Shown piece after piece: positions 1-64,000 of a stretch of DNA of 64,000 nucleotides (the first letter of the stretch is position 1; each line of letters starts with the position of its first letter). The notes under the pieces were generated by a model. It had not been told where the DNA came from. It made no database searches and saw only the letters and a program-made list of their open reading frames with translations. The stretch spans positions 423,956,001 to 424,020,000 of the forward strand of contig CM097883.1 in the NCBI GenBank assembly GCA_044892505.1, given 5' to 3'. A program made the position numbers and the translations under genes. This DNA is from Schmidtea nova (lineage: Eukaryota).

Positions 1-15533: not shown

Positions 15534-16601
15534 NNNNNNNNNNNNNNNNNNNNNNNNNNNNNNNNNNNNNNNNNNNNNNNNNNNNNNNNNNNNNNNNNNN
15601 NNNNNNNNNNNNNNNNNNNNNNNNNNNNNNNNNNNNNNNNNNNNNNNNNNNNNNNNNNNNNNNNNNNNNNNNNNNNNNNNNNNNNNNNNNNNNNNNNNNN
15701 NNNNNNNNNNNNNNNNNNNNNNNNNNNNNNNNNNNNNNNNNNNNNNNNNNNNNNNNNNNNNNNAAATGATAATANNNNNNNNNNNNNNNNNNNNNNNNNN
15801 NNNNNNNNNNNNNNNNNNNNNNNNNNNNNNNNNNNNNNNNNNNNNNNNNNNNNNNNNNNNNNNNNNNNNNNNNNNNNNNNNNNNNNNNNNNNNNNNNNNN
15901 NNNNNNNNNNNNNNNNNNNNNNNNNNNNNNNNNNNNNNNNNNNNNNNNNNNNNNNNNNNNNNNNNNNNNNNNNNNNNNNNNNNNNNNNNNNNNNNNNNNN
16001 NNNNNNNNNNNNNNNNNNNNNNNNNNNNNNNNNNNNNNNNNNNNNNNNNNNNNNNNNNNNNNNNNNNNNNNNNNNNNNNNNNNNNNNNNNNNNNNNNNNN
16101 AAATTATAATAAATTTTTTTATTTATCGTATTACAAAATATTATAATATAACATCTGTTAAGGTTGTCTAGATTGGTCCAAAAACAAAGTTAAATTAAAC
16201 AGAAAATTGAGTGTAAATCATTGAAAATGCCAAATTTATTAAAATTTAAAAAATTAATAAATAAAGTACAAAGATTAATTAAAAATTGGAAAAATTAATA
16301 TTTTCAAGGAAAACAGATATATACATATGGCAAATAATGAGACAAATATGAATTTAATAATATAAAATACAGAAAGTTAATCAAAAATACAAATTTATTA
16401 AAAAATAAATAAATTTAATTGCGTAATGGAAACTCCCAGCTGCAGGTCTTTAAGTGTAATTAACAAAAAAAATAAAATAATTAAATTTGTGGAACATAAA
16501 AAAATAAAATTACTTTTAACGCTTGATAATGATCGACGGCAACGAGACAATTATTTGGTTTTTGTTCTTCAAGCAAGATCCCGCCTTTCTAGTTTAATAA
16601 T

Positions 16602-16604
<3 letters not shown>

Positions 16605-16691
<87 letters not shown>
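16605..16691. repeat. (AG)n microsatellite
   Basis: Uninterrupted AG run. Confidence 0.98.
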
Positions 16692-16694
<3 letters not shown>

Positions 16695-18056
16695 TTCATG
16701 TTTTTAGTCGATCTAATTTATTTGTTTTCTTTTGAATTTTCGATAATAACATTGAATATTTATGAGAGAAGAAACCTTATAAAAGCCGAGACAATTTCTC
16801 AAAAGTTTCCAACACGTTGAAGAAAGAAATTAACAAAAAAAACAAATCGAAGAAAACCATTCAAAGTTAAAAAGAGCAAAAATTGTTGAACATGGTATCA
16901 CATATTTGTTTTGTGAAATATTACAAATGAGTGTTCGGTGTTATTCACAATTGTAATTGATTTATATTTAAATAAATTCACCGTTTTGTTTTATTATTAT
17001 TGTGGAACAAAGACTACGAGGAGCCAGAGTTCAATACCGGCAGTTATTAATACCCGTCTATGAAATCCTTATAATATTTGATAGTAAATATAAAATAAAA
17101 TTGAAACTTCTGTATTGTGGAATTCGAACTATTTAGAATTTTATACATTGTTGTTTGCGTTACAGTTATATATATAATATATTATACGCTTGCAAATGCA
17201 TTATCTACTGAATTATTATACCTGAAAATTTTTTCAGATGCAATTTTTTTTTCATCTTGTTCCTTTCTTGTTTTCTTCTGAATTCTGACAATAATTGGTC
17301 TATTGCTTACCAAAATTAATGTAAATAAACAAAAGGATAAAAAAAATCTTGACGTCAGAATCTTTGTTTCTTTTTCAAATTTTTTTAACAAATTTGAAAC
17401 TATAAAAAACTTGCGCTTTTCTTAACAATGTATTTTTGAAATTACTTGCCATATCTTTTTAAAAGAGCAAAAATATTGTGACAAATCATCAAACTGGAAA
17501 TGGAATTCATAATATTTGACTATAGTTAATTTTATTTTTATTTTATTTTTCATAATTAATTTTAGCACGTCTTCCTCGCTGGGTTCGAATTTTTTAAAAG
17601 ATTTTTTGTGACAACTAAAAATGTTTATTTGTAAATATTTGATTTCAGCATAATTTAACTAAATAAAATTTTCAAAAAAAAATCAAATAATAATTAAGAA
17701 TCTTATGACTGGCAATTAATTTATTATTTAAATACTTGTATTGTCTTAGTTTATTTATAAAATATAATTAAAATTTTTAATTGAAATTTTTTAATTGAAA
17801 ATTATTTAAAAATATTGTTTTTTCCGATATTTAATCAATACATTTGTTTATGTCTACAATAAAAATATTTTGTTTTGTAAAATTATCATAACAAATTCGG
17901 CGAAATTTTAATAATTTTTACACATTCTCAAAATGCAATTATACTTGTTTTAATCCTGTAAACCAACAATTGTGGTTAACAGGAAAAGAAATCATGCTTT
18001 ACTTCATTATATTTGGTTTATTTGACCATTATTTTCCAAAAGAAAATTTTTTTAAT

Positions 18057-18106
<50 letters not shown>

Positions 18107-19399
18107 ATTTAAATATATATTTATGTCGAAATCATGCTAGTGATGTGCGCCTTCTTAATATCCCTTGAGAATAGAGAAAATCAGAATTGATTTTTATATT
18201 CTTGATATTGTTAAAGAATTAATTTTGTCTCTCTGCTGGCGTTCGTTATATTTTTTCGTACGAGAGCTTCATAATTAATACATATTTTATATTATTATTT
18301 AAGTCACAAAACATGCAGTTTAAAAATTTAGAAATTCTGCATCGTAAAAAAGAAAGTTTAAAAACAATTACAGTCAATTGTCCTTTATTATTAAAAAAAT
18401 AAATAAATAAAAAGCAACTCATTAAAGTAAACAAAATATGTTAATACACAAAAGAATTTTATGCTTTGAGAAATATTTTCATCTATAAAAGAATAATAAT
18501 TTTGATTTACTTAAAAATATTAAAGTAACTTTTTTTTTAAAAATTAAATATCGCAAATTTTTTTTTTGCTAATACTGATTTGAAATTTCCTGAATTTACT
18601 TCTACTTTTTCCAATAATTTTAATAAATATTTTTCGGTTGTTTACAAATAGATAAACAAATTAAATATTTTAAGAAAATTTATATTTTGTTCAAATTTAA
18701 TGAAATCAATAATCTAAATTTTCTAATTAGCTTTAATTTACATTTTAATTATATTTTTAGTCGTTTTATAATGTTTGTAACAGTACAATATTAAAATATT
18801 ATTTAAACAGTTAATTACATCATTAAAACGACACAATATTAGTTTATACAGTAAAACAAATTTATTTCTGAATCAATATTTTGTTTTGTTAAATTAGAGA
18901 GAAAATATTTTTTTAATTTAATTAGATTTAAATCTTTTATTGATTTTTTTCAATTCTAAAATTAATTGCTAGTAAAGATCAGGCTTTATTTTAAAAATTG
19001 AATAAAGAGATTATTTTTTCTTTTGAGCCTTCTTTCAGAAAACCAACACAAATATCATTTAAAAATCAAAATCAGTTTATTACATCTAGAGAAATATCAT
19101 TATTAGTTACAATGAAACATAAGAATTAATTAATAACGATACATGATTTCTCTATACCAATTCTGGAGGGGAAAAAAACTGGAAAAAATATACAAATTTA
19201 TTTTGAATTCAAAAAAAAAATCAAAAAATCACTGCAAATAATCGGAACGAGTTTACGTTTTAGTGGAGAAATTGGATAATCTTATCGCCGAAGTTGTTGG
19301 GTGGTAAAATATATATTTTTTTATATAAAATTTAATAAATGTTCCAGTATTACTTTAGTAATTAAAATGAGAAAATATTAATTTTGTTTTATCGGAATA

Positions 19400-20250
19400 A
19401 GCTCAGCCTCTTCCTCCAGATGGTTATTGTCTCAGAGTCATATTTGTCTTAGTTTGTACACTGTGTTCGTACTGTTTCGTTGCGTGATTCAGTGAGTATA
19501 GCTGGATTTTAATTTTAAAAAAAAGCAAATTTGCATCACAACTGTCTTCATCATCATCTTCATCATCATCCTCATCATCCTCATCATCATCACTATCATC
19601 CTCCCTACATGCGTAATAGTATTCATGTGCGCACCGGGGAAATCGAGCGAACGGACTCGTCGCTGTGTGTAAACGACAACATGCATCCATTTTACTACAA
19701 TGAACAGTTGTTATTTTTTGAGCTCAATAGAAATCATATGATGTTAATGAGTCTGGGTGCTAATTGAGTTTTTTTTTTATTTTTTTTCCAGTTTTTCATC
19801 AGAAATTTTCCATCTCTGCACAACGAACAATGCTGCAATGTGATTCGCAAATAGAAAATATGTTGCTCTTGTAATAAATTTTTAATCTCTACAACAACAC
19901 TTTCTACTGTTACTGTAACTACGAATTTTCGATAATAGCCAGATGGCTGCTCGCTCGATTGGAGACGAAGTACATTAAGACGGAATCCTCCTTCTCCAAT
20001 CTGTATCTGTGTGTGTCTATTGAGGCAGTTCTTTTCTGAGTGTATTTTTTCTATTGTATGCAGTGGATGCATTTTACTAAAGTATTTCAGAGGCAGAACT
20101 CCGAGATGAATGCTGTCTATTCTGAGTTGCTAGCTAATTTAGTTCTCATGAATGCTCATTAGTCGCTAATGCAATCGGAACTGTGTGGAGCAGCAATGTT
20201 GCCTCTCAATATTGTCACAGCCTCCCTTACGCTACCCCCTCTCCTACAAT
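19400..20250 (+). other. GC-enriched island with splice signals; candidate 5' exons or UTR of the NFI gene
   Basis: Donor gtgagt at 19492; branch-like gctaat, poly-T and ccag acceptor at 19790-91; ATG at 19943 (MAARSIGDE|gtacat, phase 0 compatible with 22423); (TCN)n repeat at 19545-19605. Confidence 0.3.
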
Positions 20251-20820
20251 ATATCTAAAATCAGCAATACATTTTTATTAAAAAAAAATCATACTACTAT
20301 TTAAATGACTTTCTTTTTCCATTAATTTTATCTTCTATTTTAATTATTCTCAATCATTTAATTTAAAATTAAATCAACTAATATTTGTTTTAATAACTTA
20401 ACAAGTTTTATTAAAGAGCTAAATAAAACTATTGAAATTTAAATATTAAAATAAATTTTTAAAAAAAACTTGAAACTATTCATCTATTGAATTTACTTTC
20501 ATTTGTCTCTTGTGCTCATTAAATCATGTCTAATATGCTGTTTGCATATATATTAAATAAAAGTGAATGGATATATACACAATCAAAGATTATTAATGTT
20601 GAAGACATTTTTTTATTTATCAATTAATACATGAATTGAAATTTTTTCTGTTATTAATAATGTTTAAAGAAGATTTAAACTAATCTCATTGGTTTATTAA
20701 CAATGCATTAGTTAAATTAAATTATAACTTGATAATAAAAAATGTTACAATAATAATAAAAAAATATGATAATAATAATTATAATAATAATAATAATAAT
20801 AATTATTATTATTATTATAA

Positions 20821-21034
20821 TTATCTTTTTTCACCTTTGATCTTTTTTTATTATTATTATCAATAATTCTCATAATGACTATAGATCAAAATTTTTTTTT
20901 ATAAACAATAACACAATATTTCGGCACAGCCTTTATCAAGTGTGTATTTACACACTTGATAAAGGCTGTGCCGAAATATTGTGTTATTGTTTATAAAAAA
21001 AAATTTTGATCTATAGTCATTATGAGAATTATTG

Positions 21035-21043
<9 letters not shown>
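20821..21043. mobile_element. Foldback-type element copy forming a perfect palindrome
   Basis: Arms 20852-20946 and 20949-21043 (95 bp, no mismatch seen, 2-nt loop). Outer module ttttcacctttgatc is on the left only; flanked by (TAA)n/(ATT)n. Confidence 0.85.
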
Positions 21044-21121
<78 letters not shown>

Positions 21122-22422
21122 TTCTTAGATGTATAAATACTTTGATTGTAATATTTAAAAATAATATTAATTATATTTCTAGCTCAGGATAATATAAATT
21201 TATATCCCGCAATTAATAGATGATTTTTTGTATTTTATTTACTAATTTTCTGTGGATACTTTTTATCATACTGCATTATTTCTTTGACTTTGATCATAGG
21301 GTGCTTTTGTAATTTTAGAAGCTATCTTTGTTGTGGCTAATTTATGTATTTCTCAATATTTTATAATTTTATATAAAAGAATATTTTTTAGTCAATACAT
21401 ATTTATTCTATTTTCCAAACTTTATTTTAACTCAATTGAACATATTTTGTTACATTAATTCAGTTTAAATAAACAAAAATAGAANNNNNNNNNNNNNNNN
21501 NNNNNNNNNNNNNNNNNNNNNNNNNNNNNNNNNNNNNNNNNNNNNNNNNNNNNNNNNNNNNNNNNNNNNNNNNNNNNNNNNNNNNNNNNNNNNNNNNNNN
21601 NNNNNNNNNNNNNNNNNNNNNNNNNNNNNNNNNNNNNNNNNNNNNNNNNNNNNNNNNNNNNNNNNNNNNNNNNNNNNNNNNNNNNNNNNNNNNNNNNNNN
21701 NNNNNNNNNNNNNNNNNNNNNNNNNNNNNNNNNNNNNNNNNNNNNNNNNNNNNNNNNNNNNNNNNNNNNNNNNNNNNNNNNNNNNNNNNNNNNNNNNNNN
21801 NNNNNNNNNNNNNNNNNNNNNNNNNNNNNNNNNNNNNNNNNNNNNNNNNNNNNNNNNNNNNNNNNNNNNNNNNNNNNNNNNNNNNNNNNNNNNNNNNNNN
21901 NNNNNNNNNNNNNNNNNNNNNNNNNNNNNNNNNNNNNNNNNNNNNNNNNNNNNNNNNNNNNNNNNNNNNNNNNNNNNNNNNNNNNNNNNNNNNNNNNNNN
22001 NNNNNNNNNNNNNNNNNNNNNNNNNNNNNNNNNNNNNNNNNNNNNNNNNNNNNNNNNNNNNNNNNNNNNNNNNNNNNNNNNNNNNNNNNNNNNNNNNNNN
22101 NNNNNNNNNNNNNNNNNNNNNNNNNNNNNNNNNNNNNNNNNNNNNNNNNNGGCTGTGCCGAAATATTGTGTACTTATTTAAAGAAATTTTGGTCTTTCAT
22201 TATGGGAATTTTTGATATTAATATTATTATTAATATTANNNNNNNNNNNNNNNNNNNNNNNNNNNNNNNNNNNNNNNNNNNNNNNNNNNNNNNNNNNNNN
22301 NNNNNNNNNNNNNNNNNNNNNNNNNNNNNNNNNNNNNNNNNNNNNNNNNNNNNNNNNNNNNNNNNNNNNNNNNNNNNNNNNNNNNNNNNNNNNNCAAATT
22401 TCTTTATCTTTGCATTTTTTAG

Positions 22423-22632
22423 GAAATGTCTTGTCGAGCTGAAACTGAAATGGTGATGAATCTTTTAAAGAAATTGTATAAAGAATTGGCTTCCGATTCA
22501 ATAATTTGGTTCATAAAATGTTGGTTAAGACTTCCTGAAACTCGAGGTGAAAATTACTACAGTTGTGTCCTGAGTCGAGGTGATGCCAGAGGTCGCATGC
22601 GGCGAATTGACGGAGGAAAAGGTTCAGACAAG
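22423..22632 (+). CDS. NFI: NFI/CTF-family transcription factor, internal exon encoding the first half of the MH1-type DNA-binding domain
   Basis: Acceptor tttttag at 22421-22 and donor AAG|gtaaat at 22633; phase 0 at both ends. Encodes EMSCRAETEMVMNLLKKLYKEL...SCVLSRGDARGRMRRIDGGKGSDK. This aligns by eye to NFI RLLAKLRKDI...[24 protein letters not shown] (recalled from memory). Confidence 0.9.
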
Positions 22633-23417
22633 GTAAATTGAAATTTCTTCAACTGTTGCATGTCGTGCTATCTGTTTTTGAATTAAATTAATCAATATCA
22701 ACTTTCGATTGATTACTAATTGTAATCAAATCCCGTCTCCCGGGCTGAAAATGTGCTCATCCCTAAAAAAACCAGTTCGATAATTCGATAATTTCAATTA
22801 AATAGTATACGATGGGATTTGAGTTTGTCGAAGCAGATGTTCATTGACATTAGTATTTCAAGAAAAGCAAAATATGGTTATATTTAAACAAAATTAACTT
22901 TTTATATTCAGCTGGATGTATTTTTGATAATTTAGGTTAGTAAATTTTAAAAAAATTAAAATTAAAAATTAAAATTGATAGTTTTTCTTTTTTTCGAATT
23001 ATTTTAACAAACGTGTGCTCAATAAGGAGTTAAATGAAAAAAAAGTAATTCAAAGATTAACCCCAAGATAAATAATTAATGTCGTCTGGCAAGACCAGAA
23101 ACTACATATGAGACGAAATATAAATTGATGCTCTACTGGCATGTTTATAGCTCATATTGGGCACTCGCTCCCGATTTTGGGGTGATTGATAGGTATATTT
23201 CATCAGTACCCCACGGTTTGAAATAAAAATAAATCTGGCATGTCATTATATCACTAATTTGATTTATTCTCCATAACTCTATAATGACAATTTCACATGA
23301 TTCACAAGTAATTTGTTGATGTAATTGTTTTTAAAATTTTTATTTTTATTATTATAATTAATAATTAATTAATTATTTAATAATAGAAAAATTCCAATTA
23401 AGTAAATTCAACATAAA

Positions 23418-23455
23418 CGCGATATATATCGATTGTATAACAATCTTCTTCAGGC
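23418..23455 (-). ncRNA. Inverted copy of the same hammerhead motif
   Basis: Minus strand: tgc-CTGAAGA-a-GATTG ttata CAATC-GATA-tata-TC-gcg. Confidence 0.68.
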
Positions 23456-24531
23456 AACAATCAGGATAATCAATAATAAATAGACAATATGCAATATCTA
23501 AACAAATTAATCAATAATAATCATCCTCAGACTATATCAAAATTTAACTTTTTTAAAATCAAATTTAATTTTTTTACATAAAATTTTAAAAATTAATTAA
23601 TAAACAAACATAAAATTTATTTAAAATTCAACATACAATTAAATTTTTTTTTTTAAATGAAAATATTTACAAAAATCGAAACATTGTGAGACTGAAATAT
23701 ATAGAAAGTCGACTGACACTGGTCTGTATAATACTCCTGATAGTTTTTGTGAATTTAAATATAAGAGGAATATGGTGAGAGGATTAGTGTTTCGTGCTTG
23801 GTCATTATCTTCTACGTTTGTTAATTTAATAAAATGTATTGATGCCTTGGTTGTTACTTAAAAATGGTTGCTCTAAATCTTTTCTTGAGAAAATAACAAA
23901 AGTGATTGTGGATAAGTTAATTTTGAATTCTAATAATTTTGGTATAGGTGTGTCTGGATCTAAGGTATCTATTGATTTTGATAAAAGTACTCTTTTAATT
24001 TCGGAAAGTAAAAAAATCCATCTAATCGCACTGAGCCGAAATATGTGTTAGTATTGCCTTATCTTGAGGACTTCAGAGAATTTAAGCATAAGATTCTCAG
24101 ACCTGTTTCTCAAAAATGTCCAACGCCATTTGATTTGTGCTCTGAACTCGTGTATTAATTTTCATGTAATGAGTGTAATGCCACATTCATTGGAGAGACT
24201 GCCTGTCATCTCTGCACCCGAGTTCTTAGCATTGCTGACCAAAAGGATTGACTAATATTAGTGATCATTTTAGGGGAAATGTAGCAGTAATAATATAGGT
24301 ATCTCTGATTTTAAAATTATTTCAAAAGGTTTAAGTAATTATTGGGAGTGAGTAACTTGTGAGGCATTGTTGATTAGATATTTCAATCCAAAAATAAATG
24401 ATCAAGTTGCCCGTTCCAAGGATATTTTGAATGTGTTTAAGTAACTGGATGTTGAATGTTGCGAATTGTGTTTGTGGTATAATTATGTTTGTTTTTGCAT
24501 ATTTTCTATTTATTATTGATTGTTCTTATTG

Positions 24532-24571
24532 CCGCCTGACGAAGATTGCTATACAATCGATATATATCGCG
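24532..24571 (+). ncRNA. Type-I minimal hammerhead ribozyme motif (GAUA variant) in the PLE pLTR
   Basis: ccgc-CTGACGA-a-GATTG ctata CAATC-GATA-tata-TC-gcg: 5-bp stem II, palindromic stem III, 3-bp stem I, A14 changed to U. Confidence 0.7.
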
Positions 24572-24689
24572 TTTATGTTGAATTTACTTAGTTGGCGTTT
24601 TTATCTTATTAAATTATTGCCACGTTTTTTTAATTATATAATTAATTTTTTTTTTATTTTTTAATTATTTATTTTTTAAAATTTATTAA

Positions 24690-25470
24690 TTATCACCGTT
24701 ATCTTTTGATTTCACATTTGATCTATTTTTTTTAATTCAATTATATTAATTTTCCTAAGAGTAAATCAATTTTTTTGGTTATTACCCACATGATATTTCG
24801 GCTCAGTCTTTATCAAGGGTGTATTTCAATTGTTATACTAACTTAATCTTAAATAGTAAATTTAATCATTTATCTATTTACATCCATCCTACTTTTATCA
24901 CTTATGATCTATTAAAGTCGTCACTTTGAAAGCCCCTAATATCAAACATCTATAAACATAAATGTTTTTGTCGCTCTAAAACCAGATACTTTTGCTTTTC
25001 CAAAAATATAGAAAATAATCTAACCTGTCTATAATGTAATTCTACCTACATAGATAAATACATACAAATTTTCGCACACGATTTCATGAACACACTAAAA
25101 ATAAAACCAGCAATTAATACGAACACTGGGAGGGAGCACATAAAATGATCCACAAAAAAATCCATATACGAAATAAAAAGTCAACTTTTACAAGAAGTAT
25201 TTTAAAATTCATTACAAAGATTAGCTTTCTAAAATTCTTTTATCAAAAAACACAAACTGCCCATCAACATTCAATTCGCATAAAAAAATTATGTTTTAAG
25301 TTTAGAATTACATTTAAACGACATTAAATAAATATTTGTCCAATAAAATCATTTTGAAATATAAAATAAAATAATTAAATTTATTAATTAAGATTAGGTT
25401 AATATAACGATTGAAAAACACCCTTGATAAAGGCTGTGCCATAAAATCGTGTACATGATAAGCAAAATAA
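24690..25470. mobile_element. Diverged foldback-family copy with a ~500-bp non-palindromic interior
   Basis: Left arm ...tatttcggctcagtctttatcaagggtgtatttcaattgttatactaacttaatc is inverted against ...gattaggttaatataacgattgaaaaacacccttgataaaggctgtgcc. Confidence 0.65.
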
Positions 25471-25627
25471 TTTTATTTAGGCTTACAAAAATAATAATAA
25501 AATTATTGAATTTATTAATTAATTATTAATAATTAATTTGTAATTGAATTAATAATTATATTGGCTTTATTTAAACAAATTTGTTATATAGTAAAAAAAT
25601 ATATAATTTTTTTTCAAATCTTTAAAG

Positions 25628-25949
25628 GTCTGGAGATTAGACACAATAGTCAGCATGCTGTATCACGGAATGCCAATGTCTAGTACGGACACAAACATTA
25701 TCGTTCATACCTGTGATCAGGAGCTTTGCGTTCGACCTCAACACCTGAGATTTCGAGCGAGTGCTGTGGCTTTAGCTGTAGTATTGAAAGCTCTTCAACA
25801 AGGTGGCTATCAGTTAATTCCACCGAAAAAAGTTACCAAAGATAAAGACAATGAAAAACCAGAATCGGCCGATACTGAAAACGGACAGGAGCCAAACAGT
25901 AACAGATCCGGTTCAGCAAGTTCAGTAATAAGTGGAACACAAAATCAAG
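25628..25949 (+). CDS. NFI: NFI/CTF-family exon encoding the second half of the DNA-binding domain plus linker
   Basis: Acceptor aaag at 25626-27 (phase 0) joins ...SDK to VWRLDTIVSMLYHGMPMSSTD...TCDQELCVRPQH, matching NFI [21 protein letters not shown]...QCSNPGLCVQPHH. Donor AAG|gtatgc at 25950, phase 1. Confidence 0.92.
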
Positions 25950-26225
25950 GTATGCAGTCATTTTGTTTTTGCTTATATCTATTTAAAAATCTGTATGAAA
26001 TTGTTGAGTCTCGTTCGTGTTTCAATAGAATGATAGATTTTCATTAATTACTTTCAAATATCCATGATTTAGTGCGTTTCGTTCTCTGTAAAATCATGAA
26101 TTTCAATGAGTCTCGAATAGCATGATACAAGAAAATGTACAACTCTTCACTCATTCATTTCCTTGAATTTGTGTGTCTATTTTTAGTAAAATCGATAAAT
26201 GCATTCGATATTTAATTTTTTTAAT

Positions 26226-26267
<42 letters not shown>

Positions 26268-27473
26268 TTGTTTTAATTAATCAAAATTAATTAATGTCTA
26301 AATATTAAAATTTATTGGTGAAATAATTTTCTAATGTTAATATTTATTTCTTCTTTTTTCGACTATCAATCAATATTCGGTTTTATTTTTACCAAAAAAT
26401 ATTTACCAATCGTCTGAAAAAAAAACAAATGACGTTAGAGGAATTCGAAAAAATATTGATGGTGATAAAGATTTGAGATTTTTTGATACTTAAATATATT
26501 AGGTTAAATTAAAAGAATTATAAATAAGAAAGAGAAGATTAGAAATTAAAATTTTAATAAATATAATAGCAGTCGTTTATTGGTTTATTTACTTTGAAAA
26601 GTTTTGTTCTTCTCTTTAGTTTCTCTAAAGATTTTTTCCATTTTTAATAACCATTTTGCATTTAATATCGCATTTTAAAATTAAATTTTCAATCATCGAA
26701 AATTTTTCCACTTTCATATTTTTAATTTTAAAATAATAAAATTTTATTACTTATTTCTTCAATATTTAAATCTTTACGTGGTTTATCAATAATTAGTCAT
26801 TAAAATTCACCCAATAAGGTAAAGATGAAAAATATTAAAAATTAAAATAAAACAATTTTAACATAATTTCTTTTCTTATAGGAAAACGAATAAACAATTA
26901 AAAATTTATTTTTTTTAATTTTTTAACAAATTTATATTATGTATATATACGTGTGTGTTACAGTAAAAGTATTAATTTTAGTCAATTTACACATTTACTA
27001 GTATCAGTATAATAANNNNNNNNNNNNNNNNNNNNNNNNNNNNNNNNNNNNNNNNNNNNNNNNNNNNNNNNNNNNNNNNNNNNNNNNNNNNNNNNNNNNN
27101 NNNNNNNNNNNNNNNNNNNNNNNNNNNNNNNNNNNNNNNNNNNNNNNNNNNNNNNNNNNATGACTATAGATCAAAATTTTTTTTATAAACAATAACACAA
27201 TATTTCAGCACAGNNNNNNNNNNNNNNNNNNNNNNNNNNNNNNNNNNNNNNNNNNNNNNNNNNNNNNNNNNNNNNNNNNNNNNNNNNNNNNNNNNNNNNN
27301 NNNNNNNNNNNNNNNNNNNNNNNNNNNNNNNNNNNNNNNNNNNNNNNNNNNNNNNNNNNNNNNNNNNNNNNNNNNNNNNNNNNNNNNNNNNNNNNNNNNN
27401 NNNNNNNNNNNNNNNNNNNNNNNNNNNNNNNNNNNNNNNNATCTGTACATTGACTGAAATTCATACTTTTACT

Positions 27474-27476
<3 letters not shown>

Positions 27477-27555
<79 letters not shown>
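27477..27555. repeat. (TA)n microsatellite; similar runs near 9625, 18060, 26230, 50670, 52565, 53045 and 61780
   Basis: Directly visible. Confidence 0.97.
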
Positions 27556-27559
<4 letters not shown>

Positions 27560-29103
27560 CATCATTTAATATCGGATTTTTATTTAAAAAGACCCAATTG
27601 GTTTATTTTTCTATCATTTTTATTTTTAAATAGTAAATTTGTTTTGATAGACTCATTTTAGTACTTACATATTGATTGACTGCTTGAAATAATGTGCATT
27701 TTTGTTTAAAGCTGTAGCGGTAAAATATTTGAAGAAAATCTAAAATCGGTATTTTCTTTGAATAAATATGTCTGATAGATCAAGAAACAGGATAAACTCA
27801 GCAGAAACATCAATGCATGCAATTAATTAATAGAGATTAATAAAAAACGAAAGAAAATTCTTGTGAATCTTGTACCGTTAATGATCTTATAAATTGTTTA
27901 ATATATATGGTGAAATTAAAGTTACAACATATTTAAAAAAAAGAAATCATAAAAAGTCAAGTTTTTCTAAAAAGATTTTACTATTTTCAACTATATAAAA
28001 ATATGCAAAAAAAAGAAAATTTAAAATATAGTCAGTCGACTACGCTTAATATCAAGACATTGGTGCAGAAAATAACCGTGATATTAACCGATGGTGATAT
28101 TAAGTGAATAGTAATAATTGATGACTAAAAATATAAAAGACAAAATTCAATAATATCCAAAAATATTAATATGTTAGTTAACTTTAATTAACCAATCAAT
28201 TAAACATTTTTGCTGTTTGGTCAATCCTGAATTAAAAAATGCGGTGGATTTTGTTAAATATAATTTTATGCGTTTTTACAATATTTTTGTGTTAAGAAGG
28301 TTAATTTTGTTTAAAAGAGAAAATAGAAAATGTTTAGAGAAAATGAAATGATTTTTTGGAACTGATTGTTATTTTGTTAATAAATTTTATTAGTAAATAA
28401 AAATGTTAGCCTTTTTATCCTTAAAAATGGAATTCAAAGAGAATTATGATGAGAACGAAATAATAGAATGAACTTGGCTTTCAAGACGAGTGTTTTCAGT
28501 GTTTTCAGTTAAAAAATAATTGCAATACTTTGAGAGAATTCGTGATTTGGCCAGCCTAAAAGGTCTCCACCAACTTAAAGGTCTTATAAGTTTTGAAAAC
28601 CAATTATAATTGTTTCTATAATAAAAATTATAATTTTACATTTAAACGACATAAGAAATGAAATAATATCTTTATTATTGAATTAATGTTTGCTGGAATA
28701 ATACAGTTTCAATTTTACTTTTTTTTAATATTAAATAAACTAAAATAATTCCGAAAAAATTATTTTCATCGAAAAACTTCTTTAATATTTTTTTGCTTTT
28801 CCTTAATATTTATGTTTAGATGTATGTGTACATTTTAACGTTTGAAAATTTTTGATTTTTAAATAAAATAAAGTCCCTTTTTTATTCTCAGAATGAACAT
28901 AATATAAAATAATATTTCAAAATTTTATATTTAAACGGTTTGTTTCGAGATGTGTGAAAATTTGTACTGTTTAATCACGTTTTCATGACCTCAAATCATT
29001 TATAATTGTTACCAATCTGTTCAAAAAAATATTTTTGTCATTGGTAAATTGCATACAGTATAAAATATAAGAAGATTTATTAATATTAATATTATTATTA
29101 ATA

Positions 29104-29179
<76 letters not shown>

Positions 29180-29336
29180 TTATTTTTTGAATTAAATGAT
29201 GTTGTTTGTATTAAGACGAAGTTGAAAATTCTGTTGAAATTTCTGGACCGTTCAACATAGAACAAATTCAACAGTATCTTATACGTTTGTTTTTTTAAAA
29301 TTAATAATATTTTTGATTCATCCATTTCTTTGATAG

Positions 29337-29623
29337 AAGATTTAAAACCATGTGTTCAATCACTCGAAAAGATGGTTTTGAGTGCTACAGATAGATCAAT
29401 ACTCTGTGCAAATCCTGATCTTGACAACATTAACAATATTACAGCAATATCATCAACATACGATTCACCAAGGACAATCGTAAATGACAACTCATTACAA
29501 TATAAAGCGTTCCATTTTGAAAAGTCCAACAATTCTAGACCAATGAAGCGACTAAACAACCATTTAGTTGGTGATTGTAAATCTCCGAATTCCATCAAAC
29601 GCGGTAGATTGTTGGATAGGAAG
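29337..29623 (+). CDS. NFI: Probable next NFI exon (Ser/Asn-rich linker); 3' end undetermined because it runs into masked sequence
   Basis: Acceptor tttgatag at 29335-36 is phase 1 and compatible with the previous donor (G+AA = Glu, giving QNQ-E-DLKPCVQ). The frame is open to the N-run starting at 29624. A possible donor cgcg|gtagat lies at 29604. Confidence 0.68.
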
Positions 29624-30005
29624 NNNNNNNNNNNNNNNNNNNNNNNNNNNNNNNNNNNNNNNNNNNNNNNNNNNNNNNNNNNNNNNNNNNNNNNNNNNNN
29701 NNNNNNNNNNNNNNNNNNNNNNNNNNNNNNNNNNNNNNNNNNNNNNNNNNNNNNNNNNNNNNNNNNNNNNNNNNNNNNNNNNNNNNNNNNNNNNNNNNNN
29801 NNNNNNNNNNNNNNNNNNNNNNNNNNNNNNNNNNNNNNNNNNNNNNNNNNNNNNNNNNNNNNNNNNNNNNNNNNNNNNNNNNNNNNNNNNNNNNNNNNNN
29901 NNNNNNNNNNNNNNNNNNNNNNNNNNNNNNNNNNNNAGCATTAAGTATTAAATTAATTAATAAATAAGTAACAAAATAAGCCTTTGCTGCAAAAATAATT
30001 TTATT

Positions 30006-30102
30006 AAGTGAGAAAATTTTCGATTATAAAATAATTCTCGTCAATCACTGATTGATTATTTTATATTTCTGAGGATTATCTTATAATCGAAATCTTTCTC
30101 AC
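30006..30102. ncRNA. Head-to-head pair of degenerate hammerhead motifs (inverted pLTR-like junction)
   Basis: Minus 30050-30007: agtga-TTGACGA-g-aattat ttt ataatc-GAAA-attt-TC-tcact. Plus 30069-30102: CTGA-g-GATTAT ctt ATAATC-GAAA-tctt-TC-tcac. The inverted repeat extends 29986-30040 versus 30066-30124. Confidence 0.55.
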
Positions 30103-30539
30103 CTAATAAAATTATTTTTGCAGCNNNNNNNNNNNNNNNNNNNNNNNNNNNNNNNNNNNNNNNNNNNNNNNNNNNNNNNNNNNNNNNNNNNNNNNNNNNN
30201 NNNNNNNNNNNNNNNNNNNNNNNNNNNNNNNNNNNNNNNNNNNNNNNNNNNNNNNNNNNNNNNATAATTATTTTATCTGCGTTTTTTAGGCAATGGATCA
30301 ACTTTCTTTTTCTCCCATTCAACAAACATTTTCGTAATTGTCTTTTTATAAATATTTAAAATGTTAGAAAAAAATAATCTACTGTTTTAAAAACTAAAAA
30401 GTATAGATATTATTATTATGAAATGAAAATAAAAGCAATTTACTGTACTTTATATTTAAGGTTTATTATTATAAGAAGTTAATTTAGGATGAGTTATATA
30501 ATTTCCTTTAATATTCACAATAATATTATTTTCATTTTA

Positions 30540-31050
30540 TGAGAGATTGACTTTTGTCTCCAAATTCAGTTAAATTTCCTATCGTCTTCCGAATAATCTA
30601 TAAATCAAGAATATTTTATCCCCTCATGGGAAAGATAAATTATTCTATAATTTCAGGGGGTTATAATGTACATAATCTTTTATAGGTATGTAATGTTTCT
30701 GCTTTTTTGTATGTTTGATTTCATTTATTTTGTACTGTCATTTTCAAATCAAATATCCCTAAAAGTTGCATTTTTAAAGTTCCCCATCACTTTTCTTTTT
30801 CACTCCAACTGGATTTATTAATTTTTTTAATAATTGTTGTAGACATTTGGATAAATTTGCTTTTAAATATCTATAAGAATGTTTATATTTTTGAAAGGGT
30901 TAGAGTTAGAAATAATTTGATAAACATTTATTTTATTTTCCTAATAGATATTCCATTATAGACAATGTTTTCCATTTTTTATTGTTTAATTCTTTATGCG
31001 CTTTAAAGCTGTTTTGATAACTTCGATCGTAAACATTTGACCATAAGAAC
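30540..31050 (-). mobile_element. Possible degenerate LINE RT N-terminal fragment
   Basis: FTIEVIKTALKRIKN resembles the FT..EI..ALK.MKN start of LINE RTs; the rest is heavily decayed. Confidence 0.4.
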
Positions 31051-33405
31051 TAAAGAAATAAAAATAAGAAAAAGAAAAGAGAGCTAAATATATCATGTGA
31101 AGTAGAAAGATTCAAATATTTTTAGACGTCTGAATTCTCCAAGATATATTTTAGAATCGTTAATTAACCTTTAACATTTGCAATAATTTATTTCCTTACC
31201 TGCATTCATTAAGTAATTTTGATGATTATCAAATATTTGATTTTTTTATCAAATGTTATTTGTTTTCCTGACTTTTCCTGAAAACTGAAATATCAAAACG
31301 TTATTAGGTTTGTTTGTCAAAGGAAAGACTATATAAATGTTGAAGAGCGTCATTCCATGACTAATACTAGCATTGTTAACATGAGTAAATATGAAGGAAA
31401 TTCGAAGGAAAAGTGCAAAATGAATTGAAAAAATACCCGTGAGAAAGTCATCAGAAAGATCCTATAAAATGGTTGTTATGGAATGCTTTTATTTATGAAA
31501 GCGAAGAAGTTAATATTTAAATGGTGAATATCATGTAAAAATAATCTTCTTTATTGGTCTTATTTGGTCTTTTCTTTTCTTATTTCTTTTCAGGATTTAC
31601 ATTTATTTAACACAAAATTTCGGAACGACCTTTTGTAGATAGAAAGACTCCCAAAAGTTGGTATTAATTTATTAAAATATTGATTTATAATGTATAAATA
31701 AATGCAAAGCAAAGTAATGACCCGTTTTTACTATATAAAATAACACGAAATTTATTTATATTACAATGTTTCTTGACTTCAATCAGAGCCTTAAGGAGGC
31801 TCCCTGCGAGATTTCAGAATCAGGCTTCTTGGGTAAATGCTTAATGGAAACATGCAAGGAAACAAAGTGACAAAATCTTTTGCGCAACATTTCAGAGGGG
31901 ATCCGGACTTGTACCCCGTGTACGCCCCTACATTTCAAATAAATGATCTTCCGAACCTCTGTGAATGTGTTTGCACGAGTTTGAAAGAGTGATTGTTAAA
32001 CTAAAACCAATTTTAAAGTATCATAAAAATCTTTTAGGAAGTTGATTTATAGCGCAATAAACTAGACTTGTCTAGTTCTAAATTTTGTATAATTAACAAA
32101 ATTCACGAAAATGCGCATGAAGCGCTCGAGAGGGGCTGAAAGTGTGAAAAACTGTACTTTTGGTGACAAATTATTTTCCAAACTATCCTGTATAGATTTC
32201 TGGTAACAGAAGATTTGTAAAATTTGCTTTTGGTTGCTAAGATAGTAAGTCTTTAGAATGAGACTAGACTAGTCTGCGGTGGATTTACAAAATACTATCA
32301 ATTAAACACCACAGTATTGTTTGGGATCTAGGTCACTTTCTAAAATGTCATTCTGACTTCTTCCATACTTGTATTCTATAATTTATTCTAAAAAAAGGTG
32401 GTAAACTTGTACCCATTATATTTATGGGCCCCATTGTTTTTGGGGCCCATTGCAACCGCAAGTGATGAAGGACGATAGGCGATTGCTCTTCTTCAGCCAG
32501 CCATCAAAATCTATGTTTAATCTTATATAAATAAAAAATGACATTATACGATTATGAAACAATAATATAACTAAATACTCGAAAAAAATTATTTGTTGAT
32601 TGAATATTAATTGAAAGGGATTGTGTTATTATCAAATTGTGACTCACGAAAAAAACAGCAAATTTAGCAGATTTGTAATTTGTTCTCCGTGGATTCCAAA
32701 AATTATTGGAACAGAATCTTATAATTGTCTAAATTAAATTTATTTAATCAAAATATGTGAAAACTTTTGTATTTTTAGACAACGTTGTGAAATTTGGCTG
32801 AAACATAAAACAATCATTCAAACAGAAAAATACGAAAATTGAATTAGTAAAAATAAAAAAAAACATTTACTTGCCCAAAACTCTAGAAGCCATTATAGAC
32901 AATCTTATTAGTATTATAAATTTTTCAAAAAAAAATATGAAGTTACTTAAAAAATTTATCTCACATTAAACAATGAGAACGGCATGACAATCATCTATCT
33001 TCACTAATTTATTTTCCATTTTTCTATTGACACTTTTCAGTTGGACTGTGACTCTTGATATCCGCCTTATAAATGGATATTAAAACATGTTCGCAGATTA
33101 AATGAATATTCTTTAATTTTACAGAAATTATTCAATTTAAATAATGCTTTTTAATTAGTTTTTTTTTCATTTTTTCTCTTTTCAAAAGCTGGCTTCCTTT
33201 TATGAAATTTTTAACGGTTACTATTTTGTTTTAACAATAAAGGAACTGTTAGCTTAAGGGAGGTAATAAAATTAAAAAAGTATAAATTAAAGAATTATTG
33301 GAATATCATGGGGCTCGTAATAAATGATGCGTGTTTATAAAAATTCTTTGTAAATTAGTTCATAAATTAATGAGATCTAACAAATATTATATTTTATATA
33401 ATATA

Positions 33406-33621
33406 CCGTATTTGCCGGTGTATAAGACCCCCTTTTTACATATATTCAGTGATGAAAAATCTAGGGGGTCTTATACAACGGATGCAAAAAGTGATCCCGA
33501 GTGGACTCACAAGCCAGCTTCAACCATTGGATGTTTCGATTAATAAACCTTTCAAATTGGCAAGGCGAGAAGAGTGGTGCAAATGGATGCACGAGGGGGT
33601 CTTATACACCGGCAAATACGG
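33406..33621 (+). mobile_element. pogo/Tigger-type internally deleted element (216 bp)
   Basis: Perfect 28-bp TIR ccgtatttgccggtgtataagaccccct with TA on both sides. The interior encodes VIPSGLTSQLQPLDVSINKPFK, a pogo DDE motif. Confidence 0.9.
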
Positions 33622-34018
33622 TAACGTTCATTTGATGAAATAAGCACAGGAATAACAAAATTAAAAACAAGTATACAAGTTTATTCGTTTAAACAAGCCA
33701 TTTTGATAAAATTCTTTAATTTTCGTCACCTATGATTTTTTTTCAATTTTAAATATCTTCAAAATATTTTAGATAATAAATCAAATTTTCGGCAATTTAT
33801 TTATTCTCTTTTTTCTTTCTTTCTAAGGAAGAAGGCAGTGTTGAAAAATCTGTGCTAAATAGAAAAGCTTTGATCTATTATGTAAAAAAAGGAAATATCA
33901 AGCGATCGTGTTCTACACATAATTTATACAACTTTACGACTACTGTTTTATGACATTATATAAACGTTATTTATCTTTGGTAGGAAAAGTAATCTTACAG
34001 AATTTAGAGGATAATTTC

Positions 34019-34560
34019 CTAACAATTTCTAACAAACTTCAAAAGCGTAATTGATTCTATGTCATTACCGTCAAACTTATGACACCATAATGACACAATG
34101 TTAACATCCAAACCTTCTATAGCACAAATTATATTTGTCATCTCTGTTGCATTCGACCCATTTTCTAATAATGTTGCATCAAGCTCGAAGTTACAGATTT
34201 TCCAACCAAAGCTGTCGAGTGCTTTTTGGAGGTCTTTTGGGTCCTTCATGTGAAGAATATCCGCAGCCAGTTTTGCTCAACTTTTTTTATAAAAAATTAT
34301 ATGGTCATCATATGTTGATATCATATTGATAATTGACCTTCTGCATGTTATTTGATAACTTTAAAAGTGGTATTCTCATATGAGAAGAAATAATTGTCGA
34401 ATAAAAATTAATTTCGATTTGGATGGCTTGATAGAGGATATTTCCATTTCTATGATGTGAACAAACAATAAACAGTTTGGGCCTGGGTTCATCTCTAATC
34501 TGTGATTCGGATTTCTTCCATACTTAAACTCTATAATTTACTGTAAAAAATGTGGGTAAA
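34019..34560 (-). mobile_element. Degenerate LINE RT fragment
   Basis: PGPNCLLFVH (LGPLLFLLFIND-like), DLQKALDSFGW and FDGNDIESITLLKFV (ING..IE.V...KYLG-like). Confidence 0.55.
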
Positions 34561-36036
34561 CTTTTCCCCATCATATTTATGGAACCTCGTTGTTTCTGAA
34601 GTCCCCTGCAACGGTGAGCGTGATGCAGGTGGGGAGGCAACGGCTCTGCTTCCAACAACTATTATCTTTCTGTATTTTCACTTATGATTGTTTCTTTCTT
34701 ATTGTCATTTTTTGTTGTTGCAAAGTCTATCCAAATATTTTGGCAAAAATAAATTTTCTTTATCCAAACTAATTATTAAAGCTCAATGTTGCATAAAACA
34801 AAGCATTCCAATTATAATCTTTTGTATTTCCTTCTCAGTCGACAAAATGATAATTATTTTTAACTATTTTTATTAGACCACACTTAAAATTAAAACAAAA
34901 CTGGACGACAATTTTATTAAATTTAAAATAGTTTACAATGAAATAAAAAATAAATAAATTTAGTAAATTTGTCTTATTATTTTTTATATAACTTCAATTT
35001 AACAAATGTTAATTAGATTAAATAACTACTCAAAAATATTGTTTTTCAATGTTTTTTAGACAATAGATCAAAAAAATATTTTCCCCTCCTATTTATTATT
35101 AAATTTTAAATAAAAAAAATATTTTTGATCTAGTATCTGAAAAAACTCTAAAATATATGTTTCATAAAATAATTTCTTATTCTTTTGACAACATTTTCTC
35201 AACTCGTTCATTTCTCCTAATTTAAATTTTTAACTTTTCCGTTTTCAACTTAAAAAATCCAAGATATTCTAGAAAAATAAAATAAATACATATCACAAAT
35301 ATATTTTGCCAGAATTAAAAGTAATTGTTTTAAATTTAACTTGTAATGATCAACATTGAAAATGTTAAATTGTGCAAATTAAGGTGCCAAAATCGATAAA
35401 ACTAAAATATTTCAAAAAATTATTTTATTCCAAATTTAAAAATAAAATAAAAAGTGTTTTTGTTAATTAGAGTAAGATTTGTAAATAAATTAATTTCAAT
35501 AAACAATTGTAAACATTATTAAATCATTTATTGAACTCAATATGGATTCCAGATAACAATTAAAACAATCCATTAAAATTTTCCAAATTGGTAACATTTT
35601 ATCTCAGACAATTGTTTATTTGATTCCCATAATAATATTAAAACAAAGTTTTGTAAAGTGCTTAATTTCGAATTTAAAAGCAATTTAGACATCTAAATGG
35701 ATTTTAAGAAAAACTAATTAAAAAGTTTTTTTTTACAAAAATAATTTTGTTTTAATATATAAATTAAATTTTTTTAAATTTTATTTCTGTATTTCCATTA
35801 ACCAGAGATTTTCTTTAATTATAATTAATATTAAATTAATTTTAAAATTATTTAAATCTTCATAAAATTCAAGTAAGATGTTTTTTTGGCTTGATTGGTA
35901 ATAGATTGGAATAACATGCAATTGACAAACCTCCTAAGACAACTATTGAATGAGGTCGAGTTAGGAAACTGAAATCGTTTCTTATAATTTTAAAATAAAA
36001 AGAATTTTAATTTTAATATTACTATTAATTTTTTAG

Positions 36037-37112
36037 TCCTCCACTTCTAATGACAGACATTACTCCTGTTACTAGTGGATACTTAAAAAATGCATCAGTC
36101 CCAATTCCAACAATGAATACCAAATCGAATTCTAATAATATAAATCCACATCTAAATGGTTGCAATCTTAACGGTATTAACAGATCTGATCCCCATTCAA
36201 TAACCAATTCATTCCCAAATTTTTATCACAATCATGCGCCAAATCATAATCCTTCAAATCATCATCCCTCAATGAATTTGTGCTCCCCCAATCCCAATCC
36301 CAGGTATATGTATCAAAATCTCGGAAATCACAAATCAAATCCATTCCATCACAACCTCCATCATCCTTTTATTCCAGGAACTGGATCCCATACCTTTCCA
36401 CCTTTATTTCCATCCTCCTCCAATATTCCTGATCCTGGCAATTCAATTAAACATCATCATAGATTTTCCCCACTTTCATCTCCCCGACACGGATCAATGG
36501 ATCACTTACCCTTATCATTAACGCCAACAAAAAATAATCGCCATGGTCATAACTCCAATATAATCCATCCAGTCTCCGTGCCATACTATCCATCGTCTCA
36601 AACTCCATCGATCTTTCCATTTCGCCACAACCCATTTGAATCAATGCCTCCACTTGGTTTTTCCCGTTTTCAGTCTCCTAAGAAACCACATTTCAACAAT
36701 ATTCATCGTCCGATTCCCGAGCCAGCTACAACGTGTGCAATGCCAAAATTGGGCAATTCCAATATCCAACCGAACTTTGAAGAAGATACTCCATTGATTG
36801 ATGAAAGCTTACCAAATGAATCTTTCAGCAAAAGATCTAATGAAATAGAAAAGAATCCCTCTCCGATTGAAGAAGACAGTGTAAACGCTTCGTCATCAGT
36901 ACCTGAAAACAGCAATACTAGTACTACAACAACATCGAGAAAAAGTAACAATGTCACTCCATCACAGACCCCTAGAAAACCTGCTAAAAAACGATTAGAG
37001 GCTCGTACACCGACATTCGACAAAAATGACGAAAATCAAGGAAACTCGTCGTTGGATTTTTCAGCCTCAACTGGATCCGCATTTAGACTCGTTCACAAAA
37101 GCAAATCGATCA
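36037..37112 (+). CDS. NFI: Large low-complexity His/Pro/Asn/Ser-rich exon, probable NFI C-terminal transactivation region
   Basis: A 363-codon open frame in otherwise stop-dense DNA. Acceptor ttttttag at 36035-36 (phase 2; alternative gacag at 36055-56 is phase 1) and strong donor ATCA|gtgagt at 37113. Same strand as and downstream of the DNA-binding exons. Linkage to NFI is inferred, not shown by homology. Confidence 0.72.
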
Positions 37113-38019
37113 GTGAGTATTTAATTACTTGTTTTAATTAATGATACGATTTTGAAATGAAAAAAAAAACATTAAAAATTCATGTTTTTCATATTTAACT
37201 TTATTAGAAAACATTACCAAGTCTGTCTTTTTTTCTCTAATAAAATCAAAAACGCCTCCGGCAGTTGATGTGCTTCTAGTTCGCAATGAGAATGCAAGTT
37301 GCGATAAGAAGATATATTCGACTAATGTTATAAATTACACATTTTATTTGATTTTTTGATTTAATTTTTTTTGTAATAATTTTTTTTCTTTTTTTTAAAA
37401 TTAATACTTCTTTCTCGAATTTATTTAATAGAATTTTGTAAATTTTTCATGGAGTGTTTTTTCAGTTTCTTTAAATGTCTTACTTAATTGGAGGCTGTTT
37501 GATAAATATGCTTTGTAATTAGCTCATATGATGAGAATAGTATTTTGAGGCATTTATTATTACACGATGTATATAATATACACTGACTGTATATGAAAAA
37601 GTAATAATTGTTTATATCTTATCACTACAGCATCACAGAAAAAAAATCCCTTCTCCTGAGGATTGTAACCAAGGATTAGAAAAGGATGATTAAAACTTAG
37701 AATTTTCATTTTCAGAACTATCTTTAATAGTCATGATTTACCATATTTTATTATCTTTAAATGAAGATTCTTCTTATCAAATAGAGTTGCGAGGTTTCCT
37801 TGACAAGTTTCTTATAAAATTCATCGTCAAGGTAGCAAACGTACGACATTATACTCTGGTTATAAGGTAAAGTGGATCCATCTAGTTGAAGAGATATTAT
37901 AATAATATTATAACTTCAATGATCTTTTGGCTTATATTTCAAAAATTTGATAAATTTTTAAAAGATGAAAGTATTACTAAATTTTTTAGCTAAGTTTTTA
38001 CAATATTCCATTATAATAA

Positions 38020-38050
<31 letters not shown>

Positions 38051-38060
38051 AATATCATAA

Positions 38061-38343
38061 TTATCTTTTTTCACCTTTGATCTTTTTTTATTATTATTAT
38101 CAATAATTCTCATAATGCTGACTATAGATCACAATTTGTTTTATAAACAATAACACAATATTTCTACACAGCCTTTATCAAGTGTGTATTTAAAAAATAT
38201 AAAAAATATACTATCAATAATTCTCATAATGACTATAGATCAAAATTTTTTTTTTTTATAAACAATAACACAATATTTCGACACAGCCTTTATCAAGTGT
38301 AAAATTATTGATAATTATAAAAAAAAAGATCAAAGGTGAAAAA
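38061..38343. mobile_element. Foldback-family copy with two inner modules in direct tandem between inverted outer modules
   Basis: Order is outer(+), inner(+), inner(+), outer(-). The inner module caataattctcataatgactatagatc...cacagcctttatcaagtgt occurs twice. Confidence 0.8.
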
Positions 38344-39118
38344 NNNNNNNNNNNNNNNNNNNNNNNNNNNNNNNNNNNNNNNNNNNNNNNNNNNNNNNNN
38401 NNNNNNNNNNNNNNNNNNNNNNNNNNNNNNNNNNNNNNNNNNNNNNNNNNNNNNNNNNNNNNNNNNNNNNNNNNNNNNNNNNNNNNNNNNNNNNNNNNNN
38501 NNNNNNNNNNNNNNNNNNNNNNNNNNNNNNNNNNNNNNNNNNNNNNNNNNNNNNNNNNNNNNNNNNNNNNNNNNNNNNNNNNNNNNNNNNNNNNNNNNNN
38601 NNNNNNNNNNNNNNNNNNNNNNNNNNNNNNNNNNNNNNNNNNNNNNNNNNNNNNNNNNNNNNNNNNNNNNNNNNNNNNNNNNNNNNNNNNNNNNNNNNNN
38701 NNNNNNNNNNNNNNNNNNNNNNNNNNNNNNNNNNNNNNNNNNNNNNNNNNNNNNNNNNNNNNNNNNNNNNNNNNNNNNNNNNNNNNNNNNNNNNNNNNNN
38801 NNNNGATCATTAAACACAAAACATAGATCAAGAGACTGGTTAACTGATCATATGGACAAAGATATACAAATATATACAAATTTGTGAAATTGTATATTGT
38901 ATATAAAATTGAAAATGGTGGAAAAACTGACAAAATAAATAGTATTTGATATTTACACTACTATTCTGTCTGAAATTTTCAATTAATCTTTATAGAAGGG
39001 TTCTCTACCTTTTTAAGTTGGATCAATCTAAAAAATTGTTACATGTTTATTTTGGTTTATGAAAAAATTATTCAAATGATAGTAAAATTTTTAATTTATT
39101 ATTGAATCCGATTTCTAC

Positions 39119-39160
39119 TAACAGACTAGTTTCGAGCTTATTTGGCTCTTTTCAGTACCA
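39119..39160 (-). ncRNA. Hammerhead motif with G8A core change (CTAG stem-III family)
   Basis: tggta-CTGAAAA-GAGC caaataa GCTC-GAAA-CTAG-TC-tgtta. Same family as the 63917-63960 motif. Confidence 0.6.
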
Positions 39161-40330
39161 TTTAAGGAACTCATTTGGAATCTTACCAAGTGACTTGGTA
39201 GCCTGGCCCCATATTCACTATGTCAATAGAATGTATCTAATATCTCAATGTTTTCTACAACTCTGATCTTACAAACTAGGCATATGAGAAACTCATATCG
39301 TCCCTGTTGAATTTAATATAAAATTAATAAATATCTGTATTTATTACTCAATTTGTGGCACCTTGGTTGAGAACAACTAGTCTAAGGATTCTGAAATATT
39401 GAGTTCAGAACAAAATCAAGAAATTTTATATTACATTTTTGGTAACATTTTGTGCAGTGTATATTTTCCCTACAAAGGCAAATAATAGAATTAAATATCT
39501 TTTTTTCCCAAAGTAGTTTGATTATCCGTAAAGCAGTGCATTTAATTAAGTAATAAAAATAATTTACTTGTGGCAAACTAAAACAAAATTGTTGCGTAGA
39601 ATTATGTAATCACCAGTTTAACAAGACTTGTGGATACAATTTGTTTTGATAAAAATTCAAAGATTTGTTTTACCATACAAAAAAACAGATTTAAATTTGA
39701 ATAGATTCTCATCATAGAAATCTAAATTTCAGTTTGAAATCTAATTTAATTTTTTATGAATCATCAGTTATTTTTCGATTTCAAATATAGTTAATTTTTT
39801 TCCTGGTGAATTTCTTTTTGAAAAATCTAGATTTTCTATAGAAAATTTATTTTCAGAGAAAATTTTACATTTGTTAATTACTAGAGCCACCCATTAATTT
39901 ATAAACGTTATCTATATATATATTTGAAAATAATTAAATATTCTTTTAACGTAAACATTTTTATATAAATAACTCATCGGGGAATCAGTAAAGGGTTAAA
40001 AACCGGCGAAGAGGTTCCGAATATTATAATAATATTTCTTATTGAAAAATTAAGCTTGTTTTATTTTACCCATAACACCAAAAATAATAATTTATTTCAA
40101 TGTTTTTATTGTTATTATTCAATATTGTACTCGTTTAATATGATATGTGCAAAGACCTAAAGGTTTGAAGATCACTATATTAGTCTAAAAAAGTCTATTT
40201 AAGATTGTTTTAGGTGAGTTTAATACTCAACAAAACAAGCATAAAATTCAATAGAACATGGACCTAAAAATGCTTCTTTAAAAATTTATATCTCACAAAC
40301 TTTGAGTAAAACTAAAACTAATATTAATAT

Positions 40331-41340
40331 AAAATTTAGGTACTTTCCGGTTATTTCGACCTCATCAAAAAATGAACAATTTCAATTTTAAAAATCTTTT
40401 TAAACATATTTAGGCAATAAACAACAGAATAATNNNNNNNNNNNNNNNNNNNNNNNNNNNNNNNNNNNNNNNNNNNNNNNNNNNNNNNNNNNNNNNNNNN
40501 NNNNNNNNNNNNNNNNNNNNNNNNNNNNNNNNNNNNNNNNNNNNNNNNNNNNNNNNNNNNNNNNNNNNNNNNNNNNNNNNNNNNNNNNNNNNNNNNNNNN
40601 NNNNNNNNNNNNNNNNNNNNNNNNNNNNNNNNNNNNNNNNNNNNNNNNNNNNNNNNNNNNNNNNNNNNNNNNNNNNNNNNNNNNNNNNNNNNNNNNNNNN
40701 NNNNNNNNNNNNNNNNNNNNNNNNNNNNNNNNNNNNNNNNNNNNNNNNNNNNNNNNNNNNNNNNNNNNNNNNNNNNNNNNNNNNNNNNNNNNNNNNNNNN
40801 NNNNNNNNNNNNNNNNNNNNNNNNNNNNNNNNNNNNNNNNNNNNNNNNNNNNNNNNNNNNNNNNNNNNNNNNNNNNNNNNNNNNNNNNNNNNNNNNNNNN
40901 NNNNNNNNNNNNNNNNNNNNNNNNNNNNNNNNNNNNNNNNNNNNTTTCAAAATTAATCAAATTTAATTAATTCACTACTATTCCTGTATTATTTTATTTT
41001 ATTTAATTGAATGCATTGATATTATAATTTATTAATAATAAGAAGAAAAATAAGAATANNNNNNNNNNNNNNNNNNNNNNNNNNNNNNNNNNNNNNNNNN
41101 NNNNNNNNNNNNNNNNNNNNNNNNNNNNNNNNNNNNNNNNNNNNNNNNNNNNNNNNNNNNNNNNNNNNNNNNNNNNNNNNNNNNNNNNNNNNNNATTAAT
41201 AATTAAAATAATAATAATAAATAATAAAAATAAAAATAATTATTCTGTTGTTTATTGCCTAAATTGGTTTAAAAAGATTTTTAAAATTGAAATTGTTCAT
41301 TTTTTGATGATATCGAGTTAACCGTAAACTACCAAAATTT
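40331..41340. mobile_element. TIR element with ~100-bp inverted arms and a mostly masked interior
   Basis: 40331-40433 is the reverse complement, with few mismatches, of ~41238-41340. Confidence 0.7.
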
Positions 41341-41615
41341 ATTATCATTATTATCTTTCGGTTTCACCTTTGATATCTCTTTTTTATATCAATAATTTTC
41401 ATAGTTGTATGATTATAAATCAAAATGTTTTTTTGAGTTTTTGGTTTTTAAGTACACGATATTTCGGCAAAGCCTTTATCAAGTGTGTATACAAGTATGA
41501 ACAAGTGTGAAATACATACGTGATAAAGAATGTGCCAAAATATCTTGTACTTAATAAACGAAAAAACTAAAGAAAATTGATTTATATTCATACAATTATG
41601 AAAATTATTGATATA
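41341..41615. mobile_element. Older subfamily copy of the foldback element (imperfect palindrome)
   Basis: cacctttgata...gatatttcggcaaagcctttatcaagtgtgtat / atacatacgtgataaagaatgtgccaaaatatc. Small remnants also occur at 22151-22170 and 27160-27213. Confidence 0.7.
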
Positions 41616-41689
41616 AAATTTATTAATTTTACCTACTGTAGATTTTCGATATTTTTATTTCAATACATAATGTAGCATTTTTCATCATT

Positions 41690-42596
41690 GAAGATTGAAA
41701 CGACTTTTTTCGTATTTCCTAACAACAGTTTTCTATTTTATGTCTGAATTCATCCCCAGTATTGACGGATATGGCGTACACTATACTCATCAAATGTCCA
41801 CACAAATAAAAATCCCACGCATTTAAATCCTTTGATCAAAATGACCATGCAACATATCCGCCACGTCCCATCTATTTTCTTTTAAAACGTTTGTTTTAAT
41901 AAATTTTAACACTCTTCACAAAATGGAAATGAGAACATCATGTCTGAACCACATATGTTGTAAATGGATAAATGAAATATCTTTCAGGTAATCCATTTGT
42001 GAGAAAATGAAAAAAGGCTTCTCCTGACACTTTATTAGGCTATATATAAGATAATCCGAAAGCATTTCATTCTAAACATTAATAGAAAAGCAATGCTGGT
42101 GTCTCGATGATGTAGCTTTATGAGGATAATCATATGACCAAATATGAATTTTGTAGCCACTATTGTGGCCGTCCCTAGTGAAAGATGATTCATCGGTAAA
42201 TAATATTTTAGATTAAAACTGTCGATCTGAGGTGCAACAATTAATTAGGCAAAACGTAACTCCTGATTTATAATCAAAGGACATAACTGCTTAAAAACGT
42301 TGAAAAAGAGCATGGATGTCAATCGCTGGTGTAAAATGTTTCAAAAGATGCGATGACATCTCATAAAAATCCTTTGGCATGATGTTTCACGATTTCCTTC
42401 AATCATTCGTAAAATGATTTTCTTTAATTCATGTTTTCTAACGAGTCGTGCTCTGCCACAGTCAATCGAATTGGGTTCTAATTTCAGAGCATCACATAAA
42501 CATTTATGGATTTTTCTAGACTCTTTTCATATAATCATCTTACTTCAGTAGCATTGTCATTCGCTTTGCCGTATATGAAATGAATGCCTGCCATTT
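41690..42596 (-). mobile_element. Decayed Tc1/mariner (Tc3-like) transposase
   Basis: Fragments MAGIHFIYGKANDNATEVR, TDESSFTRDG (first D), QHMWFRHD (second D) and MGRGGYVAWSF*SKDLNAWDFYLCGHLMSIVYA (SPDL-like third D region), with many stops. TIRs were not identified. Confidence 0.8.
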
Positions 42597-45500
42597 TAAA
42601 ATTAGAAAAACACTTATATTTATAATTATAAAAAGTATAATAATATAAATAATAATAATAATAAATTATTTTACAAATATTCAAAGAAACTATTTTCAGT
42701 ATTTTTTTTAAAGTATTTGTATAAATCAAACTTTGTGGGATATAATTTTAGAAGGAAGGATTTTCAGGTCTCTTTTCTATTGAACATTATGCATGTTCCA
42801 ATGAGTACTACACATACCTAAAATTTGGTATTGACTTCTTTCAACTCCTTGTNNNNNNNNNNNNNNNNNNNNNNNNNNNNNNNNNNNNNNNNNNNNNNNN
42901 NNNNNNNNNNNNNNNNNNNNNNNNNNNNNNNNNNNNNNNNNNNNNNNNNNNNNNNNNNNNNNNNNNNNNNNNNNNNNNNNNNNNNNNNNNNNNNNNNNNN
43001 NNNNNNNNNNNNNNNNNNNNNNNNNNNNNNNNNNNNNNNNNNNNNNNNNNNNNNNNNNNNNNNNNNNNNNNNNNNNNNNNNNNNNNNNNNNNNNNNNNNN
43101 NNNNNNNNNNNNNNNNNNNNNNNNNNNNNNNNNNNNNNNNNNNNNNNNNNNNNNNNNNNNNNNNNNNNNNNNNNNNNNNNNNNNNNNNNNNNNNNNNNNN
43201 NNNNNNNNNNNNNNNNNNNNNNNNNNNNNNNNNNNNNNNNNNNNNNNNNNNNNNNNNNNNNNNNNNNNNNNNNNNNNTTGTTGTTAATAATGAAGAGAAA
43301 TTATTTTACAAATATTTAAATTTATTTCATGTACCGAAGGACATGTTTCGTAAAATTGTTTATACCATCCATCGAACGATGCCATTTATAATAGTATTTG
43401 TGATTTTAAATCACAAATACCTCATGATCTATTATACACCAAGAAAATAATTCTATTATCTATCGATACAAACGAGCAAATACAATAACAAACAATGAAA
43501 GAATTGTTTACCTACTGTACAGGATGTTGACCAGCGTCAGCTGAGCATGTGAGAGTGAAAATGTTATTAGTCGATGGTGGTTATAATGATGACTGTTTTA
43601 GTGAATTCCAGCGTATTCAAACAAAATTGAAAATTGATGTATGATATTCTAGTCGGTTTAGATAATAAATAATCGACAAATTACTCGAATAATGAAAAAA
43701 AATGGAAAAAAATAATCAATTTCTATTAGTGTCGTATTTTTCATTCACAATATATTGATCCTCACTCAGAATTACTGGAGATTTGGTGCTCTGTGATAAG
43801 CCGATTAAAATACCGATAATGGGATAGATATTAATCTACATTTTCCTCGATATAATAATATCATTTGACTGCTCAGTTTTCAACTAGCTCTGTAATAATA
43901 TTCAAATGAGAGAGTGGCCAACGATTTGCAACCACATCATTAGCAGTTCGCCTCTCATAATTGCCAAGCTCAAATATTATGCTGAGTGGCATTGTGAAGG
44001 TTAACGGATTTTTTCTTCTTTTTTTAAAGAAAAAAAACAATAAGCGATTCTTACACTTATTTCTAGCTTGAAGCTATTGCTTTGTTTCAATTGTCATCGT
44101 TTAAATAATTAACCTTTTTGTATTTCAGAGAAAATAACTTGTTTTCGATATTTATTTTACGAATTTTATTCATAATTAAAACAAAACGTCGAAATTAATT
44201 TTTAATGTTATTCCAAAAAATTCACTGAGTATTTTGAATTATTTTTAGTTAATATTATAGAATGATCCAAAAATAAATCCAGCGAAAAAAAATCAAAACT
44301 TTTATTATTAAATTGGAATGTCTTTTGTTTTTTATTTGTTTTTTGACAGTGACTTGCATTAAAATTTTAAGCATCTTTGTCTACTAATTATTATTATAAA
44401 TAATGTTATTTATTTATTATTATTTATTATTATGATTATTGTTATTATTATGATTATTATACAAATTATTATNNNNNNNNNNNNNNNNNNNNNNNNNNNN
44501 NNNNNNNNNNNNNNNNNNNNNNNNNNNNNNNNNNNNNNNNNNNNNNNNNNNNNNNNNNNNNNNNNNNNNNNNNNNNNNNNNNNNNNNNNNNNNNNNNNNN
44601 NNNNNNNNNNNNNNNNNNAGTTATAAAGTTCTATTTCATTTCATAACCAATCAGTATTTATAATTAGGATATTAGACTGGTATGTAATCATGATCATAAG
44701 GCTTGATATGGGGCTTGATTTATCGAAGGTTCACAAATGCAACAACAAACACATTCATACATCAAGCAATCAATTAATTTATTTATAAAGTACTTATGCC
44801 CCCTCGCTTTAAAGGGCTTTAGTAATTCGGAGGTATCTATCATCTCATAACTTTTTTCGTGTATTTTCTTAATTATTTCCATTATGCCTTTGTATCGTTT
44901 ATCTTAACTAATTCTTTATCTCCTAAATTGAAGGCTCTATTCACTGCATTTTAGGTTGTCGTACTTATTTGTGTCATTATGTTCTTTTAGTTTTCTTTAT
45001 CTATATTTTGCTGTTTTTCTCCTTTCAATGTTTATTTATACGCTTGCCTGATACAATCTCTACTGGAGCCTATTTCGTATTCTTTTGAACTGTCGCATTT
45101 CATGCATGTTCTATCTGTGGGAGTGCATCTTCACAAGATTTATACAAATTATCATTAATACTTCACGGAATCCAATCTATTATTGTTCGTAATTCACTTT
45201 CTACCTGACCGTTTGTTTGATGGCGAGAAAGACTTGAGAAAGTTAGATTGATATAGCGTCCTAAGACTAGAAACAGTTTCCTCCATCTATATAATTTGTA
45301 AAAATTTTTTTTTAAATAATTAGTAAATAATTAGTAAATTAATTTGTACTATAATTTGTATTGTATCACATTTAGTCAATTATATTTTACATAATGTTGT
45401 TATATTTACTGAATTGGTTTATAATTGTCATAATATATCTCTGCACGTAATGCCACTTTGAGAGGTCTTCAAAAAACAATAAAAATATTTTCAACTGGCT

Positions 45501-47531
45501 CGTTGGCCGATAGATTGTAAACTAATTTTTACGTTTTCCACGTTTGTTTTTTTGTTTTTTATATTTTTTTTATCTACAAAAATAATAAAATATATTTTTT
45601 ATATAATCATATTTGGCTTTTCAATGCCAGCATGACAAAATTCTTTATGAATTTCTTCTATAAAGACATCACTTTTCTTTAAAGAAAGAAAATTGTCACT
45701 TAATGAATATTTACTGCTTCCCTGATATTATTGTGATTTTTATCTTTCCAATTTCATCATCCTTAACTTGTCCCCCTAAAAATACCTTCATTAATCGTCA
45801 TTGCAAAAAGTCAAGTTCGCATCTTCTCACTGTCTAATATCCATTCTAGATGAAGCGTCAGCATTTTTATGTAATTCTCCTTGGTGATATTCTAACTTCA
45901 TATAATGGCCATTCGGGAACTTGATCCAATTTTGAAACTTTTGGTTTCTTTGTTGGTAACATAAATGTTAAAGCTTTTTGATCAGTTCACAATGTGAAAA
46001 TTCCTTCATAAAGGTAATGCTTGAAATGCTGTGTGAAGTAAAATAGTGATAGCGATTCCTTTATTGTTATACAATAACCAACTTCATGAGTATTTAAACT
46101 TTTAAAGCCATTTGCTCATATTTAAAAAAAGTTTCCGGTATTAGGCGACACCGATGGTGTCAAAGCTTGCATCAGTGTCAAATATGAGTTCTTTCCCAAA
46201 ATCCGGATGTGCTAATATTGGTGTATTAACCATTTGGAATTTAAGTTTGTTAAAGATATTTATGTATTCCTCAGATCATTGAAATTCTCTTTAGTAGTTC
46301 TAATTAACTTTTCTAGCGATCGAGAAATAGTTGAATAATTTTTTTTAAAGTTTTCGGTAATAGTTAATTCATCCAAGAAAACTACGAAAAATATTTAACG
46401 CAACGAGAAGTTTGGAAATCATTCATTGTACATGTACTTCATAGTTTTAAAACCTTCTCGGTTTAAGGCATGTCCATGAAATTTTAATTCTGTAACAAAA
46501 ATTGGGATTTTTTTAAATTAATTTTTAAACAAGAATAATTTTTCCATGATGTGTTTATGATCGTCAAATGTTTTTGAAAAAATAAAAATGTCATCCAAGT
46601 ATACTAAAGCTTCTTTCCATATCAAGTTGATGAGGTTGTTGTTATGCCAAATGGCATTCTATTTAACCAATATTGTTCATATTTAGTTTAAAACCCGTTT
46701 ACTTTGAATCCTCTCCAAGTTCGTTTGGTTAATAGGCATTTCCGAGAACTAAAGTTCACTGACTCATATAGAGAGTAGCGTTTCATCAACAATCTTAATT
46801 GAAAATTCCCAGTTTTCAGTGCTTTTATTAAATGATCTCAAGTGCAAACACATACGAATATTATTTGTATTTTTCTTTGCTTCACACACACACACAATTG
46901 GTGAATTCCAAGGAGATTCACATTTCTTTATAATTTAATTCTTTTCTATTATTTCAATAATTTCTATTATTTCCTTAAGCTTATTTTCATTATGGATTTG
47001 CTGTCTTCTCGGTTCAAGTTTTATATGGCTACAATTAGTTTGTATTTTGTGCTTTCAAATATCAGTTAGTCCAGTGTTCCTTTTTATTTAACATAGAAAT
47101 ATATTTTTTTATTTCGACTAAACTATGTGATGAAGAAAGGCATTTCATTTTAATAGGATTTTCAATTTCTTTTTTATCATTTAATTTTTTTCCAAGCATC
47201 CCTTCTACACTCATTAAGCATTTATTATTTCTGATTGTATCATGTTTCATGTTTTCATTAATCCCCTTAATTTTATATTTATTTCATTTAATATATCAAT
47301 GCCTAAAATGCTTTCTGGGTAAATTTCATTTACCATGAAAAAAATTTGCAACAATAATTTGTCATATTTGAGTTCTATATTACTATATTGTATTGAAAAC
47401 TAAGTTCCCACCACTTTTTAAAAATTTTTAAAAGTTTATTTTAAATAAAAATTAACAACTAATTAATCCATAGCACAACAAACATGGCACTTAAATAATT
47501 AAAAACAAACGCAAATCCAAATATATGTCCT

Positions 47532-47572
47532 ATACAATATATTTCGAGAACTTCATTCTCATCATCAGGTGT
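47532..47572 (-). ncRNA. Hammerhead motif with intact core, inside the gypsy element
   Basis: acac-CTGATGA-t-GAGAA tgaag TTCTC-GAAA-tata-TT-gtat: perfect 5-bp stem II, weak stem I. Confidence 0.65.
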
Positions 47573-48117
47573 TATTCATTCCTCCATTCCAATATTAATC
47601 AAATAAATTGATTTTCAAACAAATTAATAATATTTAAAAAAAAATAAAACTTTCATTTCATTTTGATGATTCTAACTTTTTTAGGATGAATTTTATTTAT
47701 TTTCTTGGGGTAGTGTCGATCTGTTCTTCTTTTTCAGCTTTTTCATCTTCTTTTTTCAGCTTTGCTTTAATTAAATCTTCTGTTTTTTCCTAACCGTTGT
47801 TGTTCTCTCGTGGCTTCTACACAATCCAAGGAATATTTTAACAAAAATTCTAGTAATCTTCAGTCTCATTACCCTTTCAACGTACTTCTCGACTATCTTA
47901 ACATATTCACCCACAGTTACATTTATTTTTCTATAGATCTAATCAGTTTACAAATCTTCATCTAGATTTGTTTTGGTTTCGAAAGCTTTTCTTAATCTTT
48001 CGTCTAAATTGTTTTTGAAAGGTGCTTCGTTTCTATAGATATGCTCCGAAAACGATATTCCTTGTTGCTTATCCAGTTTTTATCCATTGTTTATTAGTAG
48101 AATAAATTCTTGACTGA

Positions 48118-48129
48118 TCGTGGTCGCCA
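48118..48129 (-). promoter_or_regulatory. Primer-binding site of the gypsy element, probably tRNA-Arg(TCG)
   Basis: TGGCGACCACGA immediately after the 5' LTR; complementary to a tRNA 3' end ...TCGTGGTCGCCA. The tRNA identity is from memory. Confidence 0.65.
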
Positions 48130-49268
48130 TTTTATAAAAGATAAAATTCAGTAATAAAATTCTATTTCATTAAATCACAAGTCAGTACTTGTATCTAGGA
48201 TATTAGAGACTGTTATGTTATCATTATTATGAAATATGATAATTGATTCATCAAAGGTTCATGCATGAAATACACATTTATAAATCAAGAAAATTATTAA
48301 TTTAATTATCAATTACATTTAATAATTATTATTTTGAAGTGTATTGTTTTTTCATTAACAGAGTTGATTAAAGTATAACTACAGGGTAAAGGTGTTAAGC
48401 CTTTCTCCTCAATTTTTTTCGATCTTAAAAAGATCCTGATTTTAATTTTTTTATTAATTTTAAATAAAGGAGAACATTTTAAAAAATAAAAAATAATCCA
48501 TATAAAATAAAATTTGTTTTAATAAATTGTTCTTTTTTAAATACTGCTATTTATAATTGAGCAGTATCGCAATTGCTTGTCCAAGTTTTTAATACAGTAA
48601 TCCTTTTGTCTGTCTAATATCAGGAATCTAACCCAATAATTTCATACAAAGCAGGGTTCAAAGTGTGCGCTTTCGGTTTGCATGCTGTTTTTGTAGAACA
48701 TATCTACCGCACAGTTGGAGTGATTACTCTATCTCGAAAATAAATCTTATTTTAAAATTAAAAATTTTATACAGCTTTTTCGAAGACGAGGTTTTAATCT
48801 GGCCCAAATTGTAATTATAAAATATATTGTTTTGCCGTTTATTAAATTATTATCATAATTATAAGTATTATAATTAATTTGATTTGCATTAAAATTTACA
48901 ATTTAAATTATTTTTCAAAATAATTATTTTTGTTAATAAACAATTTTTTTTTCAGAATTTTTATTTTAGTCATTGAAGATTTTAATAGTTCTAGAAAACC
49001 CTGCAATTCAGTTTTGTAATTTGATTTGTTTAGTTAATGATAATTATTACTTTGTGGCACGACTAGAAATGTCTGGAATGGATTTTCTTCACACTATAGT
49101 GAGACGTTGAAATAATCAGCTATCTTATAATTAAATGAAATATGTTGATTCAATATCTCTATTATGTGATTTACAATTATTTTTGCCATAAATGTTGGAA
49201 ATCGGTTTTTTGGTCAGTCTTTCAGTTTGGAAAAATGAAAAAAATTGATGATAGTAATAATAATTATG

Positions 49269-49326
<58 letters not shown>

Positions 49327-49713
49327 AATTAATAATACGTAATAATAAAAAATAATAATGACAATAATAACAATAAAAATAATTAAGAATATTGTTTTGT
49401 CGTTAGTTTAATAAAATATATTAATAAAATAAAAAGTTAAGTCTTCCTCCGCAATGTGTTTTAATTTTATATGTAATTTTTATTTTTGAAAAATATTTTT
49501 CATGAAATATTTGTAATTTTTTGAAGATTAAAAATATTTTAATTTGTAAAAAAATTTTAATTTAATTTTTATCGAGATTAAGTCTTAATTTTTTAAAGTA
49601 ATTTTCATTAAATCAGAATTCAGGAGAAAAAAATTAATTAGAAAGAAAAGTTGGATTGGAATCAATTGGAAAGAATTTCGTATTAGAAAGATCAGGATAT
49701 TTTTAAGATCGAA

Positions 49714-49799
<86 letters not shown>
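49714..49799. repeat. (ATT)n/(TAA)n microsatellite; similar runs near 15340, 21045, 29110 and 49270
   Basis: Directly visible. Confidence 0.97.
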
Positions 49800-49801
<2 letters not shown>

Positions 49802-50659
49802 ACAAAAATTAATAATATAATTATAAATTACTTTTTTGCGGTTTAAATGAATATGAATAATAATTANNNNNNNNNNNNNNNNNNNNNNNNNNNNNNNNNN
49901 NNNNNNNNNNNNNNNNNNNNNNNNNNNNNNNNNNNNNNNNNNNNNNNNNNNNNNNNNNNNNNNNNNNNNNNNNNNNNNNNNNNNNNNNNNNNNNNNNNNN
50001 NNNNNNNNNNNNNNNNNNNNNNNNNNNNNNNNNNNNNNNNNNNNAATAATAATTAAATTATAAATCAATAATGACTTTGTATTAGTTAACATTAACAAAA
50101 CAAAAACTGGGATTAATTTTCAAATTAATAATTGAATTTGCATAGAAATTTCTAAAATAAAACGAAAATTTTGTAATATTTCTTTCATTGAAGATTTGAC
50201 ACAAAAGACGTAATTACTTGGAAAAGAGGATTAGATAGAATCATTGTCAATGCTAATTAAAATAATTGAATTAATTAACCATTCAAGCTAATAATTTGAA
50301 TTTAATAGGTGCTTATTAATGCAATTTCTATTCTGAAATTTGGACTGTTCTGGGTCAATTAAAAATTTCCTTATTTTTTATTTGAGGGGAATAAAATAAA
50401 TTATGAAATTCATGTGAGGATTGTTTTAATTGTCACTCTTTTTTAGTGATCTCGTGCACAAACGTTTAGAAAAGATATTTATGTGACAGATTTTGTTGTT
50501 TTGTTTTTGAAATTTTGTGAAAAAGTATAGTTTAATTATTTCTTAATTACGTCGCTTGTTAGAGTTGTAAGTAGTGCAAGATAAATTTATTAGTGTCCTA
50601 TCAAAATTAATTTAATGAAAATAGGAAATTGGAGAAAAGTAATTTTTTCAGTGATAACA

Positions 50660-50740
<81 letters not shown>

Positions 50741-51200
50741 ATTCAGTAATTTAATTTAAAAAAAATAATCTTTATCTTTTAAAATAAAATTGTTAAATTT
50801 TTTATAAATTAAACTAAGACAGATTAATTAAATAATCCTTTCGAATAACATTAAGATAATTGTAAATAAATGATTAAAATAAATAAAAATTAAAGGGCTG
50901 ATTACATTAACATCAATATAATGGCCACCATAAGCTGAGAGTACAGCTAGATCTAGCAGAATTATTTTGGAATGTCATCAAATTTACTATTGGTAAGGAC
51001 GAGCAGTCCTTCAATATAAGAAATTTCTCAAAATATTTAATTAATACTAAACAAAACCTACATGTAAATCAGTCAATGTCACCATAAAAGTAAAAATTTA
51101 TTACTCGAGTTCTAACAATAAAATAGCGGAGTTTTTCAACAAAAGAACTTTTATTTACAGGGATATTCACAATTATAAAGTGATTATGCAAAATTATAAA

Positions 51201-51624
51201 CTTTATATTTATATTATAAATTTTATATTCAAATTATAAAATTGATATGTGAAATCATAAATTTCTTATCCAAAATTATAAGTTTTTTATTCTAGATTAT
51301 AAATTTTATATTCAAAATTATAAATTGATTAGAATAAAGTAATTTATAAAATTTGATTAAATTTGAAAACTATAGAAATAAAGGATATGGAAACAAATTC
51401 AAGACCTGCAAATTTTAATGATGAATTGCCAAATCAAACAAGAAAGCAACGAACGCAAATAAATTTCGAAAAAATAAATACACTTACTTTATTCTAATCA
51501 ATTTATAATTTTGAATATAAAATTTATAATCTAGAATAAAAAACTTATAATTTTGGATAAGAAATATATGATTTCACATATCAATTTTATAATTTGACTA
51601 TAAAATTTATAATATAAATATAAA
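51201..51624. mobile_element. MITE-like element with ~140-bp inverted arms
   Basis: Arms 51201-51340 and 51486-51624 are near identical. Each arm contains an internal duplicated attataaattttatattcaaa unit; spacer 145 bp. Confidence 0.75.
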
Positions 51625-51641
51625 AACACGAAATTGCCAAA

Positions 51642-51690
51642 CAATAGAAATATATTTCAAGGACATAGTCCTCATCATCAGTCTGCCATC
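51642..51690 (-). ncRNA. Hammerhead motif with intact core next to a PLE remnant
   Basis: gatggcaga-CTGATGA-t-GAGGAC tat GTCCTT-GAAA-tata-TT-tctattg. Confidence 0.68.
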
Positions 51691-51769
51691 ATAATCTAAA
51701 TCAAATGCTATATACGGAAACAGTAATGATGTAATGGCTATGATTTAATGAGTTAATTAAATAATCTCA

Positions 51770-51935
51770 ATAAATTCGTTGCTGATCAAATATTAATTGT
51801 AGGGGATTGTGATTTAAAACTGATTTAAAAGATTTTTAAATTATATTAAAAAACTTTAACAATAAATGGGAAAGAATTTTATGTGAGGCGTTGGTGATTA
51901 AATCACAATCCACTACAATTAATATATATTGAAGA
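51770..51935 (+). mobile_element. Penelope-like GIY-YIG C-terminal remnant
   Basis: NKWERILCEALVIKSQSTTIN resembles NYWE*VTCEALLIRYFNPKIN at ~24340, and the nucleotide context is similar to 24230-24410. Confidence 0.55.
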
Positions 51936-52561
51936 TAAAATGTTGGGGTATTATAATGTTTTGTAATGTTATATTTAATACGTATCTATTATGTCTATCA
52001 AATGTTTCATGGTAATAGGTTGCGATATTTAAGTGTTGTTAGGAGATCTGTAGAGCCCAGCTGAGTCACCGGTAAAAGAAACTGTCTTGGGACAGCTGGG
52101 GTGCGTGTTATGTATTTGTGTGTGTGCTTGTGTATGTTTACAACCAACAACAATAAACTAACAAATTTAAATAATCAACTTTATTAAACAAAAAAGATAA
52201 AATTAACACTACTCACTATACTTGTGCAAAAGGTTTTCTTGATCTCCTTAATTCCCGTTTCTGAAAATATTTTCCTTAATCATTTCATTATTTTCCATAG
52301 ATTATTATTTTTCCAAATTTGGTTGATTGCTTGTAGCTCCTTAATTTCTTTTAAATTATTTGTTTTTTTTTAATCAATTTGCTTTATTGCTTTTTTTTAA
52401 TTTTCCCTAACTATTATTATTATTTTTAATTATTTTTAATCTAAGCCATCTACATGATAAATAAAAATAGGGGAGTACAATGCCTTCACAACAACAGTAA
52501 CAGATAATGATCATGATAATTACAACAATAATAATAAAAATAACGACAAAGTATAACCTTT

Positions 52562-52639
<78 letters not shown>

Positions 52640-53039
52640 TAAATGAAACAAAAAATTAATGATTCTTCTTTGTAAAATGAAATGAATTTAAAAATTCCCA
52701 GAACAAAAATAGATATTCGAAAATCAGTGAACCGTGCAAGTTGAGTATGAAATATGTGAGAATATATACGAATGGTTGATGATTCACTAACAAAGGGTAA
52801 AATCAAGATATTAGAATCTAATATATCATTTTCCTGTATGTTTTATAATTATTCAGGAAGACTAATGTCTGGAGTAATCTTTTGTCCATTATTTCATGTA
52901 AAACTAATTTGATTTTACTCAAATTTTTGTTTGAATACACATAACATTTTACAGAAAAATACCCTAACATCACAATCTAACTTCATAATTGTATTTCAAA
53001 AGAAAAATAATATTAGTAATTTCAACATTGACAACAAAG

Positions 53040-53091
<52 letters not shown>

Positions 53092-56000
53092 TACAGTCAC
53101 ATTATTTTCTTCATCGAATTTCAATAGTTTTCCATGATTTCTATTGAAAATTTACAATAGTCTTAGTTTCTTTAACGTGAAATATTTTTTTCCAGAGTTA
53201 TTTAATATATAAATCAATTTAAAATTTTTCTCAGTAAGCTTCTTATTCTTTTTTTTATTTTAGTATGATGAATAAGTGCATTTCAGTAAACAATTCTTAT
53301 ATGAATATTTATTTCATTGGATATTTTATTTATATTTTTCGAATATTCGTCATTGTGTCATTGTACGTTGAAAACAAGCATTAATTAAATATTAATTAAA
53401 TTAGTAAATCCTAAAAATGTTTATAAATATTTTTCGTATTGAGAAAAAGTATTATCTGATGTTACTAATTTATCCAGGGCCCTAAAAGGTAAGATGGGGC
53501 CTGGAGCAATTATATAGTTTTTGGGTGCTTGTAAATAATAAAGAAGAATATCTTTCAAAAATTCGAAATAAAAAGATGGTAATATACAAAACTAAATAAT
53601 TATATAAAATATTTATTTGGTAGCCACAGATGATTTTAACCGAATTCCATTTATTTAATTTGAAATTTCACGATATAAAAAAATAATAAAAAAATAATAA
53701 AAAATAAAAAAATAATAAAAAATAAAAAATTACTAAAAAATAAAAAAAATAATAATAATTCCTCGTAGGAATGATAGCTGATATCCCCCTCAACTAATTT
53801 ATGAAAATATTTTAATTTTTATCATTAGGTGAACATTTGCATTCCCCCCAAAATTAACTTAAAAATAAAGATTATGAATTTTAATACGATATTAATTAAA
53901 ATGCTCAATTAAAATGGCCATTATTATAAATATCTTTTAATCTAAATTAAAAGGGGTCTCTTCCATGTCTTTGATATATGCAAAAAAATAGCAAAAAAAT
54001 ATTAAATTTAAAATATTATATTACAAAAGGATGGAAGTCGAGCACTTTTTCTCTCACCTGTAAGGGGTGTGTACTCTTCGGATTAAGCACTCACTTCGGT
54101 GCATGCTTCATAATTCTTAACCAAAAAATATACTTAAAATCTAAGGCAATTCAATCACAGAATTAAAGGTAACATGATTTATTTTCAAGAATGTTTCTAA
54201 TCTGAAAAAAAAATATTTCTTTAAATAAATTTCCAACTCCAATTTTATTTTATCAAAAATGAAATTAATAATAAAAGTAAAAAATAAATACAAAAAAAAC
54301 TCATTTTTTCAAGTTCTCAATTATGGAACAGTTTATTCACTCTTAATCACAATTGGGTGCCCATAAACAGCGTGCAATTTTATCTTTGTCAATCTTTAAT
54401 ACTTTCTGCACTTGTGTGAATATTTATTAGCATTTCTAAAACACTTAGAGCGCCGTTACTCAATGACTATTTGTGTGGGTTTTAAACATTTATCTGGGAA
54501 CTATTAAGAGATTTTTTTTTCTCCTTTATGTTGACCACATTGAAATGTGAATCCTATTGATCTGTAAACAATCCATTTCACCCTATACCAAGCTAATTAC
54601 CAAAATCACTCGTGAATCATTCAATCACGCTCCACTTGCAACACTCTCTCTGCCACTTCATAGTTATAGCTGTCACCTTTAAATACTTCATTTCCAAGGT
54701 GTGCCAAGTTTAGAAATAAATTTTAGAGTGAAATTTTAAAGAAATGGCGACAGAGTTAAAATCAGTTTTCTCTATAAAAAAAAACATTTTTGTCATGTTT
54801 GATATGAATATTTCAGTTGAAATAGATGTTATTTTGACTTCCGAGTCTTTGAAATATTTATTTTTTAATTTTAAATTAATTGGAAAATTTTTTTGAAGTT
54901 ATTTCACGGTCTGATTGTGCTAGGTTTTTGTATTTGAAAATATACTACTAGCTAGCCTCTCGTAAGATATTCAGGATTTTTCGGAATAATACGCGTTACT
55001 GCCACCCTCCGGTTTTTGTGTAAATATTTTTGTTTTACCTTAAAGCTACTTTTAATAAATAAAAATATCAAGTTGTAATTCACTTGTTCCAAAGAAATAT
55101 GTTGAGGTCGGTAGCTAGTTGAGGGGGCGGCAAGTGAGGTCATATTGAGACGAGGAAGATTTTTGTCAAGCAAGAATAATATTAATTGTTTCAGGTTTTA
55201 AAATAAACGACATTTACATATAATAGAAAAACAACAAATTGATAAATATAATTAGACATTACATTTTTTGAGCTTTGATGTATATTGCAGATTTGTAACA
55301 GCAAACGACAGTGCCGTATCAAGATTAGGATTTGCATTTTTTGAGCTTTGATGATGATAATAATAAGTTTTTTAAAACATTTTTACAAGTCGTTTTTTTC
55401 AGGTTTTCTTGCAATTTAGGTTTTGTTAAGAAATAAATGTTTGATAAAAATTTTTTTTTAAAGCTTAAAAATCATTGCAATTGACTACGTTGGCATTTTA
55501 GACCCGTCGCTTCTCCGCGTACATCACCTGCATCACCTGCGATTGCAGGGGACTCACAAAACAATAAAGCTCCATAAAAAAATGTTTCCCCCCCCTTTTT
55601 TAGAGTAAATTATAGAGTATAAGCATGGAAAAACTCAGAATGAGTCTATGTCACTTCAACAGAAATTTTAAGCTTTATAAACATCCAAATCAAAATTTCT
55701 TTTCATTCGAGAATTCTTTCTTTTCATATGAGAATACCACTTTTTAAGTTATCAAACAGAATGCTAGAAGTCATTTATCTATATAAGCACCCGGCAAACT
55801 AAGACGACTGTCGGGTGCCGATCTATATGATCTCTGTCGCTATATTATTTTTTTATAAAAACATATGGGGATAAACTTGCCTTTTATATACTGTTGTACC
55901 GTCCAAATCAACATGTTGAAATGTCAAATGTCTTTTATTTTATTAATTTTAAAATTTTTTTCAATTCAATACAAATTTTTAATATTTTTTTGTAATTTAT

Positions 56001-58706
56001 TTCAATAATAATTGAAAAATACAGTCTCGAAAACTTGTCTTGAATCGGAAAAATATGAAAATACCATAAAAAGATCAAAGGTGAAATAGATTGTATATAA
56101 ATTGTCTCTTTTGTACGTATTTTTTGTTCTTTAGAAATAGAAATGTTACGTCTAACTTTTCTTTTCTTTGCCACAAAATTAAATAAGCTGTAAGCAAATT
56201 TAAATTTAAATAAAATGTTATTTCTTTCAACGAATTGAAGTTTACAAATATTATTCTGAGTACATACACCATTTCTAAATTCTTTCTACAATATAGCAGA
56301 AATCTGCATGCACTGCCTGATGCATACACACATACTTAGTCGTAGAATGCAATCAAAATCACGGGACAAACTATATTACCTATCAAACAACAAAAAAGAT
56401 TATCATGAGTGTGACTTCGAAATTGTCGCTTATAGCAATAAATTTGATACATATTTGTGATTATATTTTTTGAAACACGTACAAAAACTGTGCAAGATAA
56501 TTATTTCGTAAAATTAAAAAAAAATAATATAAATTGAAAAAAATTAAAATTACGAGTTTACGAGGGGAAATAGGTAAATGATGAGACGAGTATGAATATA
56601 ATAATTTAAAATCAAATCGAAATACAAAATAATTGATAAAAACCAATTTACTTAATTGAATAACAAGAGTTCCTAAAGTTGTCAAGGACAAAATTAAATT
56701 TATTTTTAATTTACAGTAAAGTGTCCGAGTCTAAAAGCGTGTTTTATTAAATTATTACAAATTGCCATTCTAGTGTAAGAAAACGAGTTGAATTAAAAGG
56801 AAAAGGACATCTTCTTTATTATTATTATTAAGCAAAATAATTTGAATGGGTGTAATTTGTAGTAACAATAAAAACTTTTCGTGTTGAAAATATTTTTATT
56901 GATCAAAAACACATGGAGTTAGATTTGCAATTCAATCCTACTGAAATATAATCACAACTCAATAATATAATCTACAATTGTAATTTTCTTTCAGTAAACA
57001 TACAATATCATGAACAGCTCCCTTTTTTGTCGTTTTGTGGATGTACAATATTGCATAATATGACAATTGTCTAACCGGATGCTTGTGGGTTTGAATGCAT
57101 GAAGATGTGTGCGTGTGTGTGTCCAATTATCGGAAGGAGATTTGTGGAAATTCTACTGGTTTTTTTATTGTAAGAAGCGGACTCAAACATTTTTGTTGAA
57201 TAATTGATAAAATAAAAATATTTTGCTTTTCATTTTCTCTTACGTTTATCTATAATAAAGATTCTATTATGTCATAGGTTACCAATCTTTTAACCTTCCG
57301 CCCTCTTTTCAGAAAAAACACACACGGACTCCGGTTTTTAAAATCAATAACGTAGCCCATAGTTTCTCACCTAATTAGGACCATATTCCACCTTTTAAAA
57401 CCGTGAATCGAAAGGGTCCCTATATTAAATTATATATTAAAAAACGAAAGCAGATTTTAAAAAATACTATTGGTGTATTGCCAAAAGTTTGATTAACAAA
57501 TATATATTATTAAAGTATTAATATAATATTATTAGTGAGAGGACTGAATGTTTACCCTAAATATCATAATACTTCTTTTTTTGTTGTTCATTTGATTGGT
57601 AATAATAATTACTTTGGTTTCGGTAAAAACTGCACCTCCTTCATAATATACGAGAACAACTAAACTTTCTGGAATTGATTTGAATTTTTCTCTACTCTTG
57701 CCTTTAAAAAAGAGAAAACAAATAATACGGCGACCACATGACCAGAGGCGTAATTGGATTTTTGATTTTGGTTTAAATGAAATATATTTAAATATAATTA
57801 ATAATTACCATTATTTTTATTGAGGATAAAAGTGAAATATCGATTTAAATTAAAATTTTATTAGAGATTCAGTGACGCCCTTGGCAACTGTCTCGATGCC
57901 AAGTTGTTGTTATTTCACTTATAGCACGCTTTCTATGGATATTTTTAAATAAGTGCTAAAATTTCTTAATTAAGTAATAACTTAATAAATCAAATAATGG
58001 TATATTTTCCTTTATACTTGATTGAATGTAGATTTACATTTTTATTTATTTTATTTATTTACTTCTATAACAGTCTCACTACTTGTTGTGCACATCATGT
58101 AACTTTTTTCCGTTTATTTGAAATCTCTGAATTTTTTAAAATTCAGAAGGATTATATACAACAATTTGTGCATTGTGAATTGTGAACTGAATTTCAAAAC
58201 AAATAAATGAAAACAAATTATTAAAAATTTCTTACAATTTATAAACCAAGATCTCCATTTTCTAACTTTTCACTCAAATAAACAAACAAAAAAATAAGAA
58301 TTATTATTAGAAATATTACCGAAATCACAATTAAAATCAACATAAATATACAATTGACTATATTTATATCGTATAAACATTTTATTCAAGTATTTTATTC
58401 ATTTTTTGTGAGTATAAATAAACAAATAAAAACAAAGAGCGATTGCATGTCTTTTCAAAAAGTCATCCCAAAAATTTGTTTGTGCACAGAGAAATTGTTT
58501 GTATTGTATTTAATCAAGTACTTAATATTTAATAAATTCTTGGAAAAATAAAAATATAAAAAAATTAATTTAGAATATTCTTAATAAAAACAAAATATTA
58601 TAAAAATTTGTACACGTGTTTATTTTACATCAGAAAATTTGAATGGTTTATTTATGTTTTTATACTCTTTAAAAAGTCCCGGGAGGAGTAATTTAGGGGA
58701 AATGAG

Positions 58707-59164
58707 CAGTGGCGTCACTAGGGAGGTGCGAAGGGGGTGCAGACAACACCGGGGGACACCATCACAAGAGGTGACAACAAAATGCAAATATCACTGTCTA
58801 TGATTCTATGTCACTCCATGAAATTATTCTTATGTATTGTTTCAGCCAAGCGCCCAGCAACAGAAATGTATTGTATTATTGAAATATAAAAATATTTCTG
58901 GTCGATGCTCTTAAAAACTGTCAAAAACATCGATTTTTGGATCGTCTATAGCCTCCCCGGCACTCCACTGCGGCTTTTTGCACAGTTAGCTAGTTCATTA
59001 CTAACATAACCTACAATAGTGTTTGTTTTGTCCACTGCATGTGCTTAAAAACGCTTTGTTTTTGTCGTTGTATTGTATGTTGGTGGTTTTGAAGTTGTCG
59101 TTAGGGGGGGGGGTGACACCATGATAGATCGCACCGGGTAACACGAACCCTAGTGACGCTACTG
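58707..59164. mobile_element. Non-autonomous hAT element (MITE)
   Basis: 17-bp TIR cagtggcgtcactaggg / cagtagcgtcactaggg and a perfect 8-bp TSD gaaatgag (58699-58706, 59165-59172). Confidence 0.9.
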
Positions 59165-61767
59165 GAAATGAGAACTCCTAGTATGAAAGAGCTGTGTCAA
59201 ATAACGAATGTAAAGATTGATAATTTTAAAAACTAAAGATAGAGTGTAATTTTTCAAATGTGAAAATTTCAATTGAAAATATTGATAAAAATTATAGAGA
59301 AAAAATCAACGAAAAAAAAAACTACTTGCAGATTTATTTGAAAAGTAAGGAAAAATTTTAAAGTTGATTATTTTTGAATTTGATTGTATTTTGAAAATTA
59401 TTTACTGAGTTAAAAAAAAAACGTTTCGAAAATATGGAATGTTTGTTTTAATAATACTGAATTCAAAATTTTTTAATGGTTTTGAAATATCGATTTAGTC
59501 TTAATGGATGCAGGGAATTTAAATACAATAGAAACTAATAACAATAATTAAAACAAAAAAATACTCCGTTTTCGGATTATGTAATCGGATAGTGAACAAT
59601 TTGTAATGCATCGATTGCATGTTCAAGTTAGATGTTATTAAATAAATATTTACATTGAATGCCATTTTCCAGCAGTGCACTTTTTATCTTGATCATTTTT
59701 TTTCTTATGCCATTCTTTTTTTTATTTATTTTTCATTGCTTAAAATTATATGGAAAAGAAGATAGTTAAAATATAAAATATTTCATCTAAAATACATAAG
59801 GAATAGAGATCAATGGGAAAAATCAAATGATATTCATGGTTCATAATCGCTCAAATTCGTGTATTCTACTACAAATGCTTTTTTTCTAATGTGGATTTAT
59901 CTTCGTCATTTGTCAATTGAGTTTTGAAGAAAACATTAAAAAGCGCTATTGTGCATAAAATTGAGCCAACAATATTTGATTGAAACTGTTTCAATCTGAG
60001 ACCCCCTTCGTCTCGGAAATGGAAAAACGCAAAGAGGAATGCTGATTTTTTAGTTGATTGAAAAAAAAATATTAATTCCGTTTCTGAGCTTGACTAGTCT
60101 TCTCCACGGACAAAATACTGGTGAGCTGGAGACTAACTGTCGAAGCTGATTACATCTCGAGATAGGACTGTCGTGTAGTCAATTGTGGGGGGGTGGGACT
60201 TCGGTTACAGCGATGTTGATGGTGTGATAAAGGATGAGCTCGGCCAATTGACGATGATTAATAATGAGCAAGACAGTTAATGCTGGGTAATTTTTCTTAA
60301 TTGGTGTCGTACGACACCTCAACTTATGCTTGGCAAACTGTAAGAAAGTCTTATATGAATTCCTGGACTATCGAGCATTCCTAAATTGTCAAATAAATAT
60401 CAAAAGAAGTGTTAAGTTGATAAATTTCATTTGCATAGTTTGTTTAGAATAATTTACGTTAGTAATATTGAAAAGTAATTGGGTTTATCCTAGTAGATAT
60501 TTCTACAGAGAAATCAAAATTTTCTTTTATTGTCATGATTATTAAATTTAATATATATGGGAGTGAGCAGTTTTGAGAATTACAATATGTAAAATTTATT
60601 TCCATTTTTAATGGATATTTCCAATTTGAAAGCTTTGAAACAATATTTAAAAACCTCGCAAAACTTAAATTTTAAAGANNNNNNNNNNNNNNNNNNNNNN
60701 NNNNNNNNNNNNNNNNNNNNNNNNNNNNNNNNNNNNNNNNNNNNNNNNNNNNNNNNNNNNNNNNNNNNNNNNNNNNNNNNNNNNNNNNNNNNNNNNNNNN
60801 NNNNNNNNNNNNNNNNNNNNNNNNNNNNNNNNNNNNNNNNNNNNNNNNNNNNNNNNNNNNNNNNNNNNNNNNNNNNNNNNNNNNNNNNNNNNNNNNNNNN
60901 NNNNNNNNNNNNNNNNNNNNNNNNNNNNNNNNNNNNNNNNNNNNNNNNNNNNNNNNNNNNNNNNNNNNNNNNNNNNNNNNNNNNNNNNNNNNNNNNNNNN
61001 NNNNNNNNNNNNNNNNNNNNNNNNNNNNNNNNNNNNNNNNNNNNNNNNNNNNNNNNNNNNNNNNNNNNNNNNNNNNNNNNNNNNNNNNNNNNNNNNNNNN
61101 NNNNNNNNNNNNNNNNNNNNNNNNNNNNNNNNNNNNNNNNNNNNNNNNNNNNNNNNNNNNNNNNNNNNNNNNNNNNNNNNNNNNNNNNNNNNNNNNNNNN
61201 NNNNNNNNNNNNNNNNNNNNNNNNNNNNNNNNNNNNNNNNNNNNNNNNNNNNNNNNNNNNNNNNNNNNNNNNNNNNNNNNNNNNNNNNNNNNNNNNNNNN
61301 NNNNNNNNNNNNNNNNNNNNNNNNNNNNNNNNNNNNNNNNNNNNNNNNNNNNNNNNNNNNNNNNNNNNNNNNNNNNNNNNNNNNNNNNNNNNNNNNNNNN
61401 NAAAAGTAAAACTACGAATCAAAATCAAAATTACATTATTTTAATGTTTTAATCACTACAAGCGGCATTTTTTATAAGTTATTAATTACTGTTGGTTAGA
61501 AAGTTTTGGCGATCTGACAAGTTAGCGTGTATTTTAATGCGTATGTATGCATGTTACGGTATGTGTGTAATTAATTGGCACTTTATTTACTGTGATATGA
61601 TTGGTGGAATGAGTGCTGCTTTCAGTTGTCAACACCTTGAACGGCTTTTGTATATTACTTCCGGAACTTATTTAACCATAATTTTGAGATAAAATAATTT
61701 TAAAATTCTAAAATCGTTTGGCATAAAATATTATTTTTAAACATTATATATATATATATAATAATAA

Positions 61768-61811
<44 letters not shown>

Positions 61812-63012
61812 TATAATGTCTAGAAATAATATTTGGTGTTAATGAAATTGGACTATCTGTTTTGTTTGGGATAATTGACAAATTTCTCAAATATATTTTT
61901 AAAATAATTTAAAGATAAACAAATATACAAATACGAATGATGAAATAATGAATCTAATTGGAATGTGATATTTTATGGAATTCTTTTTTATGTGAAATTT
62001 TGTCATTTTAAAACCAACTTTATTTTCTGTTTTTTAAAGACATTCGACTTTTTTTGAAAACAAAAAGTTATTGTCAGTGTAGATTACAAATCACGTAACT
62101 TACTGTGTTTTTTAATAAAAAACATATAAATAAATAAAAAATCGCCCCATTTTCACAATCAATTAAAAAATTGAAATTTATGTTTTTAGTGGACTTAAGG
62201 GATAAAAATGACTTGATAAATATTTAAATAGTTAATTGCATTGGAAATTCTGTTGTTAAAAGGCCCATGTTAAGTTTATTCAATTGTAATAGTAGTGGAC
62301 GATCACTCCTGATTTTGGCCACCTTCGTGTGGTATATGCATGATACGCGAATGCTTCATTTTACGAGTTTCAAAGCATATAATTTGTAAATAATAATGAT
62401 ATGTTTAGCCTAATAAATAGATAAAAATTAGAAAATAATAAAATCGCCAAATCTTATAGTCGCGCATCAATGAATTTATATCCTCCCCTTTTGAATAAAA
62501 ATGTATACCATGGTCATTTTCTAGAATTGTTTCTATTGCTAAATAGATTTGATCCTATTTTGAAACTTCAATTTGAAGATGCTGTAAACATAGGCCTGGT
62601 CCGTAATTGGGATTTTTTACAGAAAATTTAATATCATAAGGAAGCAAATCCGGATAGAGAGGGGGCTAAGAGGGTCATATGACACGGGCCCTCCATTTTT
62701 AAAGGACCCCAATTTCAAATTATTCAGGATAAAAATTTTAATTTTTAAACGAAGGAAAATATTTCATCTCATAAATAGTTCATTAGGCTTCTTTTGAAAA
62801 TTTAAAAATTGTGAAGTAATAAAAAATAATTTGAATTATAAATAGCACAGCAAACACGGCACTAAAATAATTACTTCTAATTTAAAATAATTTTTAATGT
62901 GTTATTATTACAAATTTAACATAGCCAATTGAATTTCGTTAAGTCCAAAAAACAAATAAAATAATACTCCTAGAAAATGGGTGTCTAAAATGAGTTTCAC
63001 ATCGGACGCTAC

Positions 63013-63537
63013 CAGAAGCGCTCGCAGAAAATTTTCTAGGGGGGGGCAAAATATTTTTAGTAATGTTTTAATGTAGTTTTAATTTACTGTAGCGTATATG
63101 TATGGTAAACGAACGGACAGGGCACTGTAGTAATGAAGGGCATACTGTAGCAACAAATTTTTTATTAACACAATATGTTTATATAACAAAAAATATTACA
63201 ACATAAATTTAAAATAAAATTTATTCTTTAAACAAGAACTGGAGTCGTCCGTTATCGCTACCAAACATATCTACAATTTTTTTGTCTTTTTTGTTGCAGT
63301 TCACTTTGTCTCTGTGTACGCTTAACATGCGAAATCCAGACAGACGTTTATCTGACATTGTAGATCTAAGCCATGTTTTTACACAACGTAATGTGCTGAA
63401 CGATCGCTCCACCGTACATGTTGTTGCTGGTAATGTTAGCAAAACTAGTATGTGATTTAAAATAAAAGTAACATTATTTGACTATTTTCTATCAATCCAG
63501 GGGGGCAAGTGTCCCCAACCAACTGTGGGCGCCCATG
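63013..63537 (-). mobile_element. Non-autonomous hAT element retaining the transposase dimerisation-domain end
   Basis: Ends cagaagcgctcgcag / ctgtgggcgcccatg; 8-bp TSD gacgctac / aacgctac. ORF 63221-63442 reads TLPATTCTVERSFSTLRCVKTWLRSTMSDKRLSG. Confidence 0.88.
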
Positions 63538-63887
63538 AACGCTACTAATGCTAGAGCTGGCCCTGCACATAACTGTAGGATTACTTTAGTTGAACGTATT
63601 AAATAGTAAATAAATCAAATTGTAAATTTTATTTTTCCTTTCATTACTCTAGTGCCGTAGCTCAAACCTACTACAATTTCTTGCTAGTAAAAAATTTCCC
63701 TTGCATCCATGCTGCCCTCCTTAGTTACACAACTGTCTTAGACATTTAAAATAGTTCATATTTAATTAGAATTTTATTATTTTATTACTGATTTTTATTT
63801 ATATAATTCAATTCTTCAAAAATGATTATTGTTATTTTATTTCCTTCGTCCGATTGTCATTTTCAATTAACAATTTAATAAATAATG

Positions 63888-63995
63888 AAGCTTTGTGATA
63901 CCCAGTGCAAAACGCCAATAGCAAACTAGTTTCGAGCTTTTGGTCCTCATCAGTGCTATTCAGGAGACACTATTGCACTTGGTATCACAAAGCTT
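63888..63995 (-). ncRNA. Type-I hammerhead ribozyme closing a long hairpin (retrozyme/pLTR-like)
   Basis: aatagca-CTGATGA-ggac caaaa gctc-GAAA-CTAG-TT-tgctatt has a perfect 7-bp stem I. It is enclosed by a 23-bp inverted repeat (63888-63910 / 63973-63995, 1 mismatch). Confidence 0.78.
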
Positions 63996-64000
63996 TACCG

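What the first reader, a model, noticed from the sequence alone, without database searches (positions are those of the whole stretch)
22560..25745. Divergent NFI whose DNA-recognition segment is rewritten but whose Zn ligands are kept
Seen: the spliced peptide reads SCVLSRGDARGRMRRID-GGKGS-DKVWRLD...TCDQELCVRPQH. Established: the NFI segment [16 protein letters not shown] is near-invariant from nematodes to vertebrates. Its Cys (the third conserved Cys) is dispensable for DNA binding but confers oxidation sensitivity, while the other conserved Cys residues and the CxxPxH His form an MH1-like Zn site. Here CLRQA becomes GGKGS, C-x5-C shortens to C-x4-C, and C, C, C and H are all retained. Inference: a folded, possibly redox-insensitive NFI paralogue that may bind a motif other than TTGGC(N5)GCCAA, or has lost sequence-specific binding.
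Basis: partly seen in the sequence, partly recalled or inferred. Interest (0 to 1): 0.75.

Follow-up and report, generated by a model that had tools for sequence, protein, structure and literature searches.

The report
Ordinary flatworm NFI gene, divergent hairpin

Summary
Exon A (22423-22632) and exon B (25628-25949), joined across a GT/AG intron, read ...SCVLSRGDARGRMRRIDGGKGSDK|VWRLD...TCDQELCVRPQH. Both pieces hit only solved NFI chains, and the two matches abut.

- GGKGS and C-x4-C are not peculiar to this gene. Every parasitic flatworm sampled has the same hairpin, except Cichlidogyrus (CGKGS). Macrostomum has an intermediate, GLRGS.
- Several of these proteins are already named "CTF/NF-I domain-containing protein" or "nuclear factor 1 A-type".
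- C-x4-C also occurs in C. briggsae NFI-1 and two other invertebrate NFIs.
- Only the hairpin tip has changed. The two residues that read bases in human NFI (Arg116, Lys125) are kept. So are most backbone contacts (Lys78, Lys81, Arg115, Arg121 as Lys, Thr145), the Asp124 lock and the four Zn ligands.
- Exon B is under strong purifying selection (dN 0.02, synonymous sites near saturation).
- An AlphaFold model of the S. mansoni orthologue matches NFI-DNA crystal structures (TM 0.78-0.86).

Most likely this is the species' functional NFI orthologue, reading a TGGC-type half-site. Loss of Cys-3 and a rebuilt dimerisation helix leave redox control and half-site spacing open. No RNA data exist for this genome. 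The N-terminal exon is not visible in the readable window.

The parts
22423..22632 (+). Exon A of the NFI gene. It encodes helix alpha3 (LLKKLYKEL, with Lys78 and Lys81 equivalents), Zn ligand Cys (22564-22566) and the first strand and tip of the DNA-reading beta-hairpin, RMRRIDGGKGSDK (22594-22632; GGKGS = 22612-22626).
   Evidence: Translation. phmmer to NFI chains. 65-68% identity to flatworm NFI proteins by tblastn. HMM hit at 115 bits.
22633..25627 (+). Intron of 2,995 nt with GT...AG ends. It carries a ~1.2-kb insert bounded by perfect 41-bp terminal inverted repeats (23399-23439 / 24550-24590) and pieces of palindromic MITE-like elements.
   Evidence: Splice signals and inverted repeats. 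The same intron position occurs in the cestode locus L001, where the intron is 5,714 nt.
25628..25949 (+). Exon B. It encodes the second hairpin strand VWRLD, the MH1-like core, Zn ligands Cys (25712-25714), Cys (25727-25729) and His (25742-25744), and a C-terminal hydrophobic helix (SAVALAVVLKAL) in place of NFI helix alpha5. The donor g|GTATGC is at 25950.
   Evidence: Translation. phmmer to NFI chains at E = 1.5e-4. 81-92% identity to flatworm homologues. dN 0.02 against pS 0.71 versus L002.
29216..29284 (+). Exon C (boundaries inferred). It encodes D-EVENSVEISGPFNIEQIQQY.., the conserved post-DBD motif of flatworm NFI.
   Evidence: tblastn and HMM matches to flatworm NFI proteins. Splice sites were read.
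29337..29623 (+). Exon D (start inferred). It encodes DLKPCVQSLEKMVLSATDRS... and runs into a masked N stretch at 29624.
   Evidence: tblastn to Trichobilharzia P0013. HMM hit. Sequence.
36029..37138 (+). Long open frame holding a downstream exon of the same gene. The conserved block TPRKPAKKRLEARTPT lies at about 36968-37021.
   Evidence: tblastn to five flatworm NFI proteins. HMM hit at iE = 1.3e-8 over 36857-37078. No Pfam family.

Best explanation
The finding is two coding exons of this flatworm's Nuclear Factor I (NFI/CTF) gene. It is the orthologue of S. mansoni Smp_152430 and of the Clonorchis and Paragonimus proteins already named 'nuclear factor 1 A-type' or 'CTF/NF-I domain-containing protein'. 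The window comes from an AT-rich parasitic flatworm (Neodermata).

Shown:
- The exons encode the core of an NFI DNA-binding domain under strong purifying selection.
- The CCCH Zn site is intact.
- The Gly-rich hairpin tip (IDGGKGSDK instead of IDCLRQADK) is shared by every parasitic flatworm sampled except Cichlidogyrus (CGKGS). Macrostomum has GLRGS. It is an old lineage feature, not a feature of this locus.

Inferred:
- The protein folds like human NFI: an MH1-like core with a Zn site, a beta-hairpin, and the N-terminal antenna domain that is visible only in orthologues.
- It inserts the hairpin into the major groove. Both base-reading residues (Arg116, Lys125) and most phosphate contacts (Lys78, Lys81, Arg115, Lys for Arg121, Thr145) are kept, so it most likely still reads a TGGC(A)-type half-site.
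- It has lost the hairpin anchor Cys-3, so it probably lacks that particular redox switch.
- The helix that swaps between subunits in the human dimer has a different sequence, so dimer geometry and half-site spacing are the most plausible place for a functional difference.
For: Identity as NFI:
- Only NFI chains are hit in the PDB, and the hits to the two exons abut.
- The S. mansoni orthologue's DBD matches human NFI-C residues 8-168 at E = 8e-17.
- An AF2 model of that orthologue (pLDDT 81.9) has NFI DBD structures as its top 20 Foldseek hits (TM by target 0.78-0.86, E = 1e-11 to 3e-9). SMAD MH1 follows only at E ~1e-2. In the ESM Atlas the best cluster is arthropod 'Nuclear factor 1' at TM 0.78.

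Lineage-wide conservation:
- The cestode genomic locus L001 reads CCVLSRPDAKGRMRRIDGGKGSDK and TCSQELCVRPQH, with the intron in the same place.
- Seven trematodes, two monogeneans and Macrostomum are covered.
- All 10 flatworm rows form one group at 100/100 in the tree, and the window falls inside the Neodermata group at 96/97.

Selection: for the exon B core against L002, dN = 0.02 and pS = 0.71, giving omega about 0.01. Only the exon aligns at DNA level.

Residue roles:
- PMC12630593: Arg116 and Lys125 are the only base readers; Cys119 anchors the hairpin; Zn is held by Cys103, Cys156, Cys162 and His167; helix alpha5 swaps in the dimer.
- PMC12830966: R116A or K125A abolishes binding; A123 contacts DNA through its main chain; R38, K78, K81, Q110 and R121 contact the backbone.
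- These were mapped onto the window in the alignment.

Precedent: C. elegans NFI-1 differs at 60 of 151 vertebrate-invariant DBD residues yet binds the same site (PMC1277823).
Against: - There is no RNA evidence from this genome.
- The exon for the N-terminal helix and antenna domain (with the Arg38 equivalent) was not found in the readable part of the window. It may lie in masked N stretches or upstream of the window, so an intact full DBD is not shown for this locus itself.
- All three Pfam NFI models (MH1, pre-N, CTF_NFI) fail their cut-offs on flatworm proteins. The branch to other NFIs is very long, so functional change is possible.
- Three glycines in a five-residue tip, loss of the Cys-3 anchor, Gln110 to Ala and a replaced alpha5 helix could alter affinity, specificity or dimerisation.
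- In the model the hairpin block has the lowest pLDDT of the core (68).
- I could not test whether flatworms also carry a second, canonical NFI.
- The structure model is of the S. mansoni orthologue (75% identical over exons A and B), not of the window protein.
Confidence: 0.8

Rival explanations
1. One reading: a neofunctionalised NFI whose rebuilt hairpin gives a different DNA motif, or no sequence-specific binding, and makes it redox-insensitive.
For: The tip positions 119, 120 and 122 are all Gly, and the Cys-3 anchor described in PMC12630593 is lost. Ala123, which lies near the TT methyl groups, is Ser. Gln110 is Ala. The alpha5 helix and its pocket residues differ. The branch is very long. 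Pfam models fail. Hairpin pLDDT is low.
Against: Arg116 and Lys125, the only base-reading side chains, whose single mutation abolishes binding, are invariant in all flatworm sequences. Ala123 contacts DNA through its main chain, and Ser occurs there in nematode NFI-1, whose C. elegans orthologue binds the canonical site. Arg121Pro in human NFI-X still binds DNA like wild type, so this part of the tip tolerates change. Conservation of the exact hairpin across all the parasitic flatworm lineages sampled argues for a constrained DNA-contacting function, not loss of function.
Confidence: 0.15
2. An ancient flatworm-specific paralogue that coexists with an unsampled canonical NFI elsewhere in flatworm genomes.
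For: The flatworm group is separated from all other NFIs by a very long branch with no intermediate outside Platyhelminthes. My searches could not list flatworm hits among about 2,600 canonical NFIs, because only the best 120 are shown and all of these are chordates or nematodes.
Against: Macrostomum shows an intermediate hairpin (GLRGS) and a CVLTVPDGKGKM segment like nematode NFI, as expected for gradual divergence of a single orthologue. The architecture is collinear beyond the DBD (SGPF..QQY block right after the DBD, basic PAKKR block). NFI is single-copy in C. elegans and Drosophila (PMC13637464). No other NFI was noted in this genome by the scan (weak evidence).
Confidence: 0.1
3. A decaying pseudogene or chance open frames.
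For: No RNA evidence for this genome. The upstream exon is not visible. A transposon-like insert sits in the intron.
Against: dN 0.02 against near-saturated synonymous change. 75% protein identity to trematode orthologues over 136 residues without frameshift or stop. Splice sites are intact. Downstream exons are conserved.
Confidence: 0.02

Closest known systems
Flatworm NFI proteins already in databases: S. mansoni Smp_152430 (XP_018646284.1), Clonorchis sinensis 'nuclear factor 1 A-type' (GAA52456.1, KAG5455061.1), and Paragonimus, Opisthorchis, Trichobilharzia, Echinostoma and Cichlidogyrus 'CTF/NF-I domain-containing protein'
   Same: 74-76% identity over exons A and B to the trematode proteins with a complete DBD; less to Cichlidogyrus (62.5%) and to the faulty Echinostoma model (60%). 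The hairpin RMRRIDGGKGSDKVWRLD is identical. The same C-x4-C...H Zn motif, the same post-DBD SGPF..QQY and PAKKRLEARTP blocks, and the same intron position as in the cestode locus.
   Different: Species-level differences only, such as RLPETRGENYY before the first Zn Cys. Cichlidogyrus keeps Cys at the Cys-3 position (CGKGS).
Vertebrate NFI-A/B/C/X DNA-binding domain (PDB 7QQD, 9QKY, 9JH2, 9XVD, 9W7S)
   Same: The same fold in the orthologue model (TM 0.78-0.86). The CCCH Zn ligands, base-reading Arg116 and Lys125, the backbone contacts Lys78, Lys81, Arg115 and Thr145, the Asp124 lock residue, and Arg128/Asp130.
   Different: The hairpin tip is GGKGS instead of CLRQA, so there is no Cys-3 anchor and no such redox site. 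Gln110 is Ala. Spacing is C-x4-C rather than C-x5-C. The alpha5 dimerisation helix sequence is replaced. Flatworm proteins have a long N-terminal extension and a total length of 650-1,480 residues. All three Pfam NFI models fall below threshold.
Nematode NFI-1 (C. briggsae CBR-NFI-1; C. elegans NFI-1)
   Same: A single-copy invertebrate NFI with many substitutions at vertebrate-invariant positions. It has C-x4-C and Ser at position 123. C. briggsae has Ile at the Cys-3 position. C. elegans NFI-1 still binds the canonical site (PMC1277823).
   Different: It keeps L-R-Q in the tip and is recognised by the Pfam MH1 and pre-N models.
SMAD MH1 domain
   Same: The same basic Zn-stabilised fold with a DNA-reading beta-hairpin. 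Arg and Lys sit at equivalent base-reading positions (PMC12630593).
   Different: Only a weak structural match (E ~1e-2, TM 0.44-0.6). There is no MH2 domain, and the NFI-specific antenna domain is present in the orthologues.

Membership tests
NFI/CTF DNA-binding domain | Significant sequence similarity to NFI DBDs, collinear across the domain | tested here: met
   The window exons hit only NFI chains, and the two matches abut. The joined peptide gives E = 6e-21 to C. briggsae NFI-1. The orthologue P0012 matches human NFI-C residues 8-168 at E = 8e-17.
NFI/CTF DNA-binding domain | CCCH Zn site (Cys103, Cys156, Cys162, His167 of NFI-X) | tested here: met
   All four align to Cys, Cys, Cys and His in the window peptide. 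The ligands are defined in PMC12630593.
NFI/CTF DNA-binding domain | Base-reading Arg116 and Lys125 in the beta-hairpin | tested here: met
   In RMRRID....DKVW both residues are present and invariant in all flatworm rows.
NFI/CTF DNA-binding domain | N-terminal helix and antenna domain (pre-N region, Arg38) | tested here: inconclusive
   Not found in the readable window. N stretches lie directly upstream of exon A. It is present in orthologues as SEALFVRALIGRCKRIAPLWFRGVSSMRERNR, aligned to [27 protein letters not shown].
NFI/CTF DNA-binding domain | Pfam models PF03165 (MH1), PF10524 (pre-N) and PF00859 (CTF_NFI) above gathering score | tested here: not met
   There was no hit, or only sub-threshold MH1 hits (14.9-20 bits against a cut-off of 25), on window pieces and flatworm proteins. 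Canonical NFIs in the same runs pass. This reflects divergence beyond the models' reach. UniProt still names these proteins CTF/NF-I domain-containing.
NFI/CTF DNA-binding domain | NFI fold (MH1-like core plus antenna) | tested here: met
   Tested on the S. mansoni orthologue, not on the window protein. The AF2 model has pLDDT 81.9. The top 20 PDB matches are all NFI DBDs. The ESM Atlas NFI clusters match at TM 0.71-0.78.
NFI/CTF DNA-binding domain | Cys-3 (Cys119), the redox-sensitive hairpin anchor | tested here: not met
   It is Gly in the window and in most flatworms. It is not strictly defining: the literature reports it as dispensable for DNA binding, and C. briggsae NFI-1 has Ile there.
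NFI/CTF DNA-binding domain | Helix alpha5 that mediates the dimer swap (Leu175, Tyr178, Leu179) | tested here: inconclusive
   The sequence is not conserved (SAVALAVVLKAL). A helix is predicted at the equivalent place, residues 176-188 of the model. Dimerisation itself was not tested.
NFI/CTF DNA-binding domain | Binding to TTGGC(N5)GCCAA or TGGCA half-sites | not testable with these tools
   This needs EMSA, PBM or SELEX.
SMAD | MH1 domain followed by an MH2 domain | tested here: not met
   No MH2 hit was found in full-length flatworm proteins. The structural match to SMAD MH1 is far weaker than to NFI.

The most novel reading that the evidence does not exclude
Flatworm NFIs keep the two base-reading residues, but they have a Gly-rich, unanchored hairpin tip without Cys-3 and a replaced alpha5 dimer-swap helix. 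They might therefore form a functionally distinct NFI class. Binding would be insensitive to the Cys-3 redox switch, and the half-site spacing or oligomeric state would differ from TTGGC(N5)GCCAA, for example monomeric half-site binding. The whole class is invisible to Pfam's NFI models.
Probability: 0.25. Interest if true: 0.45.

Novelty: new member of a known kind. Interest (0 to 1): 0.25.

Why it matters
As it stands, this is a routine annotation result: the window holds the NFI gene of a parasitic flatworm.

Three points are of modest use.
- Flatworm NFIs escape all three Pfam NFI models, so domain-based transcription-factor catalogues of schistosomes, flukes and tapeworms may miss them.
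- Several public gene models for this locus are faulty. The Hydatigera gene is split into separate proteins, and the Echinostoma model lacks the hairpin.
- The new NFI-DNA structures allow a residue-level prediction for the lineage: the half-site reading is retained, the Cys-3 redox anchor is lost, and the dimer helix has changed. A simple binding assay on the S. mansoni protein would test this.

Tried and rejected
- Pfam scans of the exon pieces and of flatworm orthologues gave no NFI family above cut-off. There were only weak MH1 and zf-His_Me_endon hits; the latter fit the structural matches to His-Me/HNH endonuclease clusters.
- RNA support: the look-up of sequencing runs listed four runs from one study, none on record as RNA.
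They were masked in the local repeat script. The local six-frame HMM scan of the window had them only as part of the target.
- The upstream exon was sought by tblastn with five full-length flatworm proteins and by a --max HMM scan of all six frames. It was not found. I did not try to fill the N stretches.
- Whether flatworms also have a canonical NFI could not be settled. A word search with a canonical DBD returned 2,622 hits, of which only the best 120 (chordates and nematodes) are listed.
- ESM Atlas search by features gave no usable hit.
- Literature on flatworm NFI: 'Smp_152430' gave no paper. The broader searches returned false leads such as NFIL3.
- The earlier-findings index held nothing on NFI in this genome.
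- I did not type the spliced peptide into the remote tools. The joined sequence was used only in local scripts, so the structure model is of the S. mansoni orthologue.
Full report
**1. What is in the sequence**

The window is very AT-rich (25% G+C once N stretches are left out) and has many masked N runs.

On the + strand, 22423-22632 is an open frame preceded by tttttag| and followed by |GTAAAT. It reads EMSCRAETEM...SCVLSRGDARGRMRRIDGGKGSDK.

After 2,995 nt, the acceptor TTTAAAG| ends at 25627. The frame then continues VWRLDTIVSMLYHGMPMSSTDTNIIVHTCDQELCVRPQHLRFRASAVALAVVLKAL..., up to a donor g|GTATGC at 25950.

phmmer against every PDB chain finds only human NFI-A/B/C/X DNA-binding domains for both pieces. 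Exon A ends at NFI residue ~115-118 (..ADK), and exon B begins with the next residue. Two independent pieces hitting the same family, with matches that abut, is far more than chance. Joined locally, the 136 residues give E = 6e-21 to C. briggsae NFI-1.

**2. What organism, and what relatives**

A word search with exon B found only flatworm sequences:
- Protopolystoma (a monogenean);
- Hydatigera (a cestode);
- two unnamed contigs.

A profile search of 1.84 billion representatives found 18 strong relatives. Where named, they are all Platyhelminthes:
- Paragonimus (three species), Clonorchis and Opisthorchis;
- Schistosoma mansoni (Smp_152430), Trichobilharzia and Echinostoma;
- Cichlidogyrus, Mesocestoides and Macrostomum.

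UniProt calls them 'CTF/NF-I domain-containing protein'. NCBI calls two of them 'nuclear factor 1 A-type'.

The window peptide is 74-76% identical to the trematode proteins with a complete DBD. In a maximum-likelihood tree it sits inside the Neodermata group (96/97). All ten flatworm rows form one group (100/100), separated from other NFIs by a very long branch.

The window therefore comes from a parasitic flatworm whose species I could not name.

**3. The 'rewritten' features are lineage-wide**

The cestode genomic locus L001 reads ...CCVLSRPDAKGRMRRIDGGKGSDK|GT... and, 5.7 kb on...AG|VWRLD...TCSQELCVRPQH. It has the same hairpin, the same C-x4-C and the same intron position.

The hairpin tips across the sampled sequences are:

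| Sequence | Hairpin tip |
|---|---|
| All trematodes with an intact model | RMRRIDGGKGSDKVWRLD |
| Cichlidogyrus | CGKGS |
| Macrostomum | GLRGS |
| An unidentified transcript-like contig (L004) | GGKGS |

Outside flatworms the segment is not invariant either:
- C. briggsae NFI-1 reads IDILRQSDK.
- Two other invertebrate NFIs read IDCFRQSNK.

The Cys-Cys spacing also varies. It is x4 in C. briggsae and in those two invertebrate NFIs, x5 in vertebrates and x6 in a tunicate-like NFI.

The C-x4-C point is therefore ordinary. GGKGS is an old flatworm character, not a property of this locus.

**4. Is it a live gene?**

The closest relative is the metagenome contig L002. Against it, the 66-codon core of exon B has dN = 0.02 with 71% of synonymous sites changed (omega about 0.01). 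Over all 107 codons dN is 0.054, with synonymous sites saturated. Only the exon aligns at DNA level.

Splice sites are canonical.

Further conserved exons of the same gene lie downstream:
- 29216-29284;
- 29337 into the N run at 29624;
- the PAKKRLEARTP block in the open frame 36029-37138.

A pseudogene is excluded for the visible part.

The junction therefore rests on two things. One is the conserved intron position. The other is two intron-free contigs from public runs, L003 (a 332-codon frame filling a 1,104-nt contig) and L004. Both read GGKGSDKVWR(L/I)D continuously.

**5. What the substitutions mean, given the NFI-DNA structures**

In NFI-X numbering the hairpin is K113-M-R115-R116-I-D118-C119-L-R121-Q-A123-D124-K125-V-W-R128-L-D130.

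From PMC12630593:
- Bases are read only by Arg116 and Lys125.
- Lys113, Arg115 and Arg121 touch phosphates.
- Ala123 faces the TT methyl groups.
- Asp124 is locked to Arg38 until DNA binds.
- Cys119 (Cys-3) anchors the hairpin in a hydrophobic pocket, and its oxidation inactivates the protein.
- Zn is held by Cys103, Cys156, Cys162 and His167.
- Helix alpha5 (residues 174-180) swaps in the dimer.
- Arg121Pro still binds DNA like wild type.

From PMC12830966:
- R116A or K125A abolishes binding.
- Ala123 contacts DNA through its main-chain oxygen.
- R38, K78, K81, Q110, R121 and T145 contact the backbone.

Mapped through the alignment, the window protein compares as follows.

| Kept | Changed |
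|---|---|
| Arg115, Arg116, Asp118, Asp124, Lys125, Arg128, Asp130 | Lys113 to Arg and Arg121 to Lys (both conservative) |
| Lys78, Lys81, Thr145 | Ala123 to Ser (as in nematode NFI-1) |
| All four Zn ligands | Gln110 to Ala |
| | Cys119, Leu120 and Gln122 to Gly |

The recognition residues are thus intact. What is lost is the tip's side chains and its anchor.

After the Zn site, the alpha5 sequence (VKELDLYLAYF) is replaced by RASAVALAVVLKAL. Its partner pocket also changes from I-P-L-E to M-P-M-S.

**6. Fold**

The S. mansoni orthologue (residues 150-352) matches human NFI-C residues 8-168 at E = 8e-17, N-terminal helix and antenna region included.

Its AlphaFold model (26-row alignment, pLDDT 81.9, pTM 0.77) has a helix at the alpha5 position. 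Its lowest core confidence is at the hairpin.

The top 20 Foldseek hits are all NFI DBD structures (TM by target 0.78-0.86). SMAD MH1 domains follow at E ~1e-2. ESM Atlas NFI clusters match at TM 0.71-0.78.

This was tested on the orthologue, not on the window protein, because a spliced peptide has no reference.

**7. What is not shown**

The exon for the N-terminal helix and antenna domain (SEALFV..PLWFRG..RERNR in relatives) was not found in the readable window. Masked stretches begin 28 nt upstream of exon A, and I did not try to fill them.

All three Pfam NFI models fail on flatworm proteins while passing on canonical NFIs in the same runs. The family assignment therefore rests on direct sequence and structure comparison and on the source names.

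I could not establish whether flatworms also have a canonical NFI. NFI is single-copy in C. elegans and Drosophila (PMC13637464), and Macrostomum is intermediate. I therefore favour simple orthology.

**8. Verdict**

This is the species' NFI orthologue, a new member of a known and already annotated flatworm group. It most likely still reads a TGGC-type half-site through Arg116 and Lys125.

Loss of the Cys-3 redox switch is a reasonable inference. A change in dimer geometry or spacing is possible but untested.

C. elegans NFI-1 differs at 60 of 151 vertebrate-invariant residues and still binds the same site (PMC1277823). That precedent warns against reading altered specificity from divergence alone.

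Interest is low to modest.

Noticed in passing
window 23399-24590: Inside the NFI intron there is a ~1.2-kb insert bounded by perfect 41-bp terminal inverted repeats (23399-23439 and 24550-24590). It holds two short open frames (23839-24051, 24064-24255) of unknown affinity and looks like a small DNA transposon.
   Followed up: partly
window 20915-20990; pieces at 22151-22175, 24795-24830, 25420-25450: A palindromic MITE-like element (..ttcggcacagcctttatcaag..cttgataaaggctgtgccgaaatattgtg..) recurs around and inside the gene, flanked by (ATT)n microsatellites. It may belong with the rod-like hairpin or hammerhead element that another first-stage note reports at 63888-63995.
   Followed up: no
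L001 (Hydatigera taeniaeformis UYWX01020454.1) 112-10255; proteins P0009, P0005, P0007: Public gene models of this locus are faulty. In Hydatigera the NFI gene is split into three separate predicted proteins (269, 135 and 84 aa). The Echinostoma model P0009 skips 22 residues, including the whole hairpin. P0005 and P0007 read through intron sequence between RRID and VWRLD.
   Followed up: partly
proteins P0011, P0012, P0015, P0039 (flatworm NFIs): Pfam MH1, NfI_DNAbd_pre-N and CTF_NFI all miss flatworm NFIs at their gathering scores, so Pfam-based transcription-factor inventories of flatworms probably lack this family. The recurring weak zf-His_Me_endon hit fits the structural matches to His-Me/HNH endonuclease clusters.
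   Followed up: partly
protein P0033 (C. briggsae CBR-NFI-1): It has Ile at the Cys-3 position (RRIDILRQSDK). The C. elegans paper (PMC1277823) states that all four conserved cysteines are kept in CeNFI, so Cys-3 is not invariant even within Caenorhabditis.
   Followed up: no
window 19424-19770: There is a His-rich (+ strand) and Asp/Glu-rich (- strand) trinucleotide-repeat open frame about 3 kb upstream of exon A. It was not matched to any flatworm NFI protein, and its meaning is unknown.
   Followed up: no
The tool says this filter also trips by chance. Nothing was laid, so there is no read-level evidence for this locus.
   Followed up: no
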